Part shown: positions 1 through 9,636 of the stretch, one piece after another
How the letters are laid out: the number at the start of each line of letters is the position of its first letter
Position numbering within the stretch: position 1 is the first letter of the stretch
Virus record (IMG/VR): IMGVR_UViG_2529292736_000006
Source of the DNA: a virus
Taxonomy: Duplodnaviria > Heunggongvirae > Uroviricota > Caudoviricetes
Length of the DNA stretch: 9,636 bases
Reading direction: 5' to 3' (one strand)
Program-made: the position numbers and the translations under genes
Notes under the pieces: generated by a model
The model's input: the letters and a program-made list of their open reading frames with translations, nothing else
The model's database searches: none
What the model was told of the DNA's origin: nothing

Positions 1-1284
1 TTACTTCTTCGCCTCTGCAACCACTTTACTACCCACGCCGCGGTTATTGTATTCCCACATGCGGTTGTAGTTAGTGTCATTCAGATTGCGCTGTATTTCG
101 TCGTTATCATCTACGCTGCCGGTATTACCCGCAAACGGACGATTAGAGATCACCGCATCGGCCCACGGTTTAGCCGTGTTAAAACCTTCGTTGATGGCGC
201 TATCACGGATCACCACCTGACCGTTGGTATTGGCATCAACATCCAGCGAGCGGCCCAGTTGCGCCACACCATCACCGAAAGCATTGAAACGGCTGTTTAC
301 GGCGAGGAAACCGTAGTAAATGTTGGACAGCGTAGCCGGTGCAAACACATACGCTTCTTGCTGAGTACGTGAGTTCACCACGCGGAATTCGGTGTTATCG
401 AACACCACTGCGCCGCGACCAGAAACGATATCCACATCCCCTTCAATGTAGCTGTTGGTCACCAGCGTACGCGGCTGACGGTTGGTTTCCAGACGGTTCT
501 GCACACCGCTGTTGGTGACAAAGAAGGTGTTCTGACGACCGAGAATGTTAACGTTGTTAATCTGCACCAGGTCACCATCAGTACGCAGTGCCACCGCCGG
601 ATGGTTACCTGCATCTACGCTATCGCCCAGCGTGTTTTCGATGGTCAGATTTTGCAGTTGCAGGCCATTGTTTTGTGACCAGAAGACCGCAGAGCAGAGA
701 ACACCGATACTGTCGCTGCGTTTGCTCTGGCAGCTATCGTACATATACCACGCTGGTTTACCTGGCATATATTTGCCGCGCGGGTTGACGTCGTGACGCC
801 AGTCGGCAGGGCTCATGCCACCATCAAGGGAAAGCCCAATCTTCACATCAATCGGTTTTTCACCTGTACCGTACAGAGTAATTCCACCCGGAGCGGCAGG
901 GACATATACCGTTCCCTGATACTCACCAGGCATCACGGCAATATACTGGCGCTTGTTGGTACGCTTGATAATTGCCGCATCTACCGCCGCCTGAATCGTG
1001 GTATGCGTTACACCTTGAGTGCCCGCCGGGCCGACAACAAAGTCAGGTTGCGCAGGCAGGGTAATCGGGGAAGGATTCCACGCTGCAGCACCTGGTGTCA
1101 GGGATGCAAAATAGTGTTGAGCATCGAAATTCTGCGCTTCTTTTGCCGACAGAATCGGGCGAGAAGAGGTACCAGGCGCGGTTTGATCAGAAGGACGTTG
1201 ATCGGGCGGGGTTGAGCTACAGGCGGTCAGCGTCACGCCAAAAGCCAATGCCAGCGCCAGACGGGAAACTGAAAATGTGTTCAC
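1..1284 (-). CDS. ybhC: YbhC, pectinesterase-family outer-membrane lipoprotein (427 aa, host gene flanking attB-lambda)
   Basis: Full-length minus-strand ORF with GTG start at 1284 and TAA at 1-3. N-terminus MNTFSVSRLALALAFGVTLTACSS has a lipoprotein signal with lipobox LTAC. Recognised from memory as E. coli YbhC, which lies on the gal side of attB-lambda. Confidence 0.9.
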   Translation of the reverse strand: MNTFSVSRLALALAFGVTLTACSSTPPDQRPSDQTAPGTSSRPILSAKEAQNFDAQHYFASLTPGAAAWNPSPITLPAQPDFVVGPAGTQGVTHTTIQAAVDAAIIKRTNKRQYIAVMPGEYQGTVYVPAAPGGITLYGTGEKPIDVKIGLSLDGGMSPADWRHDVNPRGKYMPGKPAWYMYDSCQSKRSDSIGVLCSAVFWSQNNGLQLQNLTIENTLGDSVDAGNHPAVALRTDGDLVQINNVNILGRQNTFFVTNSGVQNRLETNRQPRTLVTNSYIEGDVDIVSGRGAVVFDNTEFRVVNSRTQQEAYVFAPATLSNIYYGFLAVNSRFNAFGDGVAQLGRSLDVDANTNGQVVIRDSAINEGFNTAKPWADAVISNRPFAGNTGSVDDNDEIQRNLNDTNYNRMWEYNNRGVGSKVVAEAKK

Positions 1285-1330
1285 AGGTTGCTCCGGGCTA
1301 TGAAATAGAAAAATGAATCCGTTGAAGCCT

Positions 1331-1345
1331 GCTTTTTTATACTAA
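1331..1345. other. attL: Prophage attachment site attL, 15-bp common core (GCTTTTTTATACTAA)
   Basis: Exact lambda att core sequence read at 1331-1345. Bacterial B-arm sequence (gttgaagcct) on the ybhC side and phage P' arm on the int side, which is the B-O-P' arrangement expected for attL. Confidence 0.9.
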
Positions 1346-1422
1346 GTTGGCATTATAAAAAAGCATTGCTTATCAATTTGTTGCAACGAACAGGTCACTA
1401 TCAGTCAAAATAAAATCATTAT
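1346..1422. promoter_or_regulatory. attL P' arm: IHF H' site and Int arm-type sites P'1-P'3
   Basis: TATCAATTTGTTG at 1371-1383 fits the IHF consensus WATCAANNNNTTR. Tandem arm-type repeats AGGTCACTAT / CAGTCAAAAT / AAAATCATTAT lie at about 1392-1421, matching what I recall of the lambda P' arm. The sites run into the int stop codon as in lambda. Confidence 0.75.
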
Positions 1423-2489
1423 TTGATTTCAATTTTGTCCCACTCCCTGCCTCTGTCATCACGATACTGTGATGCCATGGTGTCCGACTTATGCCCGAGA
1501 AGATGTTGAGCAAATTTATCGCTTATCTGCTTCTCATAGAGTCTTGCAGACAAACTGCGCAACTCGTGAAAGGTTGGCGGATCCCCTTCGAAGGAGAGAC
1601 CTGATGCTTTTCGTGCGCGCATAAAATACCTTGATACTGTGCCGGATGAAAGCGGTTCACGACGAGTAGATGCAATTATGGTTTCTCCGCCAAGAATCTT
1701 TTTGCATTTATCAAGTGTTTCCTTCATTGATATCCCGAGAGCATCAACATGCAATGTTGTTGGGATGGCAATTTTTACGCCTGTTTTGCTTTGCTCGACA
1801 TAAAGATATCCATCTACGATATCAGACCACTTCATTTCGCATAAATCACCAACTCGCTGCCCGGTAACAACAGCCAGTTCCATTGCAAGTCTAAGCCAAC
1901 ATGGTGATGATTCTGCTGCTTGATAAATTTTCAGGTATTCGTCAGCCGTAAGTCTTGATCTCCTTACCTCTGATTTTGCAGCGCGAGTGGCTGCGACCGG
2001 GTTTGTTGTTATATGGCCTTCAGCCATAGCCTCTCGGAATGCATCGCTCAGTGTTGATCTGATTAACTTGGCTGATGCCGCCTTTCCCTCGTCTATGTAT
2101 CCATTGAGCATTGCCGCAATTTCTTTTGTGGTGATGTCTTCAAGTGGAGCATCAGGCAGACCCCTCCTTATTGCTTTAATTTTGCTCATGTAATTTATGA
2201 GTGTCTTCTGCTTGATTCCTCTGCTGGCCAGGATTTTTTCGTAGCGATCAAGCCATGAATGTAACGTAACGGAATTATCACTGTTGATTCTCGCTGTCAG
2301 AGGCTTGTGTTTGTGTCCTGAAAATAACTCAATGTTGGCCTGTATAGCTTCAGTGATTGCGATTCGCCTGTCTCGGCCTAATCCAAACTCTTTACCCGTC
2401 CTTGGGTCCCTGTAGCAGTAATATCCATTGTTTCTTATATAAAGGTTAGGGGGTAAATCCCGGCGCTCATGACTTCGCCTTCTTCCCAT
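1419..2489 (-). CDS. int: Lambda integrase Int (tyrosine recombinase, 356 aa)
   Basis: 356-aa ORF whose translation (MGRRRSHERRDLPPNLYIRNNGYYCYRDPRTGKEFGLGRDRRIAITEA...DKIEIK) I recognise as lambda Int. The stop lies 81 bp from the att core centre, as in lambda, and the start overlaps xis. Confidence 0.97.
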   Translation of the reverse strand: MGRRRSHERRDLPPNLYIRNNGYYCYRDPRTGKEFGLGRDRRIAITEAIQANIELFSGHKHKPLTARINSDNSVTLHSWLDRYEKILASRGIKQKTLINYMSKIKAIRRGLPDAPLEDITTKEIAAMLNGYIDEGKAASAKLIRSTLSDAFREAMAEGHITTNPVAATRAAKSEVRRSRLTADEYLKIYQAAESSPCWLRLAMELAVVTGQRVGDLCEMKWSDIVDGYLYVEQSKTGVKIAIPTTLHVDALGISMKETLDKCKKILGGETIIASTRREPLSSGTVSRYFMRARKASGLSFEGDPPTFHELRSLSARLYEKQISDKFAQHLLGHKSDTMASQYRDDRGREWDKIEIK

Positions 2490-2685
2490 TTCTGATCCTC
2501 TTCAAAAGGCTACCTGTTATTGGTCGATTTAAGTCAACCTTTACCGCTGATTCGTGGAACAGATATTCTCTTCCATCCTTAACCGGAGGAGGGAATATCT
2601 TGCATTCGCGCACCCATCGACGAACTGTTTCAAGGCTTCTTGGGCGTCGCTGGCGAGCGTTCCACTCCTGAAGTGTCAAGTACAT
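2467..2685 (-). CDS. xis: Lambda excisionase Xis (72 aa)
   Basis: 72-aa ORF MYLTLQEWNARQRRPRSLETVRRWVRECKIFPPPVKDGREYLFHESAVKVDLNRPITGSLLKRIRNGKKAKS, recognised as lambda Xis. Its 3' end overlaps the int start by 23 nt as in lambda. Confidence 0.95.
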   Translation of the reverse strand: MYLTLQEWNARQRRPRSLETVRRWVRECKIFPPPVKDGREYLFHESAVKVDLNRPITGSLLKRIRNGKKAKS

Positions 2686-2711
2686 CGCAAAGTCTCCGCA
2701 ATTACACGCAA

Positions 2712-2732
2712 GAAAAAACCGCCATCAGGCGG
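2712..2732 (-). terminator. Candidate intrinsic terminator between the orf55-like gene and xis
   Basis: On the minus-strand transcript: 5-bp GC stem (GCCGG/CCGCC, plus-strand 2719-2723 and 2728-2732), 4-nt loop, then a U6 tract (plus-strand A6 at 2713-2718). The stem is short and it overlaps the orf55 stop codon. Confidence 0.45.
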
Positions 2733-2892
2733 CTTGGTGTTCTTTCAGTTCTTCAATTCGAATATTGGTTATGTCTGCATGTGCTATCTGCGCCCATATC
2801 ATCCAGTGGTCATAGCAGTCATTGATGTTCTCTGCTTCGATAACTCTGTTGAATGGTTCTCCATTCCATTCACCTGTGACTCGGAAGTGCAT
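2725..2892 (-). CDS. Small hypothetical protein (55 aa), same size and spacing from xis as the 55-codon ORF I recall downstream of xis in lambda
   Basis: ATG at 2892 to TGA at 2725-2727, found by manual translation (MHFRVTGEWNGEPFNRVIEAENINDCYDHWMIWAQIAHADITNIRIEELKEHQAA). It is absent from the supplied track because it is under the length cut-off. GGAG lies 5-8 nt upstream of the ATG and the gap to the xis start is 40 bp. Confidence 0.7.
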   Translation of the reverse strand: MHFRVTGEWNGEPFNRVIEAENINDCYDHWMIWAQIAHADITNIRIEELKEHQAA

Positions 2893-2902
2893 TTATCATC
2901 TC

Positions 2903-2930
2903 CATAAAACAAAACTCGCCGTAGCGAGTT
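2903..2930 (-). terminator. Candidate rho-independent terminator downstream of the 142-aa accessory gene
   Basis: On the minus-strand transcript: 7-bp stem (AACTCGC/GCGAGTT, plus-strand 2913-2919 and 2924-2930), 4-nt loop, then UUUUGUUUUAU. It sits 45 bp after the 142-aa ORF stop and just upstream of the orf55 ribosome-binding site. Confidence 0.5.
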
Positions 2931-2974
2931 CAGATATAATTTCCACCAAAGGCAGTAGTTGCTGATGCTAAGAA

Positions 2975-3403
2975 TTATTCAATATCTATTCCTGTAATAT
3001 CTTTTATCTTTTTCCTTGCAAAGCCTTTTGCTAGTGATTTTGAAACACTTATTAGTGTACTAATTCCCTCATCCTTAAAGTTTGTTTTTATAGTTTGCCA
3101 GACCTCCTTTTGACGCAAGTCAGCAATAAAATCATGCCCTCTTGCTGTCAACCTCAGTGGTACTTCGATCCAACTATATCCAACACCTTCCCCTAACTCG
3201 TTGGACATTATATGACCGAACCCAGGTTTTCCATCAACCCTGACTATTAATTCGTAGTCGCATAATAATCGCATATGGAAAATAAAATTTTGGTCATATC
3301 TATTAAAGCCATTATCCTCTAGTTCACTAAGCATCGTGTCAGGGCCATGAGTTTTTTCGAATGCGATAAGTAGATCTTTTAGATATTGCTGGTCTAATTT
3401 CAT
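2975..3403 (-). CDS. Hypothetical 142-aa protein, AT-rich accessory gene (moron); function unknown
   Basis: ORF with ATG at 3403 and TAA at 2975-2977, with a strong GGAGG ribosome-binding site 5 nt upstream. Composition is visibly AT-rich compared with the flanking lambda-like genes. I do not recall it in lambda at this position. A tentative resemblance to small phage DUF2513-type proteins (a ...LTARGHDFIADLRQKEVW... motif) is from memory only. Confidence 0.8.
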   Translation of the reverse strand: MKLDQQYLKDLLIAFEKTHGPDTMLSELEDNGFNRYDQNFIFHMRLLCDYELIVRVDGKPGFGHIMSNELGEGVGYSWIEVPLRLTARGHDFIADLRQKEVWQTIKTNFKDEGISTLISVSKSLAKGFARKKIKDITGIDIE

Positions 3404-3413
3404 TGCCGCCTCC

Positions 3414-3425
3414 GTGACATGTCAC
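3414..3425. promoter_or_regulatory. Perfect 12-bp palindrome GTGACATGTCAC (candidate operator or protein-binding site)
   Basis: Read directly at 3414-3425. It lies in the 28-bp gap between the Ea8.5-like stop and the 142-aa gene start codon, immediately upstream of its ribosome-binding site. A 5-bp stem with a 2-nt loop is too tight for a stable RNA hairpin, so a DNA-binding site is more likely. Confidence 0.3.
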
Positions 3426-3431
3426 AGAGAT

Positions 3432-3770
3432 TTATATCATTAATTTTGTTTCGTGCCAGCCTTTGGTCACCCAGCATTGTGAGTCACCATTACACGGGCA
3501 TGAATTAACAGGAACTCTCTCGCCGCACTTACCGCAACGTTTTCTGCTGATCGATTTTATACGCCAGCGCACACGTGCATCATCCTGGCGGCTCAGTAAC
3601 GCGATGTACTCACCAAACTCGTAAGGCGCATGCCTGAAGCGGCGCGTGGCTCAGTTACGATCCAGCATTTCAATTTCCTGAGCATCAAGTACAAGCTCCA
3701 GCTTACGCATACCGGATGATGCTTGCTTGGCTCTCTGATCGACTTTGCGCTCTGCTGATGATTTAGCCAT
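3432..3770 (-). pseudogene. Ea8.5-like ORF (N-terminal helical segment plus C-terminal Cys-rich zinc-ribbon-like segment) interrupted by an in-frame TGA
   Basis: A single minus-strand frame reads MAKSSAERKVDQRAKQASSGMRKLELVLDAQEIEMLDRN, then TGA at 3651-3653, then ATRRFRHAPYEFGEYIALLSRQDDARVRWRIKSISRKRCGKCGERVPVNSCPCNGDSQCWVTKGWHETKLMI and TAA at 3432-3434. Candidate starts are ATG 3770 and ATG 3710; the latter gives about 92 codons, close to the 93-aa lambda Ea8.5. Position relative to xis/orf55 and the two-part architecture suggest an Ea8.5 homologue. This is an inference, not a sequence identification. Confidence 0.45.
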
Positions 3771-3963
3771 TCTGCTTTTCCTGCATTAGGAGAAAGACAA
3801 TCATGGCGGCGCGGATACTTCCGGTATCTTTTTACTCGATATTACCCTTCAATGGCACATACAAGAAGAGAGCCATCAACAGGAGTGAGTGAGGAATCGA
3901 CAACCAGCAACGCTTAATTATCTATAGTGTCGTATTTGCTTCATAAAATATGGCGAATAACAC

Positions 3964-3998
3964 AAAGCCCGCAGCAGCTCATTGTGCGGGCTTTTCTT
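3964..3998. terminator. Strong hairpin terminator, possibly bidirectional, downstream of the 204-aa gene
   Basis: Perfect 10-bp stem AAAGCCCGCA / TGCGGGCTTT (3964-3973 and 3985-3994) with an 11-nt loop. The plus strand is followed by CTTTTCTTAT and the minus-strand reading by UUUGUGUUAUU. It lies about 65 bp downstream of the 204-aa ORF stop. Confidence 0.5.
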
Positions 3999-4063
3999 AT
4001 ACATACTTCCTAGAGATAATTCTATGGAGGCATTAAATTAATACTGTCATTGGTAATATCATA

Positions 4064-4678
4064 TTATCTAAAAGTCTTTCCACTTTTAACGTCTAGGTAT
4101 ATTCTGTTCGACAACGTCATTCCTCCGCAATATGTGAAATAGATGTTTTTCCCCTTATTGCTTGATGCCATCCACCCTCCGATTTCCTTAAAGTCGCTTT
4201 CCGTGCAGACCCCTTCGTTTATTAACTTCCTAGCTGCCGAAGAAAACTCTTTTTTGTATATACGGTAGTCATCAGATCCTTTGATTAAAGTATCATCTCC
4301 GCTCGCATTTTCAGCAGGATCTGATGGCCTTTCACTGCTAAGATCACTAAGTTTAACCCATTCTGAAAACTTGCCATTGACGATTCCGTTTTTTCTTGTG
4401 CAGGATTTATTACCTTCTTTAATATATTCGCTTTCCCCTCCCACACATGAGGCTGAATATGGCTCAGTTATACGAACCCATTCACCTTTTTTTTCTAGAA
4501 AATCTACGCCTTCCCTGAAAAATAGTTTCCCAGCCACTCCGCATTTACTTGAAGGGCAGGTATGTCTTTCCGTTCGATCAACAACAACCCAAAGTCTTGA
4601 TTCATTTTTTGCCATTGCCGATGGTATTTGAGATGAGACAATTAACGTAAGCCCTAAAATTAGTATTGATTTTTTCAT
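4064..4678 (-). CDS. Secreted or periplasmic Cys-rich hypothetical protein (204 aa), AT-rich accessory gene (moron); function unknown
   Basis: ORF with ATG at 4678 and TAA at 4064-4066; AAGGA ribosome-binding site 7 nt upstream. The N-terminus MKKSILILGLTLIVSSQIPSAMA-KNE looks like a Sec signal peptide with an AxA cleavage motif and no lipobox Cys. The mature part has 7 Cys and the gene is AT-rich. Confidence 0.85.
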   Translation of the reverse strand: MKKSILILGLTLIVSSQIPSAMAKNESRLWVVVDRTERHTCPSSKCGVAGKLFFREGVDFLEKKGEWVRITEPYSASCVGGESEYIKEGNKSCTRKNGIVNGKFSEWVKLSDLSSERPSDPAENASGDDTLIKGSDDYRIYKKEFSSAARKLINEGVCTESDFKEIGGWMASSNKGKNIYFTYCGGMTLSNRIYLDVKSGKTFR

Positions 4679-4763
4679 TGTAATTTCCTTTTACTTTTTA
4701 CAAAGCGTTTAATCATGGCTGATTATCTTTAAGCGTAGTAACAGCCTTGTGCGAAACATGTTA

Positions 4764-4768
4764 CCAAA
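4764..4768. repeat. IS2 target-site duplication CCAAA (left copy)
   Basis: CCAAA directly abuts the IS2 terminus at 4769 and is repeated at 6100-6104. Confidence 0.85.
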
Positions 4769-4779
4769 TGGATTTGCCC

Positions 4780-5685
4780 CTATATTTCCAGACACCTGTT
4801 ATCACTTAACCCATTACTGGCCTGCTGCCGCAGATATTCCCGTGGCGAGCGATAACCCAGTGCACTATGCGGATGCCATTCGTTATAATGCTCGAACGCC
4901 TCTGCAAGGTTCTTTGCTGCCGTTAACCCGTCTGGTTTAGGCATGATACTGATGTAGTCACGCTTTATCGTTTTCACGAAGCTCTCTGCTATGCCGTTAC
5001 TCTCCGGACTCCGCACCGCCGTGTTCTTCGGTTCAAGCCCCAACATCCGGGCAAACTGCCGTGTTTCATTAGCCCGGTAGCATGAACCATTATCCGTCAG
5101 CCACTCTACTGGAGACGCCGGAAGCTCGTTGCCGAAGCGGCGTTCCACCGCTCCCAGCATTACGTCCTGTACTGTTTCACTGTCGAAGCCGCCCGTAGTG
5201 ACTGCCCAGTGCAGTGCCTCACGGTCACAGCAGTCCAGCGCGAACGTGACTCGCAGTTTTTCTCCGTTATCACAGCGGAACTCGAACCCGTCAGAGCACC
5301 ATCGTTGATTGCTTTCTTTCACGGCCACTTTGCCAGTATGTGCCCGTTTCGATGGCGGTACAGCGGTTTTTCGCTCAAGCAACAGCGCATTCTGGCGCAT
5401 GATCCGGTAAACACGTTTGGCATTGATCGCAGGCATACCATCAAGTTCGGCCTGTCTGCGAAGCAGCGCCCATACCCGACGATAACCATACGTGGGCAGC
5501 TCTCCGATAACATGGTGTATACGGAGAAGCACATCCGTATCATCTGAGTGACGGCTGCGGCGACCATCTTTCCAGTCATCGGTTCGTCTGAGAATTACGT
5601 GCAACTGCGCACGCGACACCCGGAGACAACGGCTGACTAAGCTTACTCCCCATCCCCGGGCAATAAGGGCGCGTGCGCTATCCAC
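4780..5685 (-). CDS. insD: IS2 transposase OrfB (InsD, DDE integrase-like domain; normally expressed as an OrfAB fusion)
   Basis: 301-aa ORF ([34 protein letters not shown]...NRCLEI) recognised as IS2 InsD. It overlaps orfA in the -1 frame. Confidence 0.9.
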
Positions 5686-6008
5686 TTTTTTGCACGCCCG
5701 TATTCAACGGCTTCTTTAAGGAGTTCATTTTCCATCGTTTTTTTGCCGAGCAGGCGCTGGAGTTCTTTAATCTGCTTCATGGCAGCAGCAAGTTCAGAGG
5801 CAGGAACGACCTGCTCTCCTGCGGCCACAGCAGTAAGACTTCCCTCCTGGTATTGCTTGCGCCAGAGAAATAACTGGCTGGCTGCCACACCGTGTTGCCG
5901 GGCAACAAGGGAGACCGTCATTCCCGGTTCAAAACTCTGCTGAACAATAGCGATCTTTTCCTGTGTAGTACGCCGTCTGCGTTTCTCCGGTCCTAAGACA
6001 TCAATCAT
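5643..6008 (-). CDS. insC: IS2 OrfA (InsC, helix-turn-helix regulator, 121 aa)
   Basis: [56 protein letters not shown]... with ATG at 6008. The track's 136-aa version starts at an upstream in-frame ATG inside the inverted repeat and is probably not used. Confidence 0.9.
5685..5691 (-). other. IS2 A6G slippery motif for programmed -1 frameshifting (OrfA to OrfAB)
   Basis: AAAAAAG on the minus strand (plus-strand CTTTTTT at 5685-5691) in the orfA/orfB overlap, where IS3-family elements frameshift. Confidence 0.6.
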
Positions 6009-6099
6009 CTGCTCTCCAATGACTAGTCTAAAAACTAGTATTAAGACTATCACTTATTTAAGTGATATTGGTTGTCTGGAGATTCAGGGGGCCAGTCTA

Positions 6100-6104
6100 C
6101 CAAA
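6100..6104. repeat. IS2 target-site duplication CCAAA (right copy)
   Basis: Identical 5-mer directly abutting the other IS2 terminus. Confidence 0.85.
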
Positions 6105-6312
6105 TCGCCATTTCAGTGTATCCGCAGTTAGGCTGCCACTTCAAGGATTCCTAATTACATGGTACGTAAGCGTAAAATCCCGTTGGTTGTCGGGTAATAA
6201 CTCTGATCAAATCTCCCTTGTCTTTTGCTCTTACGTATGCAGCTCTTGTGTATTCAACCCAGGCCTCCAGTTCAGCAATACGCTTACTTCCATCCGAGAT
6301 AACACCTTCTAC
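6100..6312 (-). other. Protein-like in-frame continuation of the Ea22-like ORF beyond its TGA (disrupted C-terminal part)
   Basis: Same frame as the 83-aa ORF. After TGA (6313-6315) it reads VEGVISDGSKRIAELEAWVEYTRAAYVRAKDKGDLIRVITRQPTGFYAYVPCN, then TAG (6151-6153), then ESLKWQPNCGYTEMAIW up to the IS2 junction. No ATG or GTG start occurs in this stretch and the other two frames are closed. Confidence 0.45.
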
Positions 6313-6564
6313 TCACGCTGCTCGTTGAGTTTTGATTTTTGCTGTCTCCAGCTCAACACGCAGTTTCCTCACCGTTAGCGCAATATCCTCGTTCTCCTGG
6401 TCGCGGCGTTTGATGTACTGCTGGTTTCTTTCCCGTTCATCCAGCAGTGTCAGCACAATCGATGGTGTTACCAGCTCATGGAAAAGGTCCGCGTCAAATC
6501 CCCAGTTGTCATGCATTGCCTGCTCTGCCGCTTCACGCAGTGCCTGAGAGTGAATTACGCTCAC
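6313..6564 (-). CDS. Ea22-like N-terminal segment (83 aa as a conventional ORF; coiled-coil-like)
   Basis: ORF MSVIHSQALREAAEQAMHDNWGFDADLFHELVTPSIVLTLLDERERNQQYIKRRDQENEDIALTVRKLRVELETAKIKTQRAA. Its start overlaps the upstream TraR-like gene stop by 4 nt (ATGA). Its position relative to exo, orf60a and orf63 matches where I recall lambda ea22 starting. Confidence 0.6.
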   Translation of the reverse strand: MSVIHSQALREAAEQAMHDNWGFDADLFHELVTPSIVLTLLDERERNQQYIKRRDQENEDIALTVRKLRVELETAKIKTQRAA

Positions 6565-6782
6565 TTCGAACCTCTCTGTTTACTGATAAGTTCCAGATCC
6601 TCCTGGCAACTTGCACAAGTCCGACAACCCTGAACGGCCAGGCGTCTTCGTTCATCTATCGGATCGCCACACTCACAACAATGAGTGGCAGATATAGCCT
6701 GGTGGTTCAGGCGGCGCATTTTTATTGCTGTGTTGCGCTGTAATTCTTCAATTTCTGATGCTGAATCAATGATGTCTGCCAT
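6561..6782 (-). CDS. TraR/DksA-family C4 zinc-finger protein (73 aa)
   Basis: MADIIDSASEIEELQRNTAIKMRRLNHQAISATHCCECGDPIDERRRLAVQGCRTCASCQEDLELISKQRGSK. A CxxC...(17)...CxxC motif with a preceding helical segment is typical of phage and plasmid TraR-like proteins. Confidence 0.8.
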   Translation of the reverse strand: MADIIDSASEIEELQRNTAIKMRRLNHQAISATHCCECGDPIDERRRLAVQGCRTCASCQEDLELISKQRGSK

Positions 6783-6830
6783 CTTTCATTAATCCCTGAA
6801 TTGTTGGTTAATACGCTTGAGGGTGAATGC

Positions 6831-6858
6831 GAATAATAAAAAAGGAGCCTGTAGCTCC
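6831..6858 (-). terminator. Weak candidate intrinsic terminator after the 93-aa ORF
   Basis: On the minus-strand transcript: 5-bp stem GGAGC/GCTCC (plus-strand 6844-6848 and 6854-6858), 5-nt loop, then UUUUUUAUUAUU. The stem is short. Confidence 0.3.
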
Positions 6859-6880
6859 CTGATGATTTTGCTTTTCATGT

Positions 6881-7162
6881 TCACCGTTCCTTAAAAACGC
6901 CGTTTAACATGCCGATTGCTAGGCTTAAATGAGTCGGTGTGAATCCCATCAGCGTTACCGTTTCGCGGTGCTTCTTCAGTACGCTACGGCAAATGTCATC
7001 GACGTTTTTATCCGGAAACTGCTGTCTGGCTTTTTTGATTTCAGAATTAGCCTGACGGGCAATGCTGCGAAGGGCGTTTTCCTGCTGAGGTGTCACTGAA
7101 CAAGCCCCATGTCGGCAAGCATAAGCACACAGAATATGAAGCCCGCTGCCAGAAAAATGCAT
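6881..7162 (-). CDS. Hypothetical 93-aa protein in the orf61 / ea22-orf63 interval
   Basis: ORF MHFSGSGLHILCAYACRHGACSVTPQQENALRSIARQANSEIKKARQQFPDKNVDDICRSVLKKHRETVTLMGFTPTHLSLAIGMLNGVFKER. It is the only long frame here. Its relationship to lambda orf61 could not be settled from memory. Confidence 0.55.
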   Translation of the reverse strand: MHFSGSGLHILCAYACRHGACSVTPQQENALRSIARQANSEIKKARQQFPDKNVDDICRSVLKKHRETVTLMGFTPTHLSLAIGMLNGVFKER

Positions 7163-7172
7163 TCAGTGGTTG

Positions 7173-7364
7173 TCATACCTGGTCTCTCTCATCTGCTTCT
7201 GCTTTCGCCACCATCATTTCCAGTTTTTGTGAAAGGGATGTGGCTAACGTATGAAATTCTTCGTCTGTTTCTACTGGTATTGGCACAAACCTGATTCCAA
7301 TTTGAGCAAGGCTATGTGCCATCTCGATACTCGTTCTTAACTCAACAGGAGATGCTTTGTGCAT
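7173..7364 (-). CDS. orf63: Lambda orf63-like protein (63 aa)
   Basis: [63 protein letters not shown]. Sequence and position (overlapping orf60a and lying upstream of exo) match my recollection of lambda orf63. Confidence 0.8.
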   Translation of the reverse strand: MHKASPVELRTSIEMAHSLAQIGIRFVPIPVETDEEFHTLATSLSQKLEMMVAKAEADERDQV

Positions 7365-7519
7365 ACAGCCCCTCGTTTATTATTTATCTCCTCAGCCAGC
7401 CGCTGTGCTTTCAGTGGATTTCGGATAACAGAAAGGCCGGGAAATACCCAGCCTCGCTTTGTAACGGAGTAGACGAAAGTGATTGCGCCTACCCGGATAT
7501 TATCGTGAGGATGCGTCAT
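7337..7519 (-). CDS. orf60a: Lambda orf60a-like protein (60 aa)
   Basis: [60 protein letters not shown]. The ATG at 7519 overlaps the exo stop as ATGA, suggesting translational coupling. The track's 62-aa version uses an ATG two codons upstream. Confidence 0.8.
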
Positions 7520-8196
7520 CGCCATTGCTCCCCAAATACAAAACCAATTTCAGCCAGTGCCTCGTCCATTTTTTCGATGAACTCCGGCACCATCTCGTCA
7601 AAACTCGCCATGTACTTTTCATCCCGCTCAACCACGACATAATGCAGTCCTTCACGCTTCATACGCGGGTCATAGTTGGCAAAGTACCAGGCATCTTTAC
7701 GTGTCACCCACATGCTGTACTGCACCTGGGCCATGTAAGCCGACTTTATGGCCTCGAAACCACCGAGCCGGAACTTCATGAAATCCCGGGAGGTAAACGG
7801 GCATTTCAGCTCAAGGCCATTGCCGTCACTGCATAAACCATCGGGAGAGCAGGCGGTGCGCATACTTTCGTCGCGATAGATGATCGGGGATTCAGTAACA
7901 TTCACGCCGGAAGTGAATTCAAACAGGGTTCTGGCGTCGTTCTCGTACTGTTTTCCCCAGGCCAGCGCCTTAGCATTAACTTCCGGAGCCACACCGGTGC
8001 AAACCTCAGCCAGCAGGGTGTGGAAGTAGGACATTTTCATGTCAGGCCACTTCTTTCCTGAGCGGGGCTTTGCTATCACGTTGTGAACTTCTGAAGCGGT
8101 GATGACGCCGAGCCGTAATTTGTGCCATGCATCATCCCCCTGTTCGACAGCTCTCACGTCGATCCCGGTACGCTGCAGGATAATGTCCGGTGTCAT
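7516..8196 (-). CDS. exo: Lambda exonuclease (Red alpha, 226 aa)
   Basis: 226-aa [65 protein letters not shown]...GFVFGEQWR, recognised as lambda Exo. The start overlaps the bet stop by 4 nt. Confidence 0.97.
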
Positions 8197-8978
8197 GCTG
8201 CCACCTTCTGCTCAGTGGCTTTCTGTTTCAGGAATCCGAGAGCTTTCACTGCTTCGACCTGTGTCAGTTCTGACGATGCGCGAATGTCGCGGCGAAATAT
8301 CTGGGAACAGAGCGGCAATAAGTCGTCATCCCATGTTTTATCCAGGGCAATCAGCAGAGTGTTAATCTCCTGCATGGTTTCATCGTTAACCGGAGTGATG
8401 TCGCGTTCCGGCTGACGTTCTGCAGTGTATGCGGTATTTTCGACAATGCGCTCGGCTTCATCCTTGTCATAGATACCAGCAAATCCGAAGGCCAGACGGG
8501 CACACTGAATCATGGCTTTATGACGTAACATCCGTTTGGGATGCGACTGCCACGGCCCCGTGATTTCTCTGCCTTCGCGGGTTTTGAATGGTTCGCGGCG
8601 GCATTCATCCATCCACTCGGTAACGCAGATCGGATGATTACGGTCCTTGCGGTAAATCCGGCATGTGCAGGATTCATTGTCCTGCTCAAAGTCCATGCCA
8701 TCAAACTGCTGGTTTTCATTGATGATACGGGACCAGCCATCAACGCCCACCACCGGAACGATGCCGTTCTGCTTGTCAGGGAAGGCGTAAATTTCTTTCG
8801 TCCACGGATTAAGGCCGTACTGGTTGGCGACGATCAACAATGCGATGAACTGCGCATCGCTGGCATCGCCTTTAAATGCCGTCTGGCGAAGAGTGGTGAT
8901 CAGTTCCTGTGGGTCGACAGAATCCATGCCGACACGTTCAGCCAGCTTCCCAGCCAGCGTTGCGAGTGCTGTACTCAT
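8193..8978 (-). CDS. bet: Lambda Beta recombinase (Red beta, single-strand annealing protein, 261 aa)
   Basis: 261-aa [69 protein letters not shown]..., recognised as lambda Bet. Confidence 0.97.
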
Positions 8979-8983
8979 CCGTT

Positions 8984-9280
8984 TTATACCTCTGAATCAA
9001 TATCAACCTGATGGTGAGCAATGGTTTCAACCATGTACCGGATGTGTTCTGCCATGCGCTCCTGAAACTCAACATCGTCATCAAACGCACGGGTAATGGC
9101 TTTTTTGCTGGCCCCGTGGCGTTGCAAATGATCGATGCATAGCGATTCAAACAGGTGCTGGGGCAGGCCTTTTTCCATGTCGTCTGCCAGTTCTGCCTCT
9201 TTCTCTTCACGGGCGATCTGCTGGTAGTGACGCGCCCAGCTCTGAGCCTCAAGACGATCCTGAATGTAATAAGCGTTCAT
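8984..9280 (-). CDS. gam: Gam (RecBCD inhibitor), N-terminally truncated to the 98-aa GamS-equivalent by an IS insertion
   Basis: From ATG at 9280 the frame reads [60 protein letters not shown]...VDIDSEV, which matches lambda Gam from Met-41 onward. Sequence upstream of 9280 is not lambda-like and belongs to the IS21-family end. The track's 131-aa ORF (GTG start at 9379) is a read-in fusion with IS sequence. Confidence 0.85.
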
Positions 9281-9636
9281 TGTCAGCGCCAATGATATAA
9301 GACAGTAATTCACCATTTGGATTGTCCGCTCCACCCAACATGTTGTTTCCTTAAGGTTCCTACACCACAAAGGGAACACTCATGCTGAGCAGAGAGGATT
9401 TTTACATGATAAAGCAAATGCGCCAGCAAGGTGCGTATATTGTTGATATTGCCACTCAGGTTGGTTGCTCTGAGCGGACCGTCAGACGGTACCTGAAATA
9501 CCCGGAACCTCCGGCCAGAAAAACACGCCACAAAATGGCCAAACTCAAGCCGTTCATGGACTATATAGATATGCGTCTGGCTGAGAACGTCTGGAACGGC
9601 GAGGTCATCCTGGCGGAAATCAAAGCGATGGGTTAT
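9281..9636 (+). mobile_element. IS21-family insertion sequence, left end (partial; continues beyond the window)
   Basis: Lambda gam homology stops abruptly at 9280/9281. The new sequence begins TGTCAGCGCC... with internally repeated TGTC/GACA motifs, and istA starts about 100 bp in, as is typical for IS21-family left ends. Confidence 0.8.
9382..9636 (+). CDS. istA: IS21-family transposase IstA, N-terminal 85 codons (helix-turn-helix region); truncated by the window end
   Basis: MLSREDFYMIKQMRQQGAYIVDIATQVGCSERTVRRYLKYPEPPARKTRHKMAKLKPFMDYIDMRLAENVWNGEVILAEIKAMGY; open to the last base of the window. Recognised as the IstA N-terminus of IS21-like elements. Confidence 0.85.
   Translation, partial: MLSREDFYMIKQMRQQGAYIVDIATQVGCSERTVRRYLKYPEPPARKTRHKMAKLKPFMDYIDMRLAENVWNGEVILAEIKAMGY

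Follow-up and report, generated by a model that had tools for sequence, protein, structure and literature searches.

Here we describe the accessory DNA that lies between ea22 and orf55/xis in a 9,636-nucleotide stretch of lambda-like phage DNA (the window), and our verdict is that this slot holds ordinary mosaic cargo in a part of the lambdoid exo-xis region known to be variable. We consider it probable that the pieces of this mosaic are independent of each other and that its two intact genes, one encoding a 142-aa protein with a DUF2513 domain and the other an exported protein of 204 aa (S204), do not constitute a functional pair. The slot would have been filled with independently acquired AT-rich pieces, of which two are intact genes, each with a function of its own, and two are wrecks. 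As one more filling of such a slot, the segment changes little.

A replaced segment in a variable slot

Alignment to the lambda reference, which the first-pass annotation had called for, fixed the boundaries of the insertion. A 760-bp segment of lambda (29334-30093) is swapped for 3325 bp of the window (Table 1), with lambda 27724-29333 pairing with window 1331-2940 on one side (97.8 %) and lambda 30094-33112 pairing with window 6266-9280 on the other (97.5 %, both by blastn). The lambda content lost from the window comprises ea8.5 and the 3′ part of ea22. Once the 1331-bp IS2 is subtracted, the segment measures ~1.99 kb and the net gain over lambda amounts to ~1.23 kb, in agreement with the ~1.2 kb beyond IS2 that had been estimated from the letters alone. 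An IS2-free version of the whole segment, 97.9 % identical, is found in the live phage Chlobot (PP925838).

The description of the interval as accessory DNA of the early-left arm is likewise supported. Both open reading frames that had been singled out as AT-rich are intact and lie on the minus strand. The GC content is 36.1 % for the DUF2513 gene and 39.3 % for the S204 gene, compared to 48.1 % for the window and ~52.7 % for exo/bet, and this deviation in base composition (36-39 % against ~48-53 %) is of the kind expected of a moron. Different parts of the interval match different phages: window 3439-3828 is ~90 % identical to the podophages phiV10 and TL-2011b, while 3808-3913 resembles the umuD genes of P1-like phages. 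These piecewise matches point to mixed origins. No Rfam family was found in 2400-6600 at E<=0.1.

In lambdoid phages, pL drives the genes that follow ea22, and both their number and their kind are variable (PMC8614690). The distal part of the exo-xis region, represented by ea8.5 and orf55 in lambda and by extra genes such as gp05 in phi24B and 933W, has the same position between ea22 and xis, the same strand and the same placement downstream of pL as the genes studied here. The gp05 of phi24B, in the same slot, is also a predicted winged helix-turn-helix (wHTH) protein; for the DUF2513 protein itself, tblastn gave no match in phi24B or 933W at E<=1e-5. The window genes differ from ea8.5, belonging to different PHROGs and showing no BLASTP similarity to it, and the three cassette genes are absent from the exo-xis literature that we found. 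The slot has already been described as variable, and the suggestion that it is the best site in the window for an undescribed system is not supported. The conflict role proposed for this moron position (superinfection exclusion, anti-restriction or defence) was a guess from position, of which we see no sign.

Table 1. Features of the interval and its flanks (window positions)
Feature	Positions	Strand	Basis
orf55, homologue of lambda NP_597778, left flank of the slot	2725..2892	-	phrog_676 (2e-39), lambda annotation, blastn
Intrinsic-terminator-like hairpin, 8-bp stem, U-rich tail	2912..2931	-	terminator scan
Segment replacing lambda ea8.5 (29334-29655) and the 3′ part of ea22	2941..6265	-	blastn against lambda, boundary alignments
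DUF2513 gene, intact, 142 aa	2975..3403	-	ORF list, PF10711
R112, phrog_536 pseudogene of a 112-aa protein	3432..3770	-	translation against the intact Chlobot copy
umuD/humD-like internal fragment, 22 codons, wreck	3845..3910	-	PGAP 'DNA repair protein, incomplete' in BR1220
G+C-rich hairpin, terminator candidate in non-lambda DNA	3964..3994	-	RNA fold
S204, intact exported protein, 204 aa	4064..4678	-	ORF list
IS2, 1331 bp	4769..6099	-	junction sequences
ea22-like ORF, truncated, 83 aa, N-terminal coiled-coil part alone	6313..6564	-	phrog_250/368, lambda alignment

Wrecked genes, IS2 and hairpins

The larger of the two wrecks, R112, derives from a gene for a protein whose N-terminus is basic and RHH-like and whose C-terminus is rich in Cys. 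The intact protein matches phrog_536 (7e-48), and there is a weak match to NF008671, the LexA-regulated protein YbfE (E 0.007). In the window the gene is interrupted by a TGA at codon 40, and the 46-aa ORF at 3432-3572 represents the final 46 of its 112 codons. What had been read as an Ea8.5-like zinc-finger ORF between the two genes is instead the tail of this disrupted phrog_536 gene; homology to Ea8.5, which belongs to phrog_6325, was rejected, BLASTP having returned no alignment at E<=100. PGAP labels R112 as 'internal stop' in strain BR1220, and uninterrupted copies are carried by Chlobot and by E. coli FORC_042. The TGA replaces a Cys codon, and we considered and rejected selenocysteine incorporation or programmed readthrough: lineages carrying the TGA show a dN/dS of ~1 and have lost zinc-motif Cys, one further allele is interrupted by a different stop codon, and the sequence after the UGA contains no SECIS-like hairpin. 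The second wreck, the umuD-like fragment, shares 87-91 % nucleotide identity with genes of the P1-like phages D6 and PhiR41_1.

IS2 is bordered by copies of CCAAA (4764-4768 and 6100-6104), a target duplication of 5 bp, and contains InsC/InsD-type ORFs (5643-6053 and 4780-5685); the start codon of S204 follows 90 bp downstream of it. Its junction in the window occurs in 0 of 5426 complete E. coli genomes. The ea22-like ORF beyond it is annotated by PGAP as 'ead/Ea22-like, frameshifted, incomplete'.

Each of the two genes had been credited with a hairpin terminator of its own. A strong hairpin, a terminator candidate, does follow S204, at 3964-3994; it lies 69 nt past the stop codon and is followed by UGUGUUAUU; the 109 nt that include it (3955-4063) fold with z = -3.0, none of 200 shuffled sequences folding as well, and the hairpin is also terminator-like on the plus strand. 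The hairpin downstream of DUF2513 is present in lambda itself with one base changed and is, by sequence comparison, lambda backbone outside the extra DNA.

A crude consensus scan detected no sigma-70-like promoter on the coding strand, neither in the window nor in the IS-free Chlobot copy. Thus, transcription of the cassette genes most likely starts at pL, with S204 and DUF2513 being part of the early-left transcript as other exo-xis genes are; in the window both intact genes are separated from pL by IS2. As a prediction, this crude scan neither shows expression in the lysogen nor speaks against it.

An exported protein with a widespread C-terminal domain

S204 had been described as secreted and rich in Cys, and both properties hold. 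Its N-terminus is of the Sec type (MKKSILILGLTLIVSSQIPSAMA followed by KNES, recognized by eye), and the protein is composed of a signal peptide (residues 1-23), an SH3b-fold domain (~27-110, four Cys), an RPxDPA linker and a C-terminal domain (~125-204, two Cys) with a helix-helix-three-strand layout. Every one of the six Cys in the mature part occupies an invariant or nearly invariant column, and Cys and motifs are kept across 39 homologues, lipobox or transmembrane variants among them. S204 would be exported to the periplasm and stabilized there by disulfides.

The SH3b fold is a confident one and superposes on solved SH3b domains. The score against SH3_3 (PF08239) is 16.1 bits (E 0.013), below the cut-off of 27 bits, so that S204 is assigned to SH3b by structure only; some homologues reach PF08239 in precomputed annotation. 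SH3b domains serve as cell-wall anchors in endolysins and NlpC/P60 hydrolases, and the fold of S204 is of that kind, although ligands other than peptidoglycan can also be bound by SH3b domains. Compared to the SH3b proteins among endolysins, lysostaphin and NlpC/P60 enzymes, S204 has no catalytic domain and carries an insertion with two extra putative disulfide-forming Cys pairs. The SH3b domain may hold S204 on the cell wall, while the C-terminal domain may bind a conserved envelope ligand or protein.

A profile of the C-terminal domain finds 529 protein clusters at E<=1e-3. These include forms of ~100 aa in which only a signal peptide or lipobox precedes the domain, and fusions in which it is joined to ankyrin repeats and SH3b. 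The domain has no Pfam entry, we found no literature on it, and neither sequence search with the domain nor fold searches with the whole model returned a solved relative. It is widespread, strongly conserved and extracytoplasmic, and as the tractable live lambda-like phage Chlobot carries it, it is cheap to probe.

From its fold and location alone we would guess at a role in envelope protection. S204 might provide the phage or the lysogen with an accessory function at the level of the envelope, for example by hindering either the penetration of the wall by incoming phages or the action of wall-degrading enzymes delivered from outside. T4 Sp, phi80 Cor, T5 Llp and lambda Bor are small exported or lipid-anchored, non-essential phage cargo proteins that act on the envelope; S204 would resemble them by analogy of lifestyle alone, sequence or fold similarity to them having not been detected.

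A DUF2513 protein with a near-invariant recognition helix

The 142-aa protein matches PF10711 over the entire profile (1-100/100) with 42.9 bits (E 6.8e-11; gathering cut-off 29.6 bits), and every homologue found carries the same domain. It consists of a wHTH followed by three C-terminal helices, and its N-terminus is not hydrophobic, consistent with the cytoplasmic location initially proposed. The third helix (F[IV]FHMR[LI]LxD) and the wing (PLRLT..GHDF) are almost invariant across genera, while the wHTH part is acidic (pI 4.8), which is unusual in a DNA binder. This acidic half also sets the protein apart from the winged-helix proteins of the MarR/PadR type, and no Pfam model for MarR or PadR matches it. 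The target of the protein may be a conserved nucleic acid or a conserved host protein, rather than an operator specific to the phage. DUF2513 is recurrent prophage cargo whose near-invariant recognition helix hints at a conserved host target.

That both genes are intact and have no assigned function, as the first-pass annotation stated, is borne out by the databases. Neither S204 nor the DUF2513 protein has an NCBIfam name, PADLOC-DB v2 returned no defence system for any of the four encoded proteins at E<=1, and literature searches for DUF2513, WP_000748284, WP_000762730, phrog_8310, phrog_585 and Chlobot found nothing. Should either gene affect superinfection or envelope resistance, a function would be gained for hundreds of genes now called 'hypothetical'.

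The two genes are linked in a single cassette

Among 5426 E. coli genomes, S204 is found in 132, DUF2513 in 183 and the whole block in 131. The cassette that joins the two genes is of one E. coli type, ~96-100 % identical; in TW10598, the one genome inspected that has DUF2513 alone, an IS1 deletion accounts for this. By tblastn with three proteins at 134 loci, S204 and DUF2513 occur together in the E. coli cassette only. No partner gene was present within ~6 kb at ~15 diverged S204 loci and ~70 diverged DUF2513 loci, all reached through pattern or word searches: DUF2513 is absent from the S204 loci of Pseudomonas and Aeromonas, and S204 is absent from the DUF2513 loci of Serratia, Cronobacter and ~60 others. 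Clustering of neighbouring genes revealed no partner common to more than 3-4 loci, and none conserved past close relatives except R112, in three genera. The idea that the two genes work together had been advanced as speculation along with a call to examine their co-occurrence across genomes; at these loci the diverged homologues are never side by side, which leaves a two-gene system unsupported.

Alternative explanations

An undescribed two-gene system of phage-host conflict (defence, exclusion or anti-restriction) is very unlikely. The genes share a strand of the early-left arm with 660 bp between them, both are AT-rich and without assigned function, and 131 of the 132 E. coli genomes with S204 have the whole block. 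However, this linkage reflects the near-identical cassette rather than independent co-occurrence, every diverged homologue inspected lacks the partner, the two genes are separated by two wrecks and a terminator-like hairpin, one product would be periplasmic and the other cytoplasmic, and a PADLOC match is absent. A regulatory or DNA-binding module made of R112 (RHH-like with a Cys-rich zinc ribbon) and DUF2513, broken here and unrelated to S204, has a better claim and remains doubtful. In some prophages R112 is directly upstream of DUF2513, with a gap of 28 bp here and 27-32 bp in others, and besides the E. coli cassette the adjacency is seen in Yersinia frederiksenii (47 % and 65 % identity) and in Cronobacter prophages (62 % and 64 % identity), where the gene for the small terminase comes right after the two. 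Adjacency at differing genome positions indicates that the pair moved as a unit. Against this, most DUF2513 loci have no R112, including those of Serratia (73 % identity) and Enterobacter mori (75 % identity), phrog_536 occurs without DUF2513 in phiV10 and TL-2011b, the two genes are 3.7 kb apart in Citrobacter murliniae, and among 36 full-length copies of R112 of the E. coli type at least 17 have been inactivated (four more loci giving partial matches only) while DUF2513 remains intact.

For S204 on its own, a factor of lysogenic conversion or fitness that acts on the host's own envelope and has nothing to do with other phages is an unlikely candidate. Such a reading would cover stress tolerance, host colonization and resistance to lysozyme or to wall-degrading T6SS effectors. 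S204 is exported and has a wall-binding type of fold, its homologues reside beside an integrase in a non-phage integrative island of Pseudomonas and as late-region cargo of an Aeromonas prophage, and its C-terminal domain is found mostly in proteins with no phage link, the ankyrin fusions included; yet there is no predicted promoter for expression in the lysogen, and searches of Pfam, NCBIfam and PDB gave no similarity to known lysozyme inhibitors or immunity proteins. We regard as similarly unlikely the proposal that S204 is the founding phage-borne member of an undescribed exported envelope family guarding the cell-wall step, with DUF2513, with or without R112, acting separately as a host-directed early regulator. 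The family would be one of an SH3b anchor joined to a new disulfide-bonded C-terminal domain with more than 500 clusters. Guarding could mean, for instance, blocking the wall-degrading enzymes of phage tails or muralytic effectors of T6SS or bacteriocins.

That the whole interval is decaying, functionless junk of a defective prophage is extremely improbable. Two of its four gene-sized pieces are wrecked, IS2 has inserted here, IS1 breaks S204 in two strains, and many carriers of the cassette are degraded prophages. Chlobot, however, is an isolated phage with the same cassette. Homologue length is kept across genera for both intact genes, and on their conservation we conclude that S204 and DUF2513 are real genes: dN/dS among E. 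coli alleles of S204 is 0.06-0.21, its homologues in other genera are 60-69 % identical and equal in length, and an intact DUF2513 gene is carried by 168 E. coli genomes and is found throughout the Enterobacterales.

Results

Replacement of ea8.5 and part of ea22 in a lambda-like prophage

A lambda-like prophage occupies the lambda attachment site here, and the window covers its left arm. Gene ybhC ends at 1284 and lambda homology begins at 1331, exactly at the att core beside ybhC, which places the prophage at the classical lambda attB and identifies one prophage-host junction. The minus strand carries, in order, int, xis, orf55, the interval under study (about 2893-4763), IS2, a truncated ea22, a TraR/DksA-like gene, ORFs of the orf61/63/60a type, exo and bet.

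The limits of the insert were set by blastn of the window against lambda, which gave two collinear blocks (Table). Between them, 760 bp of lambda (ea8.5 plus the 3′ portion of ea22) are swapped for window 2941-6265. Since IS2 lies within this segment, the substitution without it is about 1.99 kb and the net gain about 1.23 kb, in agreement with the first-pass annotation, which had estimated an excess of about 1.2 kb over lambda beyond IS2. The two ORFs that it reported are present where it placed them, and they are AT-rich as described: GC content is 36.1 % for the 142-aa ORF and 39.3 % for the 204-aa ORF, while the window as a whole has 48.1 % and exo and bet have 52.7 %. Each gene had also been credited with a hairpin of its own. 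This holds for the 204-aa gene, whose 3′ hairpin is in new DNA and strong (z = -3.0 for the enclosing 109-nt stretch), but not for the 142-aa gene, whose 3′ hairpin is a lambda backbone feature, lying within lambda-homologous DNA and present in lambda with one base different.

Table. Features of the replaced segment and its flanks
Feature	Window position	Details
att core	1331-1345	lambda 27724-27738
Collinear block 1	1331-2940	lambda 27724-29333; 97.8 % (blastn)
Hairpin, 142-aa gene	2912-2931
DUF2513 gene	2975-3403 (-)	142 aa
R112 gene	3432-3770 (-)	112 codons; TGA (codon 40) at 3651-3653
umuD-like piece	3845-3910	22 codons, internal
Hairpin, 204-aa gene	3964-3994
S204 gene	4064-4678 (-)	204 aa; C-domain (residues ~120-204) at 4064-4324
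IS2	4769-6099	1331 bp, complete; 5-bp CCAAA duplication at 4764-4768 and 6100-6104
ea22 remnant	6313-6564	83 aa
Collinear block 2	6266-9280	lambda 30094-33112; 97.5 % (blastn)

A predicted exported protein with an unannotated C-terminal domain

The 204-aa protein, S204, matches phrog_8310 (unknown function) over its full length. NCBI has an identical 'hypothetical protein' cluster with 406 sequences. S204 reaches the cut-off of no Pfam family (SH3_3, 16.1 bits) and has no NCBIfam name. Homologues in Pseudomonas and Aeromonas share 60-69 % identity and the same length of 204 aa. An alignment of 39 homologues reveals an N-terminal signal peptide, in some a lipobox or TM segment. Six cysteines occupy columns that are invariant or nearly so, and the alignment also contains an RPxDPA linker and C-terminal motifs of very strong conservation (SDD[YF], GGWxKS, YFTYCGG and NRIYLD). 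The AF2 model is confident (pLDDT 90, mostly >90 for residues 27-204). Among E. coli alleles dN/dS is 0.06-0.21, indicating purifying selection on the gene.

A profile of the C-terminal domain, run against 1.84 billion proteins, retrieved 529 representatives of clusters at 50 % identity at E<=1e-3, 400 of them at E<=1e-10. The domain (proteins P0196-P0341, loci L129-L134) is almost always C-terminal. It stands alone behind a signal peptide or lipobox (~100 aa), follows SH3b, or belongs to a larger protein that has ankyrin repeats or an N-terminal zinc ribbon and TM segment; it also occurs as a tandem duplicate. It is thus an extracytoplasmic domain that is widespread yet unannotated, and could merit a domain family entry of its own.

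A conserved winged-helix protein

The 142-aa protein belongs to Pfam DUF2513 (42.9 bits, above the gathering cut-off of 29.6) and to phrog_585. Homologues of near-equal length with 46-99 % identity are found throughout Enterobacterales, and more distant ones far outside. A third helix, F[IV]FHMR[LI]LxD, and a wing region, PLRLT..GHDF, are near-invariant in 38 sequences, which we take to mean that the protein recognises a conserved target and not an operator particular to a phage. With an acidic wHTH half (pI 4.8) and basic C-terminal helices (pI 9.5), the protein plausibly binds DNA, though this is not assured. A literature search found no paper mentioning DUF2513.

Two wrecked genes between the intact ones

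An Ea8.5-like zinc-finger ORF had been described between the two genes. This 46-aa ORF (3432-3572) is instead the tail of R112, a 112-codon gene cut by a TGA at codon 40. R112 matches phrog_536 ('transcriptional regulator', 7e-48); lambda Ea8.5 falls in phrog_6325, and BLASTP detects no similarity between them. The R112 N-terminus weakly resembles the RHH-type LexA-regulated protein YbfE (E 0.007), and its C-terminus is Cys-rich. Intact copies occur in the isolated Escherichia phage Chlobot, in E. coli FORC_042 and on plasmid pECO-cbb3.

R112 has frequently been inactivated in E. coli. The TGA replaces a Cys codon (TGT/TGC) and occurs in two diverged allele groups (loci L084-L128). Of 36 full-length E. 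coli-type copies, 16 have it and one has a stop at codon 79; four more loci (L090, L091, L106, L114) gave partial matches only. Selenocysteine insertion or readthrough at this codon was considered and rejected: the TGA lineages have a dN/dS of ~1 and have lost zinc-motif cysteines, L095 has a different stop, and no SECIS-like hairpin is present. These features point to repeated decay of R112 instead of recoding.

Between R112 and the S204 gene lies a piece of a umuD-like gene, labelled by PGAP as an incomplete 'DNA repair protein' and 87-91 % identical to genes of P1-like phages. Window 3439-3828, comprising R112 and upstream DNA, shows ~90 % nucleotide identity to epsilon15-like podophages (phiV10, TL-2011b, O157 typing phages), and the next ~100 bp (3808-3913) match umuD-like genes of the P1-like phages D6 and PhiR41_1. 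The cassette thus appears to have been assembled from phages of other morphotypes.

Linkage of the two intact genes

Among 5426 complete E. coli genomes, the S204 gene is present in 132, the DUF2513 gene in 183 and the whole 1871-bp block (>=80 % covered) in 131. In TW10598, the single DUF2513-only case inspected, the rest of the block was lost by an IS1 deletion. At ~96-100 % identity, this linkage is by sequence that of one cassette, not independent co-occurrence. The speculation that the two genes work together fared poorly among diverged homologues: when all 134 retrieved loci were searched by tblastn with S204, R112 and DUF2513, neither gene was found with the other at the ~15 diverged S204 loci (6 with the C-domain only) or the ~70 diverged DUF2513 loci. 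The S204 homologue of Pseudomonas monsensis lies in an island adjoining an integrase, and that of Aeromonas hydrophila in a prophage between antiterminator and lysis genes, with DUF2513 nearby in neither. Clustering of neighbouring ORFs gave no partner common beyond closely related loci.

The sole recurrent neighbour is R112. It immediately precedes DUF2513 in the E. coli cassette, in Yersinia frederiksenii (47 % and 65 % identity) and in Cronobacter prophages (62 % and 64 %), where the position is next to the small terminase gene, on its upstream side. This pair has, judging from these arrangements, moved as a unit; the majority of DUF2513 loci are without R112. Other upstream neighbours of DUF2513 are a 120-125-aa ORF without Pfam match in Serratia liquefaciens and, in Serratia marcescens prophages (L016, L017), a 305-aa ORF (4064-4981 of the locus) 19 bp upstream, also without Pfam match.

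Discussion

The earlier observation was largely right and its coordinates good. The proposal that the interval is the best place in the window to look for an undescribed system is not upheld: it combines two intact cargo genes, unrelated to each other, with two wrecks. None of the proteins matches a PADLOC defence model. Variability of the lambdoid exo-xis slot is already known; the filling here is new and its particular genes were previously undescribed. In the same slot, phi24B gp05 is also a predicted wHTH protein (exo-xis literature). The value is modest and rests mainly on the unannotated domain family of S204 and on a live phage for testing.

In our best reading, S204 would be periplasmic, disulfide-bonded and anchored to the cell wall, its new C-terminal domain binding a ligand in the envelope; that it serves in exclusion or envelope protection is a guess. 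The DUF2513 protein would be cytoplasmic and early, a wHTH protein whose target is conserved. A consensus scan of the coding strand, in the window and in IS-free Chlobot, found no sigma-70-like promoter upstream of either gene. As early transcription of exo-xis genes comes from pL (PMC8614690), pL readthrough is the default, and we infer that both genes are expressed in this way.

IS2, located 90 bp before the S204 start codon, separates both genes from pL and may change expression of S204, DUF2513, xis and int. Its transposase genes are on the same strand as pL transcription. None of the 5426 genomes searched has this exact IS2 junction, which makes the insertion private to the window's strain.

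Chlobot, a 46.5-kb phage from puddle water, has the same arrangement minus IS2 at 97.9 % identity from int to gam, so the cassette exists in a live phage. The ea22 remnant, an N-terminal coiled coil, is equally short there, so intact Ea22 is dispensable for this phage lineage. Unrelated sequence stands in place of the Ea22 C-terminal domain (window 6313-6564 and 6100-6312). The complete cassette, accompanied by int, xis and exo-xis remnants, is also found amid IS elements on large E. coli plasmids (145-454 kb), namely pECO-cbb3 (NZ_CP026206.1; L020) and 10 other plasmid places.

Follow-up and report, generated by a model that had tools for sequence, protein, structure and literature searches.

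A small AT-rich gene sits between orf55 and its upstream neighbour in the left arm of a lambdoid prophage, and it raises two questions: whether it is a self-contained cassette with control signals of its own, and what its product might do. We analysed the gene in a 9,636-nt stretch of viral DNA (IMGVR_UViG_2529292736_000006), referred to here as the window, which covers the left end of a lambdoid prophage that occupies the lambda attachment site beside ybhC. From the left, ybhC (1-1284), int (1419-2489), xis (2467-2685) and orf55 (2725-2892; 55 aa; phrog_676, E 1.7e-39) are followed by the gene under study (2975-3403, stop codon included; 142 aa), a phrog_536-type pseudogene (3432-3770) and a low-GC ORF of 204 aa (4064-4678), all on the minus strand. 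An IS3-family element (4780-6053) comes next, and beyond it lie Ea22-like, DksA/TraR-like, DUF1382, exo and bet genes, again on the minus strand. The pair xis-orf55 belongs to the conserved backbone of lambdoid phages, and the orf55 region shares 96-99% DNA identity with lambda, 434 and others in megablast comparisons. Over positions 2600-4000, E. coli ATCC 8739 and some 20 further complete genomes match the window with 100% identity.

Parts of this prophage are damaged. The early-left region is interrupted by the IS3-family element, in which a 136-aa HTH_Tnp_1 ORF overlaps an rve integrase-core ORF of 301 aa, and a UmuD-like gene is a pseudogene, as is the neighbouring phrog_536 gene. ATCC 8739 carries an IS1 near the same place instead of the IS3-family element, which places the window in a related strain distinct from ATCC 8739. 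The 204-aa ORF at 4064-4678 is a second cargo ORF, with a GC content of about 39% and a signal-peptide-like N-terminal segment. It gave a weak match to SH3_3, a weak lipoprotein-signal match and a full-length match to phrog_8310, a family of unknown function.

A preliminary description of the locus had reported a 142-aa AT-rich ORF at 2975-3403 and tentatively noted a resemblance to DUF2513, and the analysis bore out all of this. The ORF begins with ATG on the minus strand and has a GC content of 36.4% (GC3 31%), compared with 48.1% for the window. Its product matches Pfam DUF2513 (PF10711) with 42.9 bits against a gathering score of 29.6 (E 6.8e-11), residues 2-115 covering model positions 1-100 of 100, and it also matches PHROG 585, of unknown function, over profile positions 1-127 of 128 (E 2e-34). 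Members of both families are mostly about 130-145 aa long, the same size as the window protein, and no family-level difference separates it from them. The product is identical to RefSeq WP_000762730.1 of E. coli ATCC 8739, whose name, "DUF2513 domain-containing protein", agrees with the Pfam assignment. Judged by these matches, the gene is an already catalogued DUF2513 prophage accessory gene, annotated in RefSeq. The window protein has no match in NCBIfam and no defence-protein model match in PADLOC-DB 2.0 at E <= 1, and no paper in the searched literature mentions DUF2513 or PF10711.

The preliminary description had named two outcomes that would count against its reading, and the results went the other way on both: no match to a structural or replication protein was found, and the gene is conserved. 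All 113 close homologues are named DUF2513 and come from Escherichia, Citrobacter, Pantoea, Serratia, Pectobacterium, Yersinia, Cronobacter and other genera, with identities of 46-77% across Enterobacterales. An exhaustive profile search, clustered at 50% identity, returned 1,456 DUF2513 representatives. Between genera, dN is a modest 0.15-0.36 while dS is saturated, which indicates that the gene is under purifying selection; within E. coli, dN/dS is 0.68, a value that rests on few changes. Among the residues with the highest conservation are H43, which lies in the third helix, and the wing motif R84-L-T86-x-x-G89. This is a real, conserved and mobile single-gene accessory module.

The AlphaFold2 model of the protein, built with 35 homologues, is a confident one (pLDDT 93, pTM 0.83) and shows a MarR/PadR-like winged helix-turn-helix (wHTH); its wing is long and two-stranded, and three helices come after it. 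The topology typical of winged helix-turn-helix regulators, H1-(b1)-H2-H3-b2-wing-b3, is present in the model. Residues 1-86 form an acidic wHTH core (pI 4.8) with an extended beta-hairpin wing, and residues 87-142 form a basic three-helix tail (pI 9.5). An acidic core is unusual for a DNA-binding protein, and DNA is at most a candidate ligand. Searches of the PDB by sequence, with the single protein and two profiles, returned no relative of solved structure, and Foldseek comparisons with the PDB and BFVD gave only weak matches (E about 0.1, TM 0.35-0.45) to generic wHTH or uncharacterised proteins. The model has the fold of MarR/PadR regulators, but the protein is unrelated in sequence to MarR-, PadR- and HxlR-type regulators and differs from them in its longer wing, its acidic core and its C-terminal helices. 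Several DUF2513 relatives also match, in the same N-terminal region, the model of YjcQ (PF09639), a family of Bacillus prophage-associated winged-helix proteins; relative P0126, for example, scores 26.9 bits against a cutoff of 23.3. These matches indicate a common wHTH superfamily with phage association. The window protein itself has no YjcQ match at E <= 1, and we know of no function for the YjcQ family.

The gene had been described as an autonomous moron cassette, provided with its own terminator and inserted between orf55 and the ORF upstream of it. Morons, as found in HK97/HK022-type lambdoid phages, are extra genes that bring their own promoter and terminator. The DUF2513 gene resembles them in its deviant composition (36% versus 48% GC), in its presence or absence among related prophages and in being dispensable for the core life cycle, but differs in that its terminator-like hairpin belongs to the phage backbone and its promoter is a weak candidate only. 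Mobile accessory cargo of low GC content and patchy distribution is the part of the description that stands, whereas the autonomous layout found no support.

A hairpin with a T-run does lie downstream of the gene, 43 nt past its stop codon (2931-2912; fold centroid -11.9 kcal/mol). The 8-bp stem at 2931-2912 is followed by TTTGTTTTAT, and the whole terminator-like feature, 2902-2931 on the minus strand, is directly upstream of the orf55 ribosome-binding site. In the alignment, however, lambda and 434 are identical to it bar one stem base, and both are without a DUF2513 gene at this place. The hairpin is thus part of the orf55 backbone common to lambda and 434 rather than of any cassette, and it was ruled out as a cassette terminator. 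Past this first hairpin, lambda (29330-29373) and 434 have a second one, ATCC(C/T)CGC-N3-GCGAGGAT, which is absent from the corresponding part of the window (2936-2974). A mosaic breakpoint falls directly behind the first hairpin, at ...GAGTTCAGAT.

The low-GC cargo segment spans approximately 2936-3438, as delimited by megablast, alignment and composition: similarity to lambda and 434 stops at about 2935, and similarity to phage TL-2011b begins at about 3439. The gene does sit between orf55 and the upstream ORF, as described, but no empty site demonstrates an insertion. When 5,426 complete E. coli genomes were queried with the joined flanks, these were never found directly joined, and wherever both flanks adjoin, the DUF2513 gene is between them. 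With no genome in which the flanks meet without the gene, the region is better described as a mosaic than as the product of a simple insertion. On these comparisons, the DUF2513 gene is swappable cargo, and a self-contained cassette that brings its own control signals is not supported.

The gene that borders the cargo on the upstream side proved to be something other than the Ea8.5-like ORF of the preliminary description. BLASTP against lambda Ea8.5 gave no alignment (E <= 100), and the Yersinia relative of the upstream ORF (L008) has no match to Pfam Lambda_ea8_5 (PF20735), which lambda Ea8.5 itself matches at 1.1e-48. The upstream ORF belongs to phrog_536 ("transcriptional regulator"), with E 8.2e-19 over profile positions 69-114 of 115. 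It represents the last 46 codons (3432-3572) of a phrog_536-type gene (3432-3770, minus strand) that is broken by an in-frame stop at about 3651-3653 and annotated with an "internal stop" in RefSeq. The gene is also a pseudogene in ATCC 8739 and in phage Chlobot, and intact copies occur in Cronobacter and Yersinia prophages and in viral contigs. Proteins of this type are about 112 aa long, with the N-terminus MAKSAAERKAAQRARQ and a Cys-rich C-terminus that ends ...GWHETKL.

Only 28 nt separate this ORF from the DUF2513 ORF, and the two signals previously described here are present. The strong GGAGG (3413-3409, minus strand) precedes the ATG by 5 nt. The perfect 12-bp palindrome, GTGACATGTCAC, occupies 3414-3425, but it goes with the 3' end of phrog_536-type genes and is not specific to the DUF2513 gene. 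An imperfect version extends over 20 bp (3410-3429; 10+10 nt at 90% complementarity), and GGAGG (3409-3413) makes up the 3' arm of this extended inverted repeat. By count, the palindrome is not beyond chance, with two perfect 12-bp palindromes in the window compared to 2.2 +/- 1.5 in shuffled sequences; its conservation across genera is beyond chance.

This conservation bears on an alternative in which the gene encodes an ordinary autoregulated transcription factor. A DUF2513 dimer would bind GTGACATGTCAC and repress its own promoter, which would lie within the final 60 nt of the gene upstream; it might also repress further promoters of the phage or of the host. We regard this as unlikely, though several features are in keeping with it besides the predicted wHTH fold. 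The core GACAT(G/C)TCAC is the best-conserved upstream stretch in eight loci from six genera, and in Serratia, Pectobacterium and Citrobacter loci the palindrome remains with the DUF2513 gene although only the last 30-45 nt of the phrog_536 gene are left. In addition, a weak promoter-like sequence, (C/G)TGGCA-17 nt-TATA(A/G)(A/T), ends 5-6 nt before the palindrome. The palindrome, however, follows phrog_536-type genes whatever comes after them. In viral contigs it is found behind intact copies with at least five other, unrelated downstream genes, and in phage TL-2011b (L209:1185-1200) it is followed by terS, the small terminase gene, and there is no DUF2513 gene. More distant DUF2513 genes are without the palindrome, and it occurs only once in the window. 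A G-to-C change in the left arm (GCGACATGTCAC) has no compensating change in the right arm, and the acidity of the wHTH core also speaks against an operator-binding dimer. As the DUF2513 protein's own operator, the palindrome is therefore a weakened candidate.

Such autoregulation would need a promoter, and a consensus promoter scan of the minus strand from 2400 to 4900 found none. In the window, the weak candidate reads CTGGCA-17-TATAAA (3459-3431); its -10 element lacks the T conserved at the last position, and constraint on the upstream coding sequence confounds any reading of its conservation. A second enterobacterial DUF2513 group with about 50% identity (L004, L013, L016, L017, L019, L020) has another conserved block about 70 nt upstream, GCATTCACTGAGTGCCTGTGATAATGCTA, which contains the extended -10-like sequence TGTGATAAT and an imperfect 17-bp palindrome. 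Judging from this block, the copies of the second group may have a promoter of their own.

The occurrence of the same palindrome ahead of other genes makes it a marker of the 3' junction of phrog_536-type genes, with DUF2513 as one of several alternative cargos. The palindrome, usually followed by GGAG, lies at or just after the phrog_536-type stop codon in the window (3410-3429), in the viral contigs L091, L096, L104, L123, L130 and L160, and in L209 (phage TL-2011b). This placement suggests a conserved site of cargo exchange, or else a regulatory element of phrog_536 itself. Two other identities for the palindrome were considered and rejected. A LexA (SOS) box, CTGT-N8-ACAG, would require both outer half-sites, but the window reads CTGT-GACATGTC-ACGG, with one bad half-site, and among the loci the outer CTGT/ACAG is not conserved whereas the inner GACATGTCAC is. 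A conserved RNA hairpin was rejected because arm changes in other genera are uncompensated, which points to conservation of sequence rather than of structure. Rfam returned nothing relevant. In the window itself, the mRNA from 3395 to 3436 (minus strand) folds the extended repeat into a 9-bp hairpin (-10.8 kcal/mol, z = -2.5) in which the entire GGAGG is paired. This predicted hairpin could throttle translation of the window allele; the pairing over the Shine-Dalgarno sequence is weaker or absent in other genera.

The wider distribution of the gene fits mobile cargo. The DUF2513 segment was found in 185 of the 5,426 complete E. coli genomes, with the ORF intact in 167. A search of 50,697 phage records found the gene itself in phage Chlobot only; one Klebsiella phage and one Yersinia phage carry more distant relatives. 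Copies in enterobacteria are spread over at least three different slots of prophages. The first, used in the window, adjoins int/xis; the second is in the nin region, where the gene is flanked by a dATP/dGTP pyrophosphohydrolase-like gene and by dinI; the third immediately precedes the small terminase gene, and in L004 the copy there has the lysis genes on its other side. E. coli F5656C1 (L006:3479-6227) has a minimal prophage remnant in which int-xis-orf55-DUF2513 is intact, with an IS1 65 bp upstream of the DUF2513 gene in place of the palindrome and everything beyond it. The DUF2513 gene survives in heavily eroded prophages.

Outside phages, a relative with 44% identity is a single-gene integron cassette in Vibrio proteolyticus NBRC 13287 (L026). 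Its ORF (2110-2529) lies between VCR-like attC repeats at about 1959-2093 and 2516-2651, within an array of 10 copies spaced 430-1360 bp apart. The window contains no attC-type repeats. Several other marine or environmental loci have GTTA-type sequences just upstream of the DUF2513 gene, a pattern that could point to further integron cassettes. Across 65 loci from many phyla, no neighbour or partner gene is conserved, so the protein evidently works without a dedicated partner. DUF2513 neighbourhoods showed no enrichment of defence genes.

A possible function is suggested by rare longer relatives. Among the best 150 of the 1,456 representatives, 10 have at least 190 aa, and seven of these carry an N-terminal DUF2513 module. 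Six of the seven continue into TIR, PDC-S60 or AbiTi-like domains (P0139, P0246, P0206, P0216, P0127, P0208): two are DUF2513-TIR fusions that match the PADLOC PDC-S35, PDC-S66 and ThsB-like models, one is a DUF2513-PDC-S60-like fusion, and three are DUF2513-AbiTi/PDC-M14B-like fusions. The PADLOC models match only the effector halves, not the DUF2513 part. Such fusions are rare, and most of them are singletons from metagenomes, but one cluster of TIR fusions has six members, which come from several contigs. An architecture census of a word-indexed database with a 111-sequence profile returned stand-alone proteins only.

The arrangement of DUF2513 ahead of an effector is that of one-protein defence systems. 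For Abi proteins, it has been proposed that N-terminal modules combined with interchangeable effectors make contact with components of the phage (PMC3710099), and AbiTi, a component of the lactococcal AbiT abortive-infection system, has a predicted endoribonuclease-like domain (PMC13064643). The rare DUF2513 relatives share their N-terminal placement ahead of effectors with AbiJ-NTDs (Anantharaman et al. 2013) and with the PDC-S35/S66/S60 and AbiTi/PDC-M14B proteins. The window protein differs from AbiJ-NTD/TIR-type defence proteins in having neither an effector domain nor a PADLOC match.

The reading we favour, at slightly below an even chance, is that the DUF2513 protein is a module for recognition or regulation in conflicts between phage and host or between phages. 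It is suggested by the fusion of the N-terminal module to interchangeable defence-type effectors in rare relatives, and by the mobility of the stand-alone form, which is carried as a single gene in variable slots of prophages and in an integron. The missing PADLOC and NCBIfam matches, the neighbourhoods not enriched in defence genes, the rarity of the fusions, the acidic core and the dN/dS of 0.68 within E. coli all count against it. Under this reading, the ORF would be a functional, horizontally mobile accessory gene of the lambdoid prophage at the lambda attachment site, carried as cargo in a putative swap slot directly downstream of a phrog_536-type gene and its palindromic junction. Transcription would come by read-through in the leftward early (pL-side) operon rather than from a promoter of its own, and translation would start from a GGAGG that can be sequestered in the hairpin formed by the palindrome. 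The winged-helix module, probably dimeric, would bind one specific target, either a nucleic acid or a protein, and the protein would act alone, for example to exclude other phages or to interfere with a host system. If transcribed from pL only, the gene would be silent in the lysogen, a pattern more in line with host takeover or counter-defence than with a role in protecting the lysogen.

As it stands, the gene is an ordinary one, a catalogued DUF gene in the early-left region, a variable part of the lambdoid prophage, and the new leads are modest: the fusions to effectors, the cassette in an integron and the conserved junction ahead of the cargo. If its product is a recognition module in phage-host conflict, this would provide a function for a family with more than 1,400 representatives (50% clustering) that occurs in prophages, integrons and rare fusions. 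The palindromic junction after phrog_536-type genes may likewise mark a cargo-exchange site in lambdoid phages. The ATCC 8739-type allele offers an easy entry point because both the strain and a cultured phage that carries the gene, Chlobot, exist.

Next to this conflict module, the same evidence could describe a self-contained abortive-infection or exclusion protein, in which the wHTH senses a phage cue and a basic amphipathic C-terminal helix (114-137) is the effector, acting for instance on the membrane or on nucleic acid. The gene would suit such a role in being single, with no conserved partner, in remaining intact in prophage remnants such as that of F5656C1, and in encoding a basic C-terminal part (pI 9.5). 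A relative is an integron cassette, and integron cassettes often encode compact defence genes (bioRxiv 10.1101/2024.07.02.601686); the DUF2513 family is absent from the list in that preprint. We consider the explanation rather improbable, as PADLOC finds no match and the fusions P0127 and P0139 keep the whole tail before adding an effector, which suggests that the tail is structural.

Lambdoid early-left accessory regions are a common place for counter-defence genes, and the location of the gene in a phage early operon would accord with an anti-defence decoy. Such a protein would mimic the sensor of host DUF2513-TIR or AbiTi-like proteins and either sequester the trigger or form inactive heteromers. 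The decoy is conceivable in that relatives fuse the same N-terminal module to defence-type effectors, and the window protein lacks an effector domain. It is nonetheless very unlikely: the fusions found are rare and metagenomic, with none seen in E. coli or its relatives, and stand-alone copies are common in chromosomal integron or non-phage contexts, where a decoy has no obvious use. A broader version would make DUF2513 a dedicated phage-recognition module that hosts fuse to TIR, AbiTi-like or PDC-S60 effectors, and that phages, integrons and prophage remnants carry in effector-less form as a decoy, a dominant-negative or a portable sensor. This is a long shot of much the same order, and if true, the window gene would encode an anti-defence protein, or a sensor acting in trans, of a new kind.

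That the gene is instead a hitch-hiking or decaying passenger with no current function in the prophage is the least credible explanation, since the degraded state of the prophage (the IS3-family insertion and the phrog_536 and UmuD-like pseudogenes), the dN/dS within E. coli and the Shine-Dalgarno sequence that can be sequestered are outweighed by an ORF kept intact in 167 genomes, a family of 1,456 representatives, strong amino-acid conservation against saturated synonymous sites and a confidently predicted fold.

Follow-up and report, generated by a model that had tools for sequence, protein, structure and literature searches.

An opal stop in place of a conserved cysteine codon interrupts a PHROG 536-type regulator gene in the exo-xis region of a lambda-like prophage

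We analyzed a 9,636-nucleotide stretch of Caudoviricetes DNA (IMG/VR record IMGVR_UViG_2529292736_000006; hereafter, the window) in which a protein-like reading frame is broken by one in-frame opal codon. The original prediction, made from the sequence, took this frame for a single gene resembling lambda Ea8.5, with the opal codon between a helical and a Cys-rich segment, and it left several readings side by side: a recent nonsense mutation, tolerated read-through or suppression, or a sequencing error. The locus raises the question of whether the codon marks a dead gene, a gene that is read past its stop, a pair of separate products, or a mistake in the record. Our answer is that the feature is very probably a nonsense-inactivated copy (a pseudogene, that is, a null allele) of a small phage regulator gene.

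The interrupted frame lies on the minus strand and runs from 3770 to 3432 (339 nt, 112 codons plus TAA). It starts with an ATG (3770–3768), continues through 39 sense codons and meets the TGA at 3653–3651 as codon 40 (seen on the plus strand as 'tca' at 3651–3653); 72 further sense codons follow before the TAA at 3434–3432. Its translation is MAKSSAERKVDQRAKQASSGMRKLELVLDAQEIEMLDRN up to the TGA and ATRRFRHAPYEFGEYIALLSRQDDARVRWRIKSISRKRCGKCGERVPVNSCPCNGDSQCWVTKGWHETKLMI from there to the TAA. The expected frame of about 112 codons with a single in-frame TGA was thus confirmed on the minus strand, and a plus-strand reading of 3432–3770 was ruled out by its many stops. Also as expected, the segment stranded beyond the TGA has no ATG with which to start (the first in-frame ATG past the TGA is codon 111), its only internal GTG opens a 46-codon open reading frame (ORF), and the other frames are closed, the five of them holding ORFs of at most 53 aa. 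Chance alone can yield a frame of 112 codons with a single stop (we estimate approximately 2–3% per frame in random sequence), and the frame was recognized as a genuine gene remnant by homology (PHROG 536, 299 homologues), not by ORF length. The features of the locus are as follows, with the basis of each in brackets.

3432–3770, minus strand: the whole pseudogene, of the PHROG 536 type ('transcriptional regulator'), interrupted at codon 40 (profile match and RefSeq).
3654–3770, minus strand: 39-codon N-terminal ORF, the sole normally translatable part (ORF list, translation).
3651–3653, minus strand: opal TGA at codon 40, where homologues have TGT or TGC for Cys (DNA alignment, codon table).
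3642, minus strand: synonymous marker C at gene nucleotide 129, giving CGC for CGT at Arg43 (haplotype comparison).
3432–3650, minus strand: stranded C-terminal 72 codons plus stop, lacking an ATG (translation, homologue alignment).
3432–3572, minus strand: mechanically called 46-codon GTG ORF inside the stranded part (ORF list).
3414–3425, no strand: perfect 12-bp palindrome GTGACATGTCAC just past the 3′ end of the gene (sequence, context comparison).
3771–3830, minus strand: last 60 nt of the 3′ end of ninX/DUF2591, a remnant adjoining the ATG (comparison with related loci).
3845–3910, minus strand: N-terminal 22-codon fragment of a humD/umuD-like gene (S24 peptidase), truncated at a mosaic joint (PGAP, translation).

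By the secondary structure of the model, the 39-codon ORF encodes a basic arm, a putative β-strand, and most of helix A, and contains neither helix B nor the Cys-rich module. Both of these are encoded in the stranded part, with C79, C82, C91, C93, C99, and H106 in the module. The 46-codon GTG ORF would be the only conceivable re-initiation product, and a putative one.

The family to which the gene belongs was identified with Cys40 restored. The repaired protein matched PHROG 536 over residues 1–111 of 112 (E = 6.7e-49). Among 5.8 billion proteins searched, 299 homologues were found (best E = 5e-65), nearly all exactly 112 aa long, from Escherichia, Salmonella, Citrobacter, Klebsiella, and other Enterobacteriaceae, and a family profile compared with 1.84 billion cluster representatives detected 179 families at E ≤ 1e-3. 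A two-gene organization was found in none of the homologues, all of which were single uninterrupted ORFs. That the locus was originally one gene, as had been predicted, follows from these approximately 300 homologues, nearly all uninterrupted at 112 aa, and from their invariant Cys at codon 40. The helical-then-Cys-rich layout was also described correctly (predicted helices at residues 5–18, 30–42, and 52–67), and it was kept in profile-search relatives down to approximately 25% identity. The window copy lacks the feature that marks members of PHROG 536, an uninterrupted run of about 112 codons with Cys40; because of the TGA at codon 40, we class it as a pseudogene of the family and not as a functional member.

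The Cys-rich segment follows the pattern C79-x2-C82-x8-C91-x-C93-x5-C99. The family set (C79, C82, C91/C93, and C99) is conserved family-wide and is present in the window's stranded frame. Among distant relatives (below approximately 40% identity), C79 and C82 were invariant, C99 was kept in at least 90%, and most had a Cys near positions 91–93. Cys40 was often, yet not always, present in these relatives, so it probably lies outside the core set of metal ligands.

No Pfam model for the family was found, and the weak, scattered matches to RHH_5, RHH_1, RepB, and Fer4_20 were all below threshold. The Cys-rich half matched Fer4_20 (a 4Fe-4S domain) weakly in 35 of 60 members (best E = 0.017). PDB searches with the protein and with family profiles returned no solved relative by sequence. 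The family may resemble the ribbon-helix-helix regulators of the CopG/Arc/MetJ type (YbfE NF008671, TraM, PutA, AmrZ, and antitoxin RHH proteins), with all matches below curated thresholds, but differs from them in its extra Cys-rich C-terminal module. Helix B and the CxxCG..P..C region also align weakly with TraR/DksA-type C4 zinc fingers over approximately 60 residues. The family profile matched F-plasmid TraR (6N57_M) and YbiI (2KGO) at E values of only 0.06–0.08, and the second Cys pair is arranged differently in these proteins; the likeness may serve as a lead and does not amount to membership. The structure model of the intact protein was of no more than moderate confidence (pLDDT 67), with a putatively ribbon-helix-helix-like N-terminal half. 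We infer that the intact protein is a dimeric ribbon-helix-helix DNA-binding regulator joined to a Cys4-type metal-binding module, for which zinc and Fe-S are both candidates.

The label 'Ea8.5-like' did not survive comparison, as neither sequence, Pfam, nor fold similarity was found. The proposed check, alignment to lambda Ea8.5, gave a BLASTP E value of 23. Neither the repaired 112-aa protein, nor either of its halves, nor sets of 60 and 54 relatives matched PF20735 at E ≤ 1, whereas lambda Ea8.5 itself did so at 1.1e-48. Searches of the PDB with the window protein and its family, by phmmer or profile, returned neither 2M7A nor 2M7B, which lambda Ea8.5 finds at 2.5e-18 and 9.5e-4, respectively. 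These two prophage homologues are described in Kwan et al. 2013, as cited in PMC8614690, as having a hybrid homeodomain/zinc-finger fold, and the predicted fold of the window protein gave no match to it. What the two genes have in common is the map position in the exo-xis region (xis - orf55 - X - ea22) and, generically, a small size and a layout with helices in the N-terminal part and cysteines in the C-terminal part; they differ in Cys spacing and in predicted fold, which is ribbon-helix-helix-like here. The earlier argument, that a two-part architecture fitting Ea8.5 speaks for one gene, was therefore right about the single gene and wrong about the kinship, and the label should not be propagated. 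The phi24B 'gp05' of the exo-xis modelling paper was considered as well and rejected as a different protein (winged helix-turn-helix plus coiled coil).

The ancestral state of codon 40 was read from the homologues. The same gene occurs, in gap-free alignments at 90–97% nucleotide identity, in the phages Chlobot (97% over the gene), TL-2011b (gp20, YP_007001971.1), and phiV10 (PhiV10p55, YP_512310.1; approximately 90% for the latter two). These copies share with the window the Cys set and the palindrome at the 3′ end but are uninterrupted, with TGT opposite the window's TGA; in phiV10 and TL-2011b, the gene site also differs and is not the exo-xis region. Two alignments, with 44 and 60 homologues (67–98% identity), showed Cys40 without exception, and across 88 DNA loci codon 40 was only TGT, TGC, or TGA, with TGT or TGC in 61. 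The codon that the homologues carry at this position, which the original prediction had proposed to look up, is thus a conserved Cys codon, and since it is TGT or TGC, the stop is explained by a single T-to-A change at the third codon position.

The TGA is a real allele. A sequencing or assembly error in one record has nothing in its favor beyond the prior that single-base errors exist, and its probability is practically nil: at least 25 complete E. coli genomes, coming from different laboratories, match a 451-bp region at 100% identity, and among them are three independent assemblies of ATCC 8739 and a number of NCTC strains. Alleles were counted among 5426 complete E. coli genomes with 55-mers centered on the codon, across whose central mismatch a 28-nt megablast word cannot seed. 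The TGA-specific 55-mer was present in 64 genomes and the epsilon15-type TGT allele in 276; for the lambdoid-type TGT 55-mer, 80 genomes matched at ≥95% identity, with 79 reaching ≥99%. TGA accounted for approximately 44% of the lambdoid-type copies in complete genomes. The allele was also found on 19 IMG/VR contigs and in none of the GTDB species-representative genomes.

The pseudogene status of this sequence is already known, as its RefSeq annotation precedes our analysis. In ATCC 8739, the identical 339 nt (NC_010468.1, 3145800–3146138) bear the RefSeq/PGAP pseudogene entry ECOLC_RS26175, 'hypothetical protein; internal stop', and PGAP raised the same 'internal stop' flag in three other genomes. 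What defines a pseudogene in the PGAP sense, a premature stop relative to full-length homologues, was reproduced here in independent assemblies. The ECOLC_RS26175 locus shares its prophage context with the window (ybhC - int - xis - orf55 - DUF2513 - pseudogene) and differs in having IS1 at about the place of the window's IS2-like element (4770–6097), a difference that assigns the window to another strain.

The history of the allele was traced through its haplotypes. The clade at least 96% identical to the window comprised three TGA haplotypes and several TGT haplotypes. The three were the window's own, one with A48S and Y50C, and one with A2T, G80R, and C99Y. In all eight TGA haplotypes, A at gene position 120, which makes the TGA, occurred together with C at position 129, nine bases downstream. 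Position 129 was T in all lambdoid-type TGT haplotypes and in the three epsilon15-type phages aligned, and G in a few other epsilon15-type copies. Because the TGA was always linked to the derived C129, we conclude that it arose once and that its flanks recombined afterwards; recurrent independent origin was rejected on the same complete linkage. The gene-carrying module (window positions about 2705–3913) occurred in several prophage backbones, namely one with a lambda-type int adjoining ybhC, a torI context, and an IS3-disrupted context. Of the predicted 'recent nonsense mutation', the nonsense pseudogene stands; with three haplotypes in several backbones, 'recent' does not.

Other lesions were observed in the same clade. 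One locus (L043, IMGVR_UViG_2711768051_000004) has a second nonsense codon, TGC to TGA at Cys79, plus G104R, and loci L044–L047 are truncated at the 3′ end past Gly104 at another recombination joint. These lesions are independent and fall within the same transplanted lambdoid-context clade. In IMG/VR, disrupted loci numbered 22 of 39 in lambdoid contexts versus none of 41 of the epsilon15 type.

We compared non-synonymous and synonymous changes (N:S) among the classes of copies. Across the whole gene and past codon 40, respectively, N:S was 13:3 and 8:3 for the TGA haplotypes (pairwise pN/pS 1.0), 11:6 and 9:5 for intact lambdoid-context copies (0.33), and 26:47 and 13:34 for intact epsilon15-type copies (0.16). 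The TGA haplotypes differed from the epsilon15 type over the whole gene (p = 0.0015) and downstream of the stop (p = 0.012) in Fisher tests that are indicative only, given the low counts and haplotypes that share ancestry and recombine. Downstream changes on the TGA haplotypes included R47H, Y50C, R66H, G80R, G80D, and C99Y, and at R47, Y50, R66, G80, and C99 the family shows either no variation or conservation of at least 90%. The window's own haplotype shows, downstream of the stop, one amino-acid difference from the inferred intact ancestor (R47H), and the decay shown here is therefore that of the allele class and not of the window copy in particular. Part of the relaxation may also predate the stop, because intact lambdoid-context copies have a raised N:S (11:6) as well. 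Selection for loss or hitch-hiking, and not neutrality, could be behind the share of approximately 44% that the allele has reached.

These counts bear on tolerated leaky read-through, in which near-cognate decoding of UGA would give a low but useful dose of protein, leaving the gene attenuated and not dead. Of the stop codons, UGA is the most prone to leak in E. coli, and full-length protein might thus be made in small quantity; rare insertion of Cys would restore the wild type, and Trp could also be inserted. The downstream frame of the window haplotype is open and, except for R47H, like that of the ancestor, and the allele is common, with its 64 genomes. We nevertheless consider read-through unlikely. 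Conserved residues downstream of the stop are changed on the TGA haplotypes (8:3 against 13:34 in intact epsilon15-type copies), and Trp40 would displace a residue that is invariant in close relatives. A stimulatory structure after the stop was not found, the 71 nt around and after the TGA folding no better than shuffled sequences (z = −0.28). The leakiest UGA context is UGA-C, and the +4 base here is G.

Selenocysteine recoding would have UGA replace a Cys codon, and the TGA does align exactly with an invariant Cys codon, as in Sec/Cys homologue pairs, in a host species that has the Sec machinery. We regard it as exceedingly improbable. A SECIS-like structure was found neither by folding (the same z = −0.28) nor with Rfam, which gave no match at E ≤ 10 on the gene's strand between 3300 and 3900; its only two matches there were to chance-level eukaryotic snoRNA families on the opposite strand. 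The only small local hairpin, AGGC-AUGC-GCCU, is equally present in TGT alleles and is unlike the fdhF-type loop. In addition, the closest relatives are one base away, purifying selection after the UGA was not seen (8:3 against 13:34, p = 0.012), and distant members of the family do not consistently keep Cys40. Neither selenocysteine nor programmed read-through is supported. An alternative genetic code was rejected: TGA closes seven of 13 neighboring genes, xis, exo, and bet among them, so the genome reads TGA as stop.

The interrupted gene might instead yield two functional products, the 39-aa peptide and/or a 46-aa Cys-rich peptide re-initiated from the GTG at 3572. Annotation pipelines do call both pieces (phrog_34005, P0207, P0158, and a Chlobot CDS), and an AGGA lies approximately 10 nt upstream of the GTG. 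In all intact relatives, however, the GTG and AGGA are mere conserved codons for QDDARV, and homologues are never organized as two genes. Helix B, part of the predicted ribbon-helix-helix core, is missing from the 39-aa piece, decay is under way in the C-terminal piece, and the 46-aa call in Chlobot sits on an intact 112-aa ORF. Two products are accordingly a very improbable outcome.

In the Chlobot record (L001, PP925838.1), positions 2553–3031 are annotated as a 46-aa 'transcriptional regulator' plus an out-of-frame 105-aa 'UmuD-like protein'. The complete 112-aa ORF runs there without a break (2553–2891, minus strand), which makes the 46-aa CDS an annotation artefact. Other annotations list the truncated product as a protein: phrog_34005 (40 aa) matches residues 1–40, and P0207 (39 aa) is another called fragment of the N-terminal part. 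The 39-aa and 46-aa ORFs of other annotations, such as phrog_34005 and the Chlobot CDSs, can be read as fragments or mis-calls of one 112-aa gene.

We also considered the opal codon as a dosage valve, through which rare Cys, Trp, or Sec decoding would supply a trace of a regulator that is harmful at full dose in the exo-xis location. This is a long shot; if true, it would explain why the allele makes up approximately 44% of the clade in complete E. coli genomes.

The nonsense-inactivated gene has a traceable origin in its genomic context. Its native site in Salmonella prophages is the nin region, upstream of Q, and in epsilon15-like phages (phiV10 and TL-2011b) it lies directly upstream of the small terminase subunit. 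In the window, the ninX/DUF2591 remnant stands directly upstream of the ATG, from which we infer import from a nin-region context. The back-to-back fragments of ninX/DUF2591 and humD at 3771–3910 mark mosaic recombination joints. PGAP labels the humD fragment 'DNA repair protein, incomplete, missing C-terminus', and longer humD-type fragments in other genomes are named S24 peptidase or HumD.

We propose that recombination moved the gene from its nin- or terminase-proximal site into the exo-xis region of a lambda-like E. coli prophage, one integrated next to ybhC. The transplanted gene would have carried along 60 nt of the preceding ninX and would end at the conserved palindrome. In the new context, one T-to-A change would have turned the conserved Cys40 codon TGT into TGA, and translation would stop after 39 residues. 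The resulting peptide is expected to be non-functional because helix B and the metal module are removed; it would be inactive, unable to fold or dimerize like its relatives. The null allele would have arisen once, spread by recombination and vertical descent, and would now evolve free of protein-level constraint. A passenger gene brought into the exo-xis region by mosaic recombination would fit the relaxed constraint there.

All contexts examined (Salmonella, Citrobacter, and epsilon15-type) keep the palindrome GTGACATGTCAC at the gene's 3′ end. In these contexts, a TGA stop lies inside the palindrome, past which the sequences are not the same. Where the sequence downstream of native Salmonella and Citrobacter copies was examined, the gene had a terminator of its own after it. 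The palindrome is a candidate operator for the encoded regulator or, as another candidate, a module boundary or recombination joint.

The importance of the broken copy beyond annotation hygiene is little. As a modest example, it illustrates how an accessory gene decays once moved from its native nin- or terminase-proximal context, and the uncharacterized intact family, together with its palindrome, is the more rewarding target.

Several further elements were observed in the window. An IS3-family (IS2-like) insertion of approximately 1.33 kb occupies 4770–6097, with minus-strand ORFs of 136 aa (5643–6053) and 301 aa (4780–5685). It is missing from nearly all related prophage loci, alignments with which stop at 4769 and resume at 6098, and its junction in the window was found in none of the 5426 complete E. 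coli genomes. A GC-rich hairpin (AAAGCCCGCA...TGCGGGCTTT) at about 3962–3996, followed by T-rich sequence on both strands, looks like a terminator and lies between the humD fragment and a 204-aa gene. This 204-aa ORF (4064–4678, minus strand), named 'hypothetical protein' in RefSeq and matching no Pfam family, has a signal-peptide-like N-terminus (MKKSILILGLTLIVSSQIPSAMA), and it may encode a moron product of the exo-xis region that is secreted or located in the envelope.

What the first reader, a model, noticed from the sequence alone, without database searches (positions are those of the whole stretch)
4064..4678. Secreted Cys-rich 204-aa protein as a candidate periplasmic superinfection-exclusion or host-interaction factor
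It has a clear Sec signal peptide (cleavage after AMA), no lipobox and 7 cysteines in the mature part, suggesting a disulfide-bonded periplasmic protein. It is AT-rich and lies between an upstream region now occupied by IS2 and a strong downstream terminator. Prophage-encoded envelope proteins at moron positions frequently block phage DNA entry or modify receptors. The function is an inference only.
Basis: partly seen in the sequence, partly recalled or inferred. Interest (0 to 1): 0.6.

Follow-up and report, generated by a model that had tools for sequence, protein, structure and literature searches.

The report
Exported SH3b prophage cargo protein
This is a real, well-conserved prophage gene for a small exported protein made of a cell-wall-binding-type SH3 domain and a previously undescribed second domain, but nothing yet shows that it blocks other phages.

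Summary

In E. coli the gene sits in 2.4% of complete genomes. It always lies in the accessory stretch of the early-left (pL) operon of a lambda-like prophage at att-lambda, between a truncated ea22 and xis/int. Here an IS2 that is private to this strain lies 90 nt upstream. Relatives lie next to integrases or in moron hot spots of Pseudomonas and Aeromonas elements, and also in core chromosomal contexts.

The export and disulfide reading is supported. The superinfection-exclusion reading has no positive evidence. The most likely role is a non-enzymatic envelope- or peptidoglycan-binding accessory protein.

The parts
4064..4678 (-). CDS for the 204-aa exported two-domain protein (stop codon at 4064-4066)
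   Evidence: ORF list and translation. It is 100% identical to a cluster of 406 E. coli sequences and matches phrog_8310 over its full length. dN/dS is 0.06-0.16.
4610..4678 (-). Signal peptide, residues 1-23 (MKK / SILILGLTLIVSS / QIPSAMA, predicted cleavage AMA|KN)
   Evidence: Sequence features and hydropathy. pLDDT is below 70 only here. The AxA site is conserved in close homologues and replaced by lipoboxes in distant ones. About 81% of 227 family proteins carry an N-terminal hydrophobic segment, lipobox or TM segment.
4340..4600 (-). SH3b domain, residues ~27-113, with an inserted loop (~70-106). It carries Cys41-Cys46 and Cys78-Cys93.
4067..4294 (-). C-terminal alpha/beta domain, residues ~129-204. 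Motifs SDD(Y/F), GGW.KS, YFTYCGG and NRIYL(D/N), with the invariant pair Cys158-Cys184. This is an undescribed domain family.
4686..4690 (-). Shine-Dalgarno AAGGA, 7 nt before the ATG
   Evidence: Read directly from the sequence.
3957..3998 (.). Bidirectional intrinsic-terminator-like hairpin ~70 nt downstream of the stop codon. The stem is 3965-3974 / 3985-3994, followed by a T-rich tail on either strand.
   Evidence: The terminator scan calls it on the + strand. The minus-strand RNA fold shows the same 10-12 bp G+C-rich stem followed by UUUGUGUUAUU.
4769..6099 (-). IS2 (1331 bp; orfA 5643-6053 and orfB 4780-5685 on the minus strand) inserted 90 nt upstream of the gene. Target duplications CCAAA lie at 4764-4768 and 6100-6104.
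   Evidence: Alignment with the IS-free allele in strain FORC_081. The junction is absent from all 5426 complete E. coli genomes.
6313..6564 (-). Truncated ea22-like gene (83 aa), the upstream neighbour in the pL operon. Homology to lambda stops at about 6266.
   Evidence: Pfam Ead_Ea22. RefSeq annotates it as incomplete. Lambda homology covers only query 1531-2100 of the IS-free locus.

Best explanation
The gene encodes a Sec-exported, soluble periplasmic protein of about 181 mature residues, held by three disulfides. It is built from two non-enzymatic modules. The N-terminal module is a bacterial SH3 (SH3b) domain of the kind that docks cell-wall hydrolases and other envelope proteins onto peptidoglycan or peptide ligands. 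The C-terminal module is a very conserved 80-residue alpha/beta domain that no database has described. Its aromatic, acidic and glycine-rich motifs (SDD, GGW, YFTYCGG, NRIYLD) look like a ligand-binding surface rather than a catalytic site.

I therefore read the protein as an envelope-binding accessory protein, most likely peptidoglycan-associated. It travels as single-gene cargo on mobile elements. In this lambda-like prophage it sits in the dispensable stretch of the pL (early-left) operon, between ea22 and xis. It is probably transcribed mainly with that operon on infection or induction, because no promoter of its own is evident.

Shown here: the gene is real and under purifying selection; it has signals for export; its cysteines co-vary in pairs; the SH3b fold; the novelty and breadth of the C-terminal domain; its cargo status.

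Inferred: periplasmic localisation, disulfide formation, ligand binding, and timing of expression. Its biological pay-off for phage or host is unknown.
For: - Coding and selected: 82 homologues; dN/dS 0.06-0.16 within E. coli alleles and among Pseudomonas/Aeromonas copies.
- Export: n/h/c signal peptide with AxA. Relatives carry an SPI-type signal, a lipobox or an N-terminal TM anchor in about 81% of 227 proteins. Some relatives have a cytoplasmic zinc ribbon, then a TM segment, then SH3b and the C-terminal domain.
- Disulfides: among relatives the Cys patterns are 100 with all six, 36 with only the last pair, and 6 lacking only the middle pair.
- No enzyme signature: there is no catalytic-domain partner among 51 longer relatives, only SH3b, zinc ribbon, one Ank and one IalB. 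No Pfam, NCBIfam or PDB match exists for the C-terminal domain.
- Cargo status: the gene is in 132 of 5426 complete E. coli genomes, and in the five copies inspected it lies in the same prophage module. It is in 1 of 50,697 phage records. Its GC is 8-19 points below the surroundings in most hosts. It lies next to an integrase in five Pseudomonas species and between Q and the lysis genes in an Aeromonas prophage.
- Single-gene function: no conserved neighbour across about 40 loci.
Against: - Nothing here measures localisation, disulfides or ligand binding.
- This protein's own SH3_3 score (16.1 bits) is below Pfam's cut-off.
- SH3b domains in Gram-negative bacteria are functionally heterogeneous, so peptidoglycan binding is an extrapolation from the fold class.
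- The conserved S-D-D and Tyr/Trp residues of the C-terminal domain could still be a catalytic or metal site of an unknown enzyme.
- The promoter scan is a simple consensus search. An unrecognised or activator-dependent promoter, or read-out from the adjacent IS2, could make the gene lysogen-expressed.
Confidence: 0.6

Rival explanations
1. Superinfection exclusion or entry block. From the periplasm the protein protects the lysogen. It might shield peptidoglycan, or inhibit the tail-associated lysozyme or DNA-entry step of incoming phages, by analogy with T4 Spackle. Alternatively it might mask a receptor.
For: It is exported and disulfide-stabilised. It is single-gene cargo at hot spots where phages keep lysogenic-conversion and defence genes. 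In Aeromonas it lies among an Eco29kI-type restriction-modification system and DUF2971 between Q and the holin. In Pseudomonas islands it is the first gene after the integrase. An SH3b fold could bring it to the cell wall, where tail lysozymes act. It is under strong purifying selection while mobile between genera, with 86% nt identity between an Aeromonas and a Pseudomonas copy.
Against: There is no PADLOC hit, and the PHROG family has unknown function. No sequence or fold similarity to any solved exclusion protein or lysozyme inhibitor was found. The gene lies inside the pL operon with no detectable promoter on its strand, so it may be silent in the repressed prophage. Family members also sit in core chromosomal contexts: nap/GGDEF in Vibrio and metW/pheT in a metagenome scaffold. 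Two E. coli genomes carry IS1-disrupted copies.
Confidence: 0.15
2. Lysis- or cell-wall-remodelling accessory. The protein binds peptidoglycan and modulates the phage endolysin or host hydrolases at or before lysis, for example by timing lysis or protecting against premature lysis.
For: The SH3b fold class is that of endolysin and autolysin wall-binding modules. In two non-E. coli phage contigs the gene is close to lysis enzymes. In L098 it is divergent from a GH19-type enzyme, and in L089 it lies about 2.5 kb after a phage lysozyme. Expression from an early or induced operon would fit a role during lytic growth.
Against: In the E. coli prophage the gene is in the early-left arm, not in a lysis cassette (lambda's lysis genes lie in the late right operon; no lysis gene is in the window). 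Proximity to lysis genes elsewhere is also what a generic moron hot spot would give. Chromosomal and island copies have no lysis genes nearby. No catalytic domain is ever fused to it.
Confidence: 0.1
3. Orphan periplasmic immunity protein. The conserved C-terminal domain neutralises a periplasm-acting toxin, such as a T6SS peptidoglycan-targeting effector or a bacteriocin, and the mobile element spreads the immunity.
Against: No toxin or effector gene was seen next to it in the loci whose neighbours were annotated, and no conserved neighbour emerged across about 40 loci. The pyocin S genes near the P. monsensis copy lie outside the island and have their own immunity genes. The fold matches are far below significance.
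Confidence: 0.07
4. Decaying or spurious ORF with no function, kept by chance in a degraded prophage.
For: The surrounding module is littered with pseudogenes: a truncated ea22, a frameshifted UmuD-like gene, and IS2. Two genomes carry IS1 inside the ORF.
Against: The length is exactly 204 codons from E. coli to Pseudomonas and Aeromonas at 60-69% identity. The AlphaFold model is high-confidence.
Confidence: 0.02

Closest known systems
Bacterial SH3 (SH3b, Pfam SH3_3 PF08239) wall-binding modules of endolysins, lysostaphin and NlpC/P60 hydrolases
   Different: There is no catalytic partner domain. The SH3b carries a ~35-residue disulfide-bearing insert and two extra cysteines. It is fused to an undescribed C-terminal domain. 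The host is Gram-negative with a periplasmic location. The ligand is unknown.
Lambda-type morons that encode envelope proteins (Bor lipoprotein, Lom outer-membrane protein). Comparison from my own knowledge.
   Same: It is a single accessory gene for an exported protein carried by a lambdoid prophage, it differs in base composition from its neighbours, and it is followed by a terminator.
   Different: Bor and Lom lie in the late region and are expressed from their own promoters in the lysogen. This gene lies in the pL early-left accessory stretch with no recognisable promoter. It shows no sequence relation to them in the Pfam scan and is neither a lipoprotein nor a beta-barrel.
T4 Spackle (Sp), a periplasmic superinfection-exclusion protein that inhibits the gp5 tail lysozyme. 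Comparison from my own knowledge.
   Same: It is a small, Sec-exported, soluble periplasmic phage protein. A peptidoglycan-proximal mode of action is conceivable.
   Different: There is no sequence or fold similarity. As I recall, Spackle is all-helical and single-domain. No exclusion phenotype has been tested here.
Cor (phi80/N15/HK022) and T5 Llp receptor-blocking lipoproteins. Comparison from my own knowledge.
   Same: These are prophage- or phage-encoded envelope proteins that act on phage entry.
   Different: They are lipoproteins that target FhuA. This protein has no lipobox and no homology to them.
PHROG family phrog_8310 (unknown function)
   Same: Full-length match, E 3.6e-136. This is the same family.
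   Different: The PHROG entry carries no annotation. The two-domain anatomy and the wider distribution of the C-terminal domain are added here.

Membership tests
Bacterial SH3 domain (Pfam SH3_3, PF08239) | Sequence-profile match at or above Pfam's gathering score (27 bits) | tested here: inconclusive
   The window protein scores 16.1 bits, E 0.013, residues 40-72, which is below the cut-off. However, 34 of 37 aligned homologues match (best E 5.9e-8), and 32 of 51 longer relatives match at E<=1e-3 (best 1.6e-14).
Bacterial SH3 domain (Pfam SH3_3, PF08239) | SH3b beta-barrel fold | tested here: met
Bacterial SH3 domain (Pfam SH3_3, PF08239) | Binding of peptidoglycan or a peptide ligand | not testable with these tools
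   This needs sacculus pull-down or muropeptide binding with purified protein.
Sec / signal peptidase I secreted proteins | Positively charged n-region, 10-15-residue hydrophobic core, small residues at -3 and -1 | tested here: met
   MKK / SILILGLTLIVSS / QIPSAMA|K. The AxA site is conserved in close homologues, and a lipobox or TM anchor replaces it in distant ones. No dedicated predictor such as SignalP was available.
Sec / signal peptidase I secreted proteins | Demonstrated cleavage and periplasmic localisation | not testable with these tools
   Experimental: PhoA fusion, fractionation, or N-terminal sequencing.
Bacterial lipoproteins (signal peptidase II) | Lipobox [LVI][ASTVI][GAS]C at the end of the signal peptide | tested here: not met
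   The first Cys is residue 41. The LPAM_1 hit at E 0.067 is below cut-off. Distant relatives do have lipoboxes.
Phage moron (independent transcription unit inserted between phage genes) | Base composition different from neighbours, and absence from related phages at the same position | tested here: met
   The ORF is 39% GC against about 50% in the flanks. Lambda and its relatives match only from ea22 onwards. The gene is in 1 of 50,697 phage records and in 2.4% of E. coli genomes.
Phage moron (independent transcription unit inserted between phage genes) | Own terminator downstream | tested here: met
   Hairpin at 3965-3994 with T-rich tails.
Phage moron (independent transcription unit inserted between phage genes) | Own promoter upstream | tested here: not met
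   No sigma-70-like site was found on the minus strand in the 250 nt upstream, either in the window or in the IS-free allele. This was a simple consensus scan only, so a weak or activated promoter is not excluded.
Known superinfection-exclusion / anti-phage defence proteins (SieA/SieB, Cor/Llp, T4 Sp/Imm, PADLOC models) | Sequence homology to a described family | tested here: not met
   PADLOC gave 0 hits. Pfam and NCBIfam gave none. The PHROG family has unknown function. The profile search of PDB sequences gave only SH3b at E 0.16 and artefactual hits to designed proteins.
Known superinfection-exclusion / anti-phage defence proteins (SieA/SieB, Cor/Llp, T4 Sp/Imm, PADLOC models) | Fold similarity to a solved exclusion protein | tested here: not met
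Known superinfection-exclusion / anti-phage defence proteins (SieA/SieB, Cor/Llp, T4 Sp/Imm, PADLOC models) | Exclusion phenotype | not testable with these tools
   This needs plating, adsorption and DNA-injection assays.
Periplasmic lysozyme inhibitors (Ivy, MliC/PliC) | Pfam family match | tested here: not met
   No such family appears at E <= 0.1 in the window protein or in 37 homologues.

The most novel reading that the evidence does not exclude
The protein is the founding member of a new class of periplasmic phage-defence or envelope-conversion factors. The SH3b domain would anchor it to peptidoglycan. The undescribed SDD/GGW/YFTYCGG domain would capture and neutralise a component of incoming phages (for example a tail lysozyme) or a periplasm-acting toxin. 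This would explain why a single exported gene hops between lambdoid prophages, Pseudomonas integrase islands and Aeromonas prophages.
Probability: 0.15. Interest if true: 0.65.

Novelty: new variant of a known kind. Interest (0 to 1): 0.35.

Why it matters
If the reading is right, this adds an uncharacterised exported domain family of about 530 clusters at 50% identity, absent from Pfam and NCBIfam and without a PDB fold match. It occurs alone or behind an SH3b domain and is often carried by prophages and islands. That makes it a concrete, cheap target: one 0.6-kb gene, a natural phage host, and a cultured phage (Chlobot) that carries it. It could be tested for what periplasmic cargo proteins do for temperate phages. 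As it stands, it is a well-delimited hypothetical protein rather than a discovery. The exclusion idea is only one of several untested options.

Tried and rejected
- Pfam, NCBIfam, PADLOC and PHROGs scans of the protein and of 37 homologues gave only SH3b and an unannotated PHROG.
- Profile searches of PDB sequences gave apparently significant hits (E 1e-6 to 5e-9) to de novo designed TIM barrels (sTIM11 and relatives). I rejected these as artefacts. No single stretch passes on its own. The score is the sum of four copies of one designed helix (SDDWRDLKEAWKKGADILI) that resembles the family's SDDYRxYKxxFxKAAxxLI helix.
- The afdb50 library was not available.
- A search for a conserved gene neighbour across about 40 genome loci and several phage contigs found none outside the Pseudomonas island.
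- DUF2513 as a possible partner co-occurs only in the E. coli module and in one Marinobacter locus, which is too little to claim a link.
- Sigma-70 promoter scans upstream found nothing, with and without IS2.
- Rfam found nothing in the window.
- Literature searches for the accession, the PHROG id, the motif, phage Chlobot and DUF2513 returned nothing relevant.
- The antisense ORFs inside the gene (for example 4281-4631 on the + strand) were dismissed. The minus-strand frame is the one conserved and under purifying selection.

Full report
**Setting**

The window is the left end of a lambda-like prophage integrated at att-lambda, next to ybhC (1-1284, minus strand). All phage genes below are on the minus strand.

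| Coordinates | Feature |
|---|---|
| 1419-2489 | lambda-type integrase |
| 2467-2685 | excisionase |
| 2725-2892 | 55-aa ORF |
| 2975-3403 | DUF2513 protein |
| 4064-4678 | the ORF in question |
| 4769-6099 | IS2 |
| 6313-6564 | truncated ea22-like gene |
| 6561-6782 | TraR/DksA-like gene |
| 7173-7364, 7337-7525 | DUF1382 and DUF1317 |
| 7516-8196 | exo |
| 8193-8978 | bet |
| 8984-9379 | gam |

The gene is therefore co-oriented with, and distal in, the early-left (pL) operon. It lies in the stretch between ea22 and xis where lambdoid phages differ from one another.

**Checking the observation**

The 204-codon ORF is there, on the minus strand, with an ATG start and an AAGGA ribosome-binding site 7 nt upstream.
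- *Signal peptide.* The N-terminus is a textbook Sec signal peptide (MKK / SILILGLTLIVSS / QIPSAMA|KN). There is no lipobox: the first cysteine is residue 41.
There are six cysteines, at residues 41, 46, 78, 93, 158 and 184.
- *Composition.* The ORF is 39.3% GC against 48.1% for the window. In the IS-free allele the low-GC trough (35-41%) runs from the downstream hairpin to about 150 nt upstream of the start codon, between flanks of about 50% GC.
- *IS2.* Alignment with the IS-free allele of strain FORC_081 defines IS2 as 4769-6099 (1331 bp). It has 5-bp CCAAA duplications and lies 90 nt upstream of the ATG. No complete E. coli genome among 5426 has this junction, so the insertion is private to the source strain.
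- *Terminator.* About 70 nt after the stop codon lies a G+C-rich hairpin (3965-3994) with T-rich tails on both strands. It is plausibly a bidirectional intrinsic terminator.

**Is it a real gene?**

Yes.
- A search of 5.8 billion proteins gave 82 homologues. A 406-member E. coli cluster is identical. E. fergusonii copies are 89% identical. Pseudomonas and Aeromonas proteins of exactly 204 residues are 60-69% identical. A tail of relatives at 35-55% follows.
- Pairwise dN/dS is 0.06-0.16 among E. coli alleles and 0.05-0.10 among Pseudomonas and Aeromonas copies.
- It matches phrog_8310 (unknown function) over its full length.

**Anatomy**

With a 37-sequence alignment, AlphaFold gives a confident model (pLDDT 90.5). 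Only residues 1-25 have low confidence, as expected for a cleaved signal peptide.
- *Pfam support.* SH3_3 scores 16.1 bits in this protein, below the 27-bit cut-off. It is found in 34 of 37 homologues and 32 of 51 longer relatives, with best E 1.6e-14.
- *Insert.* The SH3b here carries a roughly 35-residue insert that two distant members lack.
- *C-terminal domain.* Residues ~129-204 were modelled separately (pLDDT 91.8). The topology is three helices followed by a three-stranded sheet.
- *Rejected hits.* The only "significant" PDB sequence hits are to de novo designed TIM barrels. They arise from summing four copies of one look-alike helix and I rejected them.

**The C-terminal domain is a family of its own**

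A profile of this domain against 1.84 billion representatives finds 530 proteins at E <= 1e-3 and 401 at E <= 1e-10. The domain was at or within ~10 residues of the C-terminus in most of the 150 listed hits. A few listed proteins are exceptions, among them P0097, P0139 and P0152.
- *Architectures.* It occurs either alone in 95-130-aa proteins or behind other modules. Among the longer proteins, SH3b is by far the commonest partner. An N-terminal zinc ribbon plus a membrane segment occurs in six. There is one ankyrin protein and one IalB protein. No catalytic domain is ever found.
- *Annotation.* Of the 120 best hits listed, those that carry a source name are called "hypothetical protein" or "exported hypothetical protein"; most have no name at all.
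- *Conserved residues.* The invariant or near-invariant residues are S135-D136-D137, F145, L152, C158, G167-G168-W169, S172, Y180-F181-T182-Y183-C184-G185, N191, Y194-L195 and G200. This pattern is aromatic, acidic and glycine-rich. To me it looks more like a binding surface than a catalytic centre, but that is an inference.

**Export and disulfides**

By simple sequence rules, about 81% of 227 family proteins have an N-terminal hydrophobic signal (108), a lipobox (41) or an internal membrane segment after an N-terminal extension (35). Many of the rest look like truncated metagenomic fragments, while others are longer proteins whose first 70 residues simply show no hydrophobic segment.

Cysteine patterns across relatives that contain both domains:

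| Pattern | Number of proteins |
|---|---|
| All six cysteines present | 100 |
| Only the last pair (158/184) present | 36 |
| Only the middle pair (78/93) missing | 6 |

Single losses are rare. Loss in pairs is what three disulfides (41-46, 78-93, 158-184) in an oxidising compartment would predict.

**Distribution and context**

*E. coli.* The ORF occurs in 132 of 5426 complete genomes (2.4%). In the five E. coli or phage copies inspected it lies in the same module: ea22', the gene, UmuD-like remnants, DUF2513, xis and int. This includes two records labelled as plasmids that hold the whole prophage arm. Two genomes have IS1 inside the ORF.

*Sequenced phages.* Among 50,697 phage records only Escherichia phage Chlobot carries the gene, in the same position. 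Homology to lambda itself begins only inside ea22, so the gene belongs to the mosaic accessory segment.

*Other genera.*
- In five Pseudomonas species it is the first gene after the integrase of a small island.
- In an Aeromonas hydrophila prophage it lies between the Q antiterminator and the holin, among other cargo that includes a restriction-modification system and DUF2971.
- In other viral contigs it lies after a lysis cassette or next to a GH19-type enzyme.
- Stand-alone C-terminal-domain genes sit in prophage-like regions of Agrobacterium and in a Marinobacter island.
- Other members are in ordinary chromosomal surroundings: metW/pheT in a metagenome scaffold and nap/GGDEF-EAL in three Vibrio species.

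*General points.* No neighbour is conserved across the family. In most hosts the gene is 8-19 GC points below its surroundings. An Aeromonas copy and a Pseudomonas copy share 86% nucleotide identity. Taken together, this is a self-sufficient single-gene function that moves horizontally.

**Expression**

No sigma-70-like promoter was found on the gene's strand in the 250 nt upstream, with or without IS2. Two of the three moron criteria are met: deviant composition and a downstream terminator. The third, an own promoter, is not. The simplest reading is transcription with the pL operon on infection or induction. N-modified polymerase would be expected to read through the hairpin; that is my own knowledge of lambda, not tested here. 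In this strain IS2 now separates the gene from pL. I could not test whether this silences the gene or drives it by read-out from the element.

**Most likely mechanism**

I commit to the following reading, with confidence 0.6: a Sec-exported, three-disulfide, non-enzymatic periplasmic protein. Its SH3b domain docks on peptidoglycan or another envelope ligand, and its conserved C-terminal domain provides a second binding surface. It is carried as accessory cargo. The steps I regard as shown and those I regard as inferred are listed under the best explanation.

The rivals, with my confidence in each:

| Rival | Confidence |
|---|---|
| Superinfection exclusion or entry block | 0.15 |
| Lysis or cell-wall-remodelling accessory | 0.10 |
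| Orphan periplasmic immunity protein | 0.07 |
| Non-functional remnant (refuted by the selection data) | 0.02 |

**Comparison with what is known**

The protein works like, and by fold belongs to, the SH3b class. It is not a member of any described exclusion, defence or lysozyme-inhibitor family. It resembles the lambda morons bor and lom only in being an envelope-directed accessory gene of a lambdoid prophage. It differs from them in location, in lacking a detectable promoter, and in fold. The combination of SH3b with this unannotated domain, and the domain itself, are to my knowledge undescribed. Literature searches found nothing.

**Verdict**

The export and disulfide interpretation is supported. 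The exclusion function is untested and has no positive evidence. Novelty is modest: a new variant (SH3b plus a new domain) of a known kind (an exported prophage accessory protein). Interest is 0.35.

Noticed in passing
window 4769-6099 (target duplications 4764-4768 and 6100-6104): A complete 1331-bp IS2 with 5-bp CCAAA target duplications, with its transposase genes co-oriented with the target gene. The junction is absent from all 5426 complete E. coli genomes searched, so the insertion is recent and strain-specific. It now separates the gene from the pL operon.
   Followed up: partly
window 6266-6564: The ea22-like gene is cut down to 83 aa. Homology to phage lambda stops at about 6266, which marks the upstream recombination boundary of the AT-rich cassette.
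   Followed up: partly
window 3432-3900: Gene remnants lie between the terminator and DUF2513. One is a ~113-codon ORF that has an internal stop here and in FORC_081 but is intact in other strains (L013, L014). Another is a short fragment annotated 'DNA repair protein' or UmuD-like. Neither gives a Pfam hit.
   Followed up: partly
window 2975-3403; L108 5401-5763: A DUF2513 gene lies just downstream of the family member in the E. coli prophage. Another lies immediately after a stand-alone C-terminal-domain gene in a Marinobacter litoralis island, which also holds NERD, PIN and MqsA-like genes. No other locus shows this pairing, so it may be coincidence.
   Followed up: partly
L002 6402-12411; L006, L017, L018 equivalents: Four Pseudomonas species share a small island: integrase, this gene, then conserved unknown ORFs of ~131-190 aa and ~333-351 aa, plus KilA-N or pRha-like regulators. 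It could be a defective prophage or a satellite-like element.
   Followed up: no
L005 8001-8615 vs L015 6001-6615: The Aeromonas hydrophila copy and the Pseudomonas sp. BBP2017 copy are 86% identical at the nucleotide level (dS 0.64). This points to fairly recent transfer between genera.
   Followed up: no
hits H22 (NZ_CM173849.1) and H39 (NZ_AP039439.1): In two E. coli genomes the ORF itself is split by an IS1 insertion, so the gene is dispensable for the host under at least some conditions.
   Followed up: no
hits H50 (NZ_CP174001.1, 43 kb) and H40 (NZ_CP081691.1, 304 kb): Records labelled as plasmids carry the whole int-xis-...-exo-bet-gam arm, including this gene. The 43-kb record looks like a circular phage genome rather than a plasmid.
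   Followed up: no
L029 5089-5988 and 5998-6591: In a Hoeflea genome, a second SH3b protein (299 aa, SH3_3 E 3e-13) lies directly upstream of the family member. This suggests tandem paralogues.
   Followed up: no
residues 123-161 of the protein (window ~4196-4312): The helix SDDYRIYKKEFSSAARKLI resembles the repeated designed helix of the de novo TIM barrels (sTIM11 family). This produces misleading E-values of 1e-6 to 5e-9 in PDB profile searches.
   Followed up: yes

Follow-up and report, generated by a model that had tools for sequence, protein, structure and literature searches.

A complete copy of the insertion sequence IS2 is located in the non-coding 5′ leader of a prophage cargo gene encoding a 204-aa protein. 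Taken as a whole, the evidence very probably describes an ordinary IS2 insertion that met a stop codon by coincidence and whose effect on expression of the cargo gene is deduced from the arrangement of the sequences. The window, i.e., the whole stretch of DNA that was analyzed, comprises 9,636 nt (IMG/VR virus record IMGVR_UViG_2529292736_000006). Its minus strand carries gam, bet, exo, small ORFs, a DksA/TraR-like gene, an Ea22-like gene and the 204-aa gene. The same lambdoid early-left region continues with a DUF2513 gene, xis and int, followed by ybhC. Since ybhC adjoins int/xis, the prophage sits on the att-lambda side. A search of the window against Rfam revealed no family. The features of the inserted element and its immediate borders are as follows.

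4769-6099, minus strand: IS2, complete, 1331 bp, with the IRL tip at 6099 and the IRR tip at 4769
6058-6099, minus strand: IRL, 42 bp, beginning TAGACTGGCCCCC (IR alignment, end definition according to PMC3299598)
4769-4809, minus strand: IRR, 41 bp, ending GGGGCAAATCCA (IR alignment)
5643-6008, minus strand: IS2 orfA, InsC-type, 121 aa from the ATG, HTH_Tnp_1 (Pfam)
4780-5685, minus strand: IS2 orfB frame, 301 codons, HTH_21 and rve DDE core (Pfam; also rve_3)
4764-4768, no strand: target-site duplication CCAAA, IRR side, single copy in the empty site
6100-6104, no strand: target-site duplication CCAAA, IRL side, single copy in the empty site

The interval 4764-6104, with which the preliminary description dealt, thus corresponds to IS2 plus both copies of the duplication. 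IS2 is characterized by a 42-bp IRL ending with TA, a 41-bp IRR ending with CA, and an A6G frameshift site (PMC3299598). In the present copy, the frame of orfB is shifted by -1 with respect to that of orfA, the A6G slippery sequence AAAAAAG occupies 5685-5691 (IS2 positions 409-415), and the orfB stop codon is located 11 nt from the IRR tip. Over its 1331 bp the copy showed 100% identity to many E. coli genomic copies annotated as IS3-family transposase, 95.5% identity to the copy annotated as 'insertion sequence:IS2' in the SfX record, and 96.5% identity to a copy annotated as InsC/InsD. Length, identity, both IRs, the 5-bp duplication, orfA, orfB and the A6G site all agree with IS2, and the copy, as judged from its sequence, is full-length and intact, as had been proposed.

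The CCAAA repeats had been interpreted as an intact target-site duplication, to be checked by comparison with related prophages lacking IS2, and this comparison proved them to be a true 5-bp duplication. An empty-site query in which both flanks were joined with one CCAAA matched without interruption in 126 of the 5426 complete E. coli genomes (identity up to 99.9%), in Chlobot, an isolated and viable phage, and at 35 of the 36 IMG/VR loci from E. coli, the remaining locus having an IS1. The IS-free relatives have a single CCAAA, and none with a different junction sequence was found. The occupied left junction (200 nt each of flank and IS2, at least 80% coverage), on the other hand, was present in none of the 5426 complete E. 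coli genomes, an exact 37-mer of the occupied junction was matched neither by GTDB representative genomes nor by JGI metagenome contigs, and no phage record covered it. The absence of the occupied site from all four collections, as opposed to the common empty site, fits the proposal that the insertion is recent. Elements of the IS3 family, to which IS2 belongs, move by a copy-out/paste-in route through a minicircle. IS2 would have entered the lambdoid prophage in this manner. It left the usual 5-bp CCAAA duplication, and its target was the non-coding spacer between the Ea22-like remnant and the 204-aa cargo gene.

In the preliminary description, the stop codon of the Ea22-like frame was taken as the precise point of insertion. 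This part had to be abandoned, as the real stop codon is a TAG at 6151-6153, which lies 51 nt before IS2 when the duplication is counted. The Ea22-like frame is divided as follows.

6313-6564, minus strand: Ea22-like N-terminal ORF, 83 aa, Pfam Ead_Ea22 (PF13935), E 9e-20, ending with TGA
6151-6312, minus strand: Ea22-like frame remnant, 53 codons, ...FYAYVPCN, with the true stop TAG at 6151-6153

The Ea22-like DNA is 95% identical to lambda ea22, from which the window differs by a +1 (A) and a -4 indel, and homology is lost at about 6266. The 83-aa ORF ends at the TGA because of the +1 frameshift relative to lambda ea22. Read onward, the frame gives ...QRAA, a stop, VEGV...FYAYVPCN, a second stop, ESLKWQPNCGYTEMAIW and a further stop, and is consequently closed twice, by the TGA at 6313-6315 and the TAG at 6151-6153, before the residues EMAIW. 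Because of these in-frame stops, the EMAIW frame does not represent the end of the Ea22-like gene. Both stops are kept in the IS-free relatives FORC_081 and Chlobot, and in every relative inspected, IS-free ones included, the Ea22-like gene was classified by PGAP as frameshifted and incomplete (pseudogene).

The open stretch that remains before IS2 (ESLKW...EMAIW) comprises 17 codons, and its sole ATG is located four codons from the end. When the 53-aa segment plus the 17-aa tail was searched against 5.8 billion protein clusters, 10 matches were obtained, none of which covered more than 75% of the query or extended past the first 53 residues. The five matches whose sequence was read all end with ...FYAYVPCN, and the matches that were read (or their Pfam assignments) had differing N-terminal partners. 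A tblastn search against phages for an intact Ea22-like protein ending with EMAIW yielded only Chlobot, which has the same stops, and in a P1/P7-like homologue of the region (L011) a 1-nt indel breaks the EMAIW frame. The Ead_Ea22 domain is therefore present in the window, whereas the frame leading to the claimed stop is interrupted and homologues with an ESLKW...EMAIW C-terminus were not found in these searches. According to these comparisons the Ea22-like gene has decayed to a remnant in each of the relatives examined, and the EMAIW tail belongs to no known protein and reads as a non-coding stretch.

The codon arithmetic behind the claim that IS2 regenerates the stop is literally right: the next codon after GAA ATG GCG ATT TGG is TAG (6097-6099) in the presence of IS2 and TAA (4761-4763) when the site is empty. 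The TAG following the duplication is formed by the first three bases of IRL, which starts with TAG whatever the site, and the frame was already closed twice upstream. A stop directly after the 5-bp duplication in one of the three frames is expected by chance with a probability of about 14% (3 x 3/64). The apparent stop regeneration is a coincidence and has no coding consequence. A plus-strand ORF across the site (95 aa, ATG at 4758), which is annotated in Chlobot, was treated as spurious; it is antisense to the Ea22 remnant, has no PHROG match and was not called by PGAP.

Downstream of the remnant, the 204-aa gene and the DNA in front of it are arranged as follows.

6105-6150, minus strand: upstream part of a 136-nt conserved 5′ region, cut off by IS2, including the 17-codon stretch
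4679-4763, minus strand: downstream part of the conserved 5′ region, still joined to the gene, with the conserved GATAAT and the RBS region AAAGGAA
4064-4678, minus strand: 204-aa gene, predicted exported protein with signal peptide, phrog_8310

The P1/P7-like element contains a homologue of the 204-aa gene (89% protein identity) adjoining a UmuD-like gene. When this element is compared with the window in its empty-site form, DNA homology begins at 6156 and ends at 4062 and so covers precisely the 136-nt spacer and the CDS, and the identity of the spacer (77%) can be compared with that at third codon positions (72%). The shared borders indicate that the 136-nt spacer is part of a single portable cassette with the 204-aa CDS, common to lambda-like and P1/P7-like elements. 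Since the spacer travels with the CDS, IS2 lies in the 204-aa gene's own conserved non-coding 5′ region, with the insertion point 46-51 nt past the stop of the remnant and 85-90 nt before the ATG. L064 was left out of the comparison, as it looks like a bisulfite-converted assembly. Two RNA structures were considered but not adopted. A hairpin that spans the empty site (z = -2.57) lacks a T-run behind it, and comparison with L011 by hand gave two wobble-compatible changes and one break; a small hairpin before the RBS (UAAUCA/UGAUUA) is broken in L011, also by hand comparison.

The 204-aa protein has a typical signal peptide (MKK...SAMA before K; MKKSILILGLTLIVSSQIPSAMA followed by K), and its structure was modelled by AlphaFold2 with a pLDDT of 90.4. 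On this basis it is a predicted exported protein with an N-terminal SH3b-like domain; for the C-terminal domain no structural match was obtained. The protein had no match in Pfam or PADLOC, and phrog_8310 is a family without known function. The gene is present in 133 of 5426 E. coli genomes, and homologues of the protein occur in Pseudomonas and Aeromonas, the Pseudomonas gene being located beside an integrase. The CDS also contains an A8 run, at which +1 and -1 slips were seen.

The position of IS2 about 90 bp upstream of this gene and in the same orientation was confirmed, as the IRR tip (4769) is located 90 bp from the ATG (4678) and both lie on the minus strand. Given this distance and orientation, expression of the 204-aa gene may well change. 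The effect in the lysogen depends on which of two candidate promoters is real, and the insertion is located directly downstream of the first and upstream of the second, the conserved GATAAT.

6115-6144, minus strand: candidate native promoter, -35 TTGAAG at 6144-6139, 18-nt spacer, -10 TACACT at 6120-6115

The predicted start of the TTGAAG/TACACT candidate lies near 6108, a few nucleotides before the IS2 insertion point. Its hexamers and their spacing are identical in the P1/P7-like homologue, whereas the sequence of the spacer between them has diverged. The GATAAT (4727-4722) agrees with the -10 consensus at five of six positions, is located 41 nt beyond the IRR tip and is likewise conserved in this homologue. 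If a native promoter based on this GATAAT were retained, the insertion would be a neutral passenger without measurable effect. We regard this as rather unlikely, even though the IS1 insertion of the E. coli ATCC 8739 lineage pairs a good -35 region with the very same GATAAT. No acceptable -35 region is present 15-19 nt from GATAAT, and the homologue deviates by 2 nt in the distance that separates GATAAT from a conserved block, CGCACAAGGCTGTT, whereas the TTGAAG/TACACT spacing is kept. We therefore favor TTGAAG-18-TACACT as the presumed native promoter, based on two lineages. Neither candidate passed a stricter consensus scan. The footprint draws on two diverged lineages because the more diverged upstream regions could not be aligned: those from Aeromonas, Pseudomonas and other viral contigs gave no alignable 5′ region. 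An extended -10 motif straddling the duplication, TGGTAACAT, was discarded, as L011 has not conserved it (AGACAT) and the -35 region that goes with it is poor in both the empty and the occupied site.

Transcripts from the upstream promoter, if this is the native one, now have to run through 1.3 kb of sense-oriented IS2, and as a consequence expression of the 204-aa gene in the lysogen is probably reduced. This differs from a full polar block, in which IS2 would terminate pL transcription and uncouple the 204-aa gene, the DUF2513 gene, xis and int from the early-left operon, so that the prophage would excise poorly. Such a block is unlikely in our view. Its premise is plausible, in that IS2 separates exo/bet/gam from the 204-aa gene, xis and int, with all of these genes on the minus strand, and most of orfB would be translated only after a rare frameshift, leaving the RNA open to Rho. 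IS2 carries Rho-dependent terminators in a galEP3 reporter (PMC8141534), in which its orientation may differ from that found here. As IS2 is situated between a promoter and downstream genes, as in galEP3 (PMC8141534), Rho-dependent polarity is possible. Within IS2, however, the minus strand showed no terminator-like site. In its present orientation the IS2 RNA is G-rich (C/G 0.81), and 78-nt windows with C exceeding G account for 142 of 1254 on this strand compared to 1044 of 1254 on the opposite strand. A G-rich sense RNA should be a poor substrate for Rho, which suggests that the classic IS2 polarity belongs mainly to the opposite orientation.

A further point against a polar block is that N-modified lambda pL transcription resists Rho-dependent as well as intrinsic terminators. 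It reportedly also passes polar IS insertions, a result ascribed to Adhya, Gottesman and de Crombrugghe in 1974. We assume N antitermination for the present prophage, whose nutL and N lie outside the window. If pL transcription is N-antiterminated after induction, expression of xis and int is probably little affected, and the effect on induced pL transcription as a whole, including these two genes, is probably small. The expectation that IS2 blocks read-through from pL is thus doubtful: polarity of the galEP3 type is possible, but the G-rich RNA, the lack of a terminator-like site and the resistance conferred by N speak against a strong block.

A leader insertion that probably lowers lysogenic expression of the 204-aa gene also has to be weighed against the opposite effect, namely that IS2 turns this gene on, either by a fusion promoter or by read-out from an IS2 promoter. 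In published IS2 fusion promoters IRR faces the downstream gene (review PMC9330008), as it does here; orfB stops 11 nt from the IRR tip with no terminator-like site after it within IS2; and the IS1 of the ATCC 8739 lineage, at nearly the same place, creates TTGGCA-16-GATAAT before the 204-aa gene. Activation is nevertheless improbable. The IS2 junction promoter requires exactly 17 nt between the -35 region in IRR and the -10 region (PMC3299598), and by this 17-nt spacer rule the outward -35-like hexamer TGGAAA within IRR would be the -35 region of the minicircle junction promoter. The flank hexamer at the required distance is TTGGTA, which matches TATAAT at one of six positions, and the better hexamers TAACAT and GATAAT are located 21 and 57 nt from the -35-like hexamer. 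A scan of the occupied junction accordingly found no pair of an IRR -35 and a flank -10 at 17 nt. Because the hexamer at the required spacing is TTGGTA, a fusion promoter at IRR was ruled out on both spacing and sequence. Moreover, the right-end 150 bp of wild-type IS2 had no detectable promoter activity (PMC12095673), and PIRL is weak and repressed by OrfA (PMC3299598). Since orfB ends 11 nt from the IRR tip without a terminator-like site, the IS2 promoter PIRL should be read out into the 204-aa gene, and this weak read-out may partly replace the expression lost by the insertion.

Besides IS2, IS1 elements have entered the same cassette in other E. coli strains, at about 4736 in the ATCC 8739 lineage, at 4502-4510 in 1332KP and at 4465-4474 in the PSJ-14 group. 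Together with the present IS2 this makes four independent IS events within about 300 bp of the 204-aa gene. The clustering could mean that an exported SH3b cargo gene is under recurrent selection on its expression; IS2 would then have adaptively tuned down or rewired an envelope protein that is costly or useful only under certain conditions, and would not be a neutral hit in AT-rich DNA. We consider this a long shot. That a repeat-induced misjoin in the assembly put an IS2 copy here is scarcely credible: IS2 is multicopy (median of 4 places per genome) and the junction was seen in this window alone, but both junctions are exact at the IS2 tips, and the 5 bp that occur once in the empty site are perfectly duplicated, a signature of transposition that would not be expected from misassembly.

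For annotation, the IS2 copy should be described as an intergenic or 5′-leader insertion and not as a stop-codon insertion, and the Ea22-like gene as a pseudogene remnant ending at 6151-6153. As a side result, the spacer and the SH3b gene emerge as a portable cassette that has repeatedly been struck by IS elements. The resulting series of natural alleles (intact, leader with IS2, IS1 fusion promoter, IS1 knock-outs) could be used to probe the role of the 204-aa gene. Beyond a correct annotation, the insertion is of little importance: the element is a known one, the non-coding site that it occupies had not been recorded before, and the biology is ordinary.

The closest known system is IS2 of E. 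coli K-12, a member of the IS3 family, with which the present copy shares its length, the IRs, the TA.../...CA termini, the A6G -1 frameshift and the 5-bp duplication. The element itself does not differ from that of K-12; only the insertion site had not been recorded before. The three IS1 insertions in the same cassette have other consequences, as those of 1332KP and the PSJ-14 group break the CDS and that of ATCC 8739 builds the near-consensus promoter TTGGCA-16-GATAAT, neither of which applies to IS2 here. In the ampC fusion promoter (Jaurin and Normark, 1983, as summarized in PMC9330008), the outward -35 region of IRR likewise points at the downstream gene, whereas in the present case no -10-like hexamer is found at 17 nt and the hybrid promoter is not formed. 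In galEP3 (gal3), a polar IS2 at the start of the gal operon, IS2 is likewise located between a promoter and downstream genes. The upstream operon in the present case, however, is a lambdoid pL operon that is normally N-antiterminated, and IS2 is inserted in the orientation with the G-rich RNA, from which that of galEP3 may differ.

Carriers of the cassette formed by the 136-nt spacer and the 204-aa gene show four IS events in total within ~300 bp, in an AT-rich region (34-42% GC). The IS2 of the window is one of them, and three IS1 insertions are listed below with the other features considered here.

Features in and around the cassette (window coordinates)
4465-4474: IS1 inside the 204-aa CDS, PSJ-14 group (locus L006)
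4502-4510: IS1 inside the 204-aa CDS, strain 1332KP (locus L004)
4722-4746: IS1 in the 5' region of the 204-aa gene, E. coli ATCC 8739 (locus L005, 1860-2640)
~4479-4486, coding strand: A8 run, codons 62-64 of the 204-aa gene
4758 to 6378, plus strand: 95-codon ORF of the empty site, from ATG 4758 over the IS2 insertion point
6133-6105 plus 4768-4734, minus strand: spacer hairpin, predicted fold of the empty-site form
6154-6280, minus strand: tail of the Ea22 remnant, ending in AELEAWVEYTRAAYVRAKDKGDLIRVITRQPTGFYAYVPCN and a stop codon
6842-6860, minus strand: terminator-like hairpin AGGGAGCTACAGGCTCCTT followed by a T-run
6156 to 4062, IS2 left out, minus strand: cassette (4090-4848 in L011, the P1/P7-like element)

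The two IS1 copies within the 204-aa CDS arose independently in other E. coli and break the gene; both insertions show a duplication of 9-10 bp. Five records of the ATCC 8739 lineage have an IS1 directly next to window position 4735, ~58 bp ahead of the 204-aa gene ATG; ~10 bp (4736-4745) are missing and a target duplication is absent at this site. The outward end of this IS1 and the adjoining flank read TTGGCA-16 nt-GATAAT ahead of the gene, which, by its sequence, is a predicted near-consensus fusion promoter. The clustering of the four events could reflect either an insertion hot spot or selection.

For the uninterrupted spacer, a long imperfect hairpin is predicted (MFE -35.2 kcal/mol, z = -2.57). 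The IS2 target falls in the apical part of this fold, and the ATCC 8739 IS1 deletes its 3' arm. No T-run follows this hairpin, and the backing that the predicted fold receives from a single diverged homologue is ambiguous. On the gene strand, the interval 3900-6900 holds a single terminator-like hairpin, AGGGAGCTACAGGCTCCTT, located directly upstream of the DksA/TraR-like gene.

Within the cassette, the window differs from its closest IS-free relatives solely at position 4541 (G vs A), a synonymous change in Cys46 of the 204-aa protein. Two IMG/VR contigs (L043 and L044) carry length changes of +1 and -1, by which the protein is cut off at codons 66 and 70. We infer that these changes lie in the A8 run, where they could represent slipped-strand variation or homopolymer sequencing errors.

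The 95-codon plus-strand ORF is an annotated CDS in Chlobot, an IS-free phage relative carrying the empty site. It is probably spurious, since it runs antisense to the Ea22 remnant (the decayed Ea22-like frame upstream of the spacer), matches no PHROG and is absent from the PGAP gene calls. The tail of this remnant occurs in database proteins behind N-terminal parts that have nothing in common, among them DksA-like, Gam-like (PF06064) and RecT (PF03837) sequences, and looks like a recombination-junction fragment accompanying module exchange in the early left region. Beside the 204-aa gene, the stretch 3573-4063 contains no ORF of at least 40 aa on the gene strand; the annotation of relatives lists there a hypothetical gene interrupted by a stop codon, together with a truncated "DNA repair protein" (UmuD-like remnant), and in Chlobot the position is occupied by an intact UmuD-like gene.

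The 136-nt spacer and the 204-aa gene share 85% nucleotide identity between the lambda-like prophages and the P1/P7-like element, in which a UmuD-like gene precedes them, and homology is lost sharply at either end. On this sequence comparison, they are a discrete cassette common to lambda-like prophages and the P1/P7-like element.

Follow-up and report, generated by a model that had tools for sequence, protein, structure and literature searches.

The closest described relative of the gene analyzed here is ea22 of phage lambda, a pro-lysogenic gene of the exo-xis region that lies just after a TraR/DksA-like ORF and encodes a protein of 182 aa (Ea22, Pfam family PF13935). Ea22 proteins are built of three parts, an N-terminal segment, a coiled coil and a C-terminal domain (PMC10834534), and the family is mosaic in that a common N-terminus and coiled coil are joined to unrelated C-terminal domains (PMC7093339, PMC10834534); the Ea22 proteins that have been studied have a C-terminal K/R-G-E tripeptide in common (PMC7093339). 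The stretch of viral DNA under study (9,636 nt in all, referred to below as the window) carries an Ea22-like ORF in the identical slot, which in its first ~300 nt is ~96% identical to lambda ea22 at the DNA level and has the same N-terminal segment and coiled coil. The analysis presented below leads to the reading, held with a probability of about 0.9, that the region at 6100–6564 represents an Ea22-family pseudogene, truncated and mosaic, that belongs to the exo-xis region of a remnant lambda-type prophage.

The Ea22-like ORF and its genomic setting

When the minus strand is translated from the GTG at 6564 toward 6100, a single frame comprises 83 codons, a TGA (6315-6313), 53 codons, a TAG (6153-6151), 17 codons and a further TAG (6101-6099). 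An earlier note made from the sequence had described two in-frame stops within one common frame, and translation confirms this description, as it does the statement that the alternative frames are closed: across 6564-6100 the other two minus-strand frames contain 10 and 12 internal stops, vs 2 in the Ea22 frame. The openness of the first ~137 codons thus exceeds chance, and homology backs the same view. Upstream is a gene encoding a TraR/DksA-type C4 zinc-finger protein of 73 aa (6561–6782, minus strand; Pfam PF01258, 35.8 bits), whose TGA stop shares bases with the GTG at which the Ea22-like ORF starts, in the sequence GTGA (6564-6561). The overlap had been recognized earlier but given as ATGA; lambda ea22 has the identical GTG start and the same GTGA overlap with its own TraR/DksA-like ORF, and the order of TraR-like gene followed by Ea22-like ORF is common to lambda, phage Chlobot, E. 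coli ATCC 8739 and the window.

The truncated ORF itself (6313–6564, minus strand; 83 aa) is assigned to the family by alignment with lambda ea22 and by the PF13935 Ead_Ea22 profile (72.1 bits, the cut-off being 27, over profile positions 2-110 of 139), and its position in the exo-xis region below the TraR/DksA-like ORF is that expected of a family member. It is made up of 76 native codons, corresponding to the N-terminal segment and most of the coiled coil, followed by 7 frameshifted codons (IKTQRAA); with a stop after these 76+7 codons, the intact three-part build of N-terminal segment, full coiled coil and C-terminal domain is absent. The 83-aa ORF is thus a pseudogene or fragment of the Ead/Ea22-like family and not a functional member, and its predicted product is most likely, at best, an 83-aa coiled-coil fragment. 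The earlier proposal that an Ea22-family gene has been inactivated in place is supported by the profile match, the lambda ea22 alignment and the intact alleles described below. An Ea22-like pseudogene of this kind is already known, in that public annotation flags the frameshift: RefSeq/PGAP records ECOLC_RS15460 of ATCC 8739 and DTO54_RS17820 of E. coli AMSHJX01 as pseudogenes ('ead/Ea22-like family protein'; frameshifted, incomplete, missing C-terminus).

The window contains ybhC, int, xis, several small ORFs, what remains of ea22, orf63/orf60a-like genes, exo, bet and gam. Its nearest relative is the lambda-type prophage remnant in E. coli ATCC 8739 (bioA ... ybhC), with which it is collinear at 99.3-99.8% identity. 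The prophage remnant adjoins ybhC, at the lambda attachment site, and the Ea22 pseudogene lies in its exo-xis region; identity to window positions 6100-6564 is 100% for the ATCC 8739 pseudogene and 99.1% for that of AMSHJX01, both of which lie in this prophage remnant at that site. Phage Chlobot (PP925838), which is free-living, has 98% identity over the window stretch and carries the TGA allele. Of 5426 complete E. coli genomes, at least 118 also contain this allele in exact or near-exact form. TGA is present in all complete genomes checked (20 listed 100%-identical records, AMSHJX01 and Chlobot), and a pattern scan of contigs in which any codon was allowed at the stop position gave TGA in 47/47 (32 from IMG/VR and 15 from metagenomes), these contigs having at least four or five different N-terminal backgrounds.

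Two indels, a native stop and a mosaic C-terminal part

The origin of the first stop was analyzed by alignment with lambda ea22, Chlobot, AMSHJX01, the allele of the SZQ1 plasmid pOHT76-1_1 and the metagenomic contig L011, which carries an intact allele. Relative to lambda ea22, the SZQ1 plasmid allele and L011 there are exactly two indels, +1 A and −4 (TTAC), one on either side of the TGA. The insertion has produced an A5 run (6336–6340, minus strand) that is A4 in lambda, SZQ1 and L011, and the junction of the 4-nt deletion is at 6310/6309, within the sequence TGAGTAG (6309–6315, minus strand) that begins with the TGA of the shifted frame. The ancestral reading GCA AAA TCA AAA CTC AAC GAG CAG CGT GAG TAT TAC GAA GGT (...AKSKLNEQREYYEG...) becomes, with the extra A, GCA AAA ATC AAA ACT CAA CGA GCA GCG TGA; the +1 A alone therefore yields the TGA after seven wrong residues. 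The −4 deletion sits one codon past the TGA and, alone and in the original frame, would give GAG-TAG (6311-6309), such that either indel by itself cuts the protein within three codons of one place. The 53 downstream codons are in the frame of the upstream ORF only because +1 and −4 sum to −3. Whereas the earlier note had supposed point nonsense mutations without frameshifts, the first stop arises from the +1 A frameshift; the alignment to lambda ea22 that it proposed as a check supports a homologous start and homology to ~6266, with two indels flanking the first stop.

In the mechanism that emerges, the insertion in the A run (6340-6336) shifts the frame, so that ribosomes reach the TGA after 7 wrong codons, and the 4-nt deletion one codon beyond brings the net change to −3. 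Translation would still be coupled to the TraR-like gene via the GTGA overlap and would give an 83-aa fragment without the C-terminal domain, the 53 codons past the TGA staying untranslated. Against this reading, the two indels lie 30 nt apart and restore the frame, as in a frameshift that has been compensated, and this would ordinarily point to selection to keep the full-length product.

Intact alleles were sought in the protein database with the conceptually repaired protein as query. Those found (P0001 and P0003, each 141 aa; P0004, 183 aa; P0005, 161 aa) differ in their N-terminal modules, and all run through the 53-codon stretch with a common C-terminal part, ...AKSKLNEQREYYEGVISDGSKRIAELEAWVEY...YAYVPCN, followed by a stop equivalent to TAG 6153-6151; the consensus of this part is ...AKSKLNEQREYYEGVISDGSKRIAELEAWVEYTRAAYVRAKDKG(D/E)LIRVIT(R/C)QPTG(F/Y)YAYVPCN, at which the protein ends. 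P0002 too ends in ...YAYVPCN, and the equivalent TAG is also present in Chlobot, SZQ1, AMSHJX01 and contigs L009, L010 and L011. The DNA of P0001 is L011, a contig of 4.8 kb that has an in-frame reading across the gene and the TAG at the native stop position, and whose neighbors are as in the window, with the TraR-like gene upstream and a 204-aa ORF downstream. The TAG (6151–6153, minus strand) is accordingly assigned as the native stop of this Ea22 variant, at which P0001-P0005 all end; the alignments indicate that the gene always ended there and that no mutation is involved. The second stop had been taken earlier for a nonsense mutation, a view that is contradicted by intact homologues of 141-183 aa ending at the same position.

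The 53-codon stretch (6154–6312, minus strand) is covered end to end by intact homologues and is a genuine part of the gene that is now untranslated. It had been suggested that the case for an interrupted gene would fall if homologues ended together with the 83-aa ORF and the DNA downstream had no protein homologues; for the 53-codon part this does not apply, as homologues continue past 83 aa, and the 17-codon part has plasmid homology instead. The stretch is itself composite and consists of the conserved Ea22 linker VEGVISDGSKRIAELE (to ~6265), a 28-residue EaA-like fragment (from 6261) and a short unique tail ...TGFYAYVPCN. Similarity to lambda ea22 ends at about 6266 (...IAELE), and the next 28 residues (WVEYTRAAYVRAKDKGDLIRVI...) find matches, by tblastn/blastn and PHROG, only to an interior segment of longer phage proteins, namely Cyrano CYRAN_97 (221 aa), the PhiR41_1 'EaA protein' (285 aa), phrog_21749 and phrog_20174. 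The match to phrog_21749 is confined to profile positions 138-165 of 208, in the middle of EaA-like proteins. These matches indicate that the gene was already chimeric before it was damaged; the ancestral gene of ~141 aa consisted of the Ea22 N-terminal segment and coiled coil, joined by past recombination to the 28-residue EaA-like fragment. The K/R-G-E ending is absent from this variant, whose intact alleles finish ...YAYVPCN.

None of the 5426 complete E. coli genomes yielded an intact allele, their best full-length matches reaching 95.9% identity with a −3 length difference, and no undeleted allele with this C-terminus is present in IMG/VR. The SZQ1 plasmid allele is without both indels but has GAG→TAG and TGG→TAG changes, which place stops at eight to ten codons inside the variable tail, and two further substitutions close by; because these stops differ from the window-type indels, one part of the gene has been inactivated on two occasions, each in its own way. 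Within the TGA lineage there are 10 haplotypes among 43 alleles, and only 5 sites are variable in the 159 nt downstream of the stop. The changes at these 5 sites are 2 synonymous and 3 non-synonymous when counted by site, or 1 and 4 when counted by haplotype (CGC→AGC, Arg→Ser), numbers too small to indicate relaxed selection.

DNA beyond the native stop

The 17-codon stretch (ESLKWQPNCGYTEMAIW) that follows the native stop had also been considered coding-like in the earlier note. A run of 17 stop-free codons has a probability by chance of p≈0.44, calculated as (61/64)^17, and the stretch corresponds to the RNAI promoter region of a ColE1-type origin fossil. The statement that all three stretches look protein-like thus holds for the 83-aa and 53-codon parts, which have homologues, but not for the 17-codon part, which is intergenic DNA derived from a ColE1-type plasmid. 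A weak blastn match to an unverified phage record (TH38) falls in a bona fide ColE1-type RNAI (RF00106, 80 bits). Comparison of the uninterrupted Chlobot sequence with plasmids gives 890 matching plasmids, mostly small and mobilizable, the best of the 890 extending over ~117 nt at 80-81% identity (E=5e-20). Alignment with the Rfam-verified RNAI loci of pKKo003_7 and of a Klebsiella ColRNAI plasmid shows that homology spans the RNAI promoter, the 5' end, stem-loop I (with an identical loop, CGCACA) and apical stem-loop II, and stops inside stem-loop II, short of stem-loop III and the terminator. In the window the fossil is present as two halves, both on the minus strand: the RNAI promoter with the first RNAI bases at 6100–6160, and RNAI stem-loop I with the top of stem-loop II at 4708–4763. 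This homology indicates that the DNA past the native TAG is non-coding and is a captured piece of a ColE1-type plasmid, comprising the RNAI promoter and the 5' two-thirds of RNAI.

Between the two halves lies an IS2-like insertion sequence of the IS3 family (4769–6099, 1331 bp; orfA/orfB on the minus strand), which is recognized by its ends (TAGACTGGCC... and ...GGCAAATCCA), by a 5-bp target duplication, TTTGG, at 6104-6100 and 4768-4764, and by E. coli matches of up to 98% identity annotated as IS3-like element IS2 family transposase. Its length of ~1.3 kb, terminal inverted repeats, orfA/orfB and 5-bp duplication are those of an IS2 element. Position 6100, the lower bound of the stretch studied, is the IS2 junction, and the last TAG (6101-6099) is built from the first IS2 bases at a point where uninterrupted relatives read TGG TAA. 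The element is located at approximately the RNAI 5' end, splitting the plasmid-derived segment and parting its promoter from the gene of the 204-aa protein. Chlobot, ATCC 8739 and 49 other loci are without IS2 at this site, and the IS2 junction was found in no complete E. coli genome of the collection. In ATCC 8739 an IS1 is present in place of IS2, 27 nt further downstream and with a 10-nt loss, and AMSHJX01 is without an insertion sequence there.

The RNAI-like promoter consists of a −35 hexamer TTGAAG (6144-6139), an 18-nt spacer and a −10 hexamer TACACT (6120-6115). The promoter scanner passed over it, as the two hexamers match 8/12 consensus positions with the threshold set at 9; because this match is below threshold, the call is based on homology to the characterised RNAI promoter. 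Downstream is the 204-aa ORF (4064–4678, minus strand), which has an N-terminal signal peptide and a PHROG match to phrog_8310 and is followed by a terminator-like hairpin; a tblastn search of the phage collection for relatives of its protein matched only Chlobot. The distance of 118 nt from the RNAI-like promoter to the RBS of this ORF is exactly kept in 49/53 loci. Because the hexamers are intact and the 118-nt spacing is kept, the RNAI-like piece most likely serves as promoter and leader of the 204-aa secreted-protein gene in the intact relatives.

A functional RNAI was considered and rejected. With the Rfam RF00106 model (gathering threshold 47 bits; true plasmid RNAIs score 78-80 bits), neither the window nor Chlobot, AMSHJX01 or SZQ1 gives a match at E≤1, and L009 and L011 give none even at E≤10. 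Stem-loop III and the terminator are missing, and the fold of the fossil is no better than that of shuffled sequences (z −0.5 to −1.0, vs −6 for a true RNAI). It is quite improbable that the ColE1 RNAI-derived segment is a working module in these lambdoid phages and not merely a fossil; if it were, the prophage would express the secreted-protein gene constitutively from the intact RNAI promoter, the stem-loop I leader could base-pair with RNAII, the primer of ColE1-type plasmids in the same cell, and upset the control of their copy number, and the independent IS2 and IS1 insertions in the 118-nt spacer would reflect selection to silence the module. In the window itself such a module is already broken by IS2. 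A literature search for RNAI-like sequences in lambdoid prophages yielded nothing relevant.

Alternative readings and comparison with known systems

The allele could in principle be a functional one in which the UGA is leaky or recoded (for example as Trp), giving a 137-aa protein with the patch IKTQRAA-X-V, a reading that would account for the restoring of the frame by the −4 deletion. Such readthrough, which we consider very unlikely, is in keeping with a net −3 indel pair that preserves the downstream frame and with a TGA allele that is far commoner than the intact alleles. The 53 downstream codons are also nearly invariant among carriers; however, this near-invariance is attributable to recent common ancestry, as shown by the small number of haplotypes and by the fact that the upstream codons are equally invariant. 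The 69 nt from the UGA onward form no hairpin (−10.4 kcal/mol, while shuffles average −13.7; z=+1.4), the window contains no Rfam recoding element at E≤1, and the G that follows the UGA makes the context comparatively good for termination in E. coli. The SZQ1 sister allele has moreover gained true stops in the downstream part. One protein record, P0080, has 'Trp' at this position, but the underlying DNA reads TGA, which cannot be translated there by the standard code, and the residue is an artefact of gene calling. Recoding as raised in the earlier note is thus disfavored by the lack of structure after the UGA, the closed state of the other frames, the decay of the sister allele by other stops and the artefactual nature of the P0080 residue; nor does anything in the sequence appear to argue for low-level natural leakiness of the UGA. 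Programmed frameshifting was rejected separately, in that a +1 shift at the A run ends at TAG 6311-6309 and the remaining frame has 12 stops. One sequence, the 887-nt metagenome contig L009 (encoding P0002), has TTA in place of TGA and an intact 137-aa ORF, a point against the favored reading, and bears both on readthrough, for which it speaks, and on the possibility that an indel allele already compensated and carrying a sense codon later mutated to TGA, so that the first stop would after all be a point nonsense mutation. L009 reads GCG TTA GTA in the double-indel background, and TGA and TTA differ by a single base. Against this, the ancestral CAG CGT GAG/GAA (lambda, SZQ1, L011) gives GCG TGA directly upon the +1 insertion, and TTA cannot predate the indels, because in the ancestral frame it would be an in-frame TAG (CGT TAG). 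TTA is also a singleton, vs TGA in every contig of the pattern scan and every complete genome checked, and the other supposed nonsense codon is the native stop. We therefore regard an origin by point mutation as extremely unlikely.

It is barely credible that the true gene lies on the opposite strand, in an ORF on the plus strand at 6019-6378 that was called by the Chlobot annotators (CDS0046, 94 aa) and whose frame has one stop only over 6100-6564, the openness of the Ea22 frame past the TGA then being incidental. This ORF starts in plasmid-derived non-coding DNA, runs into IS2 in the window, and is broken in the indel-free SZQ1 and L011 sequences ~18 codons before the stop it has in Chlobot, while the sense frame has protein homologues over its whole length; antisense 'shadow' ORFs opposite coding frames are in any case common. 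The chance that the stops reflect a sequencing or assembly error of this record is practically negligible: a +1 change in an A5 homopolymer is at a typical error site, but the identical allele occurs in the complete genomes counted above, which come from many laboratories and platforms, in the 47 independent contigs and in the genome of an isolated phage.

The truncated mosaic Ea22-family pseudogene that is favored here is a textbook example of the decay and mosaicism of lambdoid prophages in their non-essential exo-xis region, and as such matters little for wider biology. It does offer two cautions: what looks like an in-frame stop may trace back to a pair of neighboring indels and not to a point mutation or recoding, and a brief stop-free stretch behind a gene may consist of non-coding DNA that has been captured. 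Mildly interesting is the presence of a ColE1 RNAI promoter and leader fragment before a secreted-protein gene in a widespread prophage lineage, where it has been struck by two different insertion sequences. A true ColE1 RNAI has the 3' half of stem-loop II, stem-loop III and a terminator; the fossil is without these and without RNAII or an origin, and, unlike ColE1 RNAI, it leads into an RBS and a protein gene and in the window is split by IS2. Compared with lambda ea22, the ORF of the window is cut at codon 83 by a frameshift, and the intact form of this variant would also differ from the lambda protein, having in place of a folded C-terminal domain like lambda's a tail of 37 residues, of which 28 come from another protein.

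A plasmid-origin fossil upstream of the secreted-protein ORF

The DNA between the ea22 remnant and the 204-aa secreted-protein ORF includes ~117 nt that are the fossil of a plasmid origin of the ColE1 type (minus strand; window 6160-6100 plus 4763-4708, corresponding to 3141-3257 in phage Chlobot). In it are the RNAI promoter, with TTGAAG and TACACT separated by 18 nt, stem-loop I of RNAI and the upper part of stem-loop II; a terminator is absent, and the fossil does not pass the Rfam RNAI model. Of 53 related loci, 49 have precisely 118 nt between promoter and RBS, and the fossil is probably a captured promoter plus leader.

The 204-aa ORF itself (window 4064-4678, minus strand), a member of phrog_8310, begins with a Sec-type signal peptide (MKKSILILGLTLIVSSQIPSAMA, followed by KNE). 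Its Pfam matches are limited to weak SH3_3 and lipoprotein-signal hits, both under the cut-off. A terminator-like hairpin follows the ORF at window ~3995-3965, and ORF and hairpin together are a moron-like unit. Within the phage collection, the ORF is present in Chlobot only.

Among prophage remnants that are close relatives, this spacer of 118 nt has been struck by two different insertion sequences. In the window it is IS2 (4769-6099), flanked by a duplication of TTTGG; in the E. coli ATCC 8739 remnant it is IS1 (~6986-7753 of that locus), inserted 27 nt further on than IS2 with loss of 10 nt and without duplication. The IS2 junction had no match among 5426 complete E. coli genomes.

Alleles of the ea22 remnant and its opposite strand

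Only one allele with the double-indel background was found in which a sense codon, TTA for Leu, replaces the TGA: that of an 887-nt ENA metagenome scaffold (L009, 56-469), whose ORF is intact and encodes a protein of 137 aa (P0002). The TTA may have arisen by reversion or as a neutral change, or it may be an error of assembly. The database protein P0080, encoded at 191-739 of ENA contig k141_214511 (L010), reads Trp at two positions that are TGA in the DNA; its translation evidently used a code in which TGA is Trp, an artefact that could wrongly pass for evidence of readthrough.

A sister allele without the indels (1743-2160 of locus L007) contains two point stops, GAG to TAG and TGG to TAG, with substitutions clustered within eight codons. 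It belongs to a lambda-like exo-xis region on pOHT76-1_1, a 43-kb circular 'plasmid' of E. coli SZQ1; this record looks like a phage genome deposited as a plasmid.

Antisense to the remnant, a 94-aa ORF is annotated in Chlobot (2923-3207, minus strand; window 6019-6378, plus strand). It resembles a shadow ORF. Its start lies inside plasmid-derived DNA, and in the alleles without the indels (SZQ1 and the metagenome contig L011) its frame is interrupted ~18 codons before the position where it stops in Chlobot.

Anomalous database records

Near-identical lambda ea22 sequence occurs in records assigned to non-enteric hosts, for example MW057783.1 ('Campylobacter phage CJLB-4') and OQ055246.1 ('Xanthomonas phage NR08'), and is probably lambda DNA contamination or mislabelling; protein names are similarly odd, with Ea22-like proteins tagged Streptococcus, Staphylococcus and Piscirickettsia. 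Separately, a complete ColE1-type RNAI gene (80 bits) lies near one end of a Kuravirus record (MT446410.1, 'UNVERIFIED' Escherichia virus TH38; 1554-1655 of locus L008), which suggests that the assembly includes sequence from a plasmid or vector.

Follow-up and report, generated by a model that had tools for sequence, protein, structure and literature searches.

Insertion sequences (IS) lying in the early operons of lambda or in gal are polar without N and are read through when N is present; as Adhya, Gottesman and de Crombrugghe reportedly described in 1974, N-modified RNA polymerase overrides polar IS insertions. Among the genes served by such an operon is gam, for which two product forms have been described. 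The name GamS denotes residues 41-138 of lambda Gam, a form that by itself binds and inhibits RecBCD (PMC5218532), while GamL, which carries a 40-aa extension, is active in vivo (PMC5218532). As for the IS21 family, site selection by the IstB protein has been described as structure-based, and kink-prone or promoter-adjacent DNA has been proposed to constitute IS21 hot spots (PMC11208146). That work was done in vitro on a different member of the IS21 family, whose insertion site is 5 bp long. No hot spot at gam is known to have been reported.

The stretch analysed here (IMG/VR record IMGVR_UViG_2529292736_000006; 9,636 nucleotides, hereafter the window) can be compared with each of these systems. 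Its Gam resembles that of lambda in length (98 aa), in sequence, in covering the full Pfam Gam profile and in being encoded at the same place upstream of bet-exo. It differs in that an IS cuts the gene off from its native SD and from the 40 GamL codons, and in that the DNA upstream now belongs to the IS, which offers an in-frame open extension. As with polar insertions in the lambda early operons and gal, an IS stands between an N-antiterminated promoter and distal genes, but here a gene is also parted from its ribosome-binding site, so that the effect on Gam would be translational and would not be relieved by N. The element, ISEc62, shows nothing different in itself; only its location is particular. 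The likeness to IstB shape-based selection (PMC11208146) lies in a recurrent 4-bp target without sequence consensus, as a selector of shape or flexibility would give.

Both the IS and the gene are known and annotated as such in RefSeq, and the lesion is an ordinary insertion of a well-known kind. The best overall explanation, which can be held with good confidence, is that ISEc62 inserted at the start of gam, that ATGA was duplicated and the SD lost, that bet and exo would be reached by pL read-through, and that the site was likely struck twice.

The left junction and the ISEc62 element

According to the ORF list, the window begins with ybhC (1-1284, minus strand), followed by the left arm of a lambda-type prophage in the order int, xis, several small genes, exo, bet and gam. 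The relevant features are:

7516-8196, minus strand: exo, lambda exonuclease, third and last of the red-region genes affected downstream of the insertion (ORF; annotation in the E. coli AST85 locus L001 and the ATCC 8739 locus L006)
8193-8978, minus strand: bet, RecT-like annealing protein, directly downstream of gam in the same operon (ORF; annotated bet in L001 and L006)
8984-9280, minus strand: gam of GamS length, 98 aa plus stop, ATG at 9280-9278 (Pfam, lambda alignment, PGAP)
9277-9280, no strand: gam-side copy of the target-site duplication TCAT, on the gam strand ATGA, that is, the start codon and the first base of codon 2 (TCAT at both IS ends in contig L283 and in AST85)
9281-9636, plus strand: left part of ISEc62 (IS21 family), 356 bp out of a full length of 2125 bp, with the inverted repeat starting TGTCAGCGCCAA; the window ends within the IS (identity to RefSeq ISEc62)
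9314-9332, minus strand: IS-encoded in-frame ATG (9316-9314) with GGAG (9332-9329) 12 nt upstream, giving a 110-aa Gam with a 12-residue extension (ORF list; pairing energy)
9382-9636, plus strand: start of istA (transposase; 85 codons), which is directed away from gam (sequence; istA annotated correspondingly in L001)
Beyond the window: right IS end ...GGCGTTGACA, then TCATGGCTGAACTCCTGAAATAGC on the kil side (expected from a simple insertion)
Junction strings: left, AAGCGTTCAT / TGTCAGCGCC; right, GGCGTTGACA / TCATGGCTGAAC

Lambda-like DNA stops at 9280, which on the minus strand is the first base (A) of the GamS ATG. Alignments to 195 phage records cover 8193-9280 and end at 9280 in every alignment listed; of the 69 E. 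coli genomes matching 1-9280, the complete ones among those listed likewise end there. From about 9278-9281 onward, the window aligns with ISEc62 copies (99-100% identity to RefSeq-annotated ISEc62), and the IS begins at 9281 with TGTCAG, reading TGTCAGCGCCAATGATATAAG.... The bases shared at 9278-9280 are a chance extension, because 65 distinct left flanks of the element abut TGTCAG without a consensus, and the ISEc62 matches listed had been ranked by such chance extension into the flank. The trinucleotide CAT, present in alignments that start at 9278-9279, was considered as part of the IS or as a favoured target, and was rejected as the 65 flanks show no CAT preference.

The element is called ISEc62 after the product label given by RefSeq/PGAP, 'IS21-like element ISEc62 family transposase'. 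The complete element is found in three loci (L283, L001 and L020), and the loci with the same junction have 2125 bp, TG...CA ends, a 4-bp duplication and genes for IstA and the AAA+ protein IstB. The 85 istA codons of the window are identical to those of L283. In AST85, the full IstA carries HTH_23/HTH_7, rve and Mu-transpos_C_2 domains, i.e., it is a DDE transposase with an N-terminal HTH, and the adjacent istB, which lies outside the window and is present in L283 also, matches PF01695 IstB_IS21 (E=9.7e-88). The terminal repeats, TG...CA, match at 11 of their first 12 bases (IRL TGTCAGCGCCAA against IRR TGTCAACGCCAA). Duplications of 4 bp were read at the six ISEc62 sites with both flanks readable: TCAT here, and AGCA, CAAG, TTGC, AAAT and CTGC elsewhere. 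Every IS21-family feature that was tested (istA, istB, inverted repeats and the 4-bp duplication) is present in the element. The original prediction of an IS21-family element in gam, with everything upstream of the ATG being IS, therefore stands, with TGTCAG at 9281 and istA on the opposite strand from 9382. Elsewhere, a draft genome of Escherichia sp. MOD1-EC7003 (NZ_PTRE01, L008-L031) displays an expansion of ISEc62: 22 different contig ends abut the left end of the IS, and coverage of the 2125-bp IS contig is about 27 times that of chromosomal contigs.

On the phage side of the junction, the 98-aa ORF covers the Pfam Gam profile PF06064 from 1 to 98 of 98 positions (E=3.4e-65, 216.8 bits). 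It is identical to residues 41-138 of lambda Gam at 96 of the 98 positions, L22I and S61A being the only differences, and this identity, taken with the published activity of GamS (PMC5218532), suggests that the Gam of the window would inhibit RecBCD. The bet and exo ORFs are intact. The frame of gam stays open for 33 further codons into the IS (ORF 8984-9379). The claim that the insertion leaves exactly a GamS-equivalent ORF is thus correct for the phage-derived part (8984-9280) and fails for the open frame, which is longer by these 33 IS codons.

The right-hand side of the insertion

Exact-junction searches with AAGCGTTCATTGTCAGCGCCAATG and with a 21-mer returned no match in genome, metagenome or viral contig collections, and no public record was found for the 131-aa GTG-started ORF. 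Look-up of the 98-aa Gam returned uninterrupted prophages only and was uninformative, because this protein is extremely common. As the gam frame is open into the IS, the 110-aa product starting at the ATG at 9316 was used as the query, and a single public contig was found to carry this IS-extended ORF (L283; GCA_000250375.2, AIHI01000004.1). This contig is 100.000% identical to the window over 1-4769 and 6098-9636 and lacks the IS2 of the window; its source genome is, therefore, a close relative and not the same record.

The window's IS2 is complete (1331 bp, 4769-6099, with orfA/orfB on the minus strand) and is flanked by the target-site duplication CCAAA at 4764-4768 and 6100-6104. Its absence from an otherwise 100% identical contig marks it as a very recent insertion. 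An IS1 lies within about 35 bp of the same place in ATCC 8739. More generally, IS elements are collecting in these prophages: the window has its IS2, L283 an IS3-family element near ninB, and the related remnant of ATCC 8739 copies of IS1.

In L283, the IS is complete (2125 bp), with an IS21-type right end ...CTTGGCGTTGACA and TCAT on both sides. Past it, the sequence TCATGGCTGAACTCCTGAAATAGCTGTG... is a lambda-type gam upstream region, with a lambda-type SD and the N-terminal codons of GamL, followed in order by kil, cIII, ea10, ral, sieB, N, cI, cro, cII, O and P. The window's own right junction, lying beyond its end at 9636, is inferred from this contig. In silico removal of the IS and of one TCAT restores ...TTTCAGGAGTTCAGCC ATG AAC GCT... 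in an open 138-aa GamL frame (MDINAETEIK...); the rebuilt empty site is lambda-like (...CAGGAGTTCAGCC ATG AAC...), with the break at Met-41. The event is a simple transposition, neither a deletion nor a rearrangement.

The breakpoint was thus rightly placed at the codon 40/41 boundary, where GamS starts, and the predicted removal of the Gam N-terminus is confirmed, the 40 GamL codons of the rebuilt allele now lying 2125 bp away. Two checks had been proposed with the prediction: retrieval of the other IS end with its target duplication, for which L283 gives the IS21-type right end and the TCAT repeat, and alignment to lambda gam, in which the 96/98 match to residues 41-138 starts at the break. 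A junction made by IS-mediated deletion or rearrangement, after which kil, cIII and N would no longer lie upstream, is very improbable and already largely refuted. Such a reading could draw on the fact that the window stops inside the IS, leaving its own right end unseen, and on the nearest complete-genome relative, ATCC 8739, being a truncated remnant that lacks the immunity region. It is opposed by L283 itself, which combines complete identity over the shared window sequence with a full IS, a matching duplication and a colinear lambda-type left operon, and by AST85, in which the same junction likewise results from a simple insertion.

Translation and transcription of gam-bet-exo

In the best explanation, a full ISEc62, encoding the IstA transposase and its AAA+ helper IstB, entered gam where its translation starts, the recipient being a lambda-type prophage that resides at attLambda next to ybhC. 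The staggered cut fell across ATGA (the GamS start codon and one base), and repair duplicated these 4 bp; because the GamS ATG lies inside the duplication, it is kept on the 98-codon frame. The SD AGGAG, the 40 GamL-only codons and the whole pL-N-cIII-kil segment have been moved 2125 bp upstream. Behind the native AGGAG, the kil-side ATGA copy opens an ORF of 14 codons (MMSTPRLLAVFRHF, then stop) into the right end of the IS, and the 40 GamL-only codons terminate at the same stop. The displaced SD would now head this short junk ORF.

Predicted anti-SD pairing with the 16S 3' end amounts to -6.9 kcal/mol at the native site, -1.5 at the GamS ATG of the junction and -6.0 at the IS-internal ATG. 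With essentially no ribosome-binding site left at the GamS ATG, Gam synthesis should drop sharply, and at most a weakly initiated, 110-aa IS-extended Gam would be made. From the sequence, Gam translation is probably crippled, although low-level translation from an ATG without an SD can still take place. Gene callers differ on the product, one public annotation giving 110 aa (L283) and PGAP giving 98 aa (AST85). The 12-residue IS extension would probably be tolerated, considering that GamL is active despite its 40-aa extension.

For Gam expression, the loss of the SD, which the original prediction overlooked, weighs more than the missing N-terminus, since GamS is active alone (PMC5218532) and about half of the sampled gam phage contigs have no GamL frame. 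Two gam upstream variants exist, each abundant in phage contigs. Lambda-form contigs (CACAGCTATTTCAGGAG) have a GamL ATG at -40 in 102 of 120 sampled, whereas in 119 of 120 sampled contigs with CACAGCCATTTTCAGGAG the frame meets a stop 16-26 codons upstream and has no start codon, so that gam can only be 98 aa long and about half of gam-bearing lambdoid phages cannot make long Gam. The difference lies at positions -17 to -21 from the gam ATG, where CAGCCATTTTCAGGAG is one base longer than the lambda CAGCTATTTCAGGAG (IMG/VR loci L032-L271). Gam family representatives are overwhelmingly 97-99 aa long; judging from these sequences, the conserved functional unit is GamS, and the GamL extension is lineage-specific.

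The window lineage had the GamL frame before the insertion, as shown by the empty site rebuilt from L283. The closed '+1' variant had been considered for this lineage on the basis of ATCC 8739 and AST85, which would have meant that no N-terminus was lost, and was overturned by the lambda-type, open frame of L283. Among complete genomes, the prophage arm of the window has its closest relative in ATCC 8739 (L006, at attLambda; 99.3-99.8% identity), where the prophage is reduced to int...exo-bet-gam-kil-cIII, IS1, gene fragments and ybhB, with neither immunity nor replication region. Since the gam upstream region of ATCC 8739 is of the '+1' variant and that of the window lineage is not, the start of gam coincides with a mosaic boundary.

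Transcription of the module has also to be considered. The istA and istB genes are antisense to pL transcription. Consensus scans of the IS end revealed no outward promoter toward gam above chance. On the minus strand, one weak sigma-70-like site (9587-9560, 9/12) was found in 737 bp, against 0.8 expected by shuffling, in a scan that cannot prove absence; this -35/-10 match may be a promoter. Between this site and gam lies a small terminator-like hairpin (9539-9527). Over the whole IS in AST85, no strong outward element was found except the TTGACA at the right end, and this one is directed away from gam. This perfect TTGACA (L001 14417-14444, plus strand) forms, together with GAAAAT in the AST85 flank, a 10/12 match directed antisense into kil; the corresponding flank of L283 offers a far poorer -10.

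It could be supposed that the left end of the IS serves as a mobile promoter, from which a GamS-only gene, bet and exo would be expressed without pL and N, as a form of Red domestication. The exact conservation of the gam ORF, the intact bet and exo, the 9/12 match and the IS-internal GGAG-ATG, which could start the 110-aa Gam, would all suit this idea. It is nevertheless improbable: the count of promoter-like sites is at chance level, the hairpin intervenes before gam, the only strong outward TTGACA faces the other way, and the GamS ATG lacks its SD. The first three of these points leave IS-driven expression unsupported.

The favoured alternative to an IS-borne promoter is read-through from pL. 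The upstream operon appears complete in L283, with a 90-aa arginine-rich N preceded by a boxA-like GCTCTTTAA and a boxB-like GGCTGAAAAGCC hairpin. The bet and exo genes keep their own start signals and would be transcribable only by pL read-through across the IS, which N antitermination should permit on induction. By analogy with the polar insertions described above, bet and exo probably depend on N-antiterminated read-through from pL, and Gam would be limited at the translational level. The original prediction that the insertion separates gam-bet-exo from pL and N-dependent transcription holds insofar as the IS adds 2.1 kb, but is too strong, as N-modified polymerase is expected to read through.

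Recurrence of the insertion and target choice

E. coli AST85 (L001) carries the same left junction, TCAT duplication and orientation in a different setting: an argU-site prophage whose kil is of the KilR type and whose immunity region differs, while attLambda is empty in this strain. The window lineage and AST85 are the only two lineages with this junction in all collections searched. To the left of the IS, their flanks begin to differ at 52 bp (window position 9229, then 9176 and 9011), to the right from 17-21 bp onward (the +1 variant), and both rebuilt empty sites have exact uninterrupted counterparts over -120..+300 (L178 for the window lineage, L146 for AST85). The IS copies of L283 and AST85 differ at 6 of 2125 positions, five of which are pre-existing ISEc62 haplotype markers: the haplotype of L283 is that of L020 and L299, and that of AST85 is shared with L294, L305 and L313, all at unrelated sites. 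Because both the flanks and the IS haplotype differ, two independent strikes on one site are favoured; judged by these sequence differences, the AST85 insertion is most likely a second, independent event at a local hot spot.

The two alleles might instead descend from a single ancestral insertion, with gam::ISEc62 moved afterwards between lambdoid prophages by homologous recombination. This possibility appears rather unlikely. Junction, orientation and duplication are identical in both alleles, and as ISEc62 has no target consensus, an exact double strike by chance is very unlikely a priori. Recombination around gam-bet-exo is moreover frequent, as prophages at attLambda, icd and argU share this module at 98% identity or more, and either of two kil types precedes it. 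Descent from one insertion would, however, require crossovers within 51 bp to the left and 16-20 bp to the right of the IS, where only about 75 bp of homology are available before the kil types diverge, as well as conversion of five haplotype-defining sites within the IS; in addition, each flank exactly matches an extant uninterrupted haplotype. An identical 98-aa Gam is also found in prophages at icd, attLambda and argU-type sites (L273-L282), with Lambda_Kil or KilR upstream and several immunity types, which indicates that the gam-bet-exo module is freely exchanged.

Selection has been weighed as another cause of the recurrence: insertions that silence Gam translation and spare bet and exo would be favoured in lysogens, as leaky Gam inhibits RecBCD. 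Gam expression does sensitise cells to DNA damage (PMC5218532), and gam has been parted from its SD in two alleles that appear independent. Such a purpose would nevertheless be served by a disruption anywhere in gam, not only at the same nucleotide in the same orientation, and the other IS21-family insertions, inside gam (L003) and in kil (L002), have no common outcome; selection is accordingly a most doubtful cause. The IS21-family element in these two E. coli genomes is not ISEc62, to which it is about 86% identical: the L002 insertion (~6569-8699) lies in the first codons of kil, with the target-site duplication ATGT, and the L003 insertion (~6220-8350) inside gam, with CTTT. A regional enrichment of IS21-family insertions around gam is not claimed, as the three found among 5426 genomes are not clearly above a rough random expectation.

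A hot spot at the exact target is a narrower proposal. Among the 65 distinct ISEc62 left flanks, drawn from genomic, viral and metagenomic contigs, information content is at most 0.12 bit per position, and no target consensus, CA/TG-step enrichment or GC bias in the duplicated 4 bp was found across them; the only trend is that a central CG step, absent from the gam site, is mildly overrepresented. With two independent transpositions, two IS and two phage haplotypes and the same 4-bp target, the balance tips somewhat toward the gam translation-start region of lambdoid phages being a natural, orientation-specific hot spot for ISEc62. Such a hot spot would fit the structure-based target choice, by DNA deformability, described for IstB. 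A 5-bp inverted repeat, GTTCA-GCCA-TGAAC, spans the target; it falls under repeat-finder thresholds, and no significance is claimed for it.

For the prophage, which is also gathering other IS elements, the lesion would most simply be neutral or mildly inactivating. The lysogen is probably unable to make normal amounts of Gam, and its Red genes stand behind a 2.1-kb IS, a position that bears on the ability of the prophage to recombine or to protect linear DNA. For annotation, the locus illustrates that a target-site duplication can preserve a seemingly intact gene stripped of its ribosome-binding site, on which gene callers then disagree (98 aa against 110 aa). The sole wider interest lies in the likely double strike on one 4-bp target, which would be an in vivo example of structure-based site choice by an IS21 IstB. 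If the hot spot is true, it would offer a ready natural substrate for defining what IstB-type, shape-based selection recognises.
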